Shown: positions 1-64,000 of the stretch, in pieces
How positions within the stretch are numbered: position 1 is the first letter of the stretch
Layout: every line of letters starts with the position of its first letter
Source: Patescibacteria group bacterium
GTDB taxonomy: Bacteria; Patescibacteriota; Minisyncoccia; UBA6257; GWB1-50-10
NCBI GenBank assembly: GCA_038065455.1
Contig: JBBTQX010000002.1
Location: forward strand, 6,779 to 70,778
Reading direction: 5' to 3'
DNA length: 64,000 nucleotides
The notes under the pieces: generated by a model
The model's input: the letters and a program-made list of their open reading frames with translations, nothing else
Database searches by the model: none
What the model was told of the DNA's origin: nothing
Program-made: the position numbers and the translations under genes

Positions 1-146
1 TTCTCCTTCCTCTGTTCTAGGAAACGCACATGTACGCTGGTCGAAACTTTATTAAAATACCCTCCTGCCGATTGCAAAGCTGCAGACTCCGCCGCCGACA
101 TTTGAAATACCCTACGTCAGCCCGAACCGTGGAAAATAATAACATC

Positions 147-971
147 CTACTTCCCGATGTCAAACGAAGGGAAATTCGCCTCCTGGGGATAAAATACCTC
201 CCCTTCCGAAACCGCTTTTCCTTCGATGATTTCCCTGGCCAATCTCTCATAGGCCAAAGCACCGGGACTCTGGGGTGCGTAAAGCATAATGGGCTTTTGA
301 AAACTGGGCGCCTCGGCCAAGCTTACCGAGCGCGGAATCTCGACTTCGAAGACTTTGTAGGGGAAACGTTTGCGCACTTCTCGCGCGATTTCCCGCGAGA
401 GCCTTTCCCGCTTGTCATACATCGTAAGAAGCGCGCTCACGGATTTTATTTCGTGTCCCAGATTATTTTTCACCAAGTCCACGCTCTCCAGAAGCTGACT
501 CAAGCCTTCCAGGCTGTAATATTCGCACTGGACGGGCACGAGCACCTCGTCGGCGGAAGCCAAGCCGTTCACCGTCAAGAGATTCAAGCTCGGTCCCAGG
601 TCAATGAGAATAAATTCATAATTATTTCTAATTTTTTCTATGAAGTTTTTTAGATACCATTCCCGGTCCGGCAGATTCACGAGCTCCACGAGCGCCCCGG
701 CCAAATCCGGCGAGGCCGGAATCATCTGGAGATTCGAGAGATAGGTGTCCTTAATCGCCCGCTCCGGCGCCTGGCCGGCCAGAAGGATATGGTAAATGGT
801 TTCATCCGGCGCCCGCTGAATGCCGAGGCCGACCGTCGCGTTGTATTGCGGGTCGAAATCGATTAGAAGCGTCTTCCGCCCCGTCATCGCCAAATAAGCG
901 GAGAGATTCATCGCCGTGGTCGTCTTTCCAACGCCGCCTTTGGCATTGTAAATGCAAATTACTCTGGCCAT
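147..971 (-). CDS. parA: ParA/Soj-family partition ATPase
   Basis: ORF 147..1052 trimmed to Met28 (cat at 969-971). MARVICIYNAKGGVGKTT is the deviant Walker A of ParA/MinD ATPases. The longer start would overlap the tRNA. Confidence 0.85.
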   Translation of the reverse strand: MARVICIYNAKGGVGKTTTAMNLSAYLAMTGRKTLLIDFDPQYNATVGLGIQRAPDETIYHILLAGQAPERAIKDTYLSNLQMIPASPDLAGALVELVNLPDREWYLKNFIEKIRNNYEFILIDLGPSLNLLTVNGLASADEVLVPVQCEYYSLEGLSQLLESVDLVKNNLGHEIKSVSALLTMYDKRERLSREIAREVRKRFPYKVFEVEIPRSVSLAEAPSFQKPIMLYAPQSPGALAYERLAREIIEGKAVSEGEVFYPQEANFPSFDIGK

Positions 972-1014
972 TATGTTGATTTTAGTGTAAAAAAATCGTA
1001 TTATCAAATAAATT

Positions 1015-1101
1015 GCCTGGGTGGCGGAATTTGGTTTACGCGTAGCACTCAAAATGCTATGGCCTTCACTGGCCGTGTGGGTTCGAGTCCCACCTCAGGC
1101 A
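1015..1101 (+). tRNA. tRNA-Leu (anticodon CAA), class II
   Basis: Hand-folded cloverleaf: 7-bp acceptor stem (one G-U), anticodon stem tagca/tgcta, loop cuCAAaa, long variable arm, T-loop ttcgagt. No encoded CCA. Confidence 0.9.
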
Positions 1102-1288
1102 CACATGAGAGGATATTTCAGAACCTCAAAGGTAAATAAATAATAATAAAAAATAATTGGCCTATATAATCGGCCTTTCATTGGGCGATGGCAACCTTTT
1201 TTCTTGTATTGTATCTGCCATGCTGATTGCCATATATCCGAGCATATCCCGCATGGTGCCAAATGTCCTTGCACATTACCGATTTCAC

Positions 1289-1317
1289 TTGACAGTAAGG
1301 TTATATTCTGCTATATT
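1289..1317 (+). promoter_or_regulatory. sigma70-type promoter
   Basis: TTGACA (1289-1294), 17-nt spacer, TATATT (1312-1317), upstream of the 66-aa ORF. Confidence 0.6.
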
Positions 1318-1394
1318 TAAAACACTCTTAAAATGATTGGGAGTCCGGGCTACGAAGGTTTCGTGGCAAATTTGTATCTTGAAAGGAGGATCCT

Positions 1395-1595
1395 ATGGAT
1401 CCCAAACGACAGGGCGAGATCGCTCTCAAACTGGTGAAGCAACTCATGCGCAAGCGTGGCATCCAACTCTCGCAGGACAACATGCGCGAGTTCGGAAATG
1501 TCGCGAAGGCAATTGAGGTGCCTGTCGAGGAGCTGAAGCAGTTCGCCAAGCCCCTCATGCAGGAATTCCTCGACGAGTGCTTCTCCGCCAAGTAG
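1395..1595 (+). CDS. hypothetical small protein (66 aa, helical, acidic C-terminus)
   Basis: ATG preceded by aaGGAGGatcct. Third codon positions are G/C-rich, unlike the neighbours. No family recognised. Confidence 0.55.
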   Translation: MDPKRQGEIALKLVKQLMRKRGIQLSQDNMREFGNVAKAIEVPVEELKQFAKPLMQEFLDECFSAK

Positions 1596-1708
1596 TAGTC
1601 GGGAAACTAGGGTGGAGCTTCTAGTTCCCTAAAAGGGTAATTGCACCTCGCCGTCACAAGCGGACAAGGGCAGAACAAGAACCTAACCCCATTTTCCGGC
1701 AATACAAC

Positions 1709-1743
1709 CCCACTATCCTTTAAAATAGTGGGACTTTTTTTAT
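1709..1743 (+). terminator. rho-independent terminator candidate
   Basis: Stem cccactat/atagtggg (8 bp), 8-nt loop, then a T-run. Confidence 0.55.
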
Positions 1744-1745
1744 TA

Positions 1746-2033
1746 TCAGTCGGGCTTCAACCATACATCATTCCCGGACCCATTATATTGCACCTTCTTT
1801 TTTAAGGATGGAAATCTTCCTGTTCTCGCCCCGATTATACCCGCGCCCAGCTTTCCGTTCGAGCGGATGACGCGGTGGCAAGGAATTTTCGGATTATAGT
1901 TGCCATTCAGGATATTCCCGACGGCCCGATAGGCCTTCGGCCGGCCCGCGAGCTTCGCGACGGCCTTATACGTCAGAACCTCGCCTTTCGGAATTTTTCC
2001 GACGATTCGAAGAACTTTTTCTTTGAATTCCAT
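1746..2033 (-). CDS. MGMT-family methylated-DNA-protein-cysteine methyltransferase, short DNA-binding/active-site domain form
   Basis: PCHRV active-site motif in a 95-aa protein. Confidence 0.8.
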   Translation of the reverse strand: MEFKEKVLRIVGKIPKGEVLTYKAVAKLAGRPKAYRAVGNILNGNYNPKIPCHRVIRSNGKLGAGIIGARTGRFPSLKKKVQYNGSGNDVWLKPD

Positions 2034-2254
2034 ATGTCGTCTATTTCAAATATTTTTTCTTTCGACATCGCGCCCCCGGCGAGCGCTATGTTTATCTTGG
2101 ATATCCCCAAAAATTCGGAAAGCGCGTCCGCAACCGCCTTGTTCGCCTTCCCTTCCTTAGGTGGCGCATTCACGCTCACCTTGTAGTGGGTTTCGTCGAG
2201 TTTTTCGACTTTTTCGTTTTTGGCGTTGGCTTTTACCGATACATATATTTTCAT
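1973..2254 (-). CDS. DUF167/YggU-like protein
   Basis: MKIYVSVKANAKNEKV...YKVSVNAPPKEGKANK pattern typical of YggU. The 3' end overlaps the MGMT gene by 61 nt. Confidence 0.6.
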   Translation of the reverse strand: MKIYVSVKANAKNEKVEKLDETHYKVSVNAPPKEGKANKAVADALSEFLGISKINIALAGGAMSKEKIFEIDDIWNSKKKFFESSEKFRKARF

Positions 2255-2296
2255 AAATTTAATTTTAAGTTTTAAATTTTAATTTAATGTTCAAAT

Positions 2297-3145
2297 TTAA
2301 GAAAAATAACTTTTTAAAATCTTAATGTTTCTTTTATCGGGACCGTTATTATCAAACCCGGGCACCTCCAAGAGCCACGCCTTGTCCCAAAGGCGCTTTT
2401 CCTTCGCGAGCGCTTTGAATCCCGGAAGGCCGACATAGCCTTCGCCGATATTTTCATGCCGGTCGTTGTGCGAATTCCAGAGGGTTTTGGAGTCATTTGC
2501 GTGAATGGCAACGACATTCTCCAAACCGATTTCCTTATCCACCCTGTCCGCGAATGCCTTAATATTTCCCGCGTCATATTTGACGATTCCCGATTCAAAA
2601 GCGTGGGCGGTATCCAAACAGATTTTTACGCGCTTCGAGCCGATTTTTTTGAAGATAAACGCGAGCTCTTCGATGGTTTTTCCGATTTTCTCTCCCCCGC
2701 CGGCGGTATTTTCCATCACGAGAAAACTTTTGCCCGGAACATTCGCCAAGACTTTTTTCATTCCGGATATCGCCTGATTCAGCGATTTTTCCTTATCCAT
2801 TCCAGTACTCGAGCCGATATGGAAGATAAGCCCGGCCGCCCCGATAAGTTCGGCGATTTTCAGATGATCCGACAGGTTTCTGATTGATTTCGAAACCAGC
2901 TCCGGATTCGGACTGCCGAGATTCACCAGATACGAGGCGTGGAGATAAGCCGGGCCGATGCCGGTTCTTTTTCCCTCCTCTTTGAATTTATTTATTTCAT
3001 CCTCATTCGGCAGCTTTGTCTGCCAGGTGCGAGGCGAGGCGCCGAAAATCTGAATGCAATCCGCGCCGATTTCTTTGGCGCGCCCGAAGGCCGTCCAAAG
3101 CCCGCCGGCGGTAGAAACATGCGCTCCGATTTTAGGCTTAGTCAT
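2297..3145 (-). CDS. nfo: endonuclease IV (AP endonuclease family 2)
   Basis: 282 aa. Conserved blocks GAHVS, IFGASPR, HASYLVNL, HIGS, ENTAG, CLDTAH. Confidence 0.9.
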   Translation of the reverse strand: MTKPKIGAHVSTAGGLWTAFGRAKEIGADCIQIFGASPRTWQTKLPNEDEINKFKEEGKRTGIGPAYLHASYLVNLGSPNPELVSKSIRNLSDHLKIAELIGAAGLIFHIGSSTGMDKEKSLNQAISGMKKVLANVPGKSFLVMENTAGGGEKIGKTIEELAFIFKKIGSKRVKICLDTAHAFESGIVKYDAGNIKAFADRVDKEIGLENVVAIHANDSKTLWNSHNDRHENIGEGYVGLPGFKALAKEKRLWDKAWLLEVPGFDNNGPDKRNIKILKSYFS

Positions 3146-3173
3146 TATTTAAATATAACATGGGCCCTAAAAT

Positions 3174-3258
3174 AAAAGGATCAGACGAATTAAAAAAGTG
3201 GGTAAGACTTGGCCTAGCGGCCCGGAGCGCACACTTTTTTGGTTCGGCTGATCCTTTT
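3174..3258. repeat. long imperfect inverted repeat (hairpin) between nfo and truB
   Basis: aaaaggatcagacgaa (3174-3189) pairs with ttcggctgatcctttt (3243-3258) at 15/16. Inner arms aaaaaagtg / cactttttt. Confidence 0.6.
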
Positions 3259-4273
3259 AAGATATAGCACTTCCGGGAGGGACTTCCCTGTCTGGTTTCA
3301 ATAATACCGGCCCGCCGTCATTGGCCGCCAGGAGCATTCCTTGGCTCTCCAGACCCATCATCATTCGCGGCTCCAGATTCGCAACAACGATTATCTCGCG
3401 GCCAACCATCTCTTCCGGCAAGTAAACCTTCCCGACACCGGCTAGAATTTGTCGCGGTTCCGGTTCGCCTAAGTCCACTTTTAGCTTCAAAAGCTTTTCG
3501 GAACCTTCCACGCGTTCGGCCTCAAGCACTCTCGCGACCTTCATTTCTATCTTTTTAAATTCATCAAAATTTATGTTCATATTATTATATTTTTGTACCT
3601 CAGTGCTACAATTGATTGTAGCATCGGACTTTACGAGCTTCTCCAATTGAACGAGACTCAGGGATTCTTTTTCCGTAAAATCCCCCACTCTCGTCCTTTT
3701 GAGCGCCGCGAGATACGCGCCGGTTCCCAATTCTTTTCCGATATCGCGGGCCAAAGCCCTTACATAAACTCCTGGACCGGTCACGGCACGCAGTTCTAAA
3801 TAAGGCCACTCGTATTCCAAAATCTCAATCTCTTTTATCTCAGCTTCTCTTTCCAATAATACCGGCTTCTCGCCTTTTCTGGCAAATTTATAAGCTTCCT
3901 TACCACTCACCTTGATAGCGCTGTAAATGGGCGGAATCTGCTTGATTTTGCCGATGAATTTTTTTACCGCTTCTTTGATTTCCGAAAGAGCCGGCTTTCT
4001 GTCCGACACGGAGGTTTTCTCCCCCTCCTCGTCGTCCGTGGCGCTCGTCTCGCCCAATTTAATCTTGGCGAGATATTCTTTTTCTTTCTTCACTTCAATG
4101 CCCAATTTTTTCGTAGCTTCGCGGCCGACGCCCACGACAAGCACGCCTTCGGCCAAAGGATCGAGCGTTCCGGCATGGCCGACCTTCTCGCCTCCGGTAA
4201 TCCTCTTTATGCTCTGAACAATATCATTCGAGGTTGGGCCTTTCGGTTTATAGATAGCGAAGATTCCTTTCAT
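3257..4273 (-). CDS. truB: tRNA pseudouridine-55 synthase TruB fused to a C-terminal CsaA/Trbp111-like tRNA-binding (OB) domain
   Basis: N-terminus GHAGTLDPLAEGVL (catalytic Asp motif). The C-terminal ~110 aa (KIEMKVARVLEAERVEGSEKLLKLKVDLG...) resembles EMAP/CsaA tRNA-binding domains. Confidence 0.8.
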   Translation of the reverse strand: MKGIFAIYKPKGPTSNDIVQSIKRITGGEKVGHAGTLDPLAEGVLVVGVGREATKKLGIEVKKEKEYLAKIKLGETSATDDEEGEKTSVSDRKPALSEIKEAVKKFIGKIKQIPPIYSAIKVSGKEAYKFARKGEKPVLLEREAEIKEIEILEYEWPYLELRAVTGPGVYVRALARDIGKELGTGAYLAALKRTRVGDFTEKESLSLVQLEKLVKSDATINCSTEVQKYNNMNINFDEFKKIEMKVARVLEAERVEGSEKLLKLKVDLGEPEPRQILAGVGKVYLPEEMVGREIIVVANLEPRMMMGLESQGMLLAANDGGPVLLKPDREVPPGSAIS

Positions 4274-5383
4274 TCAGAACTCACTTTGTAGGTCTTCGAG
4301 CAATTTCTTCGCCTTGCTAGATATATGTTTGGGCAGTTTCAAATTAAAAGTTATATAAAGATCGCCGCGCGAAGACGAACCGAGCTTCGGCATACCGCGA
4401 TGAGATACTTTCATTTTTTCCTGAAGCGAAAAACCGCCGGGAATCTTGACCGAAAACACTTCTCCGCTGATATCCGCAATCGGAATGTCTTTTTCGAGCA
4501 ATGCCTCCGCTATGCCGATATCCTTCGTAAGATATAGATCTTCTTTTTTCCTCGTAAAAGCCGAATGAGACTTAATTCTCACTATCACATAAAGGTCGCC
4601 CACTCCGCCCTGGCGCTCGCCCGCTTCGCCGGCACCATGAAGTTTGATAATCTGGCCATCCTCCACGCCCGGAGCAATATTCACGTTCGCTTCCCGATTA
4701 CCTGAAATTCGCCCTTTTCCTTTGCACTTCGGACACGGCGCTTTGGGTAATTGGCCCGAACCGGAACATTCGGAACAAATTCTCACTTGAGCGAATTGGC
4801 CGAAAAAAGTCTTGCGCTCCACGTTTATCTCACCCCGTCCGCCGCACACATTGCAGGTCTCGAAACCCTTGTTTTTATCATGGCCCAAGCCCTGACAATC
4901 GCCGCAGACGAGATAGGTTTTGAAATTAATCCGGCGATTGACGCCCCGAAAAGCTTCCTCGAGCATCAAATCCTGAACCGTTTCGATGTCCGAACCTTGG
5001 GCATAGGTCTTCCGCCTCTGGCCGGATGCGCCGCCGAACTGCTCAAAAATAGTCTCGAAAATATCGTTCAGGTCGCCGTTGCCGCCGCCGAATCCCCCAA
5101 AACCTCCGGAGAATCCGCCGAAATCGGAAGCGGAAAATCCGCCCGCGAAAGGATTGCCGCCGCCCTGGCCGCCTTCAAACACCTGGCCGAAGCGATCATA
5201 TTGCGCGCGCTTATCCTTATTGGAAAGGATTTGATAAGCCTCGTTCACTTCTTTGAACTTGCCCTCGTTGCCACCCTGCTTATCCGGATGATGCTGATGG
5301 GCCAGTTTGCGATAAGCCTTCTTTATATCCTCTTCCGTGGCCGTCTTTCCGACGCCGAGAATTTTGTAGTAATCTTTCGCCAT
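4274..5383 (-). CDS. dnaJ: chaperone DnaJ
   Basis: J domain with HPD, G/F-rich region, four CxxCxGxG zinc repeats. Confidence 0.95.
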
Positions 5384-6427
5384 TTAGGATAGGAGTGTAA
5401 ACTCGCGGCTCCGCGTTTCCAAATTGAAATAAGCGAATCCGAAAACAACGAGTATTTTGAAAATAATAAATGCCAATAGAGCGACAAACCAATATAAAAG
5501 AAAGAAAGCACTTTTTACCGTGAAGAAGAAAATAAACGAAACGGCCAACGGTAAAATCCAAGATGAACTGTTGAAAGAATTAAAATATTTCGCAACGATA
5601 TCATAAGCGAAATCGGCCGTTCCCTGAACGGGATTGAGATCCACAAACTGTTTTTTGAGGACTTCCAATAGCTGATCCGTGGCCTGATCGATGAATTTAT
5701 TCTGATCCTTCTGAGGCAAGGAACGAAAATCGGTCTCCGGACTTCCGGCGCTCACGCCCGGAATTTCCAATTTAGTCCGGCTTAATTTTTCGGCAGCTAG
5801 GCTCCGCAAAAGGTTTCGAACAGTTCCGTTCAAAGAAATACCCGGCACAATGACCCGCGCGACGGGTTCGCTTGCAGTAATGGTTCCCGACACTAGCCGC
5901 CGACCCATCGCTTCGGTGAATTTCCCCCATTCGAAATAATTGAGATAGAGAACGACCGAAAGGAATATCAAAAAGCCTGTTACGATTTTCGGCAGAAACA
6001 CTCTGGTGGTTTCAAAAAAATGGAGCTTAATGCCATTCAAAACGAAGTTCCGGCCGTGCTTCATCGCTTCGACAATGAAAACAAAAGCCACGAATGCTCC
6101 AATAAGAAGCGGAACGGACGTCTCCGGATAAACCTTATCCGGAAAAACGGCGAGCGCGGCGGCCACTTCCAAAAATGCGATAAGCGAAAGTTTTCCCAGG
6201 CCTTTTATGAAAAAAACCTGGAGAATAACCACTATCAAAAAGAAAGCGAAAGCGAGAACGGTCGGCCAGAAATAAACGTTATCCAAGCCGGAGATAAGGC
6301 GCAAAAAACCGGAGAAGGTCGCGAAGCTTCCCACGATTCCCAAAAAACCTAGAAGCAGTATCTTCCAAACACTGCGGTCTACTTCCGCTTCATGGGACTC
6401 ACTGGTTATTTGAAGGCTGGGTGTCAT
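5384..6427 (-). CDS. hypothetical multi-pass membrane protein
   Basis: Long ORF with several hydrophobic segments. Start chosen at ATG 6427; the track start at 6481 overlaps dnaK more deeply. Confidence 0.55.
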   Translation of the reverse strand: MTPSLQITSESHEAEVDRSVWKILLLGFLGIVGSFATFSGFLRLISGLDNVYFWPTVLAFAFFLIVVILQVFFIKGLGKLSLIAFLEVAAALAVFPDKVYPETSVPLLIGAFVAFVFIVEAMKHGRNFVLNGIKLHFFETTRVFLPKIVTGFLIFLSVVLYLNYFEWGKFTEAMGRRLVSGTITASEPVARVIVPGISLNGTVRNLLRSLAAEKLSRTKLEIPGVSAGSPETDFRSLPQKDQNKFIDQATDQLLEVLKKQFVDLNPVQGTADFAYDIVAKYFNSFNSSSWILPLAVSFIFFFTVKSAFFLLYWFVALLAFIIFKILVVFGFAYFNLETRSREFTLLS

Positions 6428-8282
6428 CTTTTTTATTATAGAGGGCTTCCCCGATCTTTTGAAGCGAGGTGGAAAGTTCATTCGCCGCCGCCGTTATTGC
6501 TGCGGCATCGCTTCCTTCTTGAATTTCTTTTATTTTGGCGATTTTTGCATTCACGTCTTCTTTCACGTCTGCCGGGACTTTGTCCCCCGCGTCCTTCAGG
6601 CCCTTCTCCGCCGCGTAGACAAGCGACTCCGCCTGGTTCTTCGCATCGATGAGTTCGCGCTTCTTCTGGTCTTCCGTCGCATGTTCGGCCGCTTCTTTCT
6701 TGAGCTTTTCAATTTCGTCTTTATTCAAGCTCGTCGAAGCTTCGATTTTCACCGACTGAGCCTTGTTTGTCGCTTTATCTTTCGCGGAAACGGTAAGGAT
6801 GCCGTTCGCGTCGATATCAAAAGTTACTTCGATCTGGGGAACGCCGCGCGCCGATGGCGGTATGCCATCCAAAATGAATCTGGCCAATGTCTTGTTGTCG
6901 GCCATCATCGGACGTTCTCCCTGTCCGATGTGGATTTCAACCGAGGTCTGATTGTCCGCGGCCGTCGAAAAAACTTGAGTCTTCGCGGTTGGCATTGTGG
7001 TGTTCTTCTGAATCATCGGAGTGGCGACCGCACCCATTGTCTCAATACTTAAAGTGAGAGGTGTCACATCAAGGAGTAAAACTTCACCTTCGGTTTTACG
7101 TCCTTCTTTTTTAGCTAAAAGTATCTCGCCTTGAATTCCAGCCCCAATCGCCACCACTTCATCGGGATTGATACCTTGATGGGGATCCTTGCCGAAGAGC
7201 TTCTTCACGGCCTCCTGAATGGCCGGCATTCTGGTCTGTCCACCGACCAAAATAATTTCATTTATATCTGAAAATTTCAGACCAGCGCCCTTCGGAGTCG
7301 GCGAAGTGACCGCGTCTTTCACGAGATCAATGGAGTGATTGATCATATCGCCGACCAGAGATTCGAGCTTCGCCCGCGTGAGCTTCATCACTAGATGCTT
7401 TGGCCCCGAAGAATCGGAAGTGACGTAGGGCAGATTTATTTCGCTCTCGGCCGCCGTCGAAAGCTCGTGCTTCGCGCGCTCGGCCGCTTCCCGCAAACGC
7501 TGGAGTGCCAGAGTGTCCTTCGAAATATCGATGCCTTCCTGTTTTTTATATTCGCCCACGAGATATTCTATGATAACCTTGTCGAAATCGTCTCCGCCCA
7601 AATGAGTGTCGCCGCCGGTCGCCTTCACTTCCACCGTCTGTTCTTTAGTCTCCGAATCGTAACTCATTTCAAGCACGGATACGTCGAAAGTGCCGCCGCC
7701 GAAATCGTATACGACGATCTTCTGATTCTTTTCTTTCCCGAATCCATAGGCAAAAGCCGCCGCAGTCGGCTCATTGATAATGCGGTCCACTTTCAATCCA
7801 GCGATTTCCCCCGCATTCTTGGTCGCCTGCCTTTGGCTGTCGTCGAAGTAAGCCGGCACCGTAATAACCGCCTCATCAACCGTTTCTCCGAGTTTCGCCT
7901 CCGCATCTGCTTTTATTTTCTGCAAAACCATCGCGGATATTTCTTCCGGCTTATACCACCGGTCCGCCATTTTTATCTCCACGCCGCCCGTCGCCGATTC
8001 CTTTATCTCGTACGAAAGCCACTTGCGGTCGCGCTGGACCTCTAGATCCGAAAACTTCCGCCCGATCAAGCGCTTCACCGAATAAATGGTATTCTGCGGA
8101 TTCACTACGCCCTGCCGCTTACCCAGAAGACCTGTCAGACGCTCGCCTGATTTGTTGACTGCGACAATCGAGGGAGTGGTGCGCGCTCCTTCGCTGTTCT
8201 CCAATATTTTCCCTTCGCCGCCTTCCATCACCGCAACCGCCGAATTCGTCGTCCCCAAATCTATTCCCAAAATTTTTGCCAT
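6399..8282 (-). CDS. dnaK: chaperone DnaK (Hsp70)
   Basis: GIDLGTTNS, DLGGGTFD and other Hsp70 signatures. 627 aa. Confidence 0.97.
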   Translation of the reverse strand: MAKILGIDLGTTNSAVAVMEGGEGKILENSEGARTTPSIVAVNKSGERLTGLLGKRQGVVNPQNTIYSVKRLIGRKFSDLEVQRDRKWLSYEIKESATGGVEIKMADRWYKPEEISAMVLQKIKADAEAKLGETVDEAVITVPAYFDDSQRQATKNAGEIAGLKVDRIINEPTAAAFAYGFGKEKNQKIVVYDFGGGTFDVSVLEMSYDSETKEQTVEVKATGGDTHLGGDDFDKVIIEYLVGEYKKQEGIDISKDTLALQRLREAAERAKHELSTAAESEINLPYVTSDSSGPKHLVMKLTRAKLESLVGDMINHSIDLVKDAVTSPTPKGAGLKFSDINEIILVGGQTRMPAIQEAVKKLFGKDPHQGINPDEVVAIGAGIQGEILLAKKEGRKTEGEVLLLDVTPLTLSIETMGAVATPMIQKNTTMPTAKTQVFSTAADNQTSVEIHIGQGERPMMADNKTLARFILDGIPPSARGVPQIEVTFDIDANGILTVSAKDKATNKAQSVKIEASTSLNKDEIEKLKKEAAEHATEDQKKRELIDAKNQAESLVYAAEKGLKDAGDKVPADVKEDVNAKIAKIKEIQEGSDAAAITAAANELSTSLQKIGEALYNKKDDTQPSNNQ

Positions 8283-8327
8283 ATTATTGTATTTTTGTTT
8301 ATTTTTATATTTAACCTTGACCTTTTG

Positions 8328-8390
8328 ACCGGGCAGTAGAAATTCGATCAGTTCTTCTGCCGTGTTGCAATCGAATTTTCACTGCCCGGT
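8328..8390. repeat. family-2 inverted-repeat element, short copy
   Basis: accgggcagtagaaattcgat ... atcgaattttcactgcccggt: 21-nt arms, 19/21 complementary. The grpE stop codon lies inside the right arm. Confidence 0.75.
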
Positions 8391-8864
8391 TGACAATTTC
8401 ACCCTGACGGGTTTTATGACTTTATTGTGCAACTTGTATCCTCCCGATACCTCTTCCGCTATCGTTCCCGGCGGCTCCGCGGCATTCACTTCGCCTATCG
8501 CTTCCGCCAGATTAGTATCGAAAGGGTCGCCGCGCTGAATTTTGATTCTTTCGAGGCCGTGTTTTTTCAAAATATCCTCGAGCTGACTCCTGATCAGCTC
8601 CACTCCTTTCTTCGCCGGATCGCCGTCCTTCAAGACCGAGAGGCTCAATTCGAAGCTATCCAAAGCGGGAATAAGGTCGGCTATGAGCATTTCATTCGAG
8701 AACTTGGCAAAGTTTTCCAGACGCCCCGCTTCTTCTTTTTTGTAATTAATCAGGTCGGCTTTCGCCCGCTTCCACCCGTTCAGATACTCCTCTTTTTCCC
8801 TTTCCAGTTTCGCAATCGGGTCTTCCGGAATATTATTATTATTTAAATCTTGTTCTTCGGACAT
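8379..8864 (-). CDS. grpE: nucleotide exchange factor GrpE
   Basis: 161 aa, GrpE-like coiled-coil plus beta domain. Sits between hrcA and dnaK. Confidence 0.9.
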   Translation of the reverse strand: MSEEQDLNNNNIPEDPIAKLEREKEEYLNGWKRAKADLINYKKEEAGRLENFAKFSNEMLIADLIPALDSFELSLSVLKDGDPAKKGVELIRSQLEDILKKHGLERIKIQRGDPFDTNLAEAIGEVNAAEPPGTIAEEVSGGYKLHNKVIKPVRVKLSTGQ

Positions 8865-9009
8865 ACCAGGTTAGTAGAAACTCGATTGCAAATTAACGAT
8901 TTGCTGAATCGAATCATGATTAATATATTTAATTTGACCTTTCATATTATATTTTTCCATATCCATTGTTAATTTGACGGCAAATCTAATCGAGTTTTCA
9001 CTACCTGGC
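8865..9009. repeat. family-2 inverted-repeat element, 145-nt copy (MITE-like)
   Basis: accaggttagtagaaactcgatt ... aatcgagttttcactacctggc with an AT-rich interior. Fills the whole hrcA-grpE spacer and abuts the grpE ATG. Confidence 0.75.
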
Positions 9010-9015
9010 ATGTTT

Positions 9016-9717
9016 TTAATTTTCCATTGATTTTTCGAGCGACTTTAAGAATCTTATCGGCTTCGTGTAATCCATCCGTTTCGGACCGATGGTAATCATC
9101 AGGAAATCTTCCGGCCCGCGATTGAAATAAGTGGCGAAAACGGAAATATGGGGACTCCGCGTGACCGGGCTCTGGCCCACGAAAACGCGCGGCCAATCTT
9201 TTTCCTTCTCCCACCAGGATTTATTTTCCAATATCCTTTCCGGCAATTTCTCGAAATCCCGCACCACCTCCACCAAATCTTTCTTGGCCACGGTATCGAG
9301 CTGTTCTAAAAGTTCCTCCAGTCCGCTGCCGAAAAATTCGCCTTCGTGAGGCAGGAATCCCACACCCATAAGACCGAGTTCTTCGGCCACCTCTTCCACG
9401 AAAGATTTTCTCCCGCCTCTCATAAAATCCGCGGTCAATTCTTTTAGGACATTCGAATCCTTTTCTTTTTTCGGCTCCTCAGTCAAAAATTGTTCGGCCA
9501 AGAAGCGATAGGCTTTGTCGGTCGGAATCCGCCCGCCCGAAGGATGTTTGCGGGAAAAGTAGCCGTCTTCGGCCAACTCGGAAAGCTCCAGTCGAATCAT
9601 GGCCGGCCGGATGCCAAAATCGTAGTTCTCAAAAAGATGGTCGGAGGTGACCGGCTGGCCCGTTTTCACGAAGTCCCGCACCGCCGCTTCCAATATATCT
9701 CTGCTCCTTTCCGTCAT
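9016..9717 (-). CDS. hrcA: heat-inducible transcription repressor HrcA (short form)
   Basis: N-terminal winged-helix pattern (ILEAAVRDFVKTGQPVTS). First gene of the hrcA-grpE-dnaK-dnaJ block. Confidence 0.75.
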   Translation of the reverse strand: MTERSRDILEAAVRDFVKTGQPVTSDHLFENYDFGIRPAMIRLELSELAEDGYFSRKHPSGGRIPTDKAYRFLAEQFLTEEPKKEKDSNVLKELTADFMRGGRKSFVEEVAEELGLMGVGFLPHEGEFFGSGLEELLEQLDTVAKKDLVEVVRDFEKLPERILENKSWWEKEKDWPRVFVGQSPVTRSPHISVFATYFNRGPEDFLMITIGPKRMDYTKPIRFLKSLEKSMEN

Positions 9718-9724
9718 AGTGGGA

Positions 9725-9759
9725 ATTATATATTAGCACTCAAATGTGTCAAGCGCCAA
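9725..9759 (-). promoter_or_regulatory. hrcA promoter overlapped by a CIRCE-like operator; apparently leaderless
   Basis: Minus strand reads TTGACA, 16 nt, TATAAT, 7 nt, ATG. TTAGCACTC (9733-9741), 9 nt, then aagcgccaa (6/9 to GAGTGCTAA). Confidence 0.6.
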
Positions 9760-9765
9760 TTGATT

Positions 9766-9921
9766 GGGATACCGTGCCCCTATTCCCTTCAGCACCGGGT
9801 GTCGCGGTTCTCCCGCGGAACCGCGCACCACTAAGCTCTCGGCGAAAAATCCACCCTTCTGGGTGGAGCCGAGCTTTTTCGCCTCCGAGATTTGCTTCAG
9901 GGAACACGGGCACGGTATCCC
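9766..9921. other. GC-rich, highly self-complementary 156-nt element (candidate structured RNA or IR element)
   Basis: 14-bp closing stem gggataccgtgccc / gggcacggtatccc and nested helices. No credible ORF. Confidence 0.5.
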
Positions 9922-10099
9922 TTATTTCCAAAAAATTATTTATTTAACAAATATCCTTATTGCAACCTACATTTATCTAAATAAATATCAAATGAATAAG
10001 GGGTTATTATCCCAGAAAATGAAATTTTCTGATTAATTTTTAATGCTGCTGCGGTTTTTGCCCAATCTGAATCAAAGAGACAATGTATTATTTAATGTT

Positions 10100-10915
10100 C
10101 TACGGGCAGGTGGCGGTCGAGGTGGCGATAGCGCCAGTATTTGAAATACCCAAAAGGAAGCAGGTGCCGCCTGCCGATTTCAAAATGACGCCGTAAGCCG
10201 AATCGGAAAATCCGATATTCCCCGCCGCTTTAATGAGCGCATTGGTAGAAGGCGAAAAATTTACTCCCAAGCCGATCTGGCCATATTGGCCGCCGATTGA
10301 AACATTATTATTGAAATAGCCCGTGTACCACGGATTCACGGCTGTACCCAATGTAAGAGAACTAGAGGCGGCGGTGGGATAAACTGCCGAATCGAATTGG
10401 GCAGCCGAAACTCGAGCAATGGCTGTCTGAAGCGAACGAGTAAGTTGAGCGGAAGGAGTAGGCGAATTGTAAGTCATTGTGACGCCCAATTGAATGATGG
10501 CGAGCCCACCGGGATTTTCGTATTTGGTAGCCGTAAAACTATTGACGGTCACGTTGGAATTGGTAATGGCGACGGGCGTGCTTGATGGAATCACCGAACC
10601 CTCGCTCAAGTAAACCGCGGTACCGCTCGCGTAAATAAGGGTCGGGTCGAGCGTCGAGGAAGTCATCCTTAACTTGATAGTCGAGGTTGCGACGCCGCCT
10701 TCCATATCAATCAGGCTCGAATCGCGAACTAATTGCTGGACAGTGCCCGCGACGAAAGAAACTTGGTTGTTAACCTCATTCACGGAGTTTTGGCGAGTTT
10801 GGATCCTCGTAACCGAGAGCAAAATCGCCGTCAAAAACACCGCGCTCCCCGCGAAGATGGCGACATAAATAAGAAGTTCAATAAGTGAATAGCCTTTTTC
10901 TTCCTTGAAATTCAT
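10100..10915 (-). CDS. type IV pilin-like protein (prepilin N-terminal methylation motif)
   Basis: MNFKEEKG/YSLIELLIYVAIF class III signal peptide. S/T-rich globular part, C-terminal Cys pair. Confidence 0.75.
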   Translation of the reverse strand: MNFKEEKGYSLIELLIYVAIFAGSAVFLTAILLSVTRIQTRQNSVNEVNNQVSFVAGTVQQLVRDSSLIDMEGGVATSTIKLRMTSSTLDPTLIYASGTAVYLSEGSVIPSSTPVAITNSNVTVNSFTATKYENPGGLAIIQLGVTMTYNSPTPSAQLTRSLQTAIARVSAAQFDSAVYPTAASSSLTLGTAVNPWYTGYFNNNVSIGGQYGQIGLGVNFSPSTNALIKAAGNIGFSDSAYGVILKSAGGTCFLLGISNTGAIATSTATCP

Positions 10916-10940
10916 AGTTCTTTTCTCTTTATAGTATAAT
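10911..10940 (+). promoter_or_regulatory. candidate promoter for a leaderless GT39 transcript
   Basis: TATAAT (10935-10940) lies 7 nt before ATG 10948. The -35 is weak (ttcata). Confidence 0.4.
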
Positions 10941-10947
10941 AACACAA

Positions 10948-12768
10948 ATGAAAGATAAGTTTTACGGTTTTATTCCATCTATTCTTCTTGTAATCATCGT
11001 TCTGGGAAGCGGACTATTAATGTTTGATGTTTCCCGGCAAGAATCGGCGACAATGGATGAATTGGCCCATATTCCGGCCGGCTATTCCTATGTAAAATAT
11101 CTGGATTATCGCCTGAATCCAGAGCATCCCCCGCTCTTGAAGGTACTCGCCGCCCTTCCGCTCCTCGGCATGGACCTCAAATTTCCGACGGACAGTCCCA
11201 AATGGGAAAAAGAAGTAAATTACCAATGGGATATAGGTTCTCTTTTCCTTTTCAATTCGGGCAATAATCCGGACGACATCGTAAAAAACGCCCGAATTTT
11301 TCCGATAATCATCACACTTCTTACCGTTATTCTTATTTACCTTTGGTCCCGAGAACTTTTGGGCAAATGGTGGGCGCTTCTGCCCGCCTTCCTTTTCGCC
11401 GTCTCCCCCTCCGTATTGGCCCACGGACACTATGTGACGACGGACATCGCTGCCGCTTTCGGCTTTCTCCTCGCTACTTATCTTTTCGTTAAATTCCTGA
11501 ACCGGCGAAGCGGTCTGAATATTATTTTGGCCGGCATCGGACTCGGCATCGCTTTGCTTCTGAAATTCTCCACAGTCCTTTTGATCCCTCTTTTCATCGC
11601 GCTCGCGTTCTTCTACTGGCTCGGCGAAAAAATCCGGGGATTCGAAACGAGTTTCTGGCGACACGCGAAAAATCTGATATTAATTTTTATTGTCGCGCTC
11701 GCCGCCATCTATGCCGCTTACTTCGTCTTTACTTTGAACTATCCGATCGAGAAACAGGTAAGCGATACGAAAAGTATCTTGGAAAATTTCCAGCCTCAAG
11801 CACTCGCCCAATTCAACGTGAAATTATCGGAAAGCCGGCTCATGCGCCCGCTCGGAGAATATTTCCTCGGTGTGATGATGGTGATCCAACGCTCGGCCGG
11901 CGGAAACACTTCTTATTTTTTGGGCGAGGTTTCGAAAATCGGCTGGCATTATTACTTCCCTGTCGTCTTCCTCCTTAAAGAATCTATTCCCGCCCTTATT
12001 CTGCTCTTCCTCTCGATGTTCTTCGGGCTGAAAAACATTATTGTAAAATTCAAAGGCGGGAAAATATTCCAAAAATTCGCCGAATATCTCGGTACCAATT
12101 TTGCCGAGTTCAGTCTATTCCTCCTTATTCTCCTATATTGGGCTTACAGCATAAATAGCACGCTGAATATCGGCTTCCGCCATCTTCTGCCATTGATAGC
12201 CCCGATGTATATTCTCGCCGCGAGCGGTCTAAAAAATTGGCTGAGTGCTGGGTCAAATAACGGCCCGAAACGCGCTATTCTTGCGATTGTACTCGTCTGG
12301 TGCGCGGCCGAAACTTTTGCAGCCTACCCCTATTTCCTCTCCTATTTCAACGAAATCGGCGGCGGAACGATGAACGGCTACAAATATGTTGTGGATTCCA
12401 ATTATGACTGGGGGCAAGACTTGAAACGCCTTGCAAAATTCGTGAAGAATCCGCCGGGCGGCGGAAGTATTGAGAAAATCGCCGTGGATTATTTCGGCGC
12501 CGGCGACCCGGCATATTATCTCGGCAAAGACACGGTGGAGGGTTGGTATTCCTCGAAAGGCGACCCGCGGGAAGAGAATATCGAATGGCTCGCGGTGTCG
12601 GCGGAATTTCTTCAGAACTCCGTCCAGCCGACCGACAGTACCATTACCCGGAAACCCGGCGAGGATTACGGCTGGCTGAAAGAATTGCGCCCGGCTCCCG
12701 CCGGACTCGGCAACACTCCCCAGCCGGATTACCGTGTCGGCACCTCCATCTTCATATATCACTTGTAG
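10948..12768 (+). CDS. membrane glycosyltransferase, family 39 (PMT/ArnT-like)
   Basis: 606 aa. Multi-TM N-terminal half with a DE-containing first loop (ESATMDELAH), large C-terminal soluble domain. Confidence 0.75.
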   Translation: MKDKFYGFIPSILLVIIVLGSGLLMFDVSRQESATMDELAHIPAGYSYVKYLDYRLNPEHPPLLKVLAALPLLGMDLKFPTDSPKWEKEVNYQWDIGSLFLFNSGNNPDDIVKNARIFPIIITLLTVILIYLWSRELLGKWWALLPAFLFAVSPSVLAHGHYVTTDIAAAFGFLLATYLFVKFLNRRSGLNIILAGIGLGIALLLKFSTVLLIPLFIALAFFYWLGEKIRGFETSFWRHAKNLILIFIVALAAIYAAYFVFTLNYPIEKQVSDTKSILENFQPQALAQFNVKLSESRLMRPLGEYFLGVMMVIQRSAGGNTSYFLGEVSKIGWHYYFPVVFLLKESIPALILLFLSMFFGLKNIIVKFKGGKIFQKFAEYLGTNFAEFSLFLLILLYWAYSINSTLNIGFRHLLPLIAPMYILAASGLKNWLSAGSNNGPKRAILAIVLVWCAAETFAAYPYFLSYFNEIGGGTMNGYKYVVDSNYDWGQDLKRLAKFVKNPPGGGSIEKIAVDYFGAGDPAYYLGKDTVEGWYSSKGDPREENIEWLAVSAEFLQNSVQPTDSTITRKPGEDYGWLKELRPAPAGLGNTPQPDYRVGTSIFIYHL

Positions 12769-13541
12769 TAAATCCGATTTGGAACCCTTAAGTCAATGTA
12801 TCCCGCCGCACCGACATTAATCTCTTTCTTCAGGTTTTTAAGAACGGAATCTAGGTTCTCAGGTGAGAAATTCAAACTGAAATAGAAATTCGATCCTTTG
12901 GCCGTGCGCGCTGTCCATTCGCGGAGCGATAAATCCCCTATTTCGGCCGAGACGACTTTCAATCCGTTCCGATTCAGGACTTCAATGGATTGCTTCAAAT
13001 TAGCAAACCATTCGGGCCTCGAAAAAAGTCCTTGGCCGGGAAAGAAAAATCTTTTGTTGATGTCACTTATCTTCAGTATCAAAAAGCCGGAAACCGAGGG
13101 TACCTTGCTGAAAATCACGCCGTTCTCGTCGAGACCGAAACAGGAAAGATTATTCTCGTCGCAAACCACCCCCCAAAGCTGTCTTTCCCCGGCTGAGATT
13201 TTCACGGAATGCTTCCAGAAATCGGTCTCGACTTTCAAATCTTTCACAGCCGGAATGCGGTAGAGCGAATCGGGATATTTGCCGAACTCCCAAAAGAGAA
13301 TATTTTCGGGACCCACCATCGCCCGGAATTTTCCCTCAAGCATCCGAGTTTTGAGGGAATCGAATATTTCTTCCCGCGAAATGCCCGGAAGATTCGGCAC
13401 GTCGAAATTCTGCACCTTAAGCCAAGGCGAACGGAGAATAAAATAAAACAAGCCAATCAATACGATAAAAAAAAGAAAGAAACCGCCCAAAACAAAATAA
13501 AACCGAAAATGGTGCTTTTTTTTTGTTATCAGGTTTTCCAT
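12759..13541 (-). CDS. ftsQ: FtsQ-like cell-division protein (single TM + POTRA-like)
   Basis: N-terminal TM, then V.V.G..... pattern. 260 aa. Confidence 0.55.
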   Translation of the reverse strand: MENLITKKKHHFRFYFVLGGFFLFFIVLIGLFYFILRSPWLKVQNFDVPNLPGISREEIFDSLKTRMLEGKFRAMVGPENILFWEFGKYPDSLYRIPAVKDLKVETDFWKHSVKISAGERQLWGVVCDENNLSCFGLDENGVIFSKVPSVSGFLILKISDINKRFFFPGQGLFSRPEWFANLKQSIEVLNRNGLKVVSAEIGDLSLREWTARTAKGSNFYFSLNFSPENLDSVLKNLKKEINVGAAGYIDLRVPNRIYYK

Positions 13542-13548
13542 TTTATTA

Positions 13549-14151
13549 TTACTGATACACGCGCACTGGGAACGAATAAATATTCGTGGAAACGCTGTTA
13601 CCTACGCTCACATTCACCTTATAATCGCCTTCGTTCTTCCAGATATGGCTTACAATAATAGTCTTGCCGGTTTCCGTCGCACCCTGGTCTTTCAGGCCAT
13701 CGCCCCAATCAATTTTATAAACCTGGCCGCTGTTTACGGAAAATGACAGGGGTTCATTCATCTTTATCACTATCGTCGCCGGAGGCGGCGGAACATTGAA
13801 AGCGGAGCTGGTCGGCGCGGGAATAATTCCTGAAAGCGGGCTCGCCGGAATTTGCGTTTGGACGAACGCCGGAACGGAAGAGGCCACACCGGACAAATTC
13901 AAACCAGCCGATTGGATTTCTTCTCCTACGCTCGCGATGAAATTCCCCACTTGGTTTTTTACGAACGCCGTGGCGGTTTGTTTCGTCGAACTCGCGACGG
14001 ATTTGGCATAATCGCCGATTTTTTGGCCCGCCTCTTCCCTGATCGCCTTTCCACTATCGGCCTTCCACCAATTGTCATAAGCGTAAAAACCCCCGTAAAC
14101 CGCTCCGCCCAAAATCGCAACCCAAAGAATGAATTTCAAAAAAGTCTTCAT
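13549..14151 (-). CDS. hypothetical membrane-anchored protein with a PKD-like C-terminal beta domain
   Basis: N-terminal TM. C-terminus YKIDWGDG...HIWKNEGDYKVNVSV resembles PKD repeats. Confidence 0.55.
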   Translation of the reverse strand: MKTFLKFILWVAILGGAVYGGFYAYDNWWKADSGKAIREEAGQKIGDYAKSVASSTKQTATAFVKNQVGNFIASVGEEIQSAGLNLSGVASSVPAFVQTQIPASPLSGIIPAPTSSAFNVPPPPATIVIKMNEPLSFSVNSGQVYKIDWGDGLKDQGATETGKTIIVSHIWKNEGDYKVNVSVGNSVSTNIYSFPVRVYQ

Positions 14152-14214
14152 TAGATTAATTCTACTAAATTGGTAGGAGTTAGAATAGCAGAACCTTCCT
14201 TCTAAAACACGCTA

Positions 14215-14440
14215 TCAAATTCCCCGGCGTGGAATTTGCGCTCGCTCTCGGCCTCACTCTTCCGCTTCGCGGAAACCTTGCCCGTTCGGCCTGCGAGACG
14301 GTTTAAGGAGCAGGAAAATAGGACTGTTTGAATCCCGAAGCGAAGCGGAGGTTAAGTTCCGCATTTTCCGTCGGCGGATGATGAGGAATGAGCCTTGAAA
14401 TTATCCGAGCGGAGAGCTGTTGATGAGTGGAGAAGAAATT
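14215..14440. other. GC-rich non-coding segment with extensive self-complementarity (candidate RNA)
   Basis: No ORF of 60 aa or more in a 292-nt spacer. cttccgcttcgc pairs with gcgaagcggag; local hairpins tccgc/gcgga. Confidence 0.3.
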
Positions 14441-14443
14441 ACC

Positions 14444-15709
14444 CTACCCAATCTCCTTCTTTCCGACGTAATCCTGAAGCGCTTTCGGAACCCTCACCTT
14501 CCCCTCTTTCGTCTGATAATTTTCCAAAATAGAAATAATGGTCCGGCCGATGGCGAAGGCCGTGCCGTTCAAGGCATGCGTGAACTCCTTCTTCCCTTCG
14601 GCTGTTTTATATTTGACGTTTATGCCCCGCGTCTGGAAATCGGCGGTATTGGAACATGAATGCGTTTCGCGATACTCGTTCTGGCCCGGAAGCCAAGTTT
14701 CAATATCAAATTGGCGCGCACCTACCCAATCCATATCACCGGTGCAAATCTCCACCACCCTATATGGCAATTCCAGCTTCTGCATCAACTTCTCTTGGAG
14801 CGAAACCAAAAATTGATGCTCTTTTTCGGAATCTTCCGGTTTTGAGAAAGAGAACATTTCTACCTTATCAAACTGATGGACCCGTAATATCCCTTTTGTG
14901 TCTTTGCCATATGAACCGGCCTCGCGCCGAAAACAGGTCGAAAAACCGACATAGCGGCGCGGCAAATCTTTTCCTTCGAAAACTTCGTTCATTTGGAGCG
15001 GGCCCAAAGTATGTTCGGCGCTTCCCACTAAATATAAATCATCCTTGGGCAAATAATATTTATCTTCTTTTTGTTCGCCCACAAGTTTTCCCATGCCGGC
15101 AAATACGTCCGATTTTATCATCACGGGCGGCACCACGGGAATGAATCCCTCTTCCAATAATATTTTGAACGCGAGTTGAACCAGACCGAATTCCATGAGC
15201 GCCGCTTCATTCATCAAATATCCGAAACGACTGCCGGAAACCTCGGCGGCCTTTTTCACGTCGATAAGACCGAGCTTTTCTCCCAAAGAAAGATAATCTT
15301 TGGACTTGAATCCGTCCTCGGCGGAGAATTTTGGTTTCTCGCCCCATTCCCGGATCACTTTATTCCCGTTTTCGTCTTTCCCGATCAAAACGTCTTCGAA
15401 GGGGATATTCGGAATCTTATTCAAAATTTCATCGCGTTTGGTCTCGAGAGTTCCGCGCTCCGCTTCAATGTCGCCGATGCGCTGTTTCAAAAGCTGGGCG
15501 CGGCTTATCAAATCCTCTTTCCGTTCCTTCGCCAATTCCTTCGAGAGTTCGTTCTGCTCCGCCTTGAGCTCGTCCAATGCTTTTACCTTCGTTCGCCACT
15601 CCTCATCCACCCGCAGGAATTTATCCACCAATTTCGGATCGGCTTTTTTCTTCTCTATCCCCCTTTTTACTTTGTCGGGATTCTCCCGAATGAGATTTAT
15701 ATCGAGCAT
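14444..15709 (-). CDS. serS: seryl-tRNA synthetase
   Basis: 421 aa. N-terminal coiled coil plus class II core. Confidence 0.95.
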   Translation of the reverse strand: MLDINLIRENPDKVKRGIEKKKADPKLVDKFLRVDEEWRTKVKALDELKAEQNELSKELAKERKEDLISRAQLLKQRIGDIEAERGTLETKRDEILNKIPNIPFEDVLIGKDENGNKVIREWGEKPKFSAEDGFKSKDYLSLGEKLGLIDVKKAAEVSGSRFGYLMNEAALMEFGLVQLAFKILLEEGFIPVVPPVMIKSDVFAGMGKLVGEQKEDKYYLPKDDLYLVGSAEHTLGPLQMNEVFEGKDLPRRYVGFSTCFRREAGSYGKDTKGILRVHQFDKVEMFSFSKPEDSEKEHQFLVSLQEKLMQKLELPYRVVEICTGDMDWVGARQFDIETWLPGQNEYRETHSCSNTADFQTRGINVKYKTAEGKKEFTHALNGTAFAIGRTIISILENYQTKEGKVRVPKALQDYVGKKEIG

Positions 15710-15710
15710 T

Positions 15711-17159
15711 TTATTTTTTATCTTCGCGCATCAAGGGAAAAACGACTGTTTCCCGAATCGGCTTATCCATTAATACCGAAAAGACCCGCTCGGACATTCC
15801 GAAACCGGCCGCGGGCGGCATGCCATATTCCATCGCTTCCAAGAAATCTTCGTCCAAATACTGGGCTTCTTTATCACCCTTCGCCCGCAAGGCCATCTGG
15901 GCCTCAAAACGCTCCCGCTGGTCCAAGGGGTCGTTCAGCTCCGAAAATCCTTTGCCGAGTTCCGTACCATAAGCCATTATCTGCAGGCGCTCAACACGCC
16001 GTGAATCCTCGGCGGAACGCTTAGCCAAAGGCTCTATTTCCACCGGCGGATTTACGAGGAATCCGGGCTCCACAAGCTTCGGTCGAACAGTCTTTTTGTA
16101 GATAAGATCGATGAGCCGGCCCCTTTGTGCCGAAGGCTCGTATTTCAAACCCAGTTCATCCGCCTTCTTTTTGAGTCCGCTATCGGAAACCTTGTTCAAA
16201 TCCAATCCGGCGTATTTTTTGAAAAGCTCGTAATAATCGTAGGTCTTCCAGGGCTTGCCCCAGTCGGCTTCGTATCCCTGGCTCTTAATTTTGAGAGTTC
16301 CGAAAGTTTTTTTGATGACCGTTTGAAACATTTTCGGAAGGAATTTCATCAAATCCCGATAATTGGCATAAGCCCAATAAAACTCCATATGCGTGTAATC
16401 CTGAAGATGTTCGGCATCGATGCCTTCGTTCCGGAAGATACGCCCGATTTCGAAGACTTTTTCGTAGCCGCCCACGAGCAATTTTTTGAGCGGAAGTTCC
16501 AGGGAAATGCGCAGATAAAAATCCCGATCCAGGGCATTGTGATGGGTTTTGAATGGTTCGGCTTCCGCTCCGCCCGGCAATCCCTCCAGAACCGGCGTCT
16601 CCACTTCGAGAAAATTTTCCTGTTTCAAAAAATCCCGCACCGCGCCCCAGAAAACGCTCTTTTTTACGAACATTTCCTTCACTTCGGGATTCAGAATCGT
16701 ATCGAGATACCGCTTCCGCAGGCGGGTTTCCGTATCCTCGAGACCATACCAGCTCTGGGGCAACGGCCGCAAGCTTTTGGCGATAATCCGGGCCTGTTTC
16801 GCCAGGATGGATCTTTCTCCCCGCTTCGTTTTAAAAAGCGTTCCCTTCGCTTCCGCGAAATCTCCGATATCGAGCGTTTCCTTTAATATATCAAAATTAT
16901 CCGTCTCTCCCTTCTTGAGGATGAGCTGAATCTGCCCGCTCTCGTCTTTCAAATCGGCGAAGATTATCCCGCCCTGGCCCCTCACGGCTCCCACCCGTCC
17001 GGCGAGCCATAAAACTTTCTTCGATTTCGCCAACTTCGGAAAAGCGGAAACCGCCTCCTTTACGGACGCAGTCCTTTTTACTTCGGCGGGATATGGATCG
17101 GCGTATTTTTTGTAACGCTCGAGCTTTGCCTTCCGTTCCCGGATTAAATCTTCCAGCAT
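15711..17159 (-). CDS. lysS: lysyl-tRNA synthetase, class II
   Basis: 482 aa. OB anticodon-binding domain plus class II motifs. Confidence 0.93.
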   Translation of the reverse strand: MLEDLIRERKAKLERYKKYADPYPAEVKRTASVKEAVSAFPKLAKSKKVLWLAGRVGAVRGQGGIIFADLKDESGQIQLILKKGETDNFDILKETLDIGDFAEAKGTLFKTKRGERSILAKQARIIAKSLRPLPQSWYGLEDTETRLRKRYLDTILNPEVKEMFVKKSVFWGAVRDFLKQENFLEVETPVLEGLPGGAEAEPFKTHHNALDRDFYLRISLELPLKKLLVGGYEKVFEIGRIFRNEGIDAEHLQDYTHMEFYWAYANYRDLMKFLPKMFQTVIKKTFGTLKIKSQGYEADWGKPWKTYDYYELFKKYAGLDLNKVSDSGLKKKADELGLKYEPSAQRGRLIDLIYKKTVRPKLVEPGFLVNPPVEIEPLAKRSAEDSRRVERLQIMAYGTELGKGFSELNDPLDQRERFEAQMALRAKGDKEAQYLDEDFLEAMEYGMPPAAGFGMSERVFSVLMDKPIRETVVFPLMREDKK

Positions 17160-17171
17160 TTATCTGGTTGG

Positions 17172-17645
17172 TTAGTCAACGCTTAAAACGATATATTCAA
17201 CCGGCCCCTTGGGGGTTTGAATCTGTATTTTTTCGCCGGATTTCTTGCCCAAAAGTTCGTGTCCCAAAGGAGACTCGTTGGAGATGAGTCCGCCCGCCGG
17301 ATCGGCTTCATTCGATCCGACCATGGTGTAATTGACGGCCGAGCCGTTCTTATTGAGCGAGATTTTGGAACCAAGCCTGACCACGCCCGTGCTCGAAAGC
17401 CCGGTGGCGGACTGCTTCTCGAAAATAGCGGAATTTTTAATGAGATCGTCCAATTCGGCGATCTTTTTCTCCAAAATGCTCTGGTCTTCCCTAGCCGACT
17501 GGTATTCGGCATTCTCCGAAAGATCACCCAAATCCTTGGCGTGCTTCAAGCGCTCCATCACGGATTGACGGCCCTCTTTCTTCAGTTTATCCAGTTCGTC
17601 CACGAGCTCGTTATAACGCTCTTTGGTCAGATATTTTTTAGCCAT
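17172..17645 (-). CDS. greA: transcription elongation factor GreA
   Basis: 157 aa. Coiled coil with DLSENAEY acidic tip. Confidence 0.92.
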   Translation of the reverse strand: MAKKYLTKERYNELVDELDKLKKEGRQSVMERLKHAKDLGDLSENAEYQSAREDQSILEKKIAELDDLIKNSAIFEKQSATGLSSTGVVRLGSKISLNKNGSAVNYTMVGSNEADPAGGLISNESPLGHELLGKKSGEKIQIQTPKGPVEYIVLSVD

Positions 17646-19491
17646 TGATTCGGTTATTATAGTACCACAAGAAAACGTCCCTAGCCACCGGCACGACGTT
17701 CAAACTGCCTTCCCGCGCATTTTCCACGAGTATTAAAATGGCGATTTTGGGGTCGTCATAAGGAGCGAAGCCGACGAAAAACGCGTTGGTCTTCGTGTTG
17801 TTCGAAACCTGGGCCGAGCCGGTTTTGGCGGCGACCGGAATCGGCAAGTCATGCAGAAGATAGGAAGTGCCGTAATCCCGAATCACGCCTTCGCGCATCC
17901 CCTTCCTCACTTCCGCGAGCGCCGGACCGATCTCGGCCGAAAGGTCGCGGAGAATCGCCGCCTCGTTCTTCAAAATCGTCTCGCCTTTGATATTTTTTAT
18001 TTCATTCATCACGCGCGGCTTGTTCAGCTTGCCGCCATTTGCAACTGCATTTATGTAATTCAGAAGTTCGATGGGCGTCACCGAAAAATCGCCCTGGCCA
18101 ATCGAGACGTTGAAAGTATCTCCCAAGCGCCATGGCTCGCCTTTTACTCTTTCTTTCCATGCTGGATCCGGCAAGAAACCAGCATCCTCCCCCGTTAAAT
18201 CTATATTCGTCTTTTCGTCGAGACCGAAATTATGCCACCACTTTTTCAATCTTTCTATTCCCAAGCCTTTCTGGTCTCCGAAACCGCCGCCCACGGAATA
18301 GAAATAGACATTCGAGGAACGAGCCAGAGCCGAATATAAATCCACCCAACCCTGCGGCCGCCAATCCAAAAATCGGCTCGGATGCTCCGGGTTGTAGGGA
18401 TTCGGAACATCGAGATAGCCCGGCGAATAAATTTGATGTTTCGGATCCAAGATGCCTTCCGTAAGCGCCGCGGTTCCCACCAGGGGCTTAATGGTCGAAC
18501 CGGGATTGTAAATACCGGAAATCGCCCGATTAAAGAGCGGCTGATTGGCAGAGGTAAGATACTTTCCTATTTTATTCGAATCGAACGAAGGAATATTCAC
18601 AAGAGAAAGAACTTCGCCGTTCCGCGGGTCCATCGCTATCGCAAGGCCGGTATCCCGGCCCAAATCGCGAAGCGCTTGGCTCAAGCGGTCGTAGATATAT
18701 GTCTGGAGATCCCGATCAATAAAAGATGTAAGATTGTTGCCTGGAATCGGCTCCTGAACCGTTCTTTCTTTTTCGGTTCCGCCCACTGCGTTCGTGAGCG
18801 CAACCTTCTCACCGCTCGTTCCCCGAAGATATCCGTCGTAAAAAGCCTCGAGACCATTCCGCCCGACCTGGTCGTCGATATGCAACTCCGAATCTTTCTT
18901 CATATCACTCTTGTTTGCCAAACCAGTATAGCCGACTACGTGGGAAAATTTGAAAAGCGGCGTTTGAACGCGCCGGAACGACGGGTCTATCTCCAAGCCC
19001 GGAAGATTCGCGGCGGAGAGGGATACTAATTCATCGTGATCAAGATCGGGTTTCAAAAGAAATCGGTCGGTCAAATTCCAGTCCCGTTCCTCGAGAGCTC
19101 CAAGCACCTCGTTCTCATATAAACCCAAAGTATTCAAAACATCTCCAATTGCCATTCGCCTTTCCGCAGAAGTTTTCGGAAGAGATTTCGGAACGAGATA
19201 GGCATCGAAAGCGGGCTCGTTTTCGACCATAGCCTTTCCGAAACGGTCGTAGATAATCCCCCGCGGAGCGGGCTCCGTTTTTATATCGCTCATATTCGCC
19301 GTAGCGCGCCGGGAATAGGGTTCATGATTCAAGACCGCCAAGTTCACAAATTGGGCGAAGACGGCAAGAAAAACCAGCGCGACCAAGATGATGAAATTCC
19401 TGAAAACCCGGTCCGTGAGAGGAATTTCCAAAAGGTCTTCCTCGACCGTTCGGTCGGTCAGAATGTCTTCCAGATTAAGCTCGGGATTCAT
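17638..19491 (-). CDS. mrdA: penicillin-binding protein 2 (elongasome transpeptidase)
   Basis: STIKP (SxxK), SSN, KTGSA motifs. Follows mreBCD. Confidence 0.88.
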   Translation of the reverse strand: MNPELNLEDILTDRTVEEDLLEIPLTDRVFRNFIILVALVFLAVFAQFVNLAVLNHEPYSRRATANMSDIKTEPAPRGIIYDRFGKAMVENEPAFDAYLVPKSLPKTSAERRMAIGDVLNTLGLYENEVLGALEERDWNLTDRFLLKPDLDHDELVSLSAANLPGLEIDPSFRRVQTPLFKFSHVVGYTGLANKSDMKKDSELHIDDQVGRNGLEAFYDGYLRGTSGEKVALTNAVGGTEKERTVQEPIPGNNLTSFIDRDLQTYIYDRLSQALRDLGRDTGLAIAMDPRNGEVLSLVNIPSFDSNKIGKYLTSANQPLFNRAISGIYNPGSTIKPLVGTAALTEGILDPKHQIYSPGYLDVPNPYNPEHPSRFLDWRPQGWVDLYSALARSSNVYFYSVGGGFGDQKGLGIERLKKWWHNFGLDEKTNIDLTGEDAGFLPDPAWKERVKGEPWRLGDTFNVSIGQGDFSVTPIELLNYINAVANGGKLNKPRVMNEIKNIKGETILKNEAAILRDLSAEIGPALAEVRKGMREGVIRDYGTSYLLHDLPIPVAAKTGSAQVSNNTKTNAFFVGFAPYDDPKIAILILVENAREGSLNVVPVARDVFLWYYNNRING

Positions 19492-19616
19492 CCCGTTAGA
19501 AACAGGATGCGCTTAACAAGCACATCCGTCTAGATTCAAACGACTTTATTATTGCAATGTTCCCCTGTATTGTTTCCATGATATTTCTGAATTTGCCCGT
19601 TTCTAACGGGATTCAT
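19489..19616 (-). mobile_element. family-1 element, ORF-less copy D (MITE-like derivative of the GIY-YIG element)
   Basis: Gene-strand reading: ATGAATCCCGTTAGAAAC ... TGTTTCTAACGGG-ATG(mrdA). Shares the termini and subterminal hairpin of copies A-C. Confidence 0.75.
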
Positions 19617-20097
19617 GAAGATAACCGTATTTTCCAAAAAAATTCAAACAAAGCCAAAAAATCGAACCCAAAACCAGATTATAAACGACTTCGCCAAAAA
19701 CAAAACCGCCGGCAAAAACACTGCCGGCCGTAAATTTGAGCGCTCCGTAAAATATTACTGTTCCCAAGCCGACGGCCAAAAGAAAATCTTGGAAGGACCG
19801 GCCCGTGAAGAAGTTTCGCAGGAAGAAGATTGCAAGAATTATCAAAAGGAGTATGGCCCAAGGCAACATCCAAAAATCGGACAAAATCAAAGTTACCGCA
19901 AAAGCAAAAAACAGCAGAATATATAAAAAACCCGGCTTTATCCGTTTCTTGAAATAAGGTTCGAGAAGCAAGCCAGAGAAAAATATGAGCGCCAGATTGG
20001 GATTGATTCCGCCTAAACTCAAAATTCGGGTCATTCCCAAAAAAATCAAAAGTCCCAGGAAAAGGAGTACAAAAACGAAACGGAACAAATCTCCCAT
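19603..20097 (-). CDS. mreD: rod shape-determining protein MreD-like
   Basis: 164-aa polytopic membrane protein between mreC and mrdA. The last codons and the stop lie inside element copy D. Confidence 0.6.
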   Translation of the reverse strand: MGDLFRFVFVLLFLGLLIFLGMTRILSLGGINPNLALIFFSGLLLEPYFKKRIKPGFLYILLFFAFAVTLILSDFWMLPWAILLLIILAIFFLRNFFTGRSFQDFLLAVGLGTVIFYGALKFTAGSVFAGGFVFGEVVYNLVLGSIFWLCLNFFGKYGYLHESR

Positions 20098-20102
20098 CGG
20101 CC

Positions 20103-20798
20103 TTACGGAAAATCCGTGATTACCAGGACCTTTTTGAGATTTTCGAAGCTAATGGGCGGCTCCAGCTTCACTCGCGACCAAATGCCATTCTCCCCGTCGC
20201 TTCGGCCTATGACTTTTCCGATATTCAGATTAAGGGGAGAATCTTTGGCGAGATTGAAAACCGCGTCGTTCATCTTCACGACCGCGTCTTTGGGCACCAA
20301 ATCCAGATAAGGCGCGGGGCCGCCCACGAGAAGCGCTTTTATTCTATCCGGCCCGAAAGCCGCCGCACTCCGCCAATTCGGGTCGAAAATCGTTGCCGCT
20401 TCGCTCTGGGTTTTTTTCACTTCTTTTATCCTCCCGATTAGGATTCCTTCGGCAGCCAAGACCGGCATGCCGATTTTCAAGCCGTCATCGGCGCCGGCAT
20501 TTATCACGATTGAGCCGTAATTATTGAAGGGGTAATCTGAAAAAACTCCGGCAATTTTGTAGCGGTATTCGCCGCTCAAAGGCGTTTCCTCTTTCGCGCC
20601 CGCGGAAATCTGGGCCAAAAGACCGTTCTGAATTTTCAGATTCTGCCAATTCTCATAGTTGAATTCGGGATCGGCGGCGCCAAAAACGACAACGCGGATA
20701 TTCCGGAAAAAACCGACGAGGGGCTGTCTGAAAAGAAAAATGGCTCCGACGAGCCCGGCAAAAACCATTCCCAATACCAGGATGCGGAACGACTTCAT
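20103..20798 (-). CDS. mreC: rod shape-determining protein MreC
   Basis: 231 aa. N-terminal TM plus beta-barrel domains. 4-nt overlap with mreB. Confidence 0.8.
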   Translation of the reverse strand: MKSFRILVLGMVFAGLVGAIFLFRQPLVGFFRNIRVVVFGAADPEFNYENWQNLKIQNGLLAQISAGAKEETPLSGEYRYKIAGVFSDYPFNNYGSIVINAGADDGLKIGMPVLAAEGILIGRIKEVKKTQSEAATIFDPNWRSAAAFGPDRIKALLVGGPAPYLDLVPKDAVVKMNDAVFNLAKDSPLNLNIGKVIGRSDGENGIWSRVKLEPPISFENLKKVLVITDFP

Positions 20799-21823
20799 AG
20801 ATTGATTATCTTTGAGTTCGAAAAATTATCCAAAAGATTCCGATAAGCGCCGATGTTTTCGCTCATAAGCCCCGTGCCGCGCGAAACGCAGAGAATGGGT
20901 TCGTCCGCCAGATGCACTTCGACGCCGATTTCTTTTTTTATGACTTGGTCTATGCCCCGAAGCAGGCTTCCGCCTCCGCAAAGATAAATGCCGTTCTTGA
21001 AAACGTCTCCAGTCAGTTCCGGCGGCGTCTCGTCAATCAGCTCCTTCAGCGACTCCACCATCATCTTTACCGGCTTCGCCAGCCAATAGCGCACTTGGGT
21101 GTCTTTAATAGCCGCTTCCCGTGGCAGGCCACTCGCCGCGTCCCGTCCGCGAATCATAATTTCCAAATGCTCGGTTTGGGGTATCGCCGCTCCAACCGCT
21201 ATTTTTATTTCTTCGGCCGTCGGTTCGCCGATATGTAATTTCATTTCTTCCTTCACCCCTTTCAATATTTCTTGATTCAAATAATCTCCGGCCACTTTGA
21301 GCCTGCGCGAAATAACGATGCCGTTCATCGAGATGATGGCGATGCCCGTCGTACCCGCCCCAATGTCCACGATAAGATGGGCCGTCGGTTGATTAATATC
21401 CAATTGATTCCCCAGGGCCGCGGCGACCGGCTGTTCCACCAAGTGCACCCGACTTACCCCGACTTCCTTCAAGAGGTCTTCCACCGACTTTCTTTCCACC
21501 TCCGTCAGGTTGGTCGGCACGCTTACGATGGTCTCGGTGAACCAGGACCAGGGCAATTTCTTGTTTTTCAAAATGTGCTGAATCATTTCTTTGGCCATGT
21601 CGAAATCGCCGATGACGCCGTTCACCATCGGCCGCAAAGCCGTCACGTGGGTCGGCGTACGCGAGAGCATCCGCTTGGCTTCGGTGCCCACGGCCACCAC
21701 CCGATTCGTGCGGTTGTTGAATGCCACAATCGACGGTTCGCTCAGAATTATTCCCGTGCCTTTCAAATAGACGCGGGTCGCGTCCGTTCCCAAATCTATG
21801 CCGATGATTTTTTTGAAGATCAT
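20795..21823 (-). CDS. mreB: actin-like rod shape protein MreB
   Basis: IGIDLGT, DIGAGTT motifs. 342 aa. Confidence 0.93.
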   Translation of the reverse strand: MIFKKIIGIDLGTDATRVYLKGTGIILSEPSIVAFNNRTNRVVAVGTEAKRMLSRTPTHVTALRPMVNGVIGDFDMAKEMIQHILKNKKLPWSWFTETIVSVPTNLTEVERKSVEDLLKEVGVSRVHLVEQPVAAALGNQLDINQPTAHLIVDIGAGTTGIAIISMNGIVISRRLKVAGDYLNQEILKGVKEEMKLHIGEPTAEEIKIAVGAAIPQTEHLEIMIRGRDAASGLPREAAIKDTQVRYWLAKPVKMMVESLKELIDETPPELTGDVFKNGIYLCGGGSLLRGIDQVIKKEIGVEVHLADEPILCVSRGTGLMSENIGAYRNLLDNFSNSKIINL

Positions 21824-21826
21824 AAA

Positions 21827-23080
21827 TTAGCTTTTTATTTCTCTGATAAAATCTTGAACTTTTACCAATTTTGTTTCTTTACTGTTTCTTTTCTTTACTT
21901 CAATTTTATCCTGAACCATTGTCTTCTCGCTCACGACGACTCTCCACGGCAAGCCGATAAGGTCGGCATCGAAGAATTTTTCGCCGGCCGAAAGTCCGGC
22001 CCGATCGTCGAAAAGCGGCTCTACACCCTCTTTCACGAGCTGATTATAAACTAGGGCGCCGAACTTTTGAAGCTCGGTGGTACTTTCGCCGATTTGGAGA
22101 AGATGGGCCGGAAACGGGGCGGCTTCTTCGGGCCATAATATCCCCTTTTCGTCGTGATGAACCTCGACAATCGCGCCCATCAACCTATCCACGCCGATGC
22201 CATAACAGCCCATCACGACGGGCAAAACTTCACCCTTCTTATTCTTGAAGGTCAGCCCGACGGGCTCCGAAAACTTGGTGCCCAGTTTGAAAATATTCCC
22301 CACCTCGATGCCTTTCACTTTTTCGAGCACGCCCGCTCCGCATTTTGGACAGCTTTCTTCCGCTTTCAACTCCGCGATTTCCTTGTTACGCGCGAAACCG
22401 CAAAGCCGGCAAAGCAGTATCTCATCCTCGCCCGCCTCGCTTTCCACCATGAATTCATGGGAAATATTCTTCGTAAAATCTCCGCCGGAAGCCTCCGTCA
22501 CGTATGCCTTCAATCCGAGCCGGCTGAAAACCTTCAAGTAGGCTTTTCTGGCCTCATCGTAATATTCTTCGAGCGAAGTTTCGTTCTCGTGGAAGCTATA
22601 AAGGTCTTTCATTATGAATTGCCGCCCGCGGATGAGGCCGGATTTGGCGCGAGGCTCGTCGCGGAATTTCATCTGGATTTGGTAGACGGAAAGAGGCAAA
22701 TCGGCGTAGGAACTAATGATGGGCTTCGCGAGCGGAGTCACGATTTCCTCATGCGTGGGACCGAGGCCGAATTCGTGGCCGGCGCGGTCTTTGAACTGGT
22801 ACATTACCTTGGACATTCCCTCCCACCGGCCCGTCACGTCCCACGCCGATCGCGGATGGAGCGCGGGCATCAGTATCTCGCTCGCCCCGAGCGCGTTCAT
22901 TTCTTCGCGGATGACATTCTGGATTTTTTCGATTACCCGCCAGCCGAGCGGAAGAAATGAATAGGCGCCGGCCATCAATTTTTGGACAAAATTCGCCCGA
23001 ATCAGGAATTGGGCGTTCGCGGACGTTTCATCCTTGGGAAAATCTTTTTGGGTCTTGAAAAATAGATGCGATTGTCTCAC
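21827..23080 (-). CDS. proS: prolyl-tRNA synthetase, short form without INS editing domain
   Basis: 417 aa class II core. CRLCG...CPKCG four-Cys insertion. GTG start. Confidence 0.88.
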   Translation of the reverse strand: MRQSHLFFKTQKDFPKDETSANAQFLIRANFVQKLMAGAYSFLPLGWRVIEKIQNVIREEMNALGASEILMPALHPRSAWDVTGRWEGMSKVMYQFKDRAGHEFGLGPTHEEIVTPLAKPIISSYADLPLSVYQIQMKFRDEPRAKSGLIRGRQFIMKDLYSFHENETSLEEYYDEARKAYLKVFSRLGLKAYVTEASGGDFTKNISHEFMVESEAGEDEILLCRLCGFARNKEIAELKAEESCPKCGAGVLEKVKGIEVGNIFKLGTKFSEPVGLTFKNKKGEVLPVVMGCYGIGVDRLMGAIVEVHHDEKGILWPEEAAPFPAHLLQIGESTTELQKFGALVYNQLVKEGVEPLFDDRAGLSAGEKFFDADLIGLPWRVVVSEKTMVQDKIEVKKRNSKETKLVKVQDFIREIKS

Positions 23081-23106
23081 ACAAAAATCTTACCAAGGAA
23101 AATGAA

Positions 23107-24075
23107 CTACTTCAACAGCGAGCCTTCAATGACGATTTCCAAAAGCTTCGGGAAGGAGATATTCAAAACTTTGGCGGCCTTTGGAAGCAGGCTGTTTTCG
23201 GTCATTCCCGGAATAGTATTGGTCTCGAGCATATAAAGCTTTCCTTTCGGGTCCAGGATAAAATCGCTTCGGGAAAAGCTCCGACAGCCCAATATCTTGT
23301 GGGCGAGAAGCGCCGTCCGCTTCACCATCTGCGTATGCGAATCCGGCAGATTAGCCGGTGTCATTTCCAAAGTCGCCGGATCGTATTTCGTCTTGTAATC
23401 GAAAAATTGGGCGCCGGCCGACACGATTTCGGTCGGCGGCAGGGCAAAAGCGGAACGGGGCATACCCGAATCCACGACGCCGCAAGTCAGCTCCCGGCCG
23501 GGAATGAATTCCTGAATAATGATTTCTTTGGATTCCTTGAAAGAAAGCTCCAGCGCTTGTTTCAAATCCTTCGCGTCTTTCTCGATTCTCACGCCCAGGC
23601 TAGAACCGCTCGCATTGGGCTTTATCACCCAAGGCTTTCCAAAAAGCGAAATGATTTTTTTCGCGACGCCATCCCGATCCTTGAACCATTCGTGTTTCGA
23701 TAAGTGGATGGTAGGCGGAACCGAAATTCCGGCGTCCCGGAAAAGGCGGAGCGAGAGCCATTTATTCATCCCGAGCGCGCTTGCCATCGCGTCCGAACCC
23801 GTATAGGGCATTCCCACGGAGTCCAGAATGGTCTGCACCGTGCCGTCCTCGCCGTAAGGGCCGTGCATCGCGATAAAAGCCAAATCGAAAAGCTTATTCA
23901 GTTCTTCGGGTTCCACGGGCCACTCCCCGCTCCGGCTTATCGTGAATTCTTTGGCTTCATATTTTTCCGGGTCGAGATTCAAAACAATATTCTTGCCGGT
24001 CGCGAGAGACACATCGTGTTCCGGCGAAGGCCCTCCGGTTAATACGGCAATTTTCTTTTTATTGTGTTTAGTCAT
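23107..24075 (-). CDS. ddl: D-alanine--D-alanine ligase
   Basis: 322 aa ATP-grasp protein with an N-terminal Ddl domain. Confidence 0.9.
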   Translation of the reverse strand: MTKHNKKKIAVLTGGPSPEHDVSLATGKNIVLNLDPEKYEAKEFTISRSGEWPVEPEELNKLFDLAFIAMHGPYGEDGTVQTILDSVGMPYTGSDAMASALGMNKWLSLRLFRDAGISVPPTIHLSKHEWFKDRDGVAKKIISLFGKPWVIKPNASGSSLGVRIEKDAKDLKQALELSFKESKEIIIQEFIPGRELTCGVVDSGMPRSAFALPPTEIVSAGAQFFDYKTKYDPATLEMTPANLPDSHTQMVKRTALLAHKILGCRSFSRSDFILDPKGKLYMLETNTIPGMTENSLLPKAAKVLNISFPKLLEIVIEGSLLK

Positions 24076-24085
24076 GCCAGATAAT

Positions 24086-25111
24086 TTAAAAAAACCTTAC
24101 AACATCCTTTACGGTAATAAAAACCATAAGAAGGATCAATGCCGCGAAACCGGCGCCGTTCACCCATATCTGAAACTGCTTGGAGATGGGCCGGCGGATA
24201 ATCTTCTCGATTATGAGAAAGAGGAAGCGCCCGCCGTCCAAAGCCGGAAAAGGCAGAAGATTCAAAACGGCCAGATTAACCGAGATGAGCGCCAAAAGCT
24301 GGATAAGATAAATGAAACCCAAAGAGGTGGCTTGGGCCGCGATAAAGACGATTCCCACTGGCCCCGCGACATTCTCTATGGCCCGGGGCGCGGTGAAGAG
24401 CTGACCGAAAAACATAACCAGTCCCTCAATGACCATTTTGGATGTCTCCCAAACTCCGGTAAAGCCCGAAACAAAAGCGCTTGAAATCGGCTGGGCGACA
24501 AAACCCGTCTCCGTGATATTCACGCCGAGCGGACCCTGGCCTTCCGGCGGATTCAGCCGAGGCGCGATCTCGATATTCATTTTTTTGCTTCCCCGCTCGA
24601 TTCCGAGAATAATATTGGGAGCGCCTTTTACGGCTCCGGTAAAGTCCTGAGAAGATATCGGGTCGGCGAAATTCATATCCCCCGCTTTCAAATTCGATAC
24701 GACATCGCCTGCCAAAAGCCTCGCGGCCGAGGCCGGCGAACCCGGCGCCACTTCCAATATCATCAGATGTTGCGGCGCTCCAACCGCGAAAACAACGCTC
24801 AAGAGAAGCCAGCCAAGCAGAAGATTCATAAAAATCCCCGCTAGGATTACCGGGATCTTTTTTCGGGCCGGTTCGTCATTAAAACCACCCTTCTCCGAAC
24901 CATCCTCATTTTGAAGCCGCACGAAACCGCCGAAAGGCAGGAGATTCACGCTATAATCGGTTTCCCCAAATCTTTTTTTGAACAATCTCGGCGGAAAACC
25001 GATGCCGAATTCCTCCACCTTCATTCCCAGAAGCTTCGCGGTGATGAAATGGCCGAACTCGTGGATGAGAATAAGCGCCGCCAGGCCCAATATCACGACA
25101 ACAAAGGTCAT
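24086..25111 (-). CDS. rseP: site-2 (M50) intramembrane zinc metalloprotease RseP-like
   Basis: HEFGH motif, PDZ-like middle, NLLPFPALDGG motif. Confidence 0.88.
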   Translation of the reverse strand: MTFVVVILGLAALILIHEFGHFITAKLLGMKVEEFGIGFPPRLFKKRFGETDYSVNLLPFGGFVRLQNEDGSEKGGFNDEPARKKIPVILAGIFMNLLLGWLLLSVVFAVGAPQHLMILEVAPGSPASAARLLAGDVVSNLKAGDMNFADPISSQDFTGAVKGAPNIILGIERGSKKMNIEIAPRLNPPEGQGPLGVNITETGFVAQPISSAFVSGFTGVWETSKMVIEGLVMFFGQLFTAPRAIENVAGPVGIVFIAAQATSLGFIYLIQLLALISVNLAVLNLLPFPALDGGRFLFLIIEKIIRRPISKQFQIWVNGAGFAALILLMVFITVKDVVRFF

Positions 25112-25659
25112 TCGTTTATTTCTCTGATTTTATTTTCCAGGACTTTTTCCATATTTCCGTTCAACTCGTCCACTTCCTTCTGGATTTGTTCTTTCGTTTT
25201 AAACTTCCCATCCTCATCCAATTCCTTTCCGTCAAAAGCAGTTTGAACTTTTCTGTTGGTTTCATCTCGCAAATGGCGCATTTGGATTTTATGTTCTTCC
25301 ATCACTTTCTTGATGTGCTTTACGAGTTCATCTCGCCGTTCCTGACTCAATTCAGGCAAAAATATCCGGATAATCTGGCCGTCGATATTAGCCGAGAGAT
25401 TCAAAGTGGAAAGCTCGATTGCCTTGGCGACCGAAGGCACGGCGGCCTTGTCCCAAACCTGGATGACGATTTCCCGCGGCGGCTGAACGCTGATTGTTCC
25501 CAATTGCTTTATGGACGTCATTTGGTCGTAATAATTGGTCTTCAAATCTTCGACAATCGCCGCGTTCGGCCGCGTCGTGCGGACGGCGGCTAGAGCTTTT
25601 TTCAAGCTATCCAGAATCATTTGTCCCTTCGCCTCCAATTCGTTTAAAATTATTTCCAT
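25108..25659 (-). CDS. frr: ribosome recycling factor
   Basis: 183 aa, Frr family pattern. Confidence 0.93.
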   Translation of the reverse strand: MEIILNELEAKGQMILDSLKKALAAVRTTRPNAAIVEDLKTNYYDQMTSIKQLGTISVQPPREIVIQVWDKAAVPSVAKAIELSTLNLSANIDGQIIRIFLPELSQERRDELVKHIKKVMEEHKIQMRHLRDETNRKVQTAFDGKELDEDGKFKTKEQIQKEVDELNGNMEKVLENKIREINE

Positions 25660-25660
25660 T

Positions 25661-26425
25661 TTATTTGTTTATTCTTTCTTCAATAGCCTTTTTCTGGAGA
25701 TTCATATTCAAATTATACCTTTTTACCGACATTTCTCTATCCAGAAGCCAAACCAGTATTTCCGCGTTCTTCTTCAGATTCGCCCGGCGCAATTCCAATA
25801 TCCTGTTTTCTAGTATTTTTTCGAGATTTTCTTCTTCCTTATCCGGCAAATCATCCAGAATTTCGAAAGCCAAACCCGGCCGGCCGAAAGACTGCCGGGT
25901 GATTTGTTCGGCTTTCTCTCCCCCGACTCCCCGCTCGTCTTTCAATATCCGGACGATTTCCGATTTCGGGAAGCGCGGAAAATAAATCTTAGTCAGGCGT
26001 GAAAGAAGCGGCGGCAAAAGAACATTCTCGTCGTGGGAAACGAATACAAGCAGTCCGTGGGTCGGCGGCTCTTCCACAACCTTCAAAAGCGCTCCCTGGG
26101 CCTCCGGCGTCAAATCCTCGGCATTATCTATGATCGCGAGCCGATAGTGCGATTTAAGAGGTTTCTGCCAAAGAAATCTTTTTGCCTCCAGAACCTTATC
26201 TATTCCCAAACTGTTTTTTTCCTCGTCCTTCACGACGAAGAGCGCGTCCAAAAGCGTCTCGGGCGTTATTTCGAATTTGCCCGTCTCGAGCGCATAAGCC
26301 AGAAGCTTCGCGAAAGAATATTTGCCGATTCCCCGGTCGCCGTAGAAAAGATACGGTTGGCCGAGCTTATCTTCCTTTATGAGTTTTTCGAAAGACTTTA
26401 TTTTTTCGTCGTATCCGAAAAGCAT
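25661..26425 (-). CDS. holB: DNA polymerase III delta-prime-like clamp-loader subunit
   Basis: AAA+-like N-terminus (YLFYGDRGIGK). 254 aa. Confidence 0.7.
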   Translation of the reverse strand: MLFGYDEKIKSFEKLIKEDKLGQPYLFYGDRGIGKYSFAKLLAYALETGKFEITPETLLDALFVVKDEEKNSLGIDKVLEAKRFLWQKPLKSHYRLAIIDNAEDLTPEAQGALLKVVEEPPTHGLLVFVSHDENVLLPPLLSRLTKIYFPRFPKSEIVRILKDERGVGGEKAEQITRQSFGRPGLAFEILDDLPDKEEENLEKILENRILELRRANLKKNAEILVWLLDREMSVKRYNLNMNLQKKAIEERINK

Positions 26426-26429
26426 ACGG

Positions 26430-27437
26430 TTAACGTTTATTCAAAAGAGTTCTCTTATAAACGTCCAAGTGATTCAAAATTATGGCCGTCCCCTTCGCCA
26501 CGCAAAGAATCGGGTCTTCGGCCGTGTAGGCCGACACGCCGAGCGAGCGCTTGATGAATTCTTCAAGGTCGCGTACCTGCGAACTCCCGCCCGAAAGAAT
26601 GATGCCTTTTTCCATTATATCGGCGGCGAGCTCCGGCGGCGTCACATTGAAAACAGACTGCACCGCGCCCATTATTTCCACCAAATGCGGATTGATAGCT
26701 TCGGCGATTTCGTTGGAATTGATAATGAGGTCTTTAGGCAAACCGGAGGCCAAGTCGCGCCCGCGGATTTTCATTTCTGTTTTTGTTCGATTTGGCAGCG
26801 CCGTGCCTATCGTTATTTTTATCGTCTCCGCCGTCGTTTCGCCGATCGCGAGACCATATTTTTTCTTGATGTATTCGGAGATAGATTGGTCGAAGCGATT
26901 GCCGGCGACGCGCAAACTTGCCCAAGTCACGATGCCGCCAAGGGAAATTACGGCCACCTCGGTCGTTCCTCCGCCGATATTCACCACCATATTACCTTCG
27001 GCCGAATGGATGGGAATGCCAGCACCCAAGGCCGCCAAAATCGGCTCTTTGACCAGATAAACCTCCTTCGCGCCTGATTCCTTAGCCGCGTTCATCACGG
27101 CCCGGTATTCGGTGGAGGTAATGCCGGCCGGCACCGAAATGACCACCTCCGGCCGAAAAATGTTGAAAGCGCCTATGCTTTTCGATATAAAATAGCGAAG
27201 CATCGCTTGGGTGATATAATAATCGGCGATGACGCCGTCCTTCAAAGGCTTATAGGTGACGATATTATCGGGCGTGCGCCCCACCATTTCTTTCGCCTCC
27301 GCCCCCACGGCCAAGACTCCGTTGTCGGGCTTCCGCAAAGCGACGACCGTCGGTTCGTTGATGACGATGCCCCGGTTCGGCAAAAAGACCAAAGTATTGG
27401 TCGTCCCCAAATCGATTCCTATTTTTCGGATAAACAT
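26430..27437 (-). CDS. second MreB/Mbl-family actin-like protein
   Basis: IGIDLGTTNT, NIGGGTTE motifs. 335 aa. Paralogue of 20795..21823. Confidence 0.88.
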   Translation of the reverse strand: MFIRKIGIDLGTTNTLVFLPNRGIVINEPTVVALRKPDNGVLAVGAEAKEMVGRTPDNIVTYKPLKDGVIADYYITQAMLRYFISKSIGAFNIFRPEVVISVPAGITSTEYRAVMNAAKESGAKEVYLVKEPILAALGAGIPIHSAEGNMVVNIGGGTTEVAVISLGGIVTWASLRVAGNRFDQSISEYIKKKYGLAIGETTAETIKITIGTALPNRTKTEMKIRGRDLASGLPKDLIINSNEIAEAINPHLVEIMGAVQSVFNVTPPELAADIMEKGIILSGGSSQVRDLEEFIKRSLGVSAYTAEDPILCVAKGTAIILNHLDVYKRTLLNKR

Positions 27438-27447
27438 GATTAAAAAA

Positions 27448-28749
27448 TTAATTTGAAACTCTTTTGATGTCGGCTCCGAGGAAGCTCAAGCGCTCCACGA
27501 TCTTTTCGTACCCCCGGTCTATTTCATGCACGCCCAATATTTCCGATTCCCCTTCCGCAATCAAAGCCGCGAGCACATGGGCGATGCCCGCCCGCAAGTC
27601 CGGCACCGTGAGCGTCGCGCTATGAAGTTTCGTCGGCCCCTTCACGATTGCGCTATGCGGACAATTCTTTTCTTTGAAACGGCAAGGAACTTCGCTCAAA
27701 CATTCATTTACCACTCTAATGTCCGCGCCCATTAAATTCAAGTCTTCAATATAGCCGAAGCGAGCTTCATAGACGGTTTCGTGGATGATTGATTCGCCCT
27801 GCGCCTGCGTGAGCATAGTCAGAAACGGCTGTTGCCAGTCCGTCATAAAACCCGGATGGGTGTCGGTTTCCAACTTGATGCCGGTCAATGGCCGCGCCCG
27901 GAAGAAAAGAATGCCCTCACTCGTCACTTCATACTCTCCGCCGATTCGCCTTAAATTATTCAAAAATGTGATGAGGTCGCCCTGGTCGGCTCCCTTCACC
28001 AATATCTTCCCGTTCGTCGCGACCGCAAGGCACGCGAAAGAAACGGCCTCATTCCTGTCCGGCAATACCTTATGCCGCGCGCCATACAGTTTTGGAACGC
28101 CGTAAATCGTGACGGTGCGGTTTGTGCCAATCTCGATGATTGCCCCCATTTTCTGGAGCATCTTTATCAAGTCCGTGATTTCCGGCTCGACGGCAGAATT
28201 GATAATGGTTGTCTTCCCCTCGGCCAAAACCGAAGCGAATATTATCTGCTCCGTCGCACCGACGCTGGGATATTTTAAGGCAATAGTCGCTCCCTTGAGC
28301 CTTCCCGTGATTCTCGCCTTATATGAATCGGGGCTAGCTTCTATCTCTGCTCCAAGCGCCTTCAGGGATTCCAAATGCATATCCACGGGCCGCGGGCCGA
28401 TCTTATCTCCGCCCACGATCGGCACCTCCGCCTCCCCCGCCCGATTCAGAAGCGGCCCCAAAGCCAGAATCGATACTCGATTTTTTTGATTCAGGGAAAT
28501 CGCCTTGGTGTTTTTTATCTCCGGCGTCCTTATGACCAGATTGGAATCGATGGATTTTATTTCGCTTCCCAGCGCCACGCAAAGCTCTTTTACGATTTCC
28601 GCATCCCCGATTCGGGGGAAATTCTCGAACACGCACTCCTCATCGGTTAAAAGCGAGACGATGAGCATTTTCGTCGCCGCGTTCTTCGCCCCGGCCAGTT
28701 TTATTTCGCCCGTGAGCGGCCGCCCACCCCGGATTATGAATTTATCCAC
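27448..28749 (-). CDS. murA: UDP-N-acetylglucosamine 1-carboxyvinyltransferase (Asp115 variant)
   Basis: 433 aa. GGDKIGPRPVDMHL aligns with the E. coli active-site loop GGCAIGARPVDLHI. GTG start. Confidence 0.92.
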   Translation of the reverse strand: MDKFIIRGGRPLTGEIKLAGAKNAATKMLIVSLLTDEECVFENFPRIGDAEIVKELCVALGSEIKSIDSNLVIRTPEIKNTKAISLNQKNRVSILALGPLLNRAGEAEVPIVGGDKIGPRPVDMHLESLKALGAEIEASPDSYKARITGRLKGATIALKYPSVGATEQIIFASVLAEGKTTIINSAVEPEITDLIKMLQKMGAIIEIGTNRTVTIYGVPKLYGARHKVLPDRNEAVSFACLAVATNGKILVKGADQGDLITFLNNLRRIGGEYEVTSEGILFFRARPLTGIKLETDTHPGFMTDWQQPFLTMLTQAQGESIIHETVYEARFGYIEDLNLMGADIRVVNECLSEVPCRFKEKNCPHSAIVKGPTKLHSATLTVPDLRAGIAHVLAALIAEGESEILGVHEIDRGYEKIVERLSFLGADIKRVSN

Positions 28750-28758
28750 GCATCCATT

Positions 28759-28830
28759 ATACCCGGTATTACAATGTTTAGAAAAGTTGCTGGTTCATTT
28801 TTTTTTGATTAGGTTTGTAATACCGGGTAT
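28759..28830. repeat. perfect 16-bp inverted repeat in the murA / GIY-YIG divergent spacer
   Basis: atacccggtattacaa (28759-28774) and ttgtaataccgggtat (28815-28830), 40-nt T-rich loop. Confidence 0.7.
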
Positions 28831-28842
28831 ATTATTAAAGGT

Positions 28843-29130
28843 ATGTATCCCGTTAGAGACATTTCTATGTATTACAATTACGTTTTAAGAAGCAAAAAAG
28901 ATGGGAAATGGTATACTGGCTACACGAATGATCTACGGAAGCGCTTTAGCCAGCACAATAGCGATAAATTCCCTCAATGGACCAAAAATCGGGGTCCTTT
29001 TGAAATCATATACTATGAAGCCTGCAAAGATCTGCAAGATGCAAGGTCGAGGGAATATTATCTAAAAACAGGAATGGGTAAACGTTATATCAAAAATAGG
29101 CTAAAGCGCTTCCTGTCTCTAACGGGATGA
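28843..29130 (+). mobile_element. family-1 element, ORF-bearing copy A (GIY-YIG ORF bounded by 15-bp TIRs)
   Basis: ATCCCGTTAGAGACA (28847-28861) is the exact reverse complement of TGTCTCTAACGGGAT (29114-29128). The ORF spans TIR to TIR. Confidence 0.75.
28843..29130 (+). CDS. small GIY-YIG nuclease-domain protein (COG2827/UPF0213-like)
   Basis: YNYVLRS..GKWYTGYTNDLRKRFSQHN...E..YLK: GIY, YIG, Arg and Glu positions present. Alternative start at ATG 28867. Confidence 0.8.
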   Translation: MYPVRDISMYYNYVLRSKKDGKWYTGYTNDLRKRFSQHNSDKFPQWTKNRGPFEIIYYEACKDLQDARSREYYLKTGMGKRYIKNRLKRFLSLTG

Positions 29131-30371
29131 ACCTCAAAACCCGGCGAACTCTCTTTTACTTCTTCATTCTCATATTCGTCCTTGCGGGCGCTTATCTCCT
29201 CGCAACCGCCCAGGGGCTGGTCCTGGATTTCAAAAATCTGAAGATTACCGGCACTGGCGGGCTCTTTTTGAAGTACGTTCCGCCCGACGCGACTGTGGAA
29301 TTGAACGGCAAAAAAACCGATGTTTCGCCCGGCCTCGTTTCGAGCGGAATTTTCATCTCTAAATTAATTCCCGACGAATACCGGGTAAAGATTTCAAAAC
29401 CGGGCTTCTCTGCCTGGGAAAAGACACTCGCGGTTAAGAACGGCGCGGTGGCTTCGGCGAGCCAAATCAGGCTCTGGCCCGAAGTCTGGGATTTGAATGT
29501 CATTACGACGAGCTCCGTCCGGGATTTCCGGCTCACGGGTGCGGGTCTAGTACTCCAAGGAAAAAACGGAACTCTTCGGCTGGACGGATTTTCTTTGGGA
29601 AACAGGAGTGTCGCTTTGAGCGGGCCGGACTCGTCCCTCATCGTTACGACCGATGAAAAAGAAAATTTTGTAACCAATCTCGAAGATTTGTCACCCGCGC
29701 TCGATATCGTCCGGCTCTTTAATTCGCTGAAACAAAGCCAGTTGAATCTTCCCGGCACGATCATTCCTAAAAATTACTTCCTTCATCCCTTTAACGCCAA
29801 AATTCTCATCACGACCGGAAACGCGCTTTACTCGCTCGATATCAAAAGATTGAGACTTGAAAAACTGACCGATATGGCAGGAATTAAGAAGGCGGAATTA
29901 AGGGGAAACGAAATGTTTCTTTTCGATATGAAAGACAATATAACGACATTCAATCTTTTTCTCCAAACTGCCAGAATTTATGAATCGACCTCCACCGAAG
30001 CCATCGGAATAGGAGCGAGCCTGGCCGGCTTGCCGGCCCCCGACGGGAAAAAGATTTTTTTGCTTTCAAAAAACGACACGCTTTCTTTGAAAGTTTTGGA
30101 AAATTATTATGCCGACGGCGAAGTGAGAAAGGGCGATATGTGGCCCGTTTTTTCCGACCGGGGCAAAATAACGGATTTCAAATGGTTGAATGGCAATTCT
30201 AATTATGCGCTGGTACTTGCCGAAAAAAACTTGTTCATCGTTGAAACCGACCGGCGCACCCCGCAGAATATCCGACTCATATCCCAAGGAGTGGAAAAAT
30301 TCGCGACGGAGGGAAACGATCTCTATATCCTCAAAACCGACGGCACGCTTCTGAGGGCGAGTTTGAAGTAG
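29127..30371 (+). CDS. hypothetical membrane-anchored protein with a PEGA-like domain
   Basis: N-terminal TM. DATVELNGKKT...YRVKISKPGF resembles PEGA. The ATG overlaps the GIY-YIG TGA. Confidence 0.6.
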   Translation: MNLKTRRTLFYFFILIFVLAGAYLLATAQGLVLDFKNLKITGTGGLFLKYVPPDATVELNGKKTDVSPGLVSSGIFISKLIPDEYRVKISKPGFSAWEKTLAVKNGAVASASQIRLWPEVWDLNVITTSSVRDFRLTGAGLVLQGKNGTLRLDGFSLGNRSVALSGPDSSLIVTTDEKENFVTNLEDLSPALDIVRLFNSLKQSQLNLPGTIIPKNYFLHPFNAKILITTGNALYSLDIKRLRLEKLTDMAGIKKAELRGNEMFLFDMKDNITTFNLFLQTARIYESTSTEAIGIGASLAGLPAPDGKKIFLLSKNDTLSLKVLENYYADGEVRKGDMWPVFSDRGKITDFKWLNGNSNYALVLAEKNLFIVETDRRTPQNIRLISQGVEKFATEGNDLYILKTDGTLLRASLK

Positions 30372-30381
30372 AAGACGAATT

Positions 30382-30750
30382 TTAAAAAATATCAGAGACT
30401 CTAGTCAGTGCAAGCCGATTCATGACTTCATCGTCATAGTTATCCATATGGACACAGATGCAAAGTAAGACGATAACGGCGCCTTTTACTGCGAACCACA
30501 TTCGGGGATACTGATTGGGTCTTAAATTATCATTAGGAACAACGAGTTCTACTTTCCATAAGGTCCAGATATCATTCTGCGTTACCCTGTGTAATTTTGC
30601 CGGGGCTATTATTTGCTTCGGATTCTCCGGATTGAATTGAAATTCGCACAACCTCTTGAATGAATCTAAACCGTCTTTAAGATGACGAAATCGCCGCTCA
30701 AGGGCGGCGATTTCTTTTTCTATGCCGTCATGATACAGAAATTCAATCAT
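30382..30750 (-). CDS. RelE/ParE-superfamily-like toxin candidate
   Basis: 122 aa. LWKVELVV......YPRMWFAVKGAVIVLLCICVHMDNY matches the RelE-type beta core pattern. 4-nt overlap with the upstream antitoxin. Confidence 0.55.
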   Translation of the reverse strand: MIEFLYHDGIEKEIAALERRFRHLKDGLDSFKRLCEFQFNPENPKQIIAPAKLHRVTQNDIWTLWKVELVVPNDNLRPNQYPRMWFAVKGAVIVLLCICVHMDNYDDEVMNRLALTRVSDIF

Positions 30751-31238
30751 AGGTCGCTGAAATCCGTACCGCGATAGAACGCGAGTTCATATGAAATATC
30801 CTCTCCCGGCTTCGTCCCAACATATGGGGCCTCAGCATGGGAAAGTTCGCCAAGCTGTTTTCCATTCAATTGGCCGTATTTTATGGCAACGCGATCAAGC
30901 ATTCTTCTTTCTTCGATATCTAATATTAATTCATCCGGTTCCGCCAAAGAACTGTAAACCTCAATTGGATTATATCCATTTCCCAATTCGACGGCTTTGG
31001 CAAGAAGTATTTTTTTCTCGGACATTTCCGATATAATTTTCTCAAAAGAGACTGGTACTGGCCCCATAGGAAGGGCTTTATATGTATCCCCAGTTATAGG
31101 TTTCTGATTCTTTTCGAAGAAATCAAAATCAGCAAAATAAAGGAGTTTTGCTAGTTTTTTCTTCCCTTGGATTTCACCTCCTAATTTCTTACAGAGATAT
31201 AGTATAACTTGCTGATATTTCTTCTTTTGGAGGGTCAT
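30747..31238 (-). CDS. DUF4065 (Panacea/SocA-like) antitoxin-domain protein
   Basis: 163 aa. KKLAKLLYFADFDFF....PITGDTYKALPMGPVP is characteristic of DUF4065. Confidence 0.7.
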   Translation of the reverse strand: MTLQKKKYQQVILYLCKKLGGEIQGKKKLAKLLYFADFDFFEKNQKPITGDTYKALPMGPVPVSFEKIISEMSEKKILLAKAVELGNGYNPIEVYSSLAEPDELILDIEERRMLDRVAIKYGQLNGKQLGELSHAEAPYVGTKPGEDISYELAFYRGTDFSDL

Positions 31239-31251
31239 TTTACTTAACAGT

Positions 31252-31281
31252 ATTATACCACAATAAAACTCAAAACAACAA
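31252..31281 (-). promoter_or_regulatory. candidate promoter of the toxin-antitoxin pair
   Basis: Minus strand: TTGTTG, 18 nt, TGgTATAAT (extended -10), 13 nt, ATG. Confidence 0.45.
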
Positions 31282-31354
31282 GAAAATGGCTATCTGAATA
31301 GTAAAATGAAGACTTAACTTAAATGTTTCAATGCTCCTTCTCAATGCAACAGTG

Positions 31355-31380
31355 GAAAAAAAATCCCCGAAGGGATTTTT
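31355..31380 (-). terminator. rho-independent terminator after rpsI
   Basis: Minus strand: A-run, stem atccc/gggat with loop ttcg, then T8. Confidence 0.75.
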
Positions 31381-31833
31381 TTAACGCTTGCGCCACTGTT
31401 GCGGCCGTCTCGCTTTCCGCAGGCCGTATTTCTTGCGCTCCACCTTCCGGGGGTCGCGTTTCATAAAGCCGAGGGATTTCAATTTGGAACGCCAGGTGGG
31501 ATTCAAAGCGACGAGGGCGCGAGACAAGCCGAGCCGGATGGCTTCTGCCTGGGAACTCAAGCCACCTCCTCCAACCAATGCCGTCGCGTGGTATTCCTTG
31601 AGCGAAAGCTCGCCGAAGGGAGCGAGGACGGTCTTCTGCAATTTCGCGGTCGGAAAATATTCGGAAAAGGGCAAATCATTCACGATAATCTCCGGAGTCT
31701 TGCTCGCCGCTTTGCGGCCGGAAAAAAGCCGGACGCGGGCGACCGCGGTCTTCCGGCGGCCGATAGCCTCGATATATTTATCCTTTTCCTTTTCAATTTT
31801 CTTCGCCGGATGGGCGGTTGTTTTCGAAGGCAT
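31381..31833 (-). CDS. rpsI: 30S ribosomal protein S9
   Basis: GRRKTAVARV...GGG.SGQA.A...G..RAL...KKYGL.KARR..Q.SKR-type C-terminus. Start trimmed to ATG 31833. Confidence 0.92.
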   Translation of the reverse strand: MPSKTTAHPAKKIEKEKDKYIEAIGRRKTAVARVRLFSGRKAASKTPEIIVNDLPFSEYFPTAKLQKTVLAPFGELSLKEYHATALVGGGGLSSQAEAIRLGLSRALVALNPTWRSKLKSLGFMKRDPRKVERKKYGLRKARRPQQWRKR

Positions 31834-31834
31834 T

Positions 31835-32176
31835 TTATTTTTCGATAATGAGATTTTTAAGCCGTTTCGCATTCAGGCGGTTTTTGGGCAACATCAGGCG
31901 CACGGCGTGCCGGAGAACCCAGGCCGGATTCTTTTTGAAAACATCGGCGAATTTCCGCTCCTTGAGATGTCCCAGGGGGCCGGTGTGCTTATAATAAATC
32001 TTCTGATTGGTCTTCTTGCCGGAAACGGCGATTTGCGAAGCGTTCGTGACCAGTACCCGGTCGGTATTCATAAGCCGCGGATTATAATTCGGGCTCTTCT
32101 TACCTTGGAGCAAAAAAGCTATCTCCGAGGAGAGCCGGCCTAATTTTTTGTTTTTCGCGTCGATTTGATGGTCCAT
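31835..32176 (-). CDS. rplM: 50S ribosomal protein L13 (short, 113 aa)
   Basis: LGRLSSEIA..L.GK....Y.P..D.GD.V.V.NA core. Confidence 0.88.
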   Translation of the reverse strand: MDHQIDAKNKKLGRLSSEIAFLLQGKKSPNYNPRLMNTDRVLVTNASQIAVSGKKTNQKIYYKHTGPLGHLKERKFADVFKKNPAWVLRHAVRLMLPKNRLNAKRLKNLIIEK

Positions 32177-32177
32177 A

Positions 32178-32531
32178 TTATTTTACGAATTCGATGACGG
32201 CCATTTTGGAGCCGTCGTGCTTCCTCGGAGTAACCGTTTTTACCACCCGGGTGTATCCCCCTTTCCGCTCTTTATAGCGCGGGGCGATTTCGTGGTAAAC
32301 CTTGTAGGCTGCCGCTTTCGGCAATTTCTCCAAAAGCAGTTTCATTCCGGCCAGATTTTGCTGTTTGCCGTAGGTGATATAGCGCTCCACGATGCCCTTC
32401 AATTCCTTGGCGCGCGCCTCGGTCGTCGTAATCTTTTCGTGGCTCACAAGGTTATTGGCCAGAATCCTCAAAAAAGACCTGCGAGGGCCTTTTTTCAAAC
32501 CGAATTTTCTCCCCTTGTGCATGTGCCGCAT
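32178..32531 (-). CDS. rplQ: 50S ribosomal protein L17
   Basis: MRHMHKGRKFGLKKGPRRSFLRILANNL...TT..RAKE pattern. Confidence 0.92.
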   Translation of the reverse strand: MRHMHKGRKFGLKKGPRRSFLRILANNLVSHEKITTTEARAKELKGIVERYITYGKQQNLAGMKLLLEKLPKAAAYKVYHEIAPRYKERKGGYTRVVKTVTPRKHDGSKMAVIEFVK

Positions 32532-33278
32532 TTATTTTTCTTTCTTTTTCTTTTCGGGTTTGCCGGAAATCAATTCCGCCGGAACTACTTCGATGGCCAG
32601 AACTTTGTCGAAATGGTCTTTCAAAATATTGCTCGCCTTGTGGAGCGCCTCCGAAGGGCTAATGGAGCCGTCGGTCTCTATTTCCAATTTCAAGCGGTTA
32701 TAATCGGTGCGGTCGCCCACGCGCATATCTTCCGAGTGGAAGGATACCCGGACAACCGGGGAAAAGATGGCATCAAGCACGATCGTGCCGACCGAAAGCC
32801 TCTCCATCCGGCGGGATTCGCTCATCACGTAGCCCAAGCCCTTTTCGACGGTGATTTCCATATCCAAATCGGCGGACTTTTTCGAAAGAGTCGCGAGATG
32901 CAAATCCTTGTTGATTACCCGCACGAGCGTGGAAGATTCGATATCCTCCGCCTTCACTTCCTTCTCGCCTTTCACGTGAAGTTTTAAAGTCTGCGGCTCA
33001 TCGGCGGTAAAATGAAAGCGGACTTTCTTCAGGTTCAACGTGAACTCCACGATATCCTCCACCATGCCGGGCAAAGTCGAAAATTCATGGTCTATATTCT
33101 TAATCTTAATCTGAGTAATAGCCGAACCCGGAAGCGAGGAAAGGAGCGCGCGCCGAAAAGCATTCCCCAAAGTGACGCCATAACCGGTAAAAAGACCTTC
33201 AATGTAAAAAACACCGATATTGTCCTTTTCGGAAATTTTCTTGACCTCGACCGCTTCGCTGATATGTGTATATTTCAT
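32532..33278 (-). CDS. rpoA: DNA-directed RNA polymerase alpha subunit, N-terminal domain only
   Basis: 248 aa. Alpha-NTD blocks (GNAFRRALLSSLPG, DGSISP). Ends in a K-rich tail with no CTD; rplQ follows directly. Confidence 0.85.
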   Translation of the reverse strand: MKYTHISEAVEVKKISEKDNIGVFYIEGLFTGYGVTLGNAFRRALLSSLPGSAITQIKIKNIDHEFSTLPGMVEDIVEFTLNLKKVRFHFTADEPQTLKLHVKGEKEVKAEDIESSTLVRVINKDLHLATLSKKSADLDMEITVEKGLGYVMSESRRMERLSVGTIVLDAIFSPVVRVSFHSEDMRVGDRTDYNRLKLEIETDGSISPSEALHKASNILKDHFDKVLAIEVVPAELISGKPEKKKKEK

Positions 33279-33296
33279 TTTTTTGTTTTATAAAAT

Positions 33297-33896
33297 TTAA
33301 CGCGAATAGAATTGGCCGACCACGTTTATATCGAAAGGTAGTTGCACTCCGGTAACGGGCGGTTTTGCCACGCACTCGCCTTTCAATTCCTCCGCTTTGA
33401 GCTTAAGCCACTCAGGCGGGGTGTATTGCTTCAACCGGAGTTGAATATCATCGAAAATCTTCGCCGAGCGGGATTCGGGCCGCACAGCAATAATGTCTTT
33501 AACCCTAACATAATAGGAAGGAATTGTCACTTTTCGGCCATTCACGTGGATATGGCCGTGGGAGACGAGCTGGCGGGCGATTCTCGGAGACTTCGCGAAT
33601 CCCAAAAGAAAAACCACGTGGTCGAGGCGGCTTTCGAGCTTGGTCATAATGCCGTCTTTGTCGGAATTCCGGAACATTCTCATCATCTGATGATTATTCA
33701 GCCCGTAAAGAATTTGGATTTTCTGTTTTTCCTGGAGCTGCTTTCCGAATTCGGAAACGGAGTGGCGCGCCTGGCCGTGCTGGCCCGGGCGGTAAGGATG
33801 GCGTACCATCGCGCACTTCGGCGAATTACAGCGGTCTCCCTTGAGGAAGAGTTTGATGCCCAGCGATCTTTCTTTTTTCTCTTTGATTCTTTTCAT
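33297..33896 (-). CDS. rpsD: 30S ribosomal protein S4
   Basis: S4 N-terminal Cys cluster (CNSPKC) and S4 RNA-binding domain. Start trimmed to ATG 33896; the track extension reads into the repeat. Confidence 0.9.
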   Translation of the reverse strand: MKRIKEKKERSLGIKLFLKGDRCNSPKCAMVRHPYRPGQHGQARHSVSEFGKQLQEKQKIQILYGLNNHQMMRMFRNSDKDGIMTKLESRLDHVVFLLGFAKSPRIARQLVSHGHIHVNGRKVTIPSYYVRVKDIIAVRPESRSAKIFDDIQLRLKQYTPPEWLKLKAEELKGECVAKPPVTGVQLPFDINVVGQFYSR

Positions 33897-34024
33897 CCCG
33901 TTTAGAGACAGGATACGCTTAAGAAGCATATCCGTGAAGCATTAGCCGATTCGACTTTATTGGATTCTATTGATTGTTTGATAATCATGTTATTCATAAG
34001 TTTGATGTCTCTAACGGGATTCAT
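33894..34024 (-). mobile_element. family-1 element, ORF-less copy B
   Basis: Gene-strand reading: ATGAATCCCGTTAGAGACA ... TGTCTCTAAACGGG-ATG(rpsD). Confidence 0.75.
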
Positions 34025-34030
34025 ATTTTT

Positions 34031-34175
34031 ACCAGGCAGTGAAAATGCGATTGCAAATCGTGATTGAATCGACGATTCTCGCTATTTCCAATGACCTTTT
34101 ATTTATATTCATATGTTTTGATATTATGATGGTTTTCGATTTGAATTCAATCTAATCGCATTTCTACTGCCTGGT
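34031..34175. repeat. family-2 inverted-repeat element, 145-nt copy
   Basis: accaggcagtgaaaatgcgatt ... aatcgcatttctactgcctggt. The interior is alignable with the copy at 8865-9009. The right end overlaps the rpsK stop codon. Confidence 0.75.
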
Positions 34176-34624
34176 TAAACCCTTCTGGTCTTGGCCGGAC
34201 GCGGTCCGTTGTGCGGAATCGGCGTCACATCCTTGATGGACAGTATATTCAAGCCCTTGCCGGCGAAAGAACGGATGGCGGAATCGCGGCCGCTACCCAC
34301 GCCGCGCACGAAAATCTCCACGGTATTCGGGCCGGTCTTTTCCAATTTCTGGGCAATGGCTTCGGCGACTTTGGAAGACGCGAAAGGAGTCGCCTTCTTG
34401 GGTCCGGAAAATCCCAAAGAGCCAGCGGACATCCATGTAATCACGGCACCCTTATCGTCGGTTACGGTAATAATGGTGTTATTATAGGTGGCTTGAATAT
34501 AGATACGGCCGTTTTCCCAGTGCTGTTTGGATGTGGACGAAGATTGCTTAGCCGGCGCCTTTTCGGCCGTCCCCGCTTCCTTCACCGCTTCGTCTTTGGT
34601 TTTTATGACTTTTTTCTTTCCCAT
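34175..34624 (-). CDS. rpsK: 30S ribosomal protein S11
   Basis: 149 aa. Conserved S11 core with an N-terminal K/A-rich extension. Confidence 0.92.
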   Translation of the reverse strand: MGKKKVIKTKDEAVKEAGTAEKAPAKQSSSTSKQHWENGRIYIQATYNNTIITVTDDKGAVITWMSAGSLGFSGPKKATPFASSKVAEAIAQKLEKTGPNTVEIFVRGVGSGRDSAIRSFAGKGLNILSIKDVTPIPHNGPRPAKTRRV

Positions 34625-34686
34625 TTGCCGATTATATATGAATTTTCGAGTCTACAGACGATGAAAATTCATCCATAGAATCGAGC

Positions 34687-34785
34687 ACCCCGCCATCATC
34701 CCCGACTTGGAGCAGGATATTTTCTTTCATTATGATTTTCGTTATTTTATTGTTTTTCATATTTTTAGTGTAATGATGGCGGGGT
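34687..34785. repeat. family-3 inverted repeat in the rpsM-rpsK spacer
   Basis: accccgccatcat (34687-34699) and atgatggcggggt (34773-34785): perfect 13 bp, 73-nt AT-rich interior. Confidence 0.65.
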
Positions 34786-34795
34786 AAGTGTTCCC

Positions 34796-35179
34796 TTATT
34801 TCAAATCGACTTTCCGCTTGCCACTACCGGCCGTCTTCCTGACGTTGCCGCGCACCGTCCGGGAATTCGTTTTCGTCCGCTGGCCGCGCACCGGAAGCTT
34901 TCGCAAATGACGCACGCCGCGATAGGCTTTAATATCTTTCAAGCGAGCGATGTTCTGTTTTATCACTTGCCGCAACTCTCCCTCAATCTTGTAGTTCTTC
35001 TCTATCATTGATTGGATGCGGTTCACCTCGTCCGGCGCCAAATCCTTCGCTCGTTTTTGGAGGTCGATTTTCGCGCCGACCAAAACCTTGGCGGCCAAGG
35101 TCGGGCCAATGCCGTAGATGTAGCCCAAGGCCACGTAGATTTTTTTGTTATCGGGTATGTTTACTCCGGCGATTCTCAT
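34796..35179 (-). CDS. rpsM: 30S ribosomal protein S13
   Basis: MRIAGVNIPDNKK...YRG.RH...LPVRGQRT.TN.RT pattern. Confidence 0.93.
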   Translation of the reverse strand: MRIAGVNIPDNKKIYVALGYIYGIGPTLAAKVLVGAKIDLQKRAKDLAPDEVNRIQSMIEKNYKIEGELRQVIKQNIARLKDIKAYRGVRHLRKLPVRGQRTKTNSRTVRGNVRKTAGSGKRKVDLK

Positions 35180-35181
35180 AA

Positions 35182-35298
35182 TTATCCTTGTCTTTGTTTA
35201 TGCCTCGGGTTCTTGGCACATATGACGTAAACCCGCCCTTTTCGACGGACGGTCTTGCAAACGCTGCAGATTTTTTTTACCGATGCTCTGACTTTCAT
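35182..35298 (-). CDS. rpmJ: 50S ribosomal protein L36
   Basis: Hand-translated: [38 protein letters not shown] (38 aa). Absent from the ORF track because it is too short. Confidence 0.9.
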
Positions 35299-35424
35299 CC
35301 CGTTAGAGACAGGATACGCTTAAAAAGCGCATCCGTGATATGTCGCTTGGTTTGATTATTCCGACCTGTTGGTTATTCATATTGATACATTATTCAAAAT
35401 TTGTTTGTCTCTAACGGGATTCAT
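35296..35424 (-). mobile_element. family-1 element, ORF-less copy C
   Basis: Gene-strand reading: ATGAATCCCGTTAGAGACA ... TGTCTCTAACGGG-ATG(rpmJ). Confidence 0.75.
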
Positions 35425-35430
35425 AAAACT

Positions 35431-35658
35431 TTACAATCTTCGCACGATTCGTCCCCGTTTGTCCAGGATGTTCGCCATCTCCACCATAACCCTGTCTCCG
35501 GGGATAACCCGGATGCGGTTGATTTTAAGCTTGCCGGCGGGATGCGCTAAAATGTCTTTTTCTTCCCCGTTTTCAAGTTTGACCTTCACGCGGAAAAGCA
35601 AACCCGGCAGTGCCTCCACCGCTATTCCCTCAATCCTGACTAAAGGCGTATTTTCCAT
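35431..35658 (-). CDS. infA: translation initiation factor IF-1
   Basis: S1-like OB fold: FRVKLENGEE.LAH.AGK...N.IRV.PGD.V. Start set at ATG 35658; the track start is TTG. Confidence 0.88.
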   Translation of the reverse strand: MENTPLVRIEGIAVEALPGLLFRVKVKLENGEEKDILAHPAGKLKINRIRVIPGDRVMVEMANILDKRGRIVRRL

Positions 35659-35673
35659 TAACAAACAGAGTGA

Positions 35674-35702
35674 ATTTTAGACAAATACAGATTTTTTGTC
35701 AA
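35674..35702 (-). promoter_or_regulatory. candidate infA promoter
   Basis: Minus strand: TTGACA, 17 nt, TAAAAT, 15 nt, ATG. Confidence 0.55.
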
Positions 35703-35817
35703 TTTTTTAATCTATAAATCGTCTTTAATATCAGTTGTGGATAACTATTGACGCTTATTCATGTAAGTCGTTATAATGATAATACAGAATAACTTCTGTC
35801 CTGCCCGTGGATATGGG

Positions 35818-36510
35818 TTAACTTTCCGCAAGACCTGATTCTCTTGAGTCAGGTTTTTGCTTTTTAACCGCAATATACTTTTTTATGTCTTGAGCATTGA
35901 TTTTATTATCAACTAGCTCTCCTAACGACGCATCAATATGCCCTCCTTTTATTAAAATTATCTTTTTCTTTTGTTTCTTTAAGAAACGGATAAGAGCGGC
36001 GAAATCGGCATCGGACGATAATAGACAGAACGTATCATATGAATTGATGAGTCTTACGGAATCAACTGAAACCTCCACGTCAAAATTGCACTTCGGAATC
36101 AATATAAAATTCCCTCCCTTATCAACATTTATCTTCCGCATTGTCTCGCTTTTTTCTTCGGAATCCAGATAATGCTTGATTTGCTGTATTGGTTTAGTGA
36201 AAACCCTAGACTTACCGAAAATATGTTCCGCGGCCCGTTTGAATCTTAAAGACCCTGGATTAACAGGGTCGTGTCCATAATAAAAACGATCATCGCTGGA
36301 AAACGCGCTCAAGAAATCTTTTAATTTTTGCAGACCAATCGTTAACAACTCATTATCTGCCATTTTCACTCCGCTCTCATCAAAATCATCTTCATCAAAC
36401 CAATGATTGACGTTCGCAAAATCAATGAATGAGATAATGTTCGGATACCTGTCCGGTAAGATATCAAGATTTTTTCTTATTTGATCTTTTTTAAGTTCTT
36501 CCAAATCCAT
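35818..36510 (-). CDS. NYN (LabA/DUF88-like) nuclease-domain protein
   Basis: ISFIDFANVNHWF and LLSSDADFAALIRFLKKQKKKIILI match NYN-domain acidic motifs. The ATG at 36510 has an AAGGAG SD inside the upstream gene and lies 1 nt after its stop. Confidence 0.7.
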   Translation of the reverse strand: MDLEELKKDQIRKNLDILPDRYPNIISFIDFANVNHWFDEDDFDESGVKMADNELLTIGLQKLKDFLSAFSSDDRFYYGHDPVNPGSLRFKRAAEHIFGKSRVFTKPIQQIKHYLDSEEKSETMRKINVDKGGNFILIPKCNFDVEVSVDSVRLINSYDTFCLLSSDADFAALIRFLKKQKKKIILIKGGHIDASLGELVDNKINAQDIKKYIAVKKQKPDSRESGLAES

Positions 36511-36511
36511 T

Positions 36512-39364
36512 TTAATTTTCTCCTTCAACTGTTTTTATTTCTTCCTCCGTTAAGCCGTAGAGCTTATATACCTCCTCATCAATTTTCTTGTCGGTTCTTC
36601 CTATTTCGGATTTCAGTCGTTCCCATTCGTTGGAATTTTCCTCGACGTCGTGAAATTCTTTATTAAGAAGGATTATCTTATCAACATAAGAAATTATTAA
36701 TTTCTGCGATGCCTCGTCTGCAATATAAATTGGTAGATCTAATAGTGGCTCCTTATCTATTTGTAGTTGATCACCCTGTAATTTCCCCTTATTTCTTAAC
36801 CAGAAATGCATGATGTTTGAATTGAGTAATCCAAGAACATATTTGAGATTCACTTTATCCAATTTTAAAATTATAAAAGCTCTTGTAACATAACAAGGAA
36901 AATCAACATATGAAAAGGATGGTTTTATGGTTTTCCTTATTGAAAAAATACAGTGGCCCTCAAAAAATCTTTCTTCGCGTGCCCTATGAAGACCATAGGG
37001 AGCATACACAGAAGTTAAAATTTTAGAAAATTTATCTAGGTGTTTTTTGAGATTAGGAAACTGTTCAATATGTTCCCGGAAATAACTGTCCGCATAAATT
37101 ATACGGAGGCTTGTGTTTTTAATAGATAAGTATCTATTTATTTCTTTTGTTGTATAGTACGGTCTTAAATATTGATCTTCAGGTTTTGTTGGTGAAAGTT
37201 CTTTAATTTCGTCCTCAGATAAAATAAATATGCCATCGCCTTTCTTTATTGTTTTATCTGACAAACCCTGTAGGTGCTTTTCAGTGATAAAATCTTGCAA
37301 AACATCAATGCCATTACCGACATCTTTTTCGTTAATGTGGTAATTCTGTTTTGATTTTATCTTTTCTAGGAGAATGTCTTTATTGCTCTCGGTAAAAATT
37401 AAAAAGTGGCCCAGTAATTTTTCTGGTTTAATCTCAATTTCGGTTTTTTCACCAAAAATTCTGGAAATAAGTTCGTTTTCCGCTATATTCCTATCGGGAA
37501 TCCTTAAATAACTTACCTTGTATTTTTCATCTGGTTTTCCTTTTTTAAAGGTAAAAATCATTGTTTGAATCCCAGCTTGTTCAAAAACCTTATAGTCACC
37601 AAAATCTAGGAAGGATTTTAGTTCGCCATCTTTTAAAATTTTATCTCTAAAAATATCTGCGCCGGCATTGCTTACCCAATTATTCGGAGCGATAAAACTC
37701 AAAATTCCCCCGTCTTTAAGTAAATCTATTGAAATGCACGCAAACATTGTCCAAATATCCATTTTACCCTGATAATATGGGCTATCGTGCAGACCATTAA
37801 AAGCTTCTTTATTCACAAACTCCTTGATATACGGCGGGTTTCCGATAATCACATCAAACCCGCCTTGTTTGAAAACCTCCGGAAATTCCTCTTCCCAGTT
37901 AAACGGCTTCTTATTGCGAAAATTTGCACCAAAATGCTTTTTAAGTTCCGAGTCGGTGCCCGAAATGAGCGAGTTTCCATTCTTTATATTTTTATCGAGC
38001 GATGGCAGCTTCTGCCTTTCATTTAAAGCGCCTACAAGAAGATTTAATCTGGCGATTTCAACCGCTTGCTCGTCCAGATCAACCCCATAGATATTCTCTA
38101 AAAGTATTTGGATTTTTGTGAAAACATTCCCTGGTGCGCCCATTTTCTTGTATTTTTCATTGATAAGTTCCAACGCCTGAACAAGAAACGAACCGGAACC
38201 ACAGGCCGGGTCCAGTACCTTTATCTTCTTCAAATCCTCTATAGTGTTGCACTTTTCCAAAACCGGCCCCAAGGCGTTTTTCACGATATACTCAACGATA
38301 AAATGGGGCGTGTAATAAATCCCCTGCTCCTTGCGCTTCTTAGCATCCTTATGAACTTCTACGCCCTTCTTTGATTGAGAAAGTTTATAGCCGAGATAGT
38401 TTTCATAAACTGTTCCTAGAACATCAGCGGGCATCGCCTTGAAATCATATTCATAATAGCCCGGTTTGCCGTAGAGAATCTGAATAACTTTCTCCGTGGC
38501 GTCGCCATATTCCTCCCATTCTTCAAACGGGTGTTCGGAAAAAAGATTGGAATTGTAGGTTTTATCCAATTCCCTGAATTTATCCACCATGTGCTTGTAA
38601 AGCGGCACCTCGTTTTGGTCTTTGCGATTTTTCCATTCACGAAGCAATGGGATAAGCGTTGGCGGTTCAATTCCTCTATCCTCGGCAACACGTAAAAAGA
38701 TAAGTCTGTCCAAAAGCTTTTGAACGCCTTCATCTAAAAATTGGGGGGCAATTTTAGAATTCCAAGCCTTCAACGATTTAGTAAGAATCTCCCGACATTC
38801 GTTCAGGTCGTTGAATAACAGCGAAGTTACCGGAATTTTCTGGAATTTCTTTCCGAATTTTTCTGCCTCTGTATCGATAAGATTTTTCTCGAATGATTCT
38901 CTTGATAAGAGCGAAAGTTGGTCAAAACATTCAATATATCTATCGTAGGAAATTTCAAAGAGAAGTTTGGCGGCCAATGTCGCTTTCGCATCCTGCGTGT
39001 TGAAAACTTTTATACTCTCAAAGTCGGTAAGCACTGCCCAAGTTACGCCCTTATTCCAAGAATATCTTATTGCTTGTTTGGCATATTCTTCGCGATGCAA
39101 ATCCACCTTAAGTGATTTGGCCTCTAAATAGAATTTCGCCCGGCCATTTAAATAAAATCCGTAATCAACTCTATCCGAGGATGATAAATTTTCTTCCGCT
39201 GAAACCTCATTTTTGTTATGGACATCCCACCCAAGCGCTTCAAAAATCGGCAGAATAAAATCTTTTTTTGTTTCCTCTTCCGTATAACTCTTTATCTTGC
39301 CGGCCGATTTAGCAATTTCATACTTATCAATAAGCAACCTTATCTTCTCTTTCGGGTCATTCAT
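36512..39364 (-). CDS. type IIG (fused endonuclease-N6-adenine methyltransferase-specificity) restriction-modification enzyme, Eco57I/MmeI-like
   Basis: N-terminal PD-(D/E)xK-like D...EAK (VDYGFYL...FYLEAKS), SAM motif VLDPACGSGSFLV, catalytic NPPY (IIGNPPYIKE), C-terminal TRD-like region. 950 aa. Confidence 0.85.
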   Translation of the reverse strand: MNDPKEKIRLLIDKYEIAKSAGKIKSYTEEETKKDFILPIFEALGWDVHNKNEVSAEENLSSSDRVDYGFYLNGRAKFYLEAKSLKVDLHREEYAKQAIRYSWNKGVTWAVLTDFESIKVFNTQDAKATLAAKLLFEISYDRYIECFDQLSLLSRESFEKNLIDTEAEKFGKKFQKIPVTSLLFNDLNECREILTKSLKAWNSKIAPQFLDEGVQKLLDRLIFLRVAEDRGIEPPTLIPLLREWKNRKDQNEVPLYKHMVDKFRELDKTYNSNLFSEHPFEEWEEYGDATEKVIQILYGKPGYYEYDFKAMPADVLGTVYENYLGYKLSQSKKGVEVHKDAKKRKEQGIYYTPHFIVEYIVKNALGPVLEKCNTIEDLKKIKVLDPACGSGSFLVQALELINEKYKKMGAPGNVFTKIQILLENIYGVDLDEQAVEIARLNLLVGALNERQKLPSLDKNIKNGNSLISGTDSELKKHFGANFRNKKPFNWEEEFPEVFKQGGFDVIIGNPPYIKEFVNKEAFNGLHDSPYYQGKMDIWTMFACISIDLLKDGGILSFIAPNNWVSNAGADIFRDKILKDGELKSFLDFGDYKVFEQAGIQTMIFTFKKGKPDEKYKVSYLRIPDRNIAENELISRIFGEKTEIEIKPEKLLGHFLIFTESNKDILLEKIKSKQNYHINEKDVGNGIDVLQDFITEKHLQGLSDKTIKKGDGIFILSEDEIKELSPTKPEDQYLRPYYTTKEINRYLSIKNTSLRIIYADSYFREHIEQFPNLKKHLDKFSKILTSVYAPYGLHRAREERFFEGHCIFSIRKTIKPSFSYVDFPCYVTRAFIILKLDKVNLKYVLGLLNSNIMHFWLRNKGKLQGDQLQIDKEPLLDLPIYIADEASQKLIISYVDKIILLNKEFHDVEENSNEWERLKSEIGRTDKKIDEEVYKLYGLTEEEIKTVEGEN

Positions 39365-39370
39365 CTTATT

Positions 39371-41107
39371 TTATTCCGCCAGAATCTTTACCTTGTTCAA
39401 ATAATTGGGAACGGATTTTACCCAGAAAGGCCAGAAAGAAATGTTGGCTTTTTGGAGGCCCGGCAGAGCGAAAATTTGTGTTTTGAGCGTTTCGCCGTCG
39501 AGGCCGAGAATCTGATTTTTGAAACTTTCCAAATTTATCTTCGGTTCGTAGGTAAGGACGCCGTTCACCGAAAAAGTCATCTTGCCGGCGGCGAAATCCG
39601 CGGTACTCGTCGAATAGTCCATCGAGAAATTCCTGACCGTAATCTCCTCGGTCGATGTACTCAAAAAATCCACCAGAGCATCTCGGAGCATTCCCTCGTT
39701 GAAACCCAGTTGGCGCAACTCCCCTGCCACGAGGACGCTGAAATTGCCGTCCTGGTCGACTTGGCTCGAAACATTCTCGCTCGTCACTTTGAATTCCGAA
39801 CCGTTATCCATTATTTTCAAATTCTGCGAATCCAAAATCATCGTTTTGCTTTTAAGCGTATTCAAAAGCGCTTCTTCTATTTTCGCCTTCGCGCCGCTCA
39901 CATCGCTTTCGGAAGGAACGATCTGATTGCCTTCCGCTCCGCCCGTCATCGAGGATATTGATTCGGCATAGAATCCTTTATAGAGCGCCGGCGTCGCCTT
40001 GAAGCCCGGTATCTTCCATCCTCCACTCGGGGGCAAGTTGTAATCCGAACCCGCCTTATCCGCCACGACTTTCACCTCGACGGATGACGGCGTTCCATTC
40101 GCGGTTTTCATTCCCGGTACCACGGCCCTATTCACCAATCTGAAAATTTTTCCTTCCGGAGATTCAAAACGGGTAGTCGCTACGAGCGTCTGGGACTTGG
40201 TGCTATAGACGTTATAAACGGTAAGCGTTCCGCCAGCCTTGGTACTCAAGGTGGAGCTGCCGGTTGCGGGAAAATTCATACTTAGATTCCCGGGCGCCAC
40301 CGAAAGCTGGCCGGGCAGACTCGCCGCGTTGCCGCTCACGGAAGGAGTATTCACCTCTTTATCCGCCGTTACCCGAATGGAAAACGGAACAGTAGTTTTT
40401 TGTATGAAAATGTTGATTATTGCTCTGGGCAGAATGTCCGCCACCGCGAAATATCCCGCCGCCAAAACGACGGCCGTGCTGACGAGCATTATCGCCCAGA
40501 ATTTTTTTCCGCGCTTCGCTTTCTTTTCGACATTCCTTTCAATCCTTTCGAAATTCTTTTCGATTCTTTCTTCCACTATCGGAGCCGGAATGTATTTCAC
40601 CAATTCCTCTTCCGACGCGACGGGCTCCGTAATCGGAATTTTGGTTTCTTCGATTGCCGGGGCTTTTTTCTTTCTCGCGACTCTCGGCTTTTTCACCCCG
40701 GACTTCCTCGCCGGTTTTCGTCCCTCGATTTTTTCCTTCCCTCCGCGTTCCGCGTTCGGGACTTCGCTTTGCCTGACCAATTCTATTTCGGCCGCACCGA
40801 CATCATCCAATCCCGGCAAAATATCCACCACAGATCTTTCCCTGGTTTTGAAAACCGGATTTATGGCCGGAATAGTCGCCAAGGACGCCAATTCCAGAAT
40901 ACGCTCGTCCACCGATTCTATCGCCAATTCCTTGCCGGCCGTTTCACACTCGCGCTCCAGTATTTGGAAATTATGGACCGAGGAACCCAGAACGGAGTTT
41001 TTGGGAATATTGAGAATGATTTTTTCCGCCTCGACGGCAGTCAGCTGGCCGACTACTTTGTTCAAGTCGTCGTCTTTGTCCAAAAATATCTTTTTTTCCG
41101 ATGCCAT
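39371..41107 (-). CDS. hypothetical bitopic membrane protein (cytoplasmic K/E-rich N-terminus, one TM, large S/T-rich ectodomain)
   Basis: 578 aa. TM at FWAIMLVSTAVVLAAGYFAV. No family recognised. Confidence 0.6.
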   Translation of the reverse strand: MASEKKIFLDKDDDLNKVVGQLTAVEAEKIILNIPKNSVLGSSVHNFQILERECETAGKELAIESVDERILELASLATIPAINPVFKTRERSVVDILPGLDDVGAAEIELVRQSEVPNAERGGKEKIEGRKPARKSGVKKPRVARKKKAPAIEETKIPITEPVASEEELVKYIPAPIVEERIEKNFERIERNVEKKAKRGKKFWAIMLVSTAVVLAAGYFAVADILPRAIINIFIQKTTVPFSIRVTADKEVNTPSVSGNAASLPGQLSVAPGNLSMNFPATGSSTLSTKAGGTLTVYNVYSTKSQTLVATTRFESPEGKIFRLVNRAVVPGMKTANGTPSSVEVKVVADKAGSDYNLPPSGGWKIPGFKATPALYKGFYAESISSMTGGAEGNQIVPSESDVSGAKAKIEEALLNTLKSKTMILDSQNLKIMDNGSEFKVTSENVSSQVDQDGNFSVLVAGELRQLGFNEGMLRDALVDFLSTSTEEITVRNFSMDYSTSTADFAAGKMTFSVNGVLTYEPKINLESFKNQILGLDGETLKTQIFALPGLQKANISFWPFWVKSVPNYLNKVKILAE

Positions 41108-41123
41108 TGGCTTTTATTTTAAC

Positions 41124-42248
41124 CTAGAAATTGGGAATCAGCCACTTCACCCGACGCTTTAAAAGCCGGTTTAGATACTCGAATTTCGGAAGATCATATT
41201 CGAAAACCAAAAGAGCTAGGGCATTCTGTTCGATGAGCGGTTCGAAGCCCAAAGCGGCATTTTTTTTCTTTATAATATACTCTTTACGCTCCAATTCCTC
41301 ATCGACCCGGATAGCCGCCCCGGGGAAATTCTTGATCCGGCCGGAAAAATAGATTTTAGGCCGGCTGATTTTTGTTTTTTTCTTGAGCGGCTCCAAAAGA
41401 CCGGCGAGCTCCCGAACGCTTTCGTTCACTCTTCCTTCCAGCCATTTTTTTACCTTGACCGAAACATTGTTTTCGAAATAAAGGCGGATTATCGCTCTGG
41501 CCGAGGCTTCGTCTATGCCCAGTTCGGCGGCTACTCCGCCGGTAAAAGTCCCCGTCCCCCAGCCATAACCGACTTCAAAGGCTTTTTCGTTTCCGTGGAC
41601 TTTGAAAACCGAGGTGGCGGTCTCGCCGATCTGAACCGAAAAGCTCCCGGATTCGGGAAGGAAGTCCCCCAAAACGCTCGCGCTTTCGAAGACGAATATC
41701 TTGCCCCAGTCTTTGAAGCGTTCCAGAGAAGGCAAAGTTTCGCGCGGAACGAATGTGCCTCGGATTTTCAAATTCAATTCTTTTCCTTCAAAGCCGACCG
41801 GGTTATACATTTTGTGAGTTCCAATGGAAACATCGCGTACCTGGACATAAGCCATAATCAAATCCGAGTCGCTCGTCTTCATTTTTTTGGCCGCCATCGC
41901 CCGATAGCGATTCAGAAAATCCCAAAATCCTTTGTGGACCAGTTGGTCCATTTCGCTTTCGGTTATCGCTTCATTGGGTTTCGGGCGCTTCAAAACCACG
42001 GTATTTTCCGCGGTCGTGGCTCTTTCGCTTCCGAGTGAAAAAATTATGTAGTCCGTCTTCTTGGTAGGCCGCCTCACGCCATCCAAATCCTTCACCGCGT
42101 ACCCTTCGCAAATCGTGATTTCTTTCTTCTTCAGATTCCGATAGGCTCGCGTAACCTCATACGCGCCGTTCCATTCCTCCACCAGAAGGAAATATTCCCG
42201 GCTGCCGTTCCAAAAATTCTGAACGAAATTCCACGTTTTCCAGACCAT
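41124..42248 (-). CDS. hypothetical protein (possibly an ASKHA/actin-fold, FtsA/PilM-like; tentative)
   Basis: 374 aa. Weak phosphate-loop-like segments (IIFSLGSERATT, VQIGETATSVF). Paired with the downstream bitopic protein. Confidence 0.45.
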   Translation of the reverse strand: MVWKTWNFVQNFWNGSREYFLLVEEWNGAYEVTRAYRNLKKKEITICEGYAVKDLDGVRRPTKKTDYIIFSLGSERATTAENTVVLKRPKPNEAITESEMDQLVHKGFWDFLNRYRAMAAKKMKTSDSDLIMAYVQVRDVSIGTHKMYNPVGFEGKELNLKIRGTFVPRETLPSLERFKDWGKIFVFESASVLGDFLPESGSFSVQIGETATSVFKVHGNEKAFEVGYGWGTGTFTGGVAAELGIDEASARAIIRLYFENNVSVKVKKWLEGRVNESVRELAGLLEPLKKKTKISRPKIYFSGRIKNFPGAAIRVDEELERKEYIIKKKNAALGFEPLIEQNALALLVFEYDLPKFEYLNRLLKRRVKWLIPNF

Positions 42249-42276
42249 TACTAATTAGTATAGCTCAATTCTTTTC

Positions 42277-44010
42277 CTACTCCACTGTGGCGCGGATGCG
42301 CCGGATGCCGGCCGCCACCGCCTCTTCTTTGATGATTTTGAACTTCCCTACCTCCCCCGTGCGCGCCACATGCGGCCCGCCGCAGAATTCGATGGAAAAT
42401 GATTTTTCAAATTGGGGACTTTCCGCTGTCGCACCCTTCGGGCCGACCGAATAGATTGATACAATATCGGGATACTTCTGGCCGAATTCGTGCTCGGCGC
42501 CGAGCTTCTCCGCCTCTTCGCGGGCGATTTCGCTGTGCACGACCGGCAAGTCTTCCGCAATCTTTTCGTTCACTATCCGCTCCGTTTCTTTTTTCTGCTC
42601 GTCCGTCATTTTCGCATTATGTATAAAATCCATCCGCAGACGCTCGCTTGTGATGTTGCTTCCCCGCTGTTTCACCTCCGGCCCCAGCACGATTTGGAGC
42701 GCTTTGAGAAGAAGATGGTGGGCTGTATGCAAACGTATAGTTTTTTCCGAATGGTCGGCAAGGCCGCCCTTGAACTGCCCAGCCGAAGACGTCCGAGATA
42801 ATTCTTGATGGGCTGATTTTCTGCGTTCGAAATCTGCCTTATCGATTGAAACTCCCTTCTCTTTCGCCAACTCCTCAATCATCTCAATCGGCAAGCCGTG
42901 CGTCTGGTACAGGTCGAAAACGATTTCTCCGGTCAACTCCGCTTTTTCGAATTCCCGTGCTCCTTTTTTCAACGCTTCGGAAAAAGCTTCTTTTTCCTTA
43001 TTAAACTCATCAAGCACTAGCTCCCGGTTTAATTCCGGATAGAACCCCTCGTAATTTTCGAATACTTCGCCGAATAGATGTTCGGCTAACTCTTCGTTTT
43101 TGGAAAGATGGAGATGAACCATTACCCGCCTCATCAAGCGCCGGAGGACATATCCGGCTTCTTTATTGGACGGCTTCACGCCATCGGAAATCAAAAATGC
43201 GATGCCGCGGATATGGTCGCTTAAAATACGGCGCGTCCGAACTTCCATTTCTTCCGGCAAAAGGGCTATTATCGGCGCAAATAAATCTGTTTCGAATATA
43301 GTCGCCTTCTTCTGCGACACCATAGTAAGTCTCTCCAAACCCATGCCCGTATCCACGCCCGGCGTTTCGAGCGGGGTAAGTTTTTGATTTTTCGCGTAGA
43401 ACTGATTGAAAACGATATTCCAAACCTCGACGGCTTTCCCAGCAGCGTTTTTCACGTAAATTTCCGTTGTCGGACCGCACGGGCCTTCGTTCCCCGTCGG
43501 ACCCCAGAAAACGTCCACGCCCTCGCGGATTATTTTTTTCTCCGGCATCCCGATATCTTTCCAGATATCGTAGGATTCTTGGTCGAACGGCACGCCGTTT
43601 TTCCGCCAATCTCCTGCCGGCACCTTGACCGGATCAAAAATCGTCACATAATCGATATCCAATCCCATTTCTTTCACGATGAAATCGTGGCCGAATCGAA
43701 TGGCTTCTTTTTTGAAATATCCGCCGAAGGAAAAATTGCCGAGCATTTCGAAGAATGTCAGATGACTTTCATCCCCCACTTCGTCTATATCCGAAGTGCG
43801 GAAGCATTTTTGAACCGAGGCGGTATTCTTCGAATTGAAATCCTTCATCGGGTCGGAATCGTTCGTGTAGTAGGGCTTGAACTGCTGCATGCCCGCAGTC
43901 GTAAGGAGCACCGACGGATCGTCGGGAATCAAAGATGAGGACGGCACGACCGCGTGCCCGTTCTTCTCAAAAAACTCCAGGAATTTTCTGCGTATCTCCG
44001 AAGAGGTCAT
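42277..44010 (-). CDS. alaS: alanyl-tRNA synthetase, compact form without C-Ala domain
   Basis: TTAGMQQFKP catalytic core. Editing-domain HTAHH and CGGPH motifs. Ends at 577 aa. Confidence 0.88.
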   Translation of the reverse strand: MTSSEIRRKFLEFFEKNGHAVVPSSSLIPDDPSVLLTTAGMQQFKPYYTNDSDPMKDFNSKNTASVQKCFRTSDIDEVGDESHLTFFEMLGNFSFGGYFKKEAIRFGHDFIVKEMGLDIDYVTIFDPVKVPAGDWRKNGVPFDQESYDIWKDIGMPEKKIIREGVDVFWGPTGNEGPCGPTTEIYVKNAAGKAVEVWNIVFNQFYAKNQKLTPLETPGVDTGMGLERLTMVSQKKATIFETDLFAPIIALLPEEMEVRTRRILSDHIRGIAFLISDGVKPSNKEAGYVLRRLMRRVMVHLHLSKNEELAEHLFGEVFENYEGFYPELNRELVLDEFNKEKEAFSEALKKGAREFEKAELTGEIVFDLYQTHGLPIEMIEELAKEKGVSIDKADFERRKSAHQELSRTSSAGQFKGGLADHSEKTIRLHTAHHLLLKALQIVLGPEVKQRGSNITSERLRMDFIHNAKMTDEQKKETERIVNEKIAEDLPVVHSEIAREEAEKLGAEHEFGQKYPDIVSIYSVGPKGATAESPQFEKSFSIEFCGGPHVARTGEVGKFKIIKEEAVAAGIRRIRATVE

Positions 44011-44027
44011 CTATACAATCTAGAGAA

Positions 44028-44450
44028 TTACCTCAAACTCATCAAGACGGCGCCGGCCGTGAGAAGCGCCGCGCCAAGGCCGGATTTCCAAGTCAGGTTT
44101 TCCCCTAAAAAGAGAATAGCGAGAACGAGCACAAAAACCACGCTTAGCCTATCCAAAGCCGCGACACCAGAGGCCGGGCCGTTCTTCAGGGCGAAGAAGT
44201 AGAAGAGCCACGAAAGCGCCCCGGCAACGCCGGAAAGAGCGATAAAAACCAGGGCTTTGTTATCTATGGATCTAAACGATTCCCAACTTCCGAGGCCAAA
44301 AGAAACGGCCAAAAGGAAAACTGCCATTATAACGGCGCGGACGGTCGTAGCAAGCGTCGAGTCGATGTTCGATATCCCGATTTTGCCGAAGACGGCGACG
44401 AGCGCCGCCGAAACAGCCGATAACAAAGCGAAAAATATCCAACTAGGCAT
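44028..44450 (-). CDS. EamA-domain (DMT superfamily) small membrane protein
   Basis: 140 aa, 4-5 TM segments, EamA-like pattern. Confidence 0.6.
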   Translation of the reverse strand: MPSWIFFALLSAVSAALVAVFGKIGISNIDSTLATTVRAVIMAVFLLAVSFGLGSWESFRSIDNKALVFIALSGVAGALSWLFYFFALKNGPASGVAALDRLSVVFVLVLAILFLGENLTWKSGLGAALLTAGAVLMSLR

Positions 44451-44868
44451 TGATTTTATTATACCTCAAAGAAAATGTGAGGCCGAGAGCGAAAAGAATA
44501 ATTGAATCGAAAGCCGAGAAGAGGCAATAAAAACAAAGCGAATGGATTATGAAAAGCTGGACATATAAGAACCAAAGCGAGGCAATAAATCCGAAAATCG
44601 TCAAAAGCCCGGCCAAGAAGAACAATTTTTCGTCTCTCTTTATAAACGAAATAAGAGAAAGAATGAATATGCCGAGATAATAAACCACGCCGAGGAGCGA
44701 CACCGGCACCGAGCCTAGTGTGGCATAGGAGCTTTGGAGCACCAAATCGCAGGTATTTATAAGCAGACAAACTACCGACACATCCTGATAATGCGTTATC
44801 GTAAGATATGTAGCATCAATCAATCCAAGAAAGCTCAATACCAAAAAAATTATCGCTATTTTTTTCAT
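44443..44868 (-). CDS. vitamin K epoxide reductase (VKOR)-family membrane protein
   Basis: Loop Cys pair (VVCLLINTC) and TM CxxC (CFYC). 141 aa. Confidence 0.65.
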   Translation of the reverse strand: MKKIAIIFLVLSFLGLIDATYLTITHYQDVSVVCLLINTCDLVLQSSYATLGSVPVSLLGVVYYLGIFILSLISFIKRDEKLFFLAGLLTIFGFIASLWFLYVQLFIIHSLCFYCLFSAFDSIILFALGLTFSLRYNKINA

Positions 44869-44884
44869 TTTAAATTAGTCTATG

Positions 44885-44908
44885 GGTGGTATAATTGACT
44901 ATACCACC
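44885..44908. repeat. GGTGGT-arm hairpin at the DoxX stop
   Basis: ggtggtata / tataccacc, 9-bp stem with 6-nt loop, T-run on the plus side. The arms resemble the 30-nt palindromes. Confidence 0.55.
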
Positions 44909-45357
44909 TGGTTTTTTACTCTGGATACTTTGCCATCCAAGCCGAAATAATTTCCGGCGTCCATTATGAAGAATAAAATAAGTAGCGCGGCGTAGATAAC
45001 ATGGTCGTCCACGATAAATCCGTTCGCCACGACCGGAAAAGCGTTGCCGGCAAAATAATACAAAACCATTAAAAGCGCCCCGGGGATGGCGCTCCACCGC
45101 ACGAAGAGCCCCAATATAAGGGAAATGCCCAAAAGCAAAAGTGCCCATTCGTTTATGAAATTCACAACCCCGATGACACTCGGCCCGGCAAACCAGGCAT
45201 ATAATCCGGAAAATGTCTTGGCATTAGCCAGGAATCCCGCCGCGCTCCAACTCGCGTCCAATATCTTCACGAGTCCGGCATAAAAGAAAATCCAGCCCAG
45301 CGCTATTCTCCCGACAGCCAGCCAAACCTTCGTATTTTTATTTAAAATATTTTCCAT
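44899..45357 (-). CDS. DoxX-family membrane protein
   Basis: RIALGWIFFYAGLVKI pattern. Start trimmed to ATG 45357. Confidence 0.65.
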   Translation of the reverse strand: MENILNKNTKVWLAVGRIALGWIFFYAGLVKILDASWSAAGFLANAKTFSGLYAWFAGPSVIGVVNFINEWALLLLGISLILGLFVRWSAIPGALLMVLYYFAGNAFPVVANGFIVDDHVIYAALLILFFIMDAGNYFGLDGKVSRVKNQVV

Positions 45358-45363
45358 ACTTCG

Positions 45364-45372
45364 ATTATACCA
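45364..45372 (-). promoter_or_regulatory. extended -10 element for a leaderless DoxX transcript
   Basis: Minus strand: TGgTATAAT, 6 nt, ATG(45357). Overlaps the stop of the upstream gene. Confidence 0.45.
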
Positions 45373-47134
45373 CCTCGGCGTTATAGCAGCTTTCACAATA
45401 TACGATTTCCTTGCGGTCGGGGGAATATGAGGTTTCGAATTCATTCGGGCACTTCCCTTCTCTATGCTGGTGCTTCACGGTGTTTTGATAAATTCCGTTC
45501 TCCGATTTTTGACTGGAGCATTGGCATTGGCGATGCCAAAGCGAAAATGGATTGCGTAATCCAAAACGCGCCCCGGCTCGACAATGAAAACAATTATGCG
45601 GTATTGGAATACGCATTTTTCTGTAGAACATTAATTCCGACGGCACAATCCGATAATTTCTTGCGCATAATGAACAACGCAGAGTTTCATTTAAGATAGT
45701 ATCCGACACATCGGAAATGCTCTCCGGCAACTTATCCAGGGAAATAGTTTCTTTGCCGGTAGTAACTTGAAAATGTTCTTGCCAACAGATTTTTTCTTCT
45801 TCCGCCTGTTTTTGAGTTATCGGAAAAAAATCCTGCGCTACCGTTTCATTGTAGGCAAAGTACGATAGTTCAGTCGGAAAGAATTCTCCATGTTTGTATG
45901 TTCTTCCTTTCGAATCGATGTATGGTATTTCATCCATTTGTTTCTTTATTTTTGAAATCAATTCTTCATATTCTTCTTTGGAATATTGCTTATTCAAAAC
46001 GCAATATTGGGCTTTCTTCAGGCCGCAACAGCCAAAAATGTCTTTTGACGAGTGGCATCCATCGACATAGGAAACTTCCGTATTTTTCCAGGAAAATATC
46101 GAGAAGCGGCTTCTATACGAGTGGTCGGGAGTAATTCCTTCATAGCATTGATCAAGCTCGCCTCCTACACTTAGGTCATAGCTCGCTTTAGGGGTATCGG
46201 AATTTTCAACCCATCGGCAATCTTCCGGACGCTGAACATTGAAACAGTCTCTGGAATTCTTGCCGTTTATGAGGGCATCACCCGTGCAATTAACACAATT
46301 TCTTAAACTTGAGAATTTCCTGGGGTAGAGAGGAAAAATAGATAAAAGCTCTTTCATTGCTCTTTCTGCGCCTGCGTGGGTATCAAGCCGATATTCGGCG
46401 AGAATGCGATTGTATTCCTCTTTTGTATATTCTTTATTCTTGAAACAATAACGCTTATGCCTGATGCCGACAGATAGGAAACAATCGGAACAATCCCTGC
46501 AATCCCAGCAAAAATTGCAATCGGAAAGCGCGACGGAATAATAAACATTCCGACATCGATAACATTTCTCCGTATAAACAGTTTCATAAATCGCTTCGCA
46601 TTCTCCCATTGAATTAAGGCTATCCACAATTTCTTTTCCATCGAGGAGATAAACGCTATAAAGACATTCTTCAAGTTTCCAGGCAATAAAAACCATATAG
46701 CAGTTCTTGCTACGCGCGAAATCCTGGGTATATTCGCAATTCAAGCTTCCGATTCCGTTGTCATTCACCATCGCGAGCGCTGGCACGCGTCTTTGCAGTT
46801 CCGCGAATTGTTCGAAGAATGATTTGGAAAAATCATATTCTTGCGCATAAGACTTCGGATCCCATCCGTCGGACCACCAGCATTTCTGACAATACACGCT
46901 TTTCATTGGTCCATCCGGAGAATAGAGGGAAATTATGTTTTTATTGCATAAGTCGCATTTTCTGGAGTAAAGCGATAAATCATTCCGCCAGGAAAGCCGG
47001 CGCTGTTTTCGGCATTCCGGGCACCAAGTCGGCGGCGGAACCTTCATTTTCTCATAAAACAAGAAATCGTCCGGTTCGATTGTGAACGGGTTTTTGCAGT
47101 TCTGACAGTTTTTGGTTTCTATTTTATTACTCAT
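45365..47134 (-). CDS. cysteine-rich hypothetical protein with zinc-ribbon modules at both termini
   Basis: 589 aa. A 42-residue CxxC...FYxKMx[VI]PxPxxCxxCR...RN module occurs at residues ~10-51 and again near the C-terminus. Many further CxxC pairs. Confidence 0.7.
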   Translation of the reverse strand: MSNKIETKNCQNCKNPFTIEPDDFLFYEKMKVPPPTWCPECRKQRRLSWRNDLSLYSRKCDLCNKNIISLYSPDGPMKSVYCQKCWWSDGWDPKSYAQEYDFSKSFFEQFAELQRRVPALAMVNDNGIGSLNCEYTQDFARSKNCYMVFIAWKLEECLYSVYLLDGKEIVDSLNSMGECEAIYETVYTEKCYRCRNVYYSVALSDCNFCWDCRDCSDCFLSVGIRHKRYCFKNKEYTKEEYNRILAEYRLDTHAGAERAMKELLSIFPLYPRKFSSLRNCVNCTGDALINGKNSRDCFNVQRPEDCRWVENSDTPKASYDLSVGGELDQCYEGITPDHSYRSRFSIFSWKNTEVSYVDGCHSSKDIFGCCGLKKAQYCVLNKQYSKEEYEELISKIKKQMDEIPYIDSKGRTYKHGEFFPTELSYFAYNETVAQDFFPITQKQAEEEKICWQEHFQVTTGKETISLDKLPESISDVSDTILNETLRCSLCARNYRIVPSELMFYRKMRIPIPHNCFHCRAGARFGLRNPFSLWHRQCQCSSQKSENGIYQNTVKHQHREGKCPNEFETSYSPDRKEIVYCESCYNAEVV

Positions 47135-47142
47135 TTTATTTC

Positions 47143-47172
47143 CTAGGTGGTGTCTTTAAAGACACCACCTAG
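47143..47172. repeat. 30-nt perfect palindrome, copy 1
   Basis: ctaggtggtgtctttaaagacaccacctag. Lies 9 nt upstream of the ATG at 47134 and overlaps its AGGA Shine-Dalgarno. Confidence 0.8.
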
Positions 47173-47190
47173 TTTTTGTCTTATTTTATA

Positions 47191-48390
47191 TCAACCGTAT
47201 AGTCTTTCTAGCTCCTTGTATTTGGAATTGCGGCTCTCGACGGGCGCGCCGATCTTCACGCCATAGGCGCCGCCGGCCTTGGCGAAGTGGATTATGAAAG
47301 CGTCCTCCACTTCCCCCGAACGGTGGGAAACGATGGTTTTCACGCCGTTCAAGCGGGCAATCTTCATGGCTTCGCAGGTTTCGGTCACAGTGCCGATTTG
47401 ATTCGGCTTCACTATCAATCCGCTGATTAGCCCTTCGCGGACTGCCTTCTCAATCGCGATGGGATTGGTTGTCGTGAGGTCATCCCCCACCACAAGCGCT
47501 CCCGCGGAACGGGAAGTTAATTTCTTGAAGCCTTCTTCGTCGGTTTCGGCGAACGGGTCTTCGATAGACATAAGAAGCGGGAAGGATTTCAGATAGAATT
47601 CGTAAACCTCCGCCATCTCATTGGTCGAAAGATTCCGTCCGTCGAATCGGTAGCGGCCGTTCTCAAAAAATCCGCTCGCGGCGGCATCAATAGCCAGAGA
47701 AAAATCGGGCGCCAACTTCCCCTCTTCTATCGCTTTTCCGAGAACTCTCAAAGGCCCGGCATTATCGGGAAAATCCAGAGAATATCCCCCTTCGTCCCCC
47801 AGCACCAATTTTCTTAGGCCGAATTCTTCTTTGATTTTCCCTCCCAATTTTTCATAGAAATCTTTCAATTCCGCGATGCTCCTCCCGAAGGAATCGTGGG
47901 TTTTCGCCACAACCATATATTCCTGGATATCCAGATTGTTCTTCGCGTGCGTCCCGCCATTTATGAGATTAGAAAATATTAGCGGATTTTCCCCAAAAAT
48001 CTCTCCGCCGAAGAATTCCTCGTTCAAAACTTCCCACAATTCCTTGTTCTTCGACTTGGCAACCAGACGCGCGAAAGAAACCGAGATGCCTAATATCAGG
48101 TTCCCGCCCAATATTTCTTTCCGCGGCGTGCCGTCCAAAGTGATGAGGAACGCATCCAGTTCGCCGATAGATTCGAAGTTCCGCCTTAAAATCTCCGGCT
48201 TTATCTTTTTTCCTGCGACTCGTATCGCCTCCGCGGGCTCCAGAACATCCGCCTCGTTCTTTCCCCGGCTCTTACCGGAGGGAATCTGCGCCGAAGCGGT
48301 ATCGCCATATTCTCCCGTCAAAAACACCTCGATGGTCGGCTTCCCCCTGAAATCCGTTATTTCCTTTACTTCAATGTCTTTTATCCTCAT
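47191..48390 (-). CDS. eno: enolase (divergent, 399 aa)
   Basis: FRGKPTIEV...IPSGKSRGKNEA N-terminal pattern. SHRSGE near the C-terminus. Confidence 0.8.
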   Translation of the reverse strand: MRIKDIEVKEITDFRGKPTIEVFLTGEYGDTASAQIPSGKSRGKNEADVLEPAEAIRVAGKKIKPEILRRNFESIGELDAFLITLDGTPRKEILGGNLILGISVSFARLVAKSKNKELWEVLNEEFFGGEIFGENPLIFSNLINGGTHAKNNLDIQEYMVVAKTHDSFGRSIAELKDFYEKLGGKIKEEFGLRKLVLGDEGGYSLDFPDNAGPLRVLGKAIEEGKLAPDFSLAIDAAASGFFENGRYRFDGRNLSTNEMAEVYEFYLKSFPLLMSIEDPFAETDEEGFKKLTSRSAGALVVGDDLTTTNPIAIEKAVREGLISGLIVKPNQIGTVTETCEAMKIARLNGVKTIVSHRSGEVEDAFIIHFAKAGGAYGVKIGAPVESRNSKYKELERLYG

Positions 48391-49385
48391 GCGATGAAAT
48401 TCTTCGGGTCTGCGCTGTTATTAATAAAACCCGAGATGTTCTGGAGTGTTACGGTCAATATCCTCATTAAAGCTTCGACGGTATTGAAAGCGTTGTGCGG
48501 AGTGATTAAAACGTTCGGCATTTTTATGAGCGCGTGATTTTCGAGAATTATTTTCATCGCTTCTCCGCTCGGCTCCGGCCCTTTTTCATATTTCGTTCCG
48601 CTCTCTTCTTCGAGTACATCCAATCCCGCGCCAGCCAGTATTCCATCTTGGAGCGCTTTCACGAGCGCATTCGTCTCCACGATCGGCCCGCGGGCGGTAT
48701 TCACCAAATACGCTCCTCTTTTTATCAAACTAATGTTATTTATATTAATGAGATGGCGGGTTTCCGGAGTCAAAGGACAATGGATAGTGAGTACATCGGA
48801 CTGCTTGAGCAATTCCTCGAGCGGAAGATATATGAAACCCAGTTCCTTTGCAGCCGCCGCATTTTCTATTACATCATAGGCGATGATTTTCATCCCGAAG
48901 CCGTTCGCGATTCTCGCCGATTCCAACCCGATCCGGCCCGTACCGATAATGCCGATTGTCCGGCCCTTGAGATCGATACCTCGAAGACCTTCAAGCGAAA
49001 AAGAGCCGCTTTCCTTGATGCGGTCTACCGCCAGATAGATTTTCCGGGTTAAATTCAGAAGGAGTCCGAAGGCCAGTTCCGCCACCGTGTTGTTGCCATA
49101 GCCCGGCACGTAACCCACTTTTATTCCTTTCGCTTTGCACGCCTCAAGGTCGATATGGTCGAAGCCGGTGGAATTTGTCGTCACCATCTTCAAATTTGGG
49201 AAATGTTCCAACACCTTCGCCGTTATCTTCGAATTGACGAAAATGGCGAGAATGTCGAAATCGTTCCGTTCCGGCAGTTCTTCCTCCGTAATCGCCTTAT
49301 TCGAGAAATACAATTCGTGGCCGGGCAGGCTCTCTCGCGCCGTTTTTTCCTCCCACCCCTCCGCCTCGAAAAATCCTATTTTCAT
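48387..49385 (-). CDS. D-isomer-specific 2-hydroxyacid dehydrogenase (LdhA/SerA-like)
   Basis: GIIGTGRIG NAD-binding motif. Catalytic R..E..H arrangement expected in the C-terminal half. Confidence 0.8.
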   Translation of the reverse strand: MKIGFFEAEGWEEKTARESLPGHELYFSNKAITEEELPERNDFDILAIFVNSKITAKVLEHFPNLKMVTTNSTGFDHIDLEACKAKGIKVGYVPGYGNNTVAELAFGLLLNLTRKIYLAVDRIKESGSFSLEGLRGIDLKGRTIGIIGTGRIGLESARIANGFGMKIIAYDVIENAAAAKELGFIYLPLEELLKQSDVLTIHCPLTPETRHLININNISLIKRGAYLVNTARGPIVETNALVKALQDGILAGAGLDVLEEESGTKYEKGPEPSGEAMKIILENHALIKMPNVLITPHNAFNTVEALMRILTVTLQNISGFINNSADPKNFIA

Positions 49386-49393
49386 ATGGCTTC

Positions 49394-49399
49394 ATTATA
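49394..49399 (-). promoter_or_regulatory. -10 element close to the start codon (near-leaderless)
   Basis: Minus strand: TATAAT, 8 nt, ATG(49385). Immediately downstream of a terminator. Confidence 0.4.
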
Positions 49400-49422
49400 A
49401 CGGAATGGGCCGATTTATAAAA

Positions 49423-49452
49423 ACAAAAAAACCGCGGTATATAATACCGCGG
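49423..49452 (-). terminator. rho-independent terminator
   Basis: Minus strand: stem ccgcggtat/ataccgcgg (9 bp, 3-nt loop) followed by T8. Confidence 0.8.
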
Positions 49453-49453
49453 C

Positions 49454-49708
49454 TTATAATGACTGTAATCCGGAAAAGGCAAATTCGTCGAAATCTTCGA
49501 TTGGTTCCGAGATCAAATCATCCTTGGAGATATCGCAACCGAGTTTTTCACTTGAAATTATCCCTTTTCCCGATTTGAATATCGTTCCGATAATTTCTCT
49601 GCCTTTGATTTCCTCTATTTTTACCACAAATATCGAGGTTCCTTCTATCTTCGCATGGGAACCGTAGAATTTGCCGATCTCGAACTTTTTCGAGTCACCG
49701 TTTTTCAT
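49454..49708 (-). CDS. hypothetical protein (84 aa)
   Basis: ORF bracketed by two terminators. No family recognised. Confidence 0.5.
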   Translation of the reverse strand: MKNGDSKKFEIGKFYGSHAKIEGTSIFVVKIEEIKGREIIGTIFKSGKGIISSEKLGCDISKDDLISEPIEDFDEFAFSGLQSL

Positions 49709-49754
49709 AGGGTTCTTTTCCTTTCTTTTTTGATTGGTGATATAAAACTACTGA

Positions 49755-49784
49755 ATAAAAAATAACACCGGAACGAGTCCGGTG
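49755..49784 (-). terminator. rho-independent terminator after the PspC-domain gene
   Basis: Minus strand: stem acaccgga/tccggtgt (8 bp), then a T-rich run. Confidence 0.7.
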
Positions 49785-49813
49785 TCAAACCCAGGCGTGT
49801 TTTAGAGACGAAA

Positions 49814-50254
49814 TTAACTTTCCTTCGTTACTAGATAAATACCGAAGATTATTGCGATTACCGGCCAGATGAACATTCCCATATGAAAGAATGGGAAGAA
49901 TTGCTGAATCATGAAAAAGATGCCGGCAACGACAATAATCGCCCCGATAATGACGCGGAAGCCGCCGTGCTTCTTGTCTTTCTTGATTTCTTCCGCCACC
50001 ACCTTTGCTTCTTTTTTGACCTTCTTGGCAAAATCTTTCACCTCTTCTTTCGGGCTCGTTTCCGCTCCCGCTTCAAGCGGAGTTATAACGGAGAGTACCA
50101 AATATACGAAAAGACCCACGCCGCCGGGCATTGTAAGGAGAACGAAGATGATCCTCACGACCGTCGAATCGATATTGAAATATTTTCCCAATCCGCCGCA
50201 CAAGCCGAATATCATCCTATCGCTCCGCGAACGATAAAGTTTTTTATGTTCCAT
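49814..50254 (-). CDS. PspC-domain membrane protein
   Basis: LYRSRSDRMIFGLCGGLGKYFNIDSTVVRIIFVLL is the PspC domain signature. Confidence 0.8.
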   Translation of the reverse strand: MEHKKLYRSRSDRMIFGLCGGLGKYFNIDSTVVRIIFVLLTMPGGVGLFVYLVLSVITPLEAGAETSPKEEVKDFAKKVKKEAKVVAEEIKKDKKHGGFRVIIGAIIVVAGIFFMIQQFFPFFHMGMFIWPVIAIIFGIYLVTKES

Positions 50255-50269
50255 AATCTAAAATATAAT

Positions 50270-52684
50270 CTATTTCCGGCTTAATTTCAAAATCGTCTTG
50301 ATGACGGAATCCGGATTCAAAGAAATGCTCTTTATCCCCTCCTTTACCAAGAATTCCGCGAAATCGGGATAATCGGAGGGCGCCTGGCCGCAAATGCCAA
50401 TGTATTTTTTCTTCGCGTTGCACTTGTGGATTATTTCCGCGATGAGTTTTTTGACCGAAGGGTTATTCTCGTTCGCGATATGGGTCACGATACCAGAGTC
50501 CCTATCCAAACCGAGCGTGAGCTGAGTCAGATCGTTGGAACCGATGGACATCCCGTCGAAAATTTCCAAAAATTCGTCCGCCAAGAGTATATTGGAAGGA
50601 ATTTCGCACATCACATAAATCTTGAGATTTTTGTCTTTTTTCCTGTTCAAGCCGTACTTCGCCATTATCTCCACTACTTTTCTTCCCTCTTCGGGCGTCC
50701 GGCAGAAAGGTATCATCGCTACTACATTTTGAAGCCCCATCGTCTCACGCACTTTCTTCAGAGCTTTCACTTCCAAACTGAAAGCATCCTTGAACTTCGG
50801 GTCATAGTAGCGAGAAGCGCCGCGCCAGCCAAGCATCGGGTTTTCTTCGTTCGGCTCGTAACGCTCGCCGCCCAAAAGCTTGGAATATTCGTTTGTTTTG
50901 AAATCCGAAAAGCGGATAATCACTTCGTTCGGCCAGAAGGCCGCGCCGATTTTCGCGATGCCCTCCGCGAGCTCGTCCACGTAGAAGTCTGTCTTCCGGC
51001 GGTAACCGAGCGTGATGGCGTCTATTTTCTCTACCAATTTTTTGGTTGCGGGATTCTTCTTCGCTTCGGAAACCAATTTCGGATAGTCGATGAGCGCGTT
51101 CGGATGGATTTTGATATGCGAAGCGATAATGAATTCGAGCCGTCCCAAGCCGACGCCCTGCGCCGGCAAGAAATGATTCTTGAAAGCCTCATCCGGCGAA
51201 GCGACATTCACCATCACTTTCACTTTAGACTTCGGAAGCTTGTCCAAATGACGCTCCGTGACGCCAAAAGGCAGAATGCCCGCATATACCTTCCCCTCCT
51301 CGCCCGAGGCGCAATCCACCGTCACCTTCTGGCCGGTCTTCAAAACTTTCGTCGCCTTGCCCGCGCCTACGATGCACGGAATGCCAAGCTCGCGCGAAAC
51401 GATTGCGGCGTGGGATGTCCGGCCGCCCTTGTCCGTAACGATGGCCGAGGCGATTTTCATAATCGGCTCCCAATCCGGATCGGTAATCTCGGTCACCAGC
51501 ACCTCCCCTTTTTTGAAATCTTTTATTTTCTTAGCATCTTTGATGACGCGCACCGGACCCGCACCGATTTTCGCCCCGACAGCGATGCCATTTATAAGAA
51601 CTTTAGATTGTTTCTGAAGATGGTATTCCTTATATATTTTCTTGTCCGTCAGAGCCTGAACGGTTTCCGGTCTGGCCTGGACAATGAAAAGCTTCTTCGT
51701 CCGTCCGTCCTTCGCCCACTCTATATCCATCGGCTGATAGTGTTTATGGAGTTTCGAAAAATACTTCTCTATCTCCAAAGACCATTTCGCGAGCGTAAGC
51801 ACCTCGTCCTCCGAAATGCAGAACTTCGCCTGCTGGGACTCCGTTACCGAAACTCTCTTCGTTCCCTCTTTTCCGTATATGAGCTTCACATTCTTCTTCC
51901 CCAAATTCTGCTCGATAATGGCGCGATGGCCGGTTTCAAGCGTCGGTTTGAAAACCATGAATTCGTCCGGCGTCACCTGACCTTGAACGATCATCTCTCC
52001 TAAGCCCCAGGAGCCGGTGATAATAATGGCGTTATCGAAGCCGCTCTCGGTATCAATCGTGAAAGCCACGCCCGAGGAGGCCAGGTCGGAGTGCACCATC
52101 TTCTGCACGCCGACCGAAAGCGCAATATCCGTATTGGCGAAACCCTTATCCACGCGGTATGAAATAGCGCGGTCGGTAAAAAGCGAAGCGATGCATTTTT
52201 TAGCCGAAAGAAGAACCGCTTCCACTCCCACTACATTCAGATAAGTTTCCTGCTGGCCGGCGAAAGATGCGCCCGGCAAATCCTCTGCAGTCGCGGACGA
52301 ACGCACAGCCGTGTCGGTATTTTTGCCGTACATCTTCTCCAGTTTCCGATAGGCTTCGCGGATAGCCCTCGTGAGCTCTTTCGGTAATTCGGCTTCAATT
52401 ATTATTTTGCGAATTTCTTTTCCGCTTTTCTGCAGTTCCCGAATATCCTTTGTATTCGTCCTCTTCATTATCTCCCGGATTTTCTTGTCCAAACCGGTCT
52501 TTTTCAAAAAGAAGCGGTAGGCAAAGGCGGTGAGCGCGAAACCGTTCGGGATATTTACGCCGAGCGGAACGAGGTGCGAATACATCTCCCCCAGTGCGGC
52601 GTTCTTCCCGCCCACGAGTGGGACATCCTTGATACCAAGTTCCTTGAACCACAAAACGAACGATTTTTTCTTAGATTGAGCCAT
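50270..52684 (-). CDS. ppsA: phosphoenolpyruvate synthase
   Basis: 804 aa. ATP-grasp N-terminus, phospho-His swivel (GGRTSHAAIVSRELGIPCIVG), PEP-utilising C-terminus. Confidence 0.93.
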   Translation of the reverse strand: MAQSKKKSFVLWFKELGIKDVPLVGGKNAALGEMYSHLVPLGVNIPNGFALTAFAYRFFLKKTGLDKKIREIMKRTNTKDIRELQKSGKEIRKIIIEAELPKELTRAIREAYRKLEKMYGKNTDTAVRSSATAEDLPGASFAGQQETYLNVVGVEAVLLSAKKCIASLFTDRAISYRVDKGFANTDIALSVGVQKMVHSDLASSGVAFTIDTESGFDNAIIITGSWGLGEMIVQGQVTPDEFMVFKPTLETGHRAIIEQNLGKKNVKLIYGKEGTKRVSVTESQQAKFCISEDEVLTLAKWSLEIEKYFSKLHKHYQPMDIEWAKDGRTKKLFIVQARPETVQALTDKKIYKEYHLQKQSKVLINGIAVGAKIGAGPVRVIKDAKKIKDFKKGEVLVTEITDPDWEPIMKIASAIVTDKGGRTSHAAIVSRELGIPCIVGAGKATKVLKTGQKVTVDCASGEEGKVYAGILPFGVTERHLDKLPKSKVKVMVNVASPDEAFKNHFLPAQGVGLGRLEFIIASHIKIHPNALIDYPKLVSEAKKNPATKKLVEKIDAITLGYRRKTDFYVDELAEGIAKIGAAFWPNEVIIRFSDFKTNEYSKLLGGERYEPNEENPMLGWRGASRYYDPKFKDAFSLEVKALKKVRETMGLQNVVAMIPFCRTPEEGRKVVEIMAKYGLNRKKDKNLKIYVMCEIPSNILLADEFLEIFDGMSIGSNDLTQLTLGLDRDSGIVTHIANENNPSVKKLIAEIIHKCNAKKKYIGICGQAPSDYPDFAEFLVKEGIKSISLNPDSVIKTILKLSRK

Positions 52685-52728
52685 ATTTCGTATTTCAGAC
52701 TACCTCGCTATTATAACACTACCGATAT

Positions 52729-54006
52729 TTACCCTTTAATTGCGATAATTAAATCCGACACATTGGAACCGGTGTCGCCGGTCAGGAGATAGTCCCCAAC
52801 TTCTTTGAAAAACGCGTAGGAATCGTTGTTCTTCAAAAATTCCTCCGGCTTCAGACCGAGTTTCGCGGCCTTTTCACTGGTTATTTTATCACAAAGCGCG
52901 CCCGCGAAATCGGTGTTGTCCCGCCCATCCGAGGCAAAAGAAAGTATCAGTTCGCCGTCGCCTACCTCTCCCAAAGCACCCATCGCCACCTCCTGGTTCC
53001 GACCGCCTTCACCCGCGCCTTTCACACAAACAGTCGTCTCTCCGCCATAAAGAACGGCGGTTTTTCGGTTCTCCTTATGGAGATTGGCGGCAATTTCCTT
53101 TCCCTTATCCCTCGCTTCTCCCTCCAGGATATTGGTATGGATATCGGCATCGAAACCCAACTCCTTCGCCTTTTCGGACATAGCCGAAAGAGCGGTGATG
53201 TTGTCCATAAAAACGATATTCGCCATCTTCTCGAAGAATTTGTTTCCTTTGGGCGTTTCGAGCGGCTCTATTTTCAAGCCGATTGATTTTTCAATGCCGT
53301 ATTTTTCCAAAACGAGGCGCGCATCCTCCACTGTCGTCGTATCTTTCACCGTCGGCCCGGAAGCGACGAATTCGATGCTTCCCCGCACATCCGAAAAAAT
53401 GAGCGCGACCGAGGTGGCCGGATAGGCGTAGGCCGCGAGATGCCCGCCGCGCGCGAGCGATAAGTGCTTCCGAACCGTATTGGTTTCCTCAATATTGGCG
53501 CCCGCGCGAAAAAGCGCCTGCAGAATATCCTTTTCATCCTGACAGACCAACTCTTTGGGCTGGCATAAAAGCGTCGAGCCGCCGCCGGATATCACAAACA
53601 AAACAAAATCCTTTTCGGCCAAAGAAGAAAGTAGTTTGATTATCTCCGCCGTCGCATCGATATTCCTAGGCTCGGGAAAAGGATGGGCGCCGGCGAATGT
53701 CTTTATTTTATTTAAGCTTCCTTCGTGCACATCGAGTACGATGCCGCCGTTCAATTTTTCGCCCAAAATCTCCTCAAGCGCTCGGCCGGCCTCAAGCGCG
53801 CACTTCCCCACCCCCACCACGAAAATGCGTTCAAAATGCGAAAGGTCAAATTCCCTGCCTTTTACGGAAAGAGTGTTTTCCCCGAGAATAATTTCTTTTT
53901 TTATATATTTTTCCGTATCAATCGCATCGAGTCCCGCCTCCGCTATTTCCAAAGCGGCTTTCCGCAAATCCGTCTCCGCCAATTCCTTGAAATTCCGGAT
54001 CTTCAT
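52729..54006 (-). CDS. glycerate 2-kinase (DUF4147 + MOFRL family)
   Basis: 425 aa. VGVGKCA and GGETTV blocks typical of MOFRL glycerate kinases. Confidence 0.8.
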   Translation of the reverse strand: MKIRNFKELAETDLRKAALEIAEAGLDAIDTEKYIKKEIILGENTLSVKGREFDLSHFERIFVVGVGKCALEAGRALEEILGEKLNGGIVLDVHEGSLNKIKTFAGAHPFPEPRNIDATAEIIKLLSSLAEKDFVLFVISGGGSTLLCQPKELVCQDEKDILQALFRAGANIEETNTVRKHLSLARGGHLAAYAYPATSVALIFSDVRGSIEFVASGPTVKDTTTVEDARLVLEKYGIEKSIGLKIEPLETPKGNKFFEKMANIVFMDNITALSAMSEKAKELGFDADIHTNILEGEARDKGKEIAANLHKENRKTAVLYGGETTVCVKGAGEGGRNQEVAMGALGEVGDGELILSFASDGRDNTDFAGALCDKITSEKAAKLGLKPEEFLKNNDSYAFFKEVGDYLLTGDTGSNVSDLIIAIKG

Positions 54007-54024
54007 TTATCTAACATTTTAGCA

Positions 54025-56169
54025 CTAAAGAACCCTTCGTTTCAGCAGAACGGCATTCACCGAAACAATTACGGTGCTTAATGACATTAAAACAGCCGAA
54101 ACAGCCGGTTGAAGCAGAATTCCGTAGGAAACGAGAACGCCCGCCGCGAGCGGCATCGCGATAATGTTGTATCCGGTCGCCCACCACAAATTCTGAATCA
54201 TTTTTGCGTATGTCAGGCGCGAAAGCTTTATTATCTTCGGAATATCCCTCGGATCGTTCCTGACCAATATGATTCCGGCCGATTCCACCGCTACATTCGT
54301 TCCGGCGCCGATGGCGATTCCCAAATCCGCCTGGGTCAAAGCCGGCGCATCGTTTATGCCATCGCCCACCATCGCGACTTTAAGGCCCTTGGATTGGAGT
54401 AATTTAACCTTCTCCGATTTTTCTCCCGGCAGAACCCGAGCGAAATATTCGTCGATTTCCAGTTCGTCCGCCACCCACTTCGCCACTTCTTCGGAATCGC
54501 CGGTAACCATCGCTGTTTTTATGCCCATCGCTTTCAATCCGGCAATCGCTTCGCGCGATTCGTTTCGAATGATATCTCCCAAAACGATGAATCCAATTAT
54601 ATTTTCATCCGCTATAGCATAAATAATCGTCTTCCCCTGCCCAGCAGATAACCCGATTTCTTTTGGAGTTTGGAATTTGGAATTTGGAATTTCCGAAAGT
54701 ATCGCCTCTCCTCCGGCAAGAATCCTTTTCCCTTGCACCGAGGCGCTTACGCCTTTTCCCGAAATTCTTTTGAAATCCTCAATCGGCAGAAGCGGAATAT
54801 TTTTATCTTTCGCATACCGGACAATAGCCTTGGAAACGAAGTGCTCCGAATGGCTGTCTACCGAAGCGGCCAACTGAATCACATCGCTCTCTTTCTGATT
54901 CGGCGCGGCAACGACTTTTTCCACACCGTATTCGCCGGTCGTGAGCGTTCCCGTTTTATCGAAAAGGATTATGTCGATATTCCGGGCGGACTCCAACGCC
55001 ATTCGCTGTTTCACCAAAAATCCGTTTTTGGCGGCAAGCGTCGTCGAGATGGAAGCGATGAGCGGCACCGCAAGACCCAAAGCGTGCGGACAAGCGATGA
55101 CCAGAACCGCCACCAATCTCTCGATTGCGAATGAAGCTCCGCTCCCGCCCGAAAGCCACGCGGCGAAAGTTATAACGCCGACGGTTATAGCGATAAGCGT
55201 GAGATAGAAAGCGGCCCTATCCGAAAGAACCTGGAGGCGGGATTTCGAAGATTGGGCCTCCTGCACCAATTTCATCACGCCGGCCAGAAAAGTGTGTTCG
55301 CCGATTTTGGTCACTTGAATCTTCAATGAACCGTCGGCATTCAAGGTGCCGGCAATAACTTCGCTCCCCTCGCTCTTCAAAATCGGCTTTGACTCTCCGG
55401 TCACGGCGGATTCATTGACCTCCGATTTGCCTTCCACCACTTTTCCGTCGGCGGGAATCTTCGCTCCGGGCCGCACAAAAACCACGTCCCCGACCTTCAA
55501 TTCGGCCAGAGGGATGGATATGCTATTGCCGCCGCGCAACACTTCTGCCATATCGGGCAAGAGCTTCGACAATTCTTTCAAGGCTCCCTGAGCGCTCTGG
55601 ACCGACTTCATCTCGATATAATGGCCCAAGAGCATTATCGTTATCAGAGTCGCAAGCTCCCAAAACAGCGTGTGTTCGCTTCCGGAAATAACCGACCCAA
55701 CACTGAAAAAATAAGCGGCAGAAACCGCGATAGCGATAAGCGTCATCATTCCGGGCAAGCGCGCCCGAAGCTCGTGCCAAGCACCCATTAGAAAAACCCA
55801 GCCGCTGTAGAAAAACACTATTGAGCCCAAAATCAGCGCTAGATACCGGGAACCGACGAATGCCGGGAATTGCCAACTGAAAAGTGCTTCCGGCAAATCC
55901 GAATAAGCCAATATCGGAATCGTAAGAATCAGGCTTATCCAAAATTTACCGAGAAAACTCGATGTTTTGTGTCCGGCATGTCCCGATGGCTTTGCCATCG
56001 AGGATCCTCGATTGTTATACAATCGGGACTTGTTGAATTCTTTTTTCTTTTTCTCCGGCACCAGATTCATTCCGCATTCCGGGCAATGGCCCGGCTTGTC
56101 GCTCTTCACTTCCGGATGCATCGGACAGATGTAGGTTTTTTGCTGTTCTCCTTGATTTTCGTGATTCAT
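54025..56169 (-). CDS. P1B-type heavy-metal (copper) ATPase with a CPH transmembrane motif
   Basis: DKTGTLT, TGESKP, CPH, GDGINDAP. N-terminal CPMHPE...CPECG metal-binding ribbon. Start set to ATG 56169. Confidence 0.9.
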   Translation of the reverse strand: MNHENQGEQQKTYICPMHPEVKSDKPGHCPECGMNLVPEKKKKEFNKSRLYNNRGSSMAKPSGHAGHKTSSFLGKFWISLILTIPILAYSDLPEALFSWQFPAFVGSRYLALILGSIVFFYSGWVFLMGAWHELRARLPGMMTLIAIAVSAAYFFSVGSVISGSEHTLFWELATLITIMLLGHYIEMKSVQSAQGALKELSKLLPDMAEVLRGGNSISIPLAELKVGDVVFVRPGAKIPADGKVVEGKSEVNESAVTGESKPILKSEGSEVIAGTLNADGSLKIQVTKIGEHTFLAGVMKLVQEAQSSKSRLQVLSDRAAFYLTLIAITVGVITFAAWLSGGSGASFAIERLVAVLVIACPHALGLAVPLIASISTTLAAKNGFLVKQRMALESARNIDIILFDKTGTLTTGEYGVEKVVAAPNQKESDVIQLAASVDSHSEHFVSKAIVRYAKDKNIPLLPIEDFKRISGKGVSASVQGKRILAGGEAILSEIPNSKFQTPKEIGLSAGQGKTIIYAIADENIIGFIVLGDIIRNESREAIAGLKAMGIKTAMVTGDSEEVAKWVADELEIDEYFARVLPGEKSEKVKLLQSKGLKVAMVGDGINDAPALTQADLGIAIGAGTNVAVESAGIILVRNDPRDIPKIIKLSRLTYAKMIQNLWWATGYNIIAMPLAAGVLVSYGILLQPAVSAVLMSLSTVIVSVNAVLLKRRVL
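54665..54692. repeat. heptanucleotide tandem repeat inside the ATPase gene
   Basis: ggagttt ggaattt ggaattt ggaattt: 3 perfect units and 1 imperfect unit. Confidence 0.8.
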
Positions 56170-56180
56170 ATTTTTTATTT

Positions 56181-56933
56181 TTATACTCCGCAAGACGAGC
56201 CTTTATTCTCGGTCGGCTTTAATTTCGCGACTATCGCCTGATATCCCGAAGCGCTTGAATAGTTGGCCGAAAGAATCTCTTTGGCGGATATTCCGTCAGC
56301 TGACGAACCAATACTCTTTCCTTGTTGGGCCAAATATGCCTCAATGTTCGCATACATATCCGGAAACCAGGAAGTGTTGGCTTTTAGCGCCTCGTCATAC
56401 ATTTCCGCTTCATCCGCGCCTTGGCTTGCCATCAATTCAAGAAGCCCCAGCATCGCCATTCCGTGATTGCAATCCGGAAAATAAACCGAGTTGCCGCAAC
56501 AAGGACGAAAGATGTTTTTGGACACTCTTTCGACAAGCGCCTGCTGTTCCGGAGTCAATTCGATGAAATTATGCATCGAATAGTGATTCATCGCATTGCC
56601 GACGGAAATAGTCCAGCCGCCGGTCGAAGCGAATTTGTCCGCGCCGCCGTAGCTTGAATCCATCATCGGCCCTTTTTCCAAAATCGGATTTTTATTGGAT
56701 AAGCCGAGCGCCCAAAGAAGATTGAGGGTCGTGCTGGCCGATTCGAATTTTTTTTCGTCTATCACGCCCGCCTGAACCATTTTTATTTTAAGGCTCCCCA
56801 AATCGAGACTTCTATTTCCGGTCCGATTGGAATCGGCCGGAACACCCGCCCGATAAACTAGAGCCAAAGCGACAATCAAAACGGAAAACAAAACGCTGAT
56901 CAGAATCAAATAATTCCCATTTTTATTTATCAT
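56181..56933 (-). CDS. hypothetical membrane-anchored protein with a Cys cluster
   Basis: N-terminal TM. RPCCGNSVYFPDCNHG. No family recognised. Confidence 0.6.
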   Translation of the reverse strand: MINKNGNYLILISVLFSVLIVALALVYRAGVPADSNRTGNRSLDLGSLKIKMVQAGVIDEKKFESASTTLNLLWALGLSNKNPILEKGPMMDSSYGGADKFASTGGWTISVGNAMNHYSMHNFIELTPEQQALVERVSKNIFRPCCGNSVYFPDCNHGMAMLGLLELMASQGADEAEMYDEALKANTSWFPDMYANIEAYLAQQGKSIGSSADGISAKEILSANYSSASGYQAIVAKLKPTENKGSSCGV

Positions 56934-56951
56934 AGTGATTTTTAAGAGCGG

Positions 56952-57329
56952 TTAATTCTGAGGCAAGGGGCACACCGTCTTGTCGGATAATTCCTGAAAA
57001 GACATTTCTCCCGCTATCCGACTGCCATCCTGGAATATCCAGGTCGGATATCCATTAATGCCCTTTGCGGTGCATTTTGCCGTTTCCTGAGTACATTCTA
57101 CATACGGCACATATTGGAACGCGCTCCCGAAAAGTTTCTTCTGATTCTGGCAATGAGGGCACCAATAGGCGCCGTACATCACGACATCTTTGGATGCCAA
57201 ACATTTGGCGAATGTATCTATCGCCGCATTGGCTTTGGTCGGGCCGTTCGTTAAAACCATCGTGAGAATCACGGCTACCAATACCAGAACTAAAACTCCC
57301 ACCGAAATTAATGTGTTTTTTGTATTCAT
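56952..57329 (-). CDS. membrane-anchored thioredoxin-fold protein (VKOR-partner type)
   Basis: YGAYWCPHCQNQKKLFG ... GYPTW. Confidence 0.75.
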   Translation of the reverse strand: MNTKNTLISVGVLVLVLVAVILTMVLTNGPTKANAAIDTFAKCLASKDVVMYGAYWCPHCQNQKKLFGSAFQYVPYVECTQETAKCTAKGINGYPTWIFQDGSRIAGEMSFQELSDKTVCPLPQN

Positions 57330-57342
57330 AATTCCAATTAAA

Positions 57343-57840
57343 TCATTCTTTACAGCAATCGACCAGTTTATTCACGATATCCTCGTGAGTCCAAGGCCCG
57401 TCGCCCTCCGGATTTTTTTTCAAATCTTCCATATTTATCAACTTCAAACGCAAGCCCCAGAAGAGCGAGTATAATTTGTAGGATTTGTCGAACATCTCCT
57501 TCGCCTCCTTCCGCTGGCCCGCGCCCTCCAGTTTCGTACCCACTTCCATCAGCCGCATTGAGGTCGCAAGCAGATGTTTCGAGATACACCAAGTTTCTCC
57601 TTCATGCTTATCAATCAACTTCCCTAAAAGTTCTTTTCGCATCTCCCGCGTTTCCCGAAGCAAATCGAAATAATCGTCCTTCTTCGTCTTCTCGGCCGTG
57701 AAGAAAAAATGCTCCTCCAGACTTATGAGATTCATCACGGCAATCGACAAATCCTCATCGAGCGACAAATCGAAATTGCCGCTTTTTTTCAGCTCCGCCA
57801 CTTTCTTCATCAGTTCTTCGAAATTTAATTTCTTGTCCAT
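57343..57840 (-). CDS. hypothetical helical protein (165 aa, C-terminal CC)
   Basis: ORF with good coding character. No family recognised. Confidence 0.55.
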   Translation of the reverse strand: MDKKLNFEELMKKVAELKKSGNFDLSLDEDLSIAVMNLISLEEHFFFTAEKTKKDDYFDLLRETREMRKELLGKLIDKHEGETWCISKHLLATSMRLMEVGTKLEGAGQRKEAKEMFDKSYKLYSLFWGLRLKLINMEDLKKNPEGDGPWTHEDIVNKLVDCCKE

Positions 57841-57844
57841 ATGT

Positions 57845-58627
57845 CTATATTAAAAAGGTTAATATGCCTAAAATAATGACAATGACCGCGCCCCACAAAT
57901 GAAACTTCCTTATATTATTTTTGCGCCATTCCTGAATTTTGTCCAAGACCGCCCGATTACTCGCTCCGAGGAGTATCAAAACCAGTGGCAGAACGAAAAT
58001 CAGATTGTAGAAGACGAGATAACCGAGGCCGCTCCAATATGTGCTGGTGTCGTGCAGAAGCCCCAAAATCAAAAGATAAGGGCCGCCGGTGCAGGGAAAT
58101 TCGCAGATTCCCACGAGCGCTCCCAGAATAAACGCCGTCGGAACGGAAGCTTTTTCCATCAAACCGGCGATTGTTCTGTGGCTCAAAGTCGGAATCGCAA
58201 GCCTAATCGGAAAAGACGGGAAAAACTCGTTGATAATTCCGATGAAACCCAGAAGAATCAGAAGCGTCGCACCGACCTTCGCCATAAAGTGTGGCACGCT
58301 GAAGACGTGAAGCGCCTGAAGAATTCCTAAACCAATCAGAAGATAGGCCAAAAATATCCCGAAGATATAGACTCCGCCGATTTTAAGGATACTCGAACGC
58401 ATTTTTCCCAGACTGAAGAGGAAAGCAATCGTGAGAAGCAGGACGGAAAAAGCGCAGGGATTAATACTGTCCACTGCCGCCGCGACGACGACGAGCGGCG
58501 CAAGGAATTTTCCTCCTCCGCTCCACTGCCACAGAAACGGGGCGATACCGGGAGAAAGCTTCAGAAAAACCACGAGTGCCCCGAAAGCCGCGATTGCCAA
58601 AATTATTCCCAAAAATTTCTTGTTCAT
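57845..58627 (-). CDS. ccdA: CcdA/DsbD-family thiol-disulfide electron-transfer membrane protein
   Basis: Conserved TM cysteines (INPCAF, EFPCTGGPY). 260 aa. Confidence 0.8.
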   Translation of the reverse strand: MNKKFLGIILAIAAFGALVVFLKLSPGIAPFLWQWSGGGKFLAPLVVVAAAVDSINPCAFSVLLLTIAFLFSLGKMRSSILKIGGVYIFGIFLAYLLIGLGILQALHVFSVPHFMAKVGATLLILLGFIGIINEFFPSFPIRLAIPTLSHRTIAGLMEKASVPTAFILGALVGICEFPCTGGPYLLILGLLHDTSTYWSGLGYLVFYNLIFVLPLVLILLGASNRAVLDKIQEWRKNNIRKFHLWGAVIVIILGILTFLI

Positions 58628-58631
58628 AATT

Positions 58632-59135
58632 TTAAGGCCTTACAACCGCTTTTATTTCGAACTCTTTTGCATTACCACCGGATTCGAGCCGGACCAGCCG
58701 GTCAACCGGGCCCACGCCCGCCGGACCGTGCGCCGCCGGATCGAAAACCGCTCTCACTACCGCTTTTTCGCCCGCTTTCAGTTCGCGGCCCAATCCGGGC
58801 ACAAAGCCGTGCCCCGGCATTCCGAACGGGCCGGACTCTTCGCCACCCAAGATGAAATATGCGTTCGTGCACATGCAAGAAGTGAAAAGTTTTTCGAATA
58901 CGATTGTCGAGGACGAATTATTCGTTATTTCGAAATCGTGAGAAACTTTTCCGGCCGCCATGCTGATTTCGCCGAAATCGAAATTCGTTTCGGGCGCGCT
59001 AATATCGACAATCGAGCTCAATGACGCGGCCTTATCCGATACCTTTTCTTTCTGGGAATTGGGATACGAAACGGCGATAAGAGTTATAACCGCCAAAATT
59101 CCCACTCCCAACCAAATGCTTATTTTCTTGTTCAT
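58632..59135 (-). CDS. DUF1573-domain protein
   Basis: FDFGEI..G.VSHDFEITN.S...I pattern. N-terminal TM. Confidence 0.7.
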   Translation of the reverse strand: MNKKISIWLGVGILAVITLIAVSYPNSQKEKVSDKAASLSSIVDISAPETNFDFGEISMAAGKVSHDFEITNNSSSTIVFEKLFTSCMCTNAYFILGGEESGPFGMPGHGFVPGLGRELKAGEKAVVRAVFDPAAHGPAGVGPVDRLVRLESGGNAKEFEIKAVVRP

Positions 59136-59152
59136 AGATTTGATTTAATGCG

Positions 59153-59175
59153 ACAAAAAATCCCTTTTGGGGATT
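59153..59175 (-). terminator. terminator candidate
   Basis: Minus strand: stem aatccc/gggatt followed by a T-run. Confidence 0.45.
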
Positions 59176-59212
59176 GGAGGCGCGAAATCCGATTACTCGA
59201 CAGTAATTCGAA

Positions 59213-59629
59213 TCAAGCGCCTATCGCGAAAGCGGGAGAACGTTCCAAGCCGGCGAACCACGAAATCATTTTCGGTCCGGAATCAGCGACCTTGTCCTCA
59301 TAATTTTTTCTGAAATAAGCTTGGCTTAGTATTTTATTCTTTCCGATCTCCGAAAAAATCAAAGCCAGGGAAAAGGCCAAAAGAAGAGCGGAGAGAAGAA
59401 ACAACGGCGAAACATCCAAAAAGCCCGACTGGCCCAAATTCTGGATATTCTTGAAATGGAAAGCCGCGAAAGCGAAGACGCCGTCTTTCACGGGACAGGG
59501 CGTGCCCTGGGTGGCATCGGCGAAACAATTATTTCCCATCGCGCCGTGCATCTCGTTCAAGCCGACAAAGCCGAAAACACTGATTGAAAGCAGCGCTATT
59601 AAAACTATATTGGCGAAAACGGTTTTCAT
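59213..59629 (-). CDS. hypothetical membrane protein (138 aa)
   Basis: Two hydrophobic segments, Cys pair (NNCFADATQGTPC). No family recognised. Confidence 0.5.
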   Translation of the reverse strand: MKTVFANIVLIALLSISVFGFVGLNEMHGAMGNNCFADATQGTPCPVKDGVFAFAAFHFKNIQNLGQSGFLDVSPLFLLSALLLAFSLALIFSEIGKNKILSQAYFRKNYEDKVADSGPKMISWFAGLERSPAFAIGA

Positions 59630-59666
59630 TCGGTTAAATCATATCAATTTCTCCCATAAAAGCAAA

Positions 59667-59809
59667 CCCTGCTCCTAGATTAATCCCGGCGTTTGCCAAA
59701 ATGGGTATTGTCTAGTTCCGAGGTTTAAGAAAAAATTAATTCTCTGTCGCGTCGGAAAATTTGACACCCCTGGTAAGGATTATTTGATCCGGAATCTAGC
59801 GTGAGCAGG
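59667..59809. repeat. bulged inverted repeat enclosing ~110 nt in a 294-nt spacer
   Basis: ccctgctcctagatt..cccgg pairs with ccggaatctag(cgt)gagcagg: 7+7+4 bp with two bulges. Confidence 0.5.
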
Positions 59810-59923
59810 ATCACTGTTAATTATACCCCTATCCAAATGTCCGCAAATCAGCCTCTGTGCACAAAAGTTTGACAGAAACGATGAATAATGACGGCCAGCC
59901 GGAATACTAAGGTTTCTCCTTGA

Positions 59924-60517
59924 TTATTCGAGGATCCCGTTCAAATCCACATCGTAAAGCATCCGTTCGCCGATATATTGGTAATTGATTATTTCTTCAG
60001 GTTTGAACCAAATGGCAATTTCTCTTTCGGATTCTTTAGGGTCATCGGTACAATGAATGAGATTCCTGACACATCTATCATCTTCATTCGATAAATCATA
60101 AGAATCAATCGTCAAGTCACCTCGTATAGTTCCAACATCCGATGTCAGCGGCTCCGTACCGCCGACTATCTTCTTCACTATTCCTACGGCTTTATTTCCT
60201 TCCCATATCATCGGAACTATCGGCCCGCATGTGATAAACGAAACATTACCTCTGACTATATCCATACCATATTCGCGAGCTGTTTTTTCTATCGGTTTGC
60301 CGGCTTCCGTTCTTTGTTTTATGCGCAACTCGCCTTTAGCCTGGAGCCAAATTTCATCTTTTTTATAATGCTCGTTCCCTTGTTCTTTTGTGCCTAATGA
60401 AAATTTGGCGGCTATGAGCTTCAAACCAGTGCGTTCAATTCTATGAATCAGTTCACCCACCAATCCTCTCTGAATGCCGTCCGGTTTGATAATTACAAGC
60501 GTTCGTTCTTTTTTCAT
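59924..60517 (-). CDS. ndk: nucleoside diphosphate kinase-like protein with an insertion
   Basis: ERTLVIIKPDG..R.L.GE N-terminus. An extra ~35-45 residues mid-protein. Active-site region reads NLIHCTD. Confidence 0.7.
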   Translation of the reverse strand: MKKERTLVIIKPDGIQRGLVGELIHRIERTGLKLIAAKFSLGTKEQGNEHYKKDEIWLQAKGELRIKQRTEAGKPIEKTAREYGMDIVRGNVSFITCGPIVPMIWEGNKAVGIVKKIVGGTEPLTSDVGTIRGDLTIDSYDLSNEDDRCVRNLIHCTDDPKESEREIAIWFKPEEIINYQYIGERMLYDVDLNGILE

Positions 60518-60518
60518 A

Positions 60519-61916
60519 TTATTTCTTTTTATCTATTTTAATGCGGAGTTCTTTTAGTTGTTCCTCCGAAACGTCCGACGGACCGTCCATCATCAAATCT
60601 CTGCCGTCGCCGGTCTTCGGGAATGCGATGACTTCCCGGATATTCGGCTCGTTTTCCAATATCATCGCAAAGCGGTCCAATCCCCAGGCAATGCCGCCGT
60701 GCGGCGGCGCGCCGAAACCCAATGCCTCGAGCATATGCCCGAAATTGCTTTTTATCCTCGCCGATTCGAATCCCATTATTTCGAAAACTTTCTCGAGCGC
60801 CTCGGGCGTATGATTCCGAATGCTTCCCCCGCCAATCTCCCAGCCATTCAGCACGATATCATACTGCGTAGTCAAAATTTCCGGAATATTTTTCTTATCC
60901 ATCAAATCCTTCATAAATTCCGGCTTCGGCGCGGAGAAAGGATTATGAGTAAAGGTCCAGTCGCCGTTATCGGTCTTCTCAAAAAACGGAAAGTCTATCA
61001 CCCAGCAAAAAGCCAGCAAATTCAAATTATTTTTATCATCCCGCAAATCCGGCCGGTCCGTACCATACTTCTCCTTCGCCTCCTTGTAGGATAGGCACGG
61101 AAAAGGAATTTCCTGGATTTTCTTCTCGGGATAAAGCTTCCCTATGAGCTCAATCAGAAGCTTTTCATTCAATTCCATCACATCCTCGCGCTCCACGAAG
61201 CTCATCTCCAAGTCCAATTGGGTGAACTCCGGCTGGCGGTCGCCACGCGTATCCTCGTCGCGGAAACAGCGGGCAATCTGGAAATACCGCTCAAGGCCTG
61301 CCACCATCAAAAGCTGCTTGTATTGCTGGGGCGACTGGGGCAAAGCGTAAAATTTGCCTTCATAAAGCCGAGACGGCACCAAATAGTCCCGCGCGCCTTC
61401 CGGCGTAGATTTGGTCAAAATCGGCGTCTCCACTTCTATAAATTCTTCCCCATCCAAATAGTCGCGAATGAATTTTATTATCCTGTGGCGATGGCGGATA
61501 TTTTTCTGGAGACGGGAACGACGCAAATCCAGATAGCGGTATTTCATCCGCACCTCCTCATTTATGTCAAGACCGTCGCTCGTAACATCGAAGGGCGGAG
61601 TCTTCGCCTCCGAAATTATCTCCAGGCTTTCCGCCGGCACCTCATGGTAGCCGCTCGGAATCTTCGGGTTTTCCATGCCCGCGGGGCGCTTTCCCACCTT
61701 GCCTTTTATTTTTACCACCCACTCCGAACGCAAAGTTTCCGCCTTCGCGTGAAGCTCTTTGTCTTTCGGAATAAAAACTACTTGGGCAATACCACTCCGA
61801 TCTCTCAAATCGATGAAGATAAGTTTGCCGTGGTCGCGCCGGACATCCACCCAACCTGTGAGTTCCACCTCCTGGCCTTCTTTCGAAGCGATGTCTTTGG
61901 CTAAAGTCCTCATCAT
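60519..61916 (-). CDS. aspS: aspartyl-tRNA synthetase, short form without the GAD insertion
   Basis: 465 aa. OB N-domain plus class II core (FRDEDTRGDRQPEFTQLD). Confidence 0.9.
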   Translation of the reverse strand: MMRTLAKDIASKEGQEVELTGWVDVRRDHGKLIFIDLRDRSGIAQVVFIPKDKELHAKAETLRSEWVVKIKGKVGKRPAGMENPKIPSGYHEVPAESLEIISEAKTPPFDVTSDGLDINEEVRMKYRYLDLRRSRLQKNIRHRHRIIKFIRDYLDGEEFIEVETPILTKSTPEGARDYLVPSRLYEGKFYALPQSPQQYKQLLMVAGLERYFQIARCFRDEDTRGDRQPEFTQLDLEMSFVEREDVMELNEKLLIELIGKLYPEKKIQEIPFPCLSYKEAKEKYGTDRPDLRDDKNNLNLLAFCWVIDFPFFEKTDNGDWTFTHNPFSAPKPEFMKDLMDKKNIPEILTTQYDIVLNGWEIGGGSIRNHTPEALEKVFEIMGFESARIKSNFGHMLEALGFGAPPHGGIAWGLDRFAMILENEPNIREVIAFPKTGDGRDLMMDGPSDVSEEQLKELRIKIDKKK

Positions 61917-61923
61917 TACGGAA

Positions 61924-62811
61924 TTATTTTATCACAAAAAACCTTAATATGTCATCCGTGGCCTCGAATTTCACCAAGCCGTCCCGATCGGTGCGAAATA
62001 TCTTCGCGCCGACATCCGCTAACCGATTCAAAGCTTCTTTTGTCGGATGGCCGTAGGAATTCTTCCCTACTTCTATAACCGCGACTTTCGGCCTGATCGA
62101 ATCCAAGAAATTCGCCGAAGACGAGAATTTCGAGCCGTGATGCCCGACTTTCAAAATATCCACCTTGTCCGCCATATCCGCCATTATTTTATTTTCCGTT
62201 TCCTCACCCATATCGCCGGTGAAAAGTGCGCGAGTGTTTTTGCTTTCTAGCTCGAGTACCAGTGCGGTCTCATTCAAACTGTCTCCGGAAGCAATGGTGT
62301 TCTTCGGAGGCCAAAGCACTTTCATTCTACTTGCACCGTACCGGATGACATCCCCCGCCGCAAGCGTTATAAGCGGGATATTCTTGTCTTTTATCGTTTT
62401 TATAAGCTCTTTCGCCGCCGAAGTGTCTTTCGGCACGCCGTTCCAAACAAACGCGCCGATGCGATAGCGTTTCAATACTTCCATTAGACCGCCGAAATGG
62501 TCCAATTCGGCATGACTCAAAGCGACGATGTCTATATAATGATCGCGCGAAGGCAATATCTTGTCCAAATTCTCGAGCACCAACGAGTCCGGCGGCCCGC
62601 CGTCAATGAGAATCTTCGCCCCGCCCGGAAATTTGACGAGTTCGCTGTCCCCTTGGCCCACCGACAGGAAATAAAGAGATAATCTGTCTTTTTCCGAAGC
62701 GTCGGCTCCGATTTGCCGGAAAACAAGAATATCCAGAATAAAAAACAAAGTCAGCCAGAAAACGACTTTCCCGAAATTATTCCCGATGAATTTACGAATG
62801 AATTCCTTCAT
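61924..62811 (-). CDS. comEC: ComEC C-terminal metallo-beta-lactamase domain, separate ORF
   Basis: SVGQGDS and HAELDHFGG (HxHxDH-like) motifs. Own N-terminal TM. Confidence 0.8.
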   Translation of the reverse strand: MKEFIRKFIGNNFGKVVFWLTLFFILDILVFRQIGADASEKDRLSLYFLSVGQGDSELVKFPGGAKILIDGGPPDSLVLENLDKILPSRDHYIDIVALSHAELDHFGGLMEVLKRYRIGAFVWNGVPKDTSAAKELIKTIKDKNIPLITLAAGDVIRYGASRMKVLWPPKNTIASGDSLNETALVLELESKNTRALFTGDMGEETENKIMADMADKVDILKVGHHGSKFSSSANFLDSIRPKVAVIEVGKNSYGHPTKEALNRLADVGAKIFRTDRDGLVKFEATDDILRFFVIK

Positions 62812-62829
62812 TTTTCCATCTTCGTGCCC

Positions 62830-64000
62830 TTATCCCCAGGGTGGTGTCTTTAAAGACACCACCCTGTTTTTCGACGTTTTCAAAATGAAAGTTGCGATTG
62901 CCAGATAATAAGCAACAATAAAAATCCAACCCAAAGACACGCTTAGAGATAGATTGAAGTTGCCGAAGAATTCTATCAGTCCCGTCTCGACTTTCAATAG
63001 CGGCCAAACGAACCAGCCGGCGATGAGCGCGAGATAATGCGAGATGCCGGAGAGAACGGCGACGGCGAAGCCGAGCATCATCGTATACGGAATAAGCTCC
63101 AGAACCAGAACATTCGAGATGAGCGAAATAGGCGAAAAATTCCCGAAGTTCTGGATTAATATCGGAAGAACCATAAGCTGAGCGGAGCCGGTCATCAGGA
63201 GATTCTCCCGCCAGGAAAAAGTTTCTTTTTTCCCGCCGACCGGCAAATTGAAAAGCTCTTCGAGCGCCGGCTTCAAATATACGATGCCGATGAGCGCGAG
63301 GAATGAAAGTTCAAAACCGGCATCGAATACCAACACCTTGGGATTTATAAGCACCATCAAGAGTCCCGCTAAAGTTATGGCATTCCGCGGATTGAAGATG
63401 CGGCCGCTCTCGGTCGCAACGACGACGAGCGCGCCCATAATCGCCGCTCGCACGACCGATGCCTCCGCTCCGGTCATAAGCACGAAGGCGACAAGGAAAA
63501 TGAAGGCGACAATAAAAGCAGTCCTTCTTTTCAAGAATGAAGTGAGTAAAGCCATTGCCGCCACGATGACGATCGAGACGTTGTAGCCCGAAAGCGCGAC
63601 CAGGTGCGTCGTGCCGCTTATCTGCATCGCCACTTTGAACTCGGGAGAAAAATCGCTCCGCTCACCCAAGGTCAGGCCGGAAAGAAAAGCCGCTTCCTCG
63701 ACCGGCAATATCTCTCCGAAATTATCCACAGTGGAATTCTTGAGATTGAATAAAAAAGATTTGAAGGGCGCGCCCTTATCTTCCGCGATTAGCTTAACTT
63801 CGGGATATGAAACAATTCCGCTTATTCCCTCCTTCGCCAGATATTGGGCATAGCCTGCCTGCGCAGGCAGGCCTCCCAATTCCGGTTTTTTGACCGCGCC
63901 ATTTACCGAAATCAAGTCGCCATAATGGAATTCGGGATAGCGCGGAGCATTTACGAGAATTTTCACCTTGGCGCCGGAAAATTCCGTTTGGACGTAAAGA
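62830..64000 (-). CDS. comEC: ComEC/Rec2 competence-channel part (OB-like + multi-TM competence domain), 5'-partial
   Basis: Competence-domain TM pattern. The reading frame stays open upstream of GTG 63966 to the window edge. Confidence 0.8.
   Translation of the reverse strand, partial: LYVQTEFSGAKVKILVNAPRYPEFHYGDLISVNGAVKKPELGGLPAQAGYAQYLAKEGISGIVSYPEVKLIAEDKGAPFKSFLFNLKNSTVDNFGEILPVEEAAFLSGLTLGERSDFSPEFKVAMQISGTTHLVALSGYNVSIVIVAAMALLTSFLKRRTAFIVAFIFLVAFVLMTGAEASVVRAAIMGALVVVATESGRIFNPRNAITLAGLLMVLINPKVLVFDAGFELSFLALIGIVYLKPALEELFNLPVGGKKETFSWRENLLMTGSAQLMVLPILIQNFGNFSPISLISNVLVLELIPYTMMLGFAVAVLSGISHYLALIAGWFVWPLLKVETGLIEFFGNFNLSLSVSLGWIFIVAYYLAIATFILKTSKNRVVSLKTPPWG
62837..62866. repeat. 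30-nt perfect palindrome, copy 2
   Basis: cagggtggtgtctttaaagacaccaccctg. The central 24 nt are identical to copy 1. Lies in the last codons of the upstream comEC ORF. Confidence 0.8.

Follow-up and report, generated by a model that had tools for sequence, protein, structure and literature searches.

Within the Patescibacteria contig analyzed here, of which a stretch of 64,000 nucleotides (the window) was considered, the genes infA, rpmJ, rpsM, rpsK and rpsD follow each other on the minus strand (Table 1). The spacers between infA and rpmJ, rpsM and rpsK, and rpsK and rpsD measure exactly the 132, 171 and 278 nt of the original prediction, while rpmJ and rpsM are separated by 2 nt only. Likewise, an inverted-repeat (IR) search recovered the arms of the four elements from three families (F1, F2, and F3) described in these three spacers; their locations held, with the exact ends being refined to those of Table 1. 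The predicted coincidence of element ends with stop and start codons was also borne out. The ends meet a start codon because the F1 target duplication together with the final base of the element restores the ATG of the host gene, and the F2 end meets the rpsK stop because the duplication there is the TAA stop codon itself. In F1 copy B, the 3' arm contains one additional A, and a 40-codon mini-ORF (33902-34024) extends from the captured ATG to a stop 5 nt short of the rpsD start. Besides these elements, the window features a hairpin between rpsM and rpsK, a 280-nt F1 element and two F2 copies at grpE which were not part of the prediction.

Table 1. Genes, inverted-repeat elements and associated features in the window (dup., target duplication).
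Feature	Positions	Strand	Description
infA	35431-35664	-	ORF call and Pfam
Captured original rpmJ start ATGAA	35420-35424	-	TGAA 5' copy 35420-35423, 3' copy 35294-35297
F1 copy C	35298-35419	-	122-nt miniature, infA-rpmJ; final base supplies the A of the rpmJ start codon; arms 35297-35311/35406-35420 (15 nt, 100% complementary); fold -44.3 kcal/mol, z = -6.95
rpmJ	35182-35298	-	ORF call and Pfam
rpsM	34796-35179	-	ORF call and Pfam
F3	34687-34785	-	99-nt IR element; arms 34687-34699/34773-34785 (13 nt, 100% complementary); no dup.; fold z = -5.71
Weak extra hairpin	34633-34677	-	rpsM-rpsK spacer; 15-nt arms, 87% complementary; fold z = -2.53
rpsK	34175-34624	-	ORF call and Pfam
F2 copy, rpsK-rpsD	34032-34174	-	143-nt miniature just past the rpsK stop; arms 34027-34052/34154-34179 (26 nt, 88% complementary); TAA at 34175-34177 (stop) and 34029-34031
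F1 copy B	33896-34019	-	124-nt miniature directly 5' of rpsD; TGAA at 34020-34023 and 33892-33895
rpsD	33297-33896	-	ORF call and Pfam
Full-length F1	28848-29127	+	280 nt; GIY-YIG ORF 28843-29130, TIR to TIR
Internal stem IR2 of full-length F1	28937-28951 pairs with 29099-29113	+	conserved stem within the element
F1 copy A	19491-19611	-	121 nt, directly 5' of PBP2 (mrdA); TIR compensatory variant AGAAAC/GTTTCT
F2 copy	8866-9008	-	143 nt, directly 5' of grpE; flanks CATG and TATG
F2 mini copy	8329-8389	-	61 nt, inside the grpE 3' end; TTGA dup. on the + strand

The repetitive nature of the elements was reflected by the 12-mer CCCGTTAGARAC, which, searched with at most one mismatch, had seven matches in the window, all of them exact, compared to 0.41 expected matches and a number not reached by any of 100 shuffles. 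Moreover, the RNA folds of the four elements (z between -5.7 and -7.0) were not equaled in 200 shuffles.

Occurrence in strains and relatives

Three strains with identical RpsK and DNA that is 97-99% identical to the window (L122, L129, and L130) precisely lack F1 copies C and B. In L122 and L130, the empty F1-C site reads TTTTATGAAAGTC and the allele is exactly 126 nt shorter, which equals the element plus TGAA. At the F2 site, all three strains contain only a 12-nt remnant (CCAGGCAATAAA in L122), the first 7 nt of which correspond to the start of the F2 terminal inverted repeat (TIR). Accordingly, strains of the same population are devoid of three of the four elements. In the more distant relatives L131 (RpsK 91% identical) and L135 (80% identical), the spacers comprise 1-7 nt at all three sites. 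The alignment with relatives which the original prediction had proposed as a check hence argues for insertions, and the contrary outcome it had named, long spacers of unrelated sequence in all relatives, was not found, L131 and L135 being compact. The spacers were thus almost certainly enlarged by the recent insertion of miniature non-autonomous mobile elements. Other IR families reside within the same operon in L132 and L136 (one of those in L132 being TCCCTCACCC), and colonization of the operon is therefore recurrent. For the long F1 copy, the unoccupied allele was sought via its two neighboring genes, where the contigs end at the element; metagenome assemblies are broken by these repeats. 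Gene callers are misled by them as well, as in L121, where the predicted rpsD is 11 codons too long.

F3 occurs in every close strain but in neither L131 nor L135. Relatives of this element were sought in 1.87 Mb of fetched DNA, which returned the orthologous locus only, and a 42-aa ORF in the F3 spacer had no Pfam match. F3 is a single-locus orphan, an insertion assigned to no family.

As the elements are strongly structured and located on the mRNA, and an S4-binding leader occurs in the alpha operon of some bacteria, the hairpins might be regarded as host regulatory RNA which evolved in place, e.g., as ribosomal-protein autoregulatory leaders, attenuators or RNase III sites. Nevertheless, the same sequences are found at mrdA, grpE and an unrelated gene, they are flanked by target duplications, and they are missing in near-identical strains as well as in relatives. 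In addition, neither gathering nor E-value thresholds of Rfam yielded an RNA family within the elements, the sole match at gathering score in the window being a tRNA; Alpha_RBS (RF00140) reached 13.4 bits compared to a threshold of 38 and was placed outside the elements (35150-35181). A terminator scan likewise detected no terminator-like site inside the elements. A host regulatory origin is contradicted by this evidence and scarcely credible, but later co-option by the host may occur.

Target duplications and nuclease cassettes

The TIR of F1 reads YCCCGTTAGAGAC, with arms of 13-15 nt, its invariance at the 3' end being partly built in by the collection of loci with the exact 3' TIR 14-mer. 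The F1 target duplication amounts to 4 bp, usually TGAA (TGRA) within ATGAA (A-TGRA). Perfect 4-bp duplications were present in 61 of 94 two-ended F1 elements compared to 15 in a permutation control, and the terminal bases were complementary (Y...R) in 92 of the 94. The duplicated sequences included TGAA (38), TGGA (16), TGAG (8) and approximately five of the reverse-complement types; the host ATG was rebuilt by 65 elements, 59 of which preceded an ORF of 50 codons or more. At the long F1 copy of the window, three of the four bases match (TGTA/TGAA). The possibility that ATGAAT is a part of the element or a duplication of 5-6 nt was excluded by copies of the forms G-TGAA-T...A-TGAA and G-TCAA-T...A-TCAA, and the duplication is therefore 4 bp long with terminal Y/R bases belonging to the element.

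F1 elements cluster at sizes of approximately 63, 114-124, and 272-278 nt, and no longer form was found within 4 kb among the 94 two-ended elements. Short copies align to both ends of the long copy with one 154-nt gap between the arms of IR2. The short form of 114-124 nt is the long form minus approximately 154 nt between these arms, keeping the TIR stem and the 3' hairpin. The IR2 stem is preserved by compensatory changes at seven pairs in 10 full-length copies, and a hairpin of variable sequence lies directly inside the 3' TIR in 43 of 61 short copies and inside the 5' TIR in a single one. In a tblastn search with the nuclease against the window, the interiors of the short copies showed no detectable similarity to the protein.

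F2 features the TIR CCRGGYAGTGAAAAYTCGA with arms of about 24-26 nt and a different target, the duplication being perfect over 4 bp in 70 of 104 elements. NATG accounted for 57 duplications (54 with a downstream ORF), TATG being represented by 49, and the reverse complement CATA for three. The copy in the operon shows a match of only 3 bp (TAA), and the mini copy in grpE provides this gene with a new stop codon. Eleven longer F2 forms were found; ten measure 297-346 nt, and the other is a truncated tandem unit of 207 nt. They translate from a captured ATG to GIY-YIG matches with E-values of 1e-15 to 1e-31. Short and long forms have the TIRs and the type of duplication in common, whereas their interiors do not align; a consistent subterminal hairpin like that of F1 was looked for in F2 and is absent.

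The full-length members of both families are cassettes of 272-355 bp with family-specific TIRs and a sole gene, which encodes a GIY-YIG nuclease of 87-99 aa of the UPF0213 type. The F1 ORF (E = 5.5e-16, 59.1 bits) and one F2 long-form ORF (E = 5.9e-18, 65.4 bits) match Pfam PF01541 far above the gathering cut-off of 22.6. Among PDB structures, the F1 nuclease matched 1zg2 (UPF0213, E = 7e-12), 1ywl (E = 1e-4) and, weakly, Slx1 (E = 0.34). The 300-355-nt relatives of F2 encode a second GIY-YIG subfamily, with 40-47% identity between the nucleases of the two families. In 20 F1 and F2 proteins, Y3, Y5, Y16, G18, R26, H30, and E51 are invariant, the catalytic roles of the Tyr, Tyr, Arg, His, and Glu signature being assigned from the literature on the family. 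Over 3,300 homologs of the F1 protein exist. Among the best 120, a TIR-encoded N-terminus was found in 82, and nearly all terminate in FLSLTG or in a sequence differing from it at one residue. In many cases, the nuclease ORF lacks its own start codon and is served by the captured host ATG; in 51 homologs, no Met occurs between the TIR-encoded extension and the domain, and these therefore need the flanking ATG. The same F1 TIR is read in two frames (MNPVRD and MIPLE), and compensatory changes between the two TIRs appear among the best 120 homologs (D/S, N/F, G/P, T/V, and A/A). Invariant third-codon positions within the TIRs were set aside as an indication of constraint at the DNA level, since the loci had been selected by TIR sequence; instead, the constraint is argued from the two reading frames and the covariation sampled by protein. 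In the long F1 copy of the window, the ORF stops at a TGA overlapping the start codon of the next gene at 29127.

F1 and F2 are two families of one superfamily, and it is very probable that both derive from GIY-YIG nuclease cassettes. In the sample examined, with more than 100 loci per family in the collections, both were common in Patescibacteria. A few divergent small GIY-YIG genes in the fetched loci lack TIRs, and the TIR architecture is therefore not universal. PADLOC returned sub-threshold matches only and no link to known defense systems, and full-text searching of the literature found no description of such GIY-YIG inverted-repeat elements.

Proposed mobility and known systems

Insertion duplicates 4 bp, occasionally 3, with the usual targets of F1 (TGRA in A-TGRA) and F2 (TATG) both being gene start codons, and the elements are almost always oriented in sense to the downstream gene. 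After an F1 insertion, the original ATG of the host and its ribosome-binding context head the nuclease ORF as ATG AAT CCC GTT AGA GAC (MNPVRD), the duplicated TGA serves as its stop, overlapping the host start as ATGA, and the terminal A together with the duplicated TG restores the ATG of the host gene. With the start being rebuilt and the stop supplied from the duplication, the host ORFs therefore stay intact. The element is carried by the operon transcript as a long hairpin, and downstream genes may be translated by coupling or reinitiation. Taken together, the account in which the spacers contain insertions of miniature elements and F1 and F2 originate from GIY-YIG cassettes inserting at start codons is probable as a whole, although the start-codon preference and the sense orientation could reflect selection on survivors rather than targeting.

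On balance, association, covariation of the TIR type with the nuclease subfamily, and polymorphism slightly favor the GIY-YIG protein itself as the mobilizing enzyme. It would cut the element ends and the target, and if the two strands were cut 4 nt apart at a non-palindromic site, this would account for the duplication, the exactness of the empty alleles and the constant orientation. The 87-aa protein, which has no separate DNA-binding domain, speaks against mobility driven by the nuclease. GIY-YIG enzymes are hydrolytic nucleases, and to our knowledge none acts as a transposase. Together with the classical DDE signature of TIRs and a 3-4 bp duplication, and with TIRs being all that short and long F2 forms share, this would fit ordinary MITEs mobilized in trans by a conventional transposase of the DDE or a similar type whose gene lies elsewhere in the genome, the GIY-YIG ORF being a passenger or addiction-type cargo of the longer copies. 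Such a scenario is rather unlikely, as none of 94 F1 and 104 F2 elements exceeds 355 nt or contains another ORF between the TIRs, the nuclease ORF spans both F1 TIRs, and two related nuclease subfamilies are each paired with their own TIR and target. Furthermore, DDE elements do not usually show a strong bias of orientation towards a non-palindromic target.

The GIY-YIG domain is also the classical homing-endonuclease fold, a weak NCBIfam match to a group I intron endonuclease was obtained, and phages are known to carry free-standing endonuclease genes between genes. Accordingly, a free-standing homing endonuclease might cut empty alleles and be copied in by repair, leaving short forms as decayed relics. 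This is very improbable, as the copies adjoin many unrelated genes, homology-directed copying is not expected to generate copy-specific 4-bp duplications, short non-coding copies are polymorphic between strains, and the protein features no DNA-binding domain able to recognize a long homing site. I-TevI and the Seg proteins of T4 share the GIY-YIG catalytic domain and the selfish location between host genes with F1 and F2; they contain an additional DNA-binding domain, use a single cognate site, and have neither TIRs, duplications nor miniature derivatives, whereas F1 and F2 show many unrelated flanks and copy-specific duplications.

Further known systems resemble F1 and F2 in part. MITEs such as Correia/NEMIS of Neisseria, RUP and ERIC are likewise intergenic, multi-copy sequences of 60-150 nt with TIRs and short duplications, which are co-transcribed with their neighbors and fold into long hairpins. 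TIRs were found in all three families and copy-specific short duplications in F1 and F2, not in F3; small, non-coding copies occur as three short F1 and three F2 elements in the window, F3 being single-copy. In contrast to MITEs, F1 and F2 share their TIRs with a longer element whose sole gene encodes a GIY-YIG nuclease and no known transposase, and they insert at start codons in sense orientation with the ATG being rebuilt. REP/REPIN sequences and RAYTs also combine a small nuclease-type gene bracketed by inverted repeats with dispersed short intergenic hairpins. Nevertheless, RAYTs are HUH Y1 enzymes and REPs short GC-rich hairpins without target duplication, whereas the only ORF of F1 and F2 encodes a GIY-YIG enzyme, lies inside the repeats and is accompanied by a 4-bp duplication. 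F1 resembles the very small IS200/IS605 elements by its subterminal hairpin kept by covariation, which suggests recognition of a folded nucleic acid; those elements have a Y1 transposase and neither TIRs nor target duplications, while F1 and F2 have both at less than half the size. Closest by sequence are small UPF0213/YhbQ-type proteins, which consist of a single catalytic domain of approximately 90 aa, and the Slx1 nuclease domain; we know of no description of UPF0213/YhbQ-type proteins as TIR-bounded or mobile.

Tentatively, and with slightly less than an even chance, F1 and F2 might constitute a novel class of autonomous transposons in prokaryotes, the smallest known at approximately 275-320 bp, run by a nuclease of approximately 90 aa. 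The nuclease would recognize the folded TIR and subterminal hairpin and make 4-nt staggered cuts, with host ligation or repair completing a directional cut-and-paste. Such an element would possess no promoter, ribosome-binding site, start codon or (F1) stop of its own, all of which would be acquired upon insertion at a host start codon, which the element rebuilds.

If the nuclease drives mobility, it would constitute a sixth enzyme type beside DDE, DEDD, HUH, serine and tyrosine transposases, extend the size range of autonomous mobile elements downwards, and exemplify an economical mode of expression in which the host start codon is borrowed and then handed back. Regardless of the enzyme, the findings indicate where the abundant, previously unexplained hairpin repeats of Patescibacteria come from and which target rule they follow, and they explain thousands of minigenes annotated as "GIY-YIG nuclease family" with their odd invariant termini. 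Moreover, they demonstrate that even the most highly expressed operons tolerate repeated colonization.

Spacers and elements of the ribosomal-protein operon

The original prediction gave spacers of 132 nt (infA-rpmJ), 171 nt (rpsM-rpsK) and 278 nt (rpsK-rpsD), exactly as measured here, and an inverted-repeat search found the repeats predicted within them (see table), which belong to three families, F1, F2 and F3. The rpmJ-rpsM spacer comprises 2 nt, and rpsD is followed by rpoA, rplQ, rplM and rpsI according to the ORF list and the gene calls of L121, a contig from another public assembly. In RNA folding, all four operon elements were far more stable than shuffled sequence (z = -5.7 to -7.0). 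As a promoter-like site lies upstream of infA and a terminator scan detected no terminator-like sites within the elements, their co-transcription with the operon genes seems likely. A 12-mer of the F1 terminus had seven matches in the window versus 0.41 expected, and this search also exposed a fourth, longer F1 copy.

Coordinates of genes, elements and further features in the window and in contigs of other public assemblies (L-numbers); TIR, terminal inverted repeat; IR, inverted repeat
Feature	Sequence	Coordinates	Strand	Remark
infA	window	35431-35664	-	ORF list and Pfam
rpmJ	window	35182-35298	-	ORF list and Pfam
rpsM	window	34796-35179	-	ORF list and Pfam
rpsK	window	34175-34624	-	ORF list and Pfam
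rpsD	window	33297-33896	-	ORF list and Pfam
rpsD as called	L121	3696-4328		start miscalled; 11 codons added from F1-B, 210 vs 199 aa
Promoter-like site	window	35702-35674		upstream of infA
F1-C	window	35298-35419		between infA and rpmJ
F1-B	window	33896-34019		5' of rpsD
F1 copy A	window	19491-19611		5' of mrdA
Region of stop codon from 5' TIR of F1 copy A	window	19603-19620		gives TAG stop to upstream membrane-protein ORF
Membrane-protein ORF	window	19603-20097		would run into mrdA start without F1 copy A
Long F1 copy	window	28848-29127		several assemblies end here (L258-L260)
ORF of long F1 copy	window	28843-29130		95 codons
Arms of internal repeat IR2	window	28937-28951, 29099-29113		in long F1 copy
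F2, operon copy	window	34032-34174		after rpsK stop codon
F2 copy	window			in front of grpE; flanks CATG and TATG
F2 mini copy	window	8329-8389		61 nt, inside grpE 3' end; changes predicted C-terminus ...KLSKGQG to ...KLSTGQ and supplies stop codon
F3	window	34687-34785		rpsM-rpsK spacer
Weak hairpin	window	34633-34677		z = -2.5
GC-rich IR element	window	9766-9921		156 nt, 29-nt arms; just upstream of promoter-like sequence preceding hrcA; no Rfam match, no other copy in fetched DNA
Intergenic IR	window	28758-28831		17-nt perfect arms; beside long F1 copy
Intergenic IR	window	3173-3259		28-nt arms
Repeated palindrome	window	47136-47177, 62830-62871		CTAGGTGGTGTCTTTAAAGACACCACCTAG then T run; resembles a terminator common to both sites or a further small repeat family
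Strain-variable region upstream of infA	window	35818-39364		MmeI-type restriction-modification gene and NYN-domain gene
Counterpart of this region	L122	1-2052		SocA_Panacea-domain genes instead
Different IR family, TCCCTCACCCTTCAAGG...	L132	1973-2109, 2953-3085, 4432-4568		each ends GGGA/TGAGA at start codon of rpsM, rpsD or rplQ; 5'-side duplication not visible
Same IR family	L220	8136-8264
Four enlarged spacers	L136	1474-4989		124-466 nt (infA-rpsM, rpsM-rpsK, rpoA-rplQ, rplQ-rplM); hold yet other repeat-rich sequences
Divergent small GIY-YIG gene	L006	5457-5784 (offsets)	reverse	between direct repeats resembling 5' half of tRNA gene; points to a different insertion strategy

Occupied and empty sites in strains and relatives

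Ten contigs from public assemblies encode an RpsK protein exactly the same as that of the window. Seven of them (L121, L123-L128) share its spacers wherever the contig covers them. In the other three (L122, L129, L130), the infA-rpmJ junction reads TGTAAAGTTTTATGAAAGTC and is 126 nt shorter, which corresponds to the 122-nt element plus one TGAA, and F1-B is precisely absent. Their F2 site consists only of TTTAA-CCAGGCAATAAA-AAAT-ATG; of its 12 extra nt, the first 7 are those that open the F2 TIR, and the whole looks like an excision or deletion footprint. Since the three contigs and the window share 97-99.3% identity across the operon, the presence and absence of elements represents polymorphism within one species-level population of the Hainich groundwater wells. 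Among relatives, L131 (RpsK 91% identical) and L135 (80%) feature spacers of 1-7 nt; thus, the F3 spacer is also derived. F3 itself, with perfect 13-nt arms, is fixed among close strains, and L131 and L135 do not have it; no target duplication flanks it, the 1.87 Mb of DNA fetched contained no second copy, and its RNA fold resembles the layout of the other elements, an outer stem enclosing an A-rich interior, plus a small hairpin beside the 3' arm. In L132 (87%) and L136 (73%), the same operon harbors unrelated inverted-repeat elements, and colonisation is therefore recurrent. The polymorphism among contigs of identical RpsK together with the compact relatives supports the insertions originally proposed as a real finding.

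GIY-YIG minigenes and their short derivatives

The ORF of the long F1 copy matches the Pfam GIY-YIG nuclease family (E = 5.5e-16), with UPF0213 protein BH0048 as the closest solved structure (E = 7e-12); it begins in the left flank, spans the two TIRs and terminates in a TGA that overlaps the ATG of the next gene. When the three 120-nt F1 copies are aligned with the long copy, both ends match and a single gap of ~154 nt falls between the IR2 arms. More than 3,300 homologous proteins, mostly annotated from Patescibacteria, were found, and nearly all of the best 120 of them carry the termini MNPVRD... and ...KRFLSLTG, which are the translated TIRs.

A scan for the 14-mer of the F1 3' TIR in one genome per species yielded at least 120 loci; ~44 matches, mostly chance-like, were without a 5' TIR, and the window copies plus the two-ended elements among the matches listed gave a set of 94. 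Their sizes cluster at ~63, 114-124 and 272-278 nt, and none among the matches listed exceeded 302 nt with the search extended 4 kb upstream. Of the 94, 92 have complementary terminal bases, either T...A or C...G, and the 4-nt flanks are identical in 61 versus 15 in a permutation control, with 10 more matching at three of four positions. Among the matches listed, the duplicated sequence was TGAA (38), TGGA (16), TGAG (8) or a reverse-complement type (~5); in 65 cases the terminal A and the duplicated TG rebuild the host ATG, 59 of them with a downstream ORF of at least 50 codons. A duplication of 3 bp marks a minority class, whose leader peptide is thereby shifted to MIPLE. Going by the titles of their records, the hosts among the matches listed are mostly Patescibacteria of many lineages; Planctomycetota, Omnitrophota and Elusimicrobiota are also represented by MAGs, and a Gammaproteobacteria and a Zetaproteobacteria MAG by a single contig each.

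For F2, a scan of metagenomes with its TIR likewise gave at least 120 loci, of which 104 elements among the matches listed were analysed, clustering at 62-87, 111-148 and 297-355 nt. A perfect 4-bp duplication flanks 70 of these 104, being TATG in 49, NATG in 57 (54 with a downstream ORF) and CATA in three. Eleven longer forms, of which ten measure 297-346 nt and the other is a truncated tandem unit of 207 nt, are translatable from the captured ATG as MPGSENS..MFYYVYIL...KRMLKEYFYS and match the F1 nuclease profile (E = 1e-15 to 1e-31), one also Pfam GIY-YIG (E = 5.9e-18); several others have frameshifts. The nucleases of F1 and F2 share 40-47% identity, but the TIRs and targets of the two families differ, and the TIRs are all that the short F2 forms have in common with the long ones. 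Tandem elements, in which neighbours share one duplication, occur in L018, L030, L033, L045, L047, L074 and L147, the latter with three 207-nt F2 units. L018 holds two full-length F1 copies whose duplication contains no TGA, so that the GIY-YIG frame continues into the ORF downstream, with stop-to-stop lengths of 261 and 631 codons.

Constraint, insertion and relation to known systems

F1 is constrained both as nucleic acid and as protein. The F1 TIR is read in two frames, MNPVRD and MIPLE, and in the protein-similarity sample residue 6 from the N-terminus covaries with residue -4 at the C-terminus (pairs D/S, N/F, G/P, T/V, A/A and MIPLEP/A) such that the TIRs stay complementary. In addition, in ten full-length copies compensatory changes at seven pairs preserve IR2, although its two arms are both coding ((L)RKRF/(L)KRF-type motifs), and 43 of 61 short copies feature a variable-sequence hairpin directly inside the 3' TIR, versus one of 61 inside the 5' TIR. 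Selection acts on the GIY-YIG protein too: its signature residues (Tyr, Tyr, Arg, His and Glu) are invariant in the alignment of F1 and F2 nucleases. As 51 of 82 homologues with the TIR-encoded extension have no Met separating it from the catalytic domain, their translation must start at the flank ATG, which is target-derived because the 4 nt beside the TIR vary among copies yet match on both sides. The stop codon of the F1 ORF is the TGA of the duplication. Ten of 31 short copies possess a mini-ORF of 39-42 codons that begins at the captured ATG and whose stop codon either lies 4 nt ahead of the host ATG or overlaps it; F1-B has a similar one of 40 codons, stopping 5 nt before the rpsD ATG, and that of F1-C stops early. 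Mini-ORFs ending near the host ATG may preserve translational coupling.

Insertion occurs at the DNA level, with duplications, orientation bias and conserved stems, and the TIR type is linked to the nuclease subfamily. The GIY-YIG nuclease would cut element ends and targets, and a staggered 4-nt cut at a non-palindromic site would leave cohesive ends, which would account for the duplication, for empty alleles being precise and for insertion in a single orientation. The bias for start codons could equally result from selection for ORF expression and sparing of host genes.

The short copies fit the structural definition of MITEs; MITEs, however, are usually linked to a known transposase, a link these copies do not have. 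The elements belong neither to REP/RAYT or IS200/IS605 nor to homing endonuclease genes or Rfam families. A full-text literature search including the sequences, of incomplete coverage, retrieved no published description of such elements; GIY-YIG genes are listed among the horizontally transferred genes of Patescibacteria, with no structure given (PMC12455944). The GIY-YIG minigenes bounded by TIRs, together with the miniature forms derived from them, constitute a widespread superfamily that inserts at start codons and rebuilds them, and this superfamily behind the spacers is a more interesting result than the spacers themselves.

Follow-up and report, generated by a model that had tools for sequence, protein, structure and literature searches.

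What keeps a small hairpin paired, in stems that differ from copy to copy, directly before the start codons of three genes in a Patescibacteria genome? The window, by which we mean the whole stretch of 64,000 nucleotides that was analysed, holds three such hairpins, and a preliminary description had proposed from their G-U pairs that selection acts on the RNA, in the sense transcript of the downstream gene. The hairpins are the following.

19505-19527, minus strand: subterminal hairpin of copy D, GGATGTGC-ttgttaa-GCGCATCC, one U-G pair
33911-33933, minus strand: subterminal hairpin of copy B, GGATATGC-ttcttaa-GCGTATCC, 10-bp stem, one U-G pair
35312-35334, minus strand: subterminal hairpin of copy C, GGATGCGC-tttttaa-GCGTATCC, one G-U pair

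The sequences and positions first reported for these hairpins are correct on the gene (minus) strand, and the pairing was also described correctly: stem position 5 reads A-U, G-U and G-C in copies B, C and D, position 6 reads U-G, C-G and U-G, the whole stem is paired in all three copies, and on the plus strand the wobble sites turn into A-C or C-A. The distance to the start codon, given before as about 20 nt, has to be corrected to 14 nt between the hairpin end and the ATG, and this spacer (TGTCTCTAACGGG) is the terminal inverted repeat of an element. The pattern GGATNNGC-N7-GCNNATCC occurs exactly three times in the window, against 0.2 occurrences expected. On folding, the stems of copies B, C and D all grow to 10 bp with a 3-nt loop, and RNA parameters give the three hairpins -12.8, -14.6 and -14.7 kcal/mol on the gene strand (z -5.9 to -6.3) and -8.8, -9.9 and -11.2 kcal/mol on the opposite strand. 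DNA parameters rank the strands in the same way with smaller gaps (-6.7, -8.1 and -8.3 versus -5.2, -6.9 and -6.4 kcal/mol).

The hairpins belong to an apparently undescribed family of tiny mobile elements that insert exactly at start codons. The window contains four such elements, copies A to D, bounded by terminal inverted repeats of the form T-CCCGTTAGAGAC ... GTCTCTAACGGG-A, and repeats of 13-14 bp (TCCCGTTAGAGAC with GTCTCTAACGGGA) are present at both ends of all four copies.

19491-19611, minus strand: copy D, gene-less, 121 bp, at the start codon of a PBP2-type transpeptidase gene
19487-19490 and 19612-19615: target duplication of copy D, TGAA
28848-29127, plus strand: copy A, autonomous form, 280 bp, with terminal repeats at 28848-28860 and 29115-29127
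28843-29130, plus strand: 95-aa GIY-YIG open reading frame of copy A (PF01541, E = 5.5e-16)
33896-34019, minus strand: copy B, gene-less, 124 bp, at the start codon of rpsD (ribosomal protein S4)
33896-33909 and 34007-34019, minus strand: terminal repeats of copy B, start-proximal (with a 1-nt insertion) and distal
33892-33895 and 34020-34023: target duplication of copy B, TGAA (ttca on the plus strand)
35298-35419, minus strand: copy C, gene-less, 122 bp, at the start codon of rpmJ (ribosomal protein L36)
35294-35297 and 35420-35423: target duplication of copy C, TGAA

Copy A shows how such an element is fitted to its host gene. Its last base, the A at 29127, is the A of the ATG (29127-29129) of a 414-aa PEGA-like gene, and its own reading frame is in frame with an upstream ATG (28843), has a further ATG within it at codon 9, and closes with a TGA that shares bases with the host start codon (ATGA). 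Annotators start the nuclease at the internal ATG, and the elements and their duplicated start codons are missed. The gene-less copies C and D contain early stops, and no reading frame is conserved in short copies. In copy D, a double change in one terminal repeat is matched in the other (GAAAC with GTTTC). Insertions are oriented by the gene and not by the direction of replication, as copy A lies on the plus strand and copies B to D on the minus strand within one GC-skew regime.

A hairpin in this position might be taken for an intrinsic transcription terminator or attenuator of the host gene. The stem is rich in G+C, and a permissive scan did flag the hairpin of copy D, which has the repeat variant TGTTTCT; however, the same lax scan passed neither copy B nor copy C, and the stem is followed by the conserved repeat UGUCUCUAACGGG instead of a U-tract. 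Furthermore, terminator-like matches in the region are not significantly enriched (38 versus 26.9 +/- 6), and the elements lie within operons, directly before the essential genes rpmJ and rpsD. We therefore reject this explanation, which would have only the slightest chance of being correct.

To place the window copies in a family, we scanned public genomes and metagenomes with the 16-mer TGTCTCTAACGGGATG in two scans, which returned at least 119 and at least 120 loci, and collected at least 244 unique elements with both repeats, from at least 239 public loci and the window. Among the matches listed, nearly all hosts were Patescibacteria (CPR), with a few in Planctomycetota or Proteobacteria metagenome-assembled genomes. 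A few of the matches to the 16-mer are chance hits. The collected copies fall into size classes of about 114-121 bp (the majority), 272-289 bp (28 copies, all with the GIY-YIG gene) and about 63 bp, and none of the matches listed exceeds about 390 bp; thus, among these matches, the GIY-YIG gene is the sole gene associated with the repeats. A larger version with a conventional transposase was also sought, and among the matches listed none was found within 1.5 kb of any terminal repeat. We found no prior description of such elements in the full-text literature searched, which is absence of evidence only; one paper lists a GIY-YIG protein, and no more, among genes transferred from Patescibacteria.

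The target site is well defined across this family. In the first set of 127 copies, 107 are followed by an in-frame downstream open reading frame (at least 60 codons, or running off the contig), compared with 2 and 11 in the other two frames, and a duplication TGNN is identical at both ends in 75. The two ends agree in the bases after the ATG (ATGAA 53 times, ATGGA 12 times and ATGAG five times, with ATGCC, ATGCG and ATGCA also found). An upstream copy that begins with GTG or TTG (GTGAA, GTGGA or TTGGA) is paired with an ATG downstream, and so the duplication must be TGNN, with the terminal A of the element completing the host start codon. Both ribosomal protein sites of the window are empty in a close relative (L240) with an identical L36 protein, the rpmJ site reading infA-TAAAGTTTTATGAAAGTC-rpmJ and the rpsD site ...AACATGAAAAGAATC; as each has a single TGAA, insertion or excision is confirmed. 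The orientation relative to the host gene is strongly biased (105 versus about 4), and at least four reversed copies, one of them at a murA-like gene, stand before intact genes. The two terminal repeats are complementary in 98% of their pairs (Watson-Crick) across the family, and they co-vary at three inner positions, with 27 compensated pairs. In the 63-bp mini versions there is a hairpin at each end, and both orientations occur.

Where, then, does the subterminal hairpin come from? The short copies retain the degraded 5' end of the nuclease reading frame, including the internal ATG and TTACGG (codons D-L-R), and comparison of the two forms at the sequence level shows the gene-less copies (about 118 bp, including B, C and D) to be deletion derivatives of the autonomous element (about 275 bp). 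In autonomous copies, the 14 nt beside the start-proximal repeat, which encode LKRF, can pair with 14 nt that lie about 90 nt into the element (codons DLRKRF). This inverted repeat is perfect (14/14) in 9 of 20 autonomous copies, with sequences that differ between them. The arms of this helix in copy A are as follows.

28937-28950, plus strand: 5' arm of the long-range helix of copy A, GGAAGCGCTTTAGC, codons RKRFS
29100-29113, plus strand: 3' arm of the long-range helix of copy A, GCTAAAGCGCTTCC, codons LKRF

The 5' arm corresponds to the 5' arm of the short-copy hairpin, and 1 nt lies between the 3' arm and the start-proximal terminal repeat. The short copies have lost the loop of about 150 nt, and their arms are just 3-7 nt apart. 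The window hairpin is therefore the long-range helix of the autonomous copies after deletion of this loop.

We aligned 26 autonomous copies that had been picked by repeat and length alone. RNAalifold predicted just two helices, that of the terminal repeats and the 14-bp inner helix, and the latter has compensatory changes in 7 of its 14 pairs, with 94.5% of the cells paired and a covariation score that was reached in none of 500 shuffles. The compensated sites include synonymous third positions, such as AAA with CGT and AAG with CGC. We found 178 short copies by their terminal repeats only, and in 109 of these a hairpin directly adjoins the start-proximal repeat, compared with control rates of 0.6% after shuffling and 1% at other internal positions. 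Their 91 unique hairpin sequences have stems such as GGTCGCC, GGAAACGC, GGTTGCGGC, GGGGAT and GGATGCGC. In a seed alignment of 25 hairpins, both partners have changed in 6 of 7 pairs, and the covariation score is 0.735 (0.19 when shuffled); these sequences were selected for having the hairpin, so that their 100% pairing is not independent evidence. The remaining 69 short copies have no local hairpin, and in 31 of them the same 3' arm pairs with a stretch beside the distal repeat. The conserved feature is, on this predicted pairing, a second helix, which stacks on the helix of the terminal repeats at its inner end. That the hairpin is under selection for pairing, as had been proposed from three copies, is borne out by strong covariation both in the short-copy seed and in the unselected autonomous copies.

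Closely related copies were compared as well. In one genome, a single compensated pair is the only difference between two near-identical copies, and a comparison of 16 near-identical pairs, which is anecdotal, gave matched double changes between L017 and L044. Only one true pair of orthologous insertions was available (L029 and L098), in which 6 of 6 differences fall in the 5' region (p ~0.16, too few to weigh).

Matched double changes of this kind, in L017 and L044 and in the terminal repeats, are also what a symmetrising mechanism would give, and the complementarity could be a by-product that has no function of its own. Part of it would come from palindromic codon use, with K-R-F spelled AAGCGCTT twice in the nuclease gene, and part from passive copy-correction of the two arms, in a fold-back DNA intermediate or by mismatch repair. 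AAGCGCTT is indeed self-complementary, both arms encode (R/L)KRF, and G-U and A-C are about equally frequent in most of the helices. However, the complementarity extends far past the 8-nt palindrome, up to 14/14, and the short copies are free of coding constraint and yet keep very different stems that are all paired. In addition, the C-terminal LKRF tail of the nuclease lies outside the region matched by the GIY-YIG profile (residues 9-76), and in this gene the tail looks to have been shaped by the need to pair. We consider an origin of the helix as a by-product to be improbable.

If pairing is selected, in which molecule is it selected? The preliminary description held that the structure is conserved only in the sense transcript, and its two halves fared differently: the stem is kept by compensation, whereas strand specificity is weak, with ratios that differ between the helices. 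With a hairpin finder that penalised G-T and A-C equally, we counted 13 G-U against 4 A-C in the 91 unique short-copy hairpins (p = 0.049), 8 of the 13 coming from the window's own GGATGCGC subfamily and the count elsewhere being 5:3. The variant helices of short copies without a local hairpin gave 4:1, and pooling these with the hairpins gives 17:5 for the short-copy second helix. The homologous helix of the autonomous copies gave 8:8 and the terminal-repeat helix 24:21. Over the 91 hairpins, the strand difference in hairpin energy was not significant (p = 0.24). Whole elements fold equally well on the two strands (-44.3 versus -44.5, -39.7 versus -39.6 and -42.8 versus -40.3 kcal/mol), although this energy is uninformative as a strand test because the terminal-repeat helix dominates it. 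Transitions in the distal repeat, read on the sense strand, show no excess of C-to-T (12, against 16 G-to-A), and so mutation bias is not an obvious explanation of the 13:4 ratio. Taken over the aligned copies, the sense-strand signal appears modest and is seen in the short copies only. Moreover, a real asymmetry would fit sense-strand single-stranded DNA as well as RNA, since the G-T wobble is the mildest mismatch in DNA too.

The asymmetry of the short copies bears on the proposal that the hairpin, alone or stacked, works in the host mRNA by keeping the insertion harmless to translation of the host gene. Three routes may be envisaged: the structure could confine re-initiating ribosomes after a short upstream reading frame stops at the UAA or UGA of the repeat; at least 20 bp of double-stranded RNA could be cut by RNase III, which would free the start codon; or, once the host mRNA has been processed, the hairpin could cap its 5' end. 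A precedent is offered by MITEs of the Correia and ERIC types, which are transcribed and whose transcripts RNase III processes. The end of the hairpin is always 14 nt from the host AUG, the orientation is nearly fixed, as described above, and that AUG would otherwise have its A and U tied up in the predicted terminal-repeat helix. In the window, 3 of 3 copies have G-U and not A-C, with the sense RNA hairpin 3.5-4.7 kcal/mol the stabler, and the second helix of the short copies has its 17:5. In 43 of 125 short copies (34%), the frame that runs from the duplicated ATG (frame 0) is open as far as the stop codon within the repeat, compared with 4 and 1 copies for the other frames (1-3%) and 10.6% after shuffling.

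Against a function in the mRNA, autonomous copies conserve the helix to the same degree, with arms that stand about 150 nt apart inside a translated reading frame, a ratio of 8:8, and a host gene that is coupled through ATGA. The terminal-repeat helix (24:21) and the hairpins outside the window subfamily (5:3) add little asymmetry, the hairpin energies of the two strands do not differ significantly family-wide, and a local hairpin is missing from about a third of the short copies. Since intact genes, the murA-like one among them, are found behind reversed copies, a start-adjacent hairpin is not strictly required for host expression. An Rfam search of the whole window at the gathering threshold found only a tRNA, which also counts against a function in RNA, and a search of 33800-35500 at E <= 1 found chance matches only (a plant miRNA and a Coxiella sRNA), far below threshold. 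The argument that the host ATG lacks a good Shine-Dalgarno sequence proved to be moot, since native host starts are also unenriched (7%, versus 6% in the control). On balance, we regard a function in the host mRNA as the main rival explanation for the hairpin, but as a rather unlikely one.

The explanation that we prefer is that the hairpin is a cis-acting structure which the element would need for its mobilisation and for the identity of its ends, and we would put the chances of this at about even. In MITEs, what the non-autonomous derivatives retain is classically what mobilisation requires in cis, and the helix would be retained here because the element needs it in cis to move. The inner helix, stacked on the terminal-repeat helix, would form a stem of at least 20 bp in the single-stranded or extruded element, and the nuclease, which is predicted to be structure-specific, may recognise this stacked stem of the folded element. 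As the inner helix is the only conserved asymmetry between otherwise identical ends, it could set the orientation of insertion, and a fixed orientation would let the reading frame of the autonomous element be read from the host start codon. Under the cis-acting reading, the 63-bp minis would occur in both orientations because they have a hairpin at each end, and the reading would also account for the co-variation at the inner positions of the repeats and for the near-identical copies that differ by a single compensated pair. The G-U pairs of the window would then be tolerated intermediates (G-T in DNA) and not proof of a function in RNA. The even ratios, 8:8 and 24:21, would count for a role at the level of the DNA or the element and against selection on the RNA in situ.

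Several observations stand against a cis-acting structure. The 17:5 ratio of the short copies points to the sense strand, which is the mRNA strand, and every copy is bound to be transcribed together with its host gene. The open frame from the duplicated ATG hints that selection may act through translation. Furthermore, an orientation that is directed by the gene fits poorly with a mechanism of the IS200 type, which relies on single-stranded DNA at the replication fork.

The candidate for a mobilising enzyme is the nuclease itself. The sole reading frame of the autonomous form encodes a 95-aa, Slx1/UPF0213-like GIY-YIG nuclease, in which the profile match covers residues 9-76; its best solved relatives over the same residues are the UPF0213/Slx1-like structures 1zg2 (E = 3.2e-12) and 1ywl (E = 7.2e-5). 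Among NCBIfam models there was only a sub-threshold match, to a model of group I intron endonucleases (19.6 bits, where the cut-off is 56). The protein family comprises 3,490 database clusters, typically of 94-95 aa, which are named just 'GIY-YIG nuclease family protein'. UPF0213/Slx1 is a minimal lineage of stand-alone proteins, akin to a structure-specific endonuclease and separate from the homing-endonuclease/UvrC branch of I-TevI (PMC1564403). Such a protein, acting on the fold of its own element, would define a new class of DNA transposon and the smallest autonomous one (about 275 bp): a lone Slx1-like nuclease would cut the folded element, insertion would occur in a fixed orientation at TGNN in a start codon, the element would read its own frame from the start codon of the host, translation of the host gene would be handed back through ATGA, and the derivatives of about 118 and about 63 bp, abundant in Patescibacteria and with some copies in other phyla, would be its MITEs. 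We put this scheme forward tentatively, at somewhat less than an even chance. We know of no case in which a stand-alone GIY-YIG domain has been shown to move an element with terminal repeats, and to our knowledge no strand-transfer chemistry has been described for such a domain.

How does this family compare with known mobile elements? By its organisation, the element would be MITE- or IS-like, with an enzyme and a target that are unprecedented. The short copies have the features by which MITEs are recognised, as they are small and non-coding, with terminal inverted repeats, a target duplication and insertion polymorphism, and they have an autonomous relative with the same ends (copy A and 27 further copies, 272-289 bp). 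Like Correia/NEMIS, ERIC and RUP elements, they are short and multicopy, with terminal repeats, a short duplication and a long hairpin, and lie in transcribed, gene-adjacent spacers. Unlike those elements, they insert at the start codon itself and rebuild the ATG, they keep an extra inner helix at one end by covariation, and their autonomous partner is a 275-bp GIY-YIG element and not an insertion sequence with a DDE transposase.

A second comparison is with IS200/IS605 and PATE elements, which share the small size, the short target, the fixed orientation and a subterminal hairpin that is conserved as a structure, with wobble tolerated on one strand, although the strand bias is weak here (13:4, 8:8 and 24:21). 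However, the present elements are bounded by terminal inverted repeats and genuinely duplicate 4 bp of their target, and among the matches listed the sole reading frame is GIY-YIG, without an HUH/Y1 TnpA. In addition, the copies of about 118 bp have the hairpin at one end only, and their orientation follows the direction of the gene. I-TevI, Seg and Mob are likewise selfish, with a GIY-YIG nuclease as the only gene and an expression that is tied to a host gene by start and stop signals that overlap; in contrast, the nuclease described here is of the minimal 95-aa Slx1/UPF0213 type, without a DNA-binding module, and its element has terminal repeats and a target duplication and occupies many unrelated host genes of one genome (four in the window) in place of a single cognate allele. 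Stand-alone Slx1/UPF0213 proteins are treated as housekeeping repair factors, and the YhbQ-like members (1zg2, 1ywl) have the same size and the same domain as the protein of copy A, but the present gene is flanked by terminal repeats, is found at start codons and is accompanied by non-coding derivatives. Finally, the 63-bp minis, with an outer stem around two hairpins and both flips, recall the inverted terminal repeats of parvoviruses and AAV. This is an analogy of shape alone, as there is no Rep, viral context or sign of hairpin-primed replication here.

If the GIY-YIG protein truly mobilises these elements, it would represent a new enzymatic class for prokaryotic transposons, it would set a new lower size limit for an autonomous element, and it would provide a function for some of the widespread small nucleases of the UPF0213/Slx1 type. 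Through insertion at the start codon and its rebuilding, a parasite is tolerated inside essential operons (rpmJ, rpsD) of highly reduced genomes, and hundreds of Patescibacteria genomes carry unannotated repeats right at the starts of genes. In the autonomous copies, the helix constrains synonymous sites of the nuclease gene and probably the C-terminal sequence of the protein too, which makes this a clean example of overlapping coding and structural selection.

Two 118-bp copies of the family 1 mini-transposon from the same genome (L017 6578 and L017 6790, found in our scans of public sequences for the family 1 terminal repeat) differ at just two positions, and these two positions form a compensated pair in a second hairpin (GCCGTT..AACGGC versus GCCATT..AATGGC). 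The family also includes mini versions of only 63 bp, which consist of two small hairpins inside two terminal repeats, giving a T-shaped fold, and which are seen in both orientations. These were found in Phycisphaerae and Planctomycetaceae MAGs at the following places:

L041 782, 63-bp mini version
L043 7081, 63-bp mini version
L062 5379, 63-bp mini version
L116 2304 and L116 2970, 63-bp mini versions

When the whole window was searched against Rfam at the gathering threshold, no match was obtained besides a tRNA gene:

1015-1101, tRNA gene

The insertion targets were also characterized. Within 30 nt upstream of the host start codons, at 239 loci among the matches listed, no enrichment of a Shine-Dalgarno core was found (GGAG, GAGG or AGGA in 7%, versus 6% in the control); across these same 239 listed loci, the sequence upstream of the host starts is A/T-rich, with A favoured at -6 to -3. 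At L077 1061 and L232 2695, the junction codon before a long ORF is ATA, not ATG. Head-to-tail tandem family 1 copies (L015, L003 and L065) show that the ATGAA at the end of one copy serves as an insertion target for another. The start of the transpeptidase gene that hosts the gene-less copy D (19470-19491, minus strand) reads ATGAATCCCGAGC, similar to the element's own distal junction, ATGAATCCCGTTAG; this likeness may have been left behind by a previous insertion, or it may reflect an extended target preference.

In copy A, the autonomous form, the reading frame of the GIY-YIG nuclease begins with the duplicated host start codon and continues without a stop through the terminal repeat. The public annotation of this protein (P0001) starts at an internal ATG, giving 87 amino acids (28867-29130), and therefore overlooks this longer frame.

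Directly upstream of copy B, at the rpsD start, lies an inverted-repeat element unrelated to family 1, which we call family 2 and which has a shorter relative elsewhere in the window:

34031-34175, family 2 element
8328-8390, family 2 relative, 63 bp

The terminal repeats of family 2 are 22 nt long (ACCAGGCAGTGAAAATGCGATT and its reverse complement). Comparison with the orthologous rpsK-rpsD spacer of L240, a close relative, revealed that the family 2 element is absent there, and that its left-hand AACCAGGCA is already present in the empty site.

Follow-up and report, generated by a model that had tools for sequence, protein, structure and literature searches.

A foreign island upstream of infA in a Patescibacteria genome joins a type IIG restriction-modification gene to a gene for a predicted NYN nuclease

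Two AT-rich genes lie upstream of infA in the stretch of Patescibacteria DNA studied here, a window of 64,000 nt. One encodes a fused restriction-modification (RM) enzyme, the other a small NYN-domain protein. What might a second, putative nuclease be doing directly behind a restriction gene? Do the two form a dedicated defence system, or has one simply settled beside the other? A preliminary description of the locus favoured a fixed pair, perhaps a two-pronged module acting on DNA and RNA. We now consider the island, its genes, their relatives and the explanations that these allow.

The inserted island and its two genes

The island spans positions 35735 to 39370 (about 3.6 kb, no strand assigned) and is defined by empty sites in relatives, nucleotide alignments, GC and GC3 values and a repeat search. 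A visibly more AT-rich block had been remarked upon from the letters alone. Indeed the GC content is 0.37, compared to 0.484 elsewhere in the window, and no other stretch of the window falls as low. GC3 values are 0.38 for the RM gene and 0.36 for the NYN gene, against 0.59-0.69 for the flanking genes. The left edge falls directly after the stop codon of a conserved 578-aa gene without assigned function (39371 to 41107, minus strand), and the ATG of the RM gene follows 6 nt on. The right edge is approximate, placed where the alignment with island-free relatives picks up again just upstream of the infA promoter. The promoter-like site there, TTGACA-17-TAAAAT (35674 to 35702, minus strand), displays 11 of 12 consensus matches, its columns are conserved in the island-free relatives and, being outside the island, it marks the right flank. 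A search of the island edges gave neither repeats, direct or inverted, nor a tRNA.

Relatives with 84-98% identical flanking proteins carry the gene order alaS, a 374-aa gene, the 578-aa gene and infA, with the last two adjoining one another at sites empty of the island (L099, L102, L103, L105 and L108). Since the 578-aa gene is directly beside infA in these same-flank relatives, the RM and NYN genes represent one insertion. The two-gene block is foreign, and its genes came in together as one island of matching composition. The preliminary description had the block inserted in place of map, adk and secY. The insertion stands but the displacement does not, as in the island-free relatives it is the 578-aa gene that neighbours infA. 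That gene is the ancestral upstream neighbour, and this lineage never had secY, adk and map there. The 28 kb upstream, as far as it was annotated, shows no spc-cluster genes.

The RM gene (36512 to 39364, minus strand) encodes 950 residues and was assigned from Pfam and PADLOC matches and from motifs invariant in 15 homologues. An N-terminal PD-(D/E)xK nuclease, a gamma-class N6-adenine methyltransferase and a TaqI_C-like specificity domain follow one another. The Pfam matches are to HSDR_N (7e-10, residues 27-59 and 29-129), Eco57I (7e-42) and N6_Mtase (3e-24), both within residues 341-619, and TaqI_C (1e-6, residues 735-879). The PADLOC model REase_MTase_IIG matches end-to-end (8e-103, residues 4-948). 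Strictly conserved in the 15 homologues are the nuclease residues Asp67, Glu81 and Lys83 (the latter two as Glu81-Ala-Lys83), the SAM-binding motif I, DPACGSGSF (385-393), and motif IV, NPPY (509-512). Nuclease, methyltransferase and specificity parts, all proposed at the outset, are thus each intact by domains and motifs, and the protein is apparently an active single-chain type IIG enzyme, as judged from sequence. Enzymes of this type recognise an asymmetric site, which they methylate, and in a SAM-dependent reaction they cut the DNA a fixed distance away from it. All three components of known type IIG enzymes are present in the canonical order, and the RM enzyme itself is ordinary, with nothing unusual compared to that class. 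There are over 5000 homologues, many in Patescibacteria, one of which (P0270, from a Patescibacteria metagenome-assembled genome) is 100% identical. In the PDB the sequence comes nearest to the methylases CamA and M.BseCI and to BREX PglX proteins, and there is no close solved structure.

At the junction (36508 to 36525, minus strand) the sequence, read directly, is GTT GAA GGA GAA AAT TAA a ATG. The RM stop codon TAA occupies 36514-36512, a single base at 36511 acts as spacer and the NYN ATG is at 36510-36508. The ribosome-binding motif AAGGAG (36525-36520) is placed within the RM gene, 9 nt upstream of that ATG. The one-base gap and the embedded motif are therefore exactly as first described. 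With this arrangement the two genes are translationally coupled and probably co-expressed. No promoter-like site belonging to the RM gene was seen and, as the gene starts 6 nt past a stop codon, it is probably read through from the 578-aa gene.

The NYN gene (35818 to 36510, minus strand) encodes 230 residues counted from the ATG, whereas the mechanical list of open reading frames begins at an upstream TTG, position 36528. The protein matches PF01936 with 37.9 bits (cut-off 24.2) over profile positions 49-123 of 145. Six acidic residues, Asp30, Asp144, Glu146, Asp150, Asp167 and Asp169, are invariant in 26 homologues, and Asp144, Asp150 and the Asp167-x-Asp169 pair align to the DWDV, LDA and DGD motifs of the LabA-like protein VPA0982 (PDB code 2QIP). 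The NYN assignment of the preliminary description is borne out; this is a true NYN fold and the catalytic acids are in place. The product is therefore a predicted metal-dependent NYN (PIN-like) nuclease. Identity to solved NYN structures, including VPA0982 and the MARF1 NYN RNase domain (PDB code 5YAA), is 17-18%. Compared to these two, the family represented in the window has an extra N-terminal helix, an inserted beta subdomain (approximately residues 103-140) with invariant FTKPxQ and PKCNFDVE motifs, and a conserved KQKP tail. T5 5'-exonuclease, which acts on DNA, ranks third among the fold matches. There is no match to an ATPase, HEPN or helix-turn-helix (HTH) domain, and no sensor, RNA-binding or evident DNA-binding add-on domain. 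The PADLOC NYN model PDLC01154 matches weakly (2.8e-4) and over the C-terminal 70 residues, so the window protein belongs to another family.

The NYN family and its association with restriction operons

The family is small and patchy, with 40 representatives at 1e-30 and 218 matches among 185,579 species genomes, and is almost restricted to Patescibacteria. Sequence identity is nonetheless 45-60% between distant classes of that group which, in a family so small and patchy, suggests recent horizontal spread. Viral contigs and PHROGs yielded no homologue, and a phage origin was rejected on that basis.

Neighbourhoods were compared at 84 non-redundant loci, each drawn from a different species. 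As genes were called crudely (greedy open reading frames), the counts for RM proximity are approximate, and methyltransferase neighbours were unified with iterative HMMs and Pfam spot checks because BLAST clustering proved too strict. On this basis about 27 of the 84 loci place the NYN gene in or beside a type I, III, II, IIG or ISP system. A methyltransferase gene occupies the position immediately upstream in 14 of 76 NYN loci, compared to 4 of 434 genes that are at least four positions away (odds ratio 24, Fisher p = 1.7e-9). In 19 loci the NYN gene begins no more than 7 nt past the upstream gene and at least 16 of these are RM operons. The junction seen in the window therefore has parallels, with 1-7 nt gaps after methyltransferase or other RM genes at no fewer than 16 further loci. 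No conserved DNA leader, which would mark a recombination cassette, was seen at the methyltransferase-NYN junctions.

The operons themselves vary. Type I systems display the layout hsdM-NYN-(x)-hsdS-(x)-hsdR (L014, L015, L017, L032, L033, L042, L071 and others), type III systems mod-(x)-NYN-res (L012, L041 and L087). Among type II systems a restriction endonuclease gene directly precedes the NYN gene in L084, where it is Mrr-like, and in L088. Associations with IIG, MmeI and ISP types occur in the window and in L007, L004, L008, L027 and L067. In a tree, close NYN relatives partner different RM types, which indicates that the association arose many times. The RM-linked and solo genes are intermixed, and a separate RM-linked clade was rejected. 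We conclude that the NYN family is repeatedly tied to RM operons in general, of types I, III, II, IIG and ISP, usually right after the methyltransferase gene. Literature searches found no published account of NYN genes in Patescibacteria RM operons.

A conserved small partner or antitoxin was also considered and dismissed; an all-against-all comparison of the nearest upstream reading frames returned HsdM, Mod and one close-relative pair only. Genes located between methyltransferase and NYN (180, 184, 238 and 258 aa) are mutually unrelated.

About two thirds of the homologues have no recognised RM neighbour and are mostly accompanied by housekeeping genes (polA, dnaE, smc, uvrA/uvrC, topA, rpoC, cysS, glyA, thrS/dnaE). 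Outside RM operons the NYN gene is mostly alone, with long intergenic gaps. Certain neighbours recur (dnaE, uvrA and H+-PPase, each twice) and site-specific homing was examined as the cause, but this is the level expected by chance in genomes of approximately 800 genes, and the orientations differ.

Is the pairing with the type IIG enzyme fixed, as the preliminary description proposed? The four close homologues of that enzyme examined, all on long contigs, lack a NYN gene. Beyond the window, the IIG family is paired with NYN only in L007, a near-identical strain, and in L027, where the genes are two apart. With the IIG homologues alone and the majority of NYN genes beside unrelated genes, a fixed two-gene system has to be given up. 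Of the two-pronged defence idea, the dedicated IIG-NYN system falls, while the link to restriction holds and extends across RM types. Since the family is repeatedly linked to RM operons, a second prong to restriction stays plausible, and its recurrence inside restriction operons of several types makes the NYN protein probably an optional add-on defence nuclease.

Defence nuclease, homing enzyme, housekeeping gene or regulator

Small nucleases carried by RM operons have precedents. Such operons harbour PrrC and no fewer than 16 HEPN clades (Anantharaman et al. 2013, PMC3710099). The NYN gene resembles the HEPN genes, and prrC of the type Ic hsd operon EcoprrI, in being a small predicted nuclease gene placed within or right after RM genes and probably expressed with them. 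It is likewise optional and has free-standing relatives (RloC in the case of PrrC). The hsdM-NYN-hsdS-hsdR layout mirrors hsdM-hsdS-prrC-hsdR. There are also differences. PrrC consists of an N-terminal ABC-ATPase and a C-terminal HEPN nuclease domain and the window protein has neither; as it presents only a NYN domain it falls outside the PrrC family and the resemblance is one of functional logic. HEPN enzymes are metal-independent, in contrast to the metal-dependent chemistry predicted here, and HEPN genes tend to fuse or link to restriction subunits, whereas NYN follows the methyltransferase gene. PrrC is held inactive by binding its cognate RM complex until phage anti-restriction releases it. 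PrrC has one cognate system but NYN partners types I, III, II, IIG and ISP, and a specific inhibitory contact of the PrrC kind is hard to picture with such unrelated partners.

A second precedent is HEC-09, a NYN (MARF1-like) protein among candidates found by guilt-by-embedding (Payne et al. 2024, bioRxiv 10.1101/2024.01.29.577857). It is embedded in a multi-gene defence system, much as the window protein is, and was proposed as an RNase-based defence candidate, but the systems concerned are Hma and it carries an extra N-terminal HTH-like part absent from the window protein.

By analogy with PrrC in EcoprrI and the HEPN RNases, the most likely role for NYN is that of an optional accessory nuclease built into restriction operons, PrrC-like in logic, here in a probable defence island. 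We give this reading an even chance. On this model a 3.6 kb defence island would have been acquired horizontally between the 578-aa gene and infA of a Patescibacteria (Parcubacteria-type) genome. Its type IIG enzyme would methylate host adenines at the recognition site and cut unmodified incoming DNA. The NYN gene, co-transcribed and translationally coupled with the RM gene, would be an optional mobile cassette, repeatedly built into differing RM operons and also able to stand alone. Its product, made with the restriction complex, may act as a second-line nuclease, attacking nucleic acid of the phage or the host where restriction alone falls short; both the defence function and the substrate are inferred. 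Against this count the two thirds of NYN genes that have no RM neighbour, the four of four close IIG homologues without NYN, the lack of a sensor or ATPase domain, and the observation that HEC-09, the only RM- or Hma-embedded NYN protein tested, gave no defence against the phages used (bioRxiv 10.1101/2024.01.29.577857).

Might the NYN gene instead be selfish, a homing-endonuclease-like DNA nuclease hitch-hiking on mobile RM cassettes with no part in defence? Homing endonucleases are nested in inteins or introns, or present or absent alone at a fixed site, and make a site-specific double-strand cut in the empty allele. When 1.84 billion representatives were searched with a profile, the closest relatives outside the family proved to lie within Intein_splicing/Hint domains. 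There are eight distinct representatives (P0182, P0190, P0193, P0197, P0224, P0259, P0191 and P0215), in which the NYN domain occupies the exact slot where inteins carry a homing endonuclease such as LAGLIDADG or HNH. P0182 shares 34% identity with the window protein over 182 residues, well above the values for the solved NYN structures, and all acidic motifs are common to both. This kinship hints at a DNA rather than an RNA substrate, and the T5 5'-exonuclease fold match is in keeping with it. Like free-standing homing genes, the free-standing NYN genes are patchy and mobile, and they lie squeezed in between other genes. They are also 45-60% identical across distant classes, and many adjoin conserved genes of DNA metabolism, the sort of neighbour that homing elements prefer. 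On the other hand NYN is not a recognised homing-endonuclease fold, the protein has no evident DNA-binding add-on domain and no homologue in viral contigs or PHROGs, and no polymorphism in the presence of NYN alone was demonstrated. The window gene is free-standing, in neither intein nor intron, and was gained together with an RM gene of identical composition. Tight operonic coupling occurs almost solely with RM genes, in at least 16 of 19 cases, the gene being alone with long gaps elsewhere, and the recurrence of dnaE and uvrA neighbours is at chance level with differing orientations. We regard the selfish reading as unlikely. Similarly unlikely is the broader proposal that this NYN clade is an unrecognised class of DNA-cutting mobile endonuclease, serving in one branch as the homing enzyme of inteins in giant Patescibacteria surface-repeat proteins and, in its free-standing branch, as a domesticate or parasite of RM operons of types I, III and IIG.

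A housekeeping nuclease for RNA processing or DNA repair, beside which RM cassettes land (or which lands beside them) without functional link, is less likely again. Most family members are indeed solo among informational genes (thrS/dnaE, cysS, polA, smc, uvrA-uvrC, rpoC), the sequence is highly conserved, and a part in RNA processing has been put forward for NYN/LabA proteins of bacteria from their neighbourhoods (PMC5499597). Yet a family this small and this patchily distributed is far from what a core gene would show, the composition of the window gene is foreign and, since the gene is absent from an island-free close relative, it is dispensable. The 24-fold enrichment after methyltransferases, with 1-7 nt junctions in at least three RM classes and many NYN lineages, is beyond chance adjacency.

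RM systems often carry control elements, and NYN might be a post-transcriptional regulator that trims the operon mRNA to adjust how strongly or when restriction acts relative to modification, or an addiction toxin that kills cells losing the island. A regulator of the RM enzyme had been suggested in the preliminary description, and through the translational coupling NYN dose tracks the methyltransferase-bearing gene. PIN-like toxins have been linked to RM clusters (PMC5499597). We judge this highly improbable. A single-chain IIG enzyme has nuclease and methylase in one polypeptide, which leaves no ratio to tune, and the same NYN occurs in unrelated operon layouts and alone. Clustering of upstream neighbours gave no shared small gene that could serve as antitoxin, and there is no HTH or RNA-binding add-on domain. 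Controller (C) proteins of RM systems are small HTH proteins that bind DNA, and their genes precede or overlap the restriction gene. NYN was rejected for that role, having no HTH match, a downstream gene and a nuclease fold.

Implications for Patescibacteria and for embedded nucleases

Embedding of the PrrC/HEPN type is already known; for the NYN fold in this role and for NYN domains in the intein slot we found no published description, the searches on inteins returning no paper linking the two. Recurrent presence of a NYN fold in type I, III and IIG operons would be new among embedded nucleases, so far dominated by HEPN and PrrC, and at 230 residues the window protein is a compact candidate, tractable in E. 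coli. If the intein-slot domains do cut DNA they would constitute a new homing-endonuclease class, relevant to intein biology and nuclease engineering. Should the whole clade act on DNA, the label 'predicted RNase' would be wrong for it, and RM-NYN pairs would be DNA-DNA two-nuclease modules or selfish piggy-backs rather than a DNA-plus-RNA defence. Patescibacteria are mostly without CRISPR and are thought to rely on restriction-modification for defence. Genes that travel with their restriction operons are, for that reason, a lead to how these cells survive phage.

Island and insertion site

The two genes of the island lie head to tail on the minus strand. The RM gene (39364..36512) is an open reading frame for a type IIG restriction-modification (RM) enzyme of 950 amino acids, and is followed by an open reading frame for an NYN-domain protein of 230 amino acids, counted from the ATG (36510..35818). 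The preliminary description of an AT-rich two-gene block is confirmed. Nowhere in the 64-kb window is the AT content higher than in the island, whose overall GC content is 0.37 against 0.484 for the rest. In 500-nt windows the value falls to 0.31-0.38, with surroundings at roughly 0.44-0.54 (2-kb windows were also computed), and GC at third codon positions is 0.36-0.38 in the island genes compared to 0.59-0.69 in the flanking genes. Direct reading of the sequence shows that the junction had also been described exactly. The RM gene ends ...GTT GAA GGA GAA AAT TAA, a single base follows, then the NYN ATG, and AAGGAG occurs within the RM gene, 9 nt upstream of that ATG.

A metagenome scan using the 578-residue protein encoded upstream of the island as query returned 11 loci. 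One of these, L099, encodes flanking proteins 84-98% identical to those of the window in the order alaS, 374-aa gene, 578-aa gene, infA, rpsM, rpsK, rpsD; 128 nt separate the 578-aa gene from infA. The same two genes directly adjoin each other in loci L102, L103, L105 and L108. Nucleotide alignments set the left edge of the DNA specific to the window directly past the 578-aa stop codon, with the RM ATG 6 nt beyond, and its right edge a short way upstream of the infA promoter, which is conserved. Neither flanking repeats nor a tRNA were found at the island edges. The empty sites in relatives and the aligned edges together indicate that the RM and NYN genes were acquired jointly, as one segment of approximately 3.6 kb. 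The insertion had been thought to stand in place of secY, adk and map in the spc/alpha ribosomal cluster. It does not: with the 578-aa gene adjoining infA in relatives, those genes were never at this position in the lineage, and the genes annotated within the 28 kb upstream include no member of the spc cluster. In two more distant relatives (L100, 8932-10731, and L104, 8884-10665) the slot holds a conserved, cysteine-rich ORF of 593-599 amino acids with multiple CxxC pairs, and the content of the interval separating the 578-aa gene from infA seems to vary within this lineage.

The 578-aa and 374-aa genes themselves (39371-42248, minus strand, between alaS and infA) keep their order across relatives and match no Pfam or NCBIfam family significantly. 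The contig of the closest relative, L098, which like L099 comes from Hainich samples and has flanking proteins 96-99% identical, stops at 8768, 34 nt past the 578-aa gene. This end coincides exactly with the left edge of the island, the pattern that a strain-variable insertion leaves in a metagenome assembly. A further small, somewhat AT-rich block (30382-31238, minus strand, GC about 0.39-0.43) lies just past rpsI. It comprises a gene for a 163-residue SocA/Panacea-domain antitoxin-like protein (3.8e-19) and one for a 122-residue protein, without family match, that overlaps it by 4 nt; the two probably form a toxin-antitoxin pair that was inserted next to the ribosomal genes.

The two proteins

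Four Pfam domains are identified in the first protein: HSDR_N (a PD-(D/E)xK nuclease), Eco57I, N6_Mtase and TaqI_C. The PADLOC type IIG model matches residues 4-948 (8e-103). When the protein is aligned with 14 homologues that are 52-70% identical, no variation is seen in the nuclease triad Asp67, Glu81 and Lys83, in motif I (DPACGSGSF) or in motif IV (NPPY). The enzyme has more than 5000 relatives and is 100% identical to one protein from a Patescibacteria MAG. The closest solved structures, CamA, M.BseCI and BREX PglX, are relatives of the methyltransferase domain only. It is an ordinary type IIG enzyme, and apparently a functional one.

The second protein matches the Pfam NYN profile at 37.9 bits (cut-off 24.2), with the profile covered in the C-terminal half only. 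Alignment of 26 homologues reveals an N-terminal FIDFANVxxW motif in which Asp30 and Asn33 are invariant, together with a further set of invariant residues (Asp144, Glu146, Asp150, Ser165, Asp167 and Asp169). A profile alignment places Asp144, Asp150 and the Asp167-x-Asp169 pair onto acidic residues of PDB entry 2QIP. The catalytic acidic residues, whose loss would have told against the earlier interpretation, are thus present, and the protein has the look of an active nuclease of the metal-dependent kind. AlphaFold2 models it with confidence (pLDDT 88). In comparison with solved NYN domains there are three additions: an N-terminal helix, a beta subdomain (residues 103-140) and a conserved KQKP tail.

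Distribution and gene neighbourhoods of the NYN family

Searching for homologues of the NYN protein yielded 620 proteins from Patescibacteria MAGs, most of them at 52-63% identity. Among 1.84 billion representatives screened with a profile, only 40 matched at ≤1e-30 and 208 at ≤1e-10. Scanning a single genome of each species by pattern confirmed 218 copies, a lower bound because exact motif matches are required. The small family size, patchy spread and high conservation across distant classes are the signature of what would be an accessory, mobile gene.

Neighbourhoods were assembled for 86 loci from annotated contigs, crude ORF calls and iterative HMMs, with Pfam and PADLOC spot checks. RM genes lie within three genes of the NYN gene in about 27 of 84 non-redundant loci. 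Type I systems account for 11, typically in the order hsdM-NYN-(x)-hsdS-(x)-hsdR and often with a Fic/DOC gene upstream; in loci L014, L015, L042 and L071 a gene of this family, encoding some 380-400 residues (for example 4783-5985 in L071), is found just upstream of hsdM, giving the cassette Fic-hsdM-NYN-hsdS-hsdR. Five or six loci carry type III or type II systems whose methylase is of the beta class, among them arrangements such as mod-(x)-NYN-res and methylase plus Mrr-like nuclease followed by NYN. Five have single-chain enzymes of three families: that of the window, MmeI-type and ISP-type. A few loci have their RM genes at a distance of two to four genes, with GmrSD also present in one of them, and in two more loci the defence candidates are of other kinds (PDC-S06 in one, a DRT-like reverse transcriptase in the other). 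In the remainder, roughly two thirds, the neighbours are mostly housekeeping genes (thrS with dnaE, polA, smc, uvrA with uvrC, topA, rpoC, cysS, glyA with thyX, and an H+-PPase gene).

A methyltransferase-bearing gene is immediately upstream of NYN in 14 of 76 loci, compared to 4 of 434 genes at least four positions away (odds ratio 24, Fisher p = 1.7e-9). The NYN start falls within 7 nt of the upstream stop codon in 19 loci, at least 16 of which are RM operons; outside RM operons the gene is usually preceded by its own intergenic region. RM-linked and solo NYNs are mixed together in a neighbour-joining tree and close NYN relatives accompany different RM types, which indicates that the association has formed repeatedly.

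Is the IIG-NYN combination a fixed pair, as had been proposed? Of four close homologues that were examined, 63-67% identical to the IIG enzyme and located on contigs of 18-658 kb, none is followed by an NYN gene. The next gene on the same strand differs each time (L094, 6916-7752; L095, 6904-7422; L096, 7053-7841; L097, 6978-7574), has no Pfam domain, and is related neither to NYN nor to the others. The position right behind this enzyme seems to accept variable cargo in general. In L095 the gene directly upstream of the IIG homologue (617-3964) encodes a ribonucleotide reductase and contains a LAGLIDADG intein. NYN accompanies the enzyme family of the window in two loci only: L007, a near-identical strain with an NYN 92% identical, and L027, where the enzyme is 47% identical and NYN is two genes further on. 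As a specific pair, the IIG enzyme and NYN do not make up a system. Of the earlier interpretation the type IIG enzyme, a real insertion and intact NYN residues stand; the specific pair and the displacement within the ribosomal cluster do not.

Proposed roles: accessory nuclease or homing-type element

The best explanation, to which we assign about an even chance, is that NYN is an accessory, second-line nuclease of RM systems; we infer both its function and its substrate. It would be an optional nuclease cassette, functionally tied to RM in general, co-transcribed and translationally coupled with a methyltransferase-bearing gene, with free-standing forms also occurring. The same pattern of optional RM-embedded and free-standing members is seen with PrrC, which sits within EcoprrI and has the free-standing cousin RloC, and with the HEPN clades, at least 16 of which occur in RM operons and have been interpreted as multi-pronged defence (PMC3710099). 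'Guilt by embedding' makes use of this pattern and has flagged an NYN protein, HEC-09, which showed no defence against the phages tested (bioRxiv 10.1101/2024.01.29.577857). The window protein lacks HEPN and ATPase domains, gives a weak, partial match to the PADLOC NYN model, and belongs to none of these families.

Among the best profile matches outside the family are long proteins in which Pfam puts the NYN domain inside an Intein_splicing/Hint domain (database proteins P0182, P0190, P0191, P0193, P0197, P0215, P0224 and P0259). The intein sequences start C-V-T-G-D-T and end H-N, followed by T, and the hosts are giant GIGTTSP-repeat proteins. Over 182 residues the NYN protein of the window shares 34% identity with one such domain, roughly double the value for any solved NYN domain, and all motifs are common to both. 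NYN domains here take the slot in which the homing endonuclease of inteins sits. A literature search found no paper linking NYN domains with inteins. These relatives suggest that the clade may cut DNA and have a selfish-element history, and they support a reading of the free-standing NYN as a homing-type hitch-hiker. They also lend some weight to the most novel, and likewise improbable, possibility, in which the clade would be a hitherto unrecognised class of mobile endonuclease that cuts DNA. We consider the hitch-hiker reading unlikely. Against it stand the facts that the RM and NYN genes of the window arrived together, that tight coupling of NYN is almost exclusive to RM genes, and that no viral or PHROG relatives were found. 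More broadly, that genes of this Patescibacteria NYN family are embedded time and again in restriction operons has apparently not been described before, and the finding can be put to the test.
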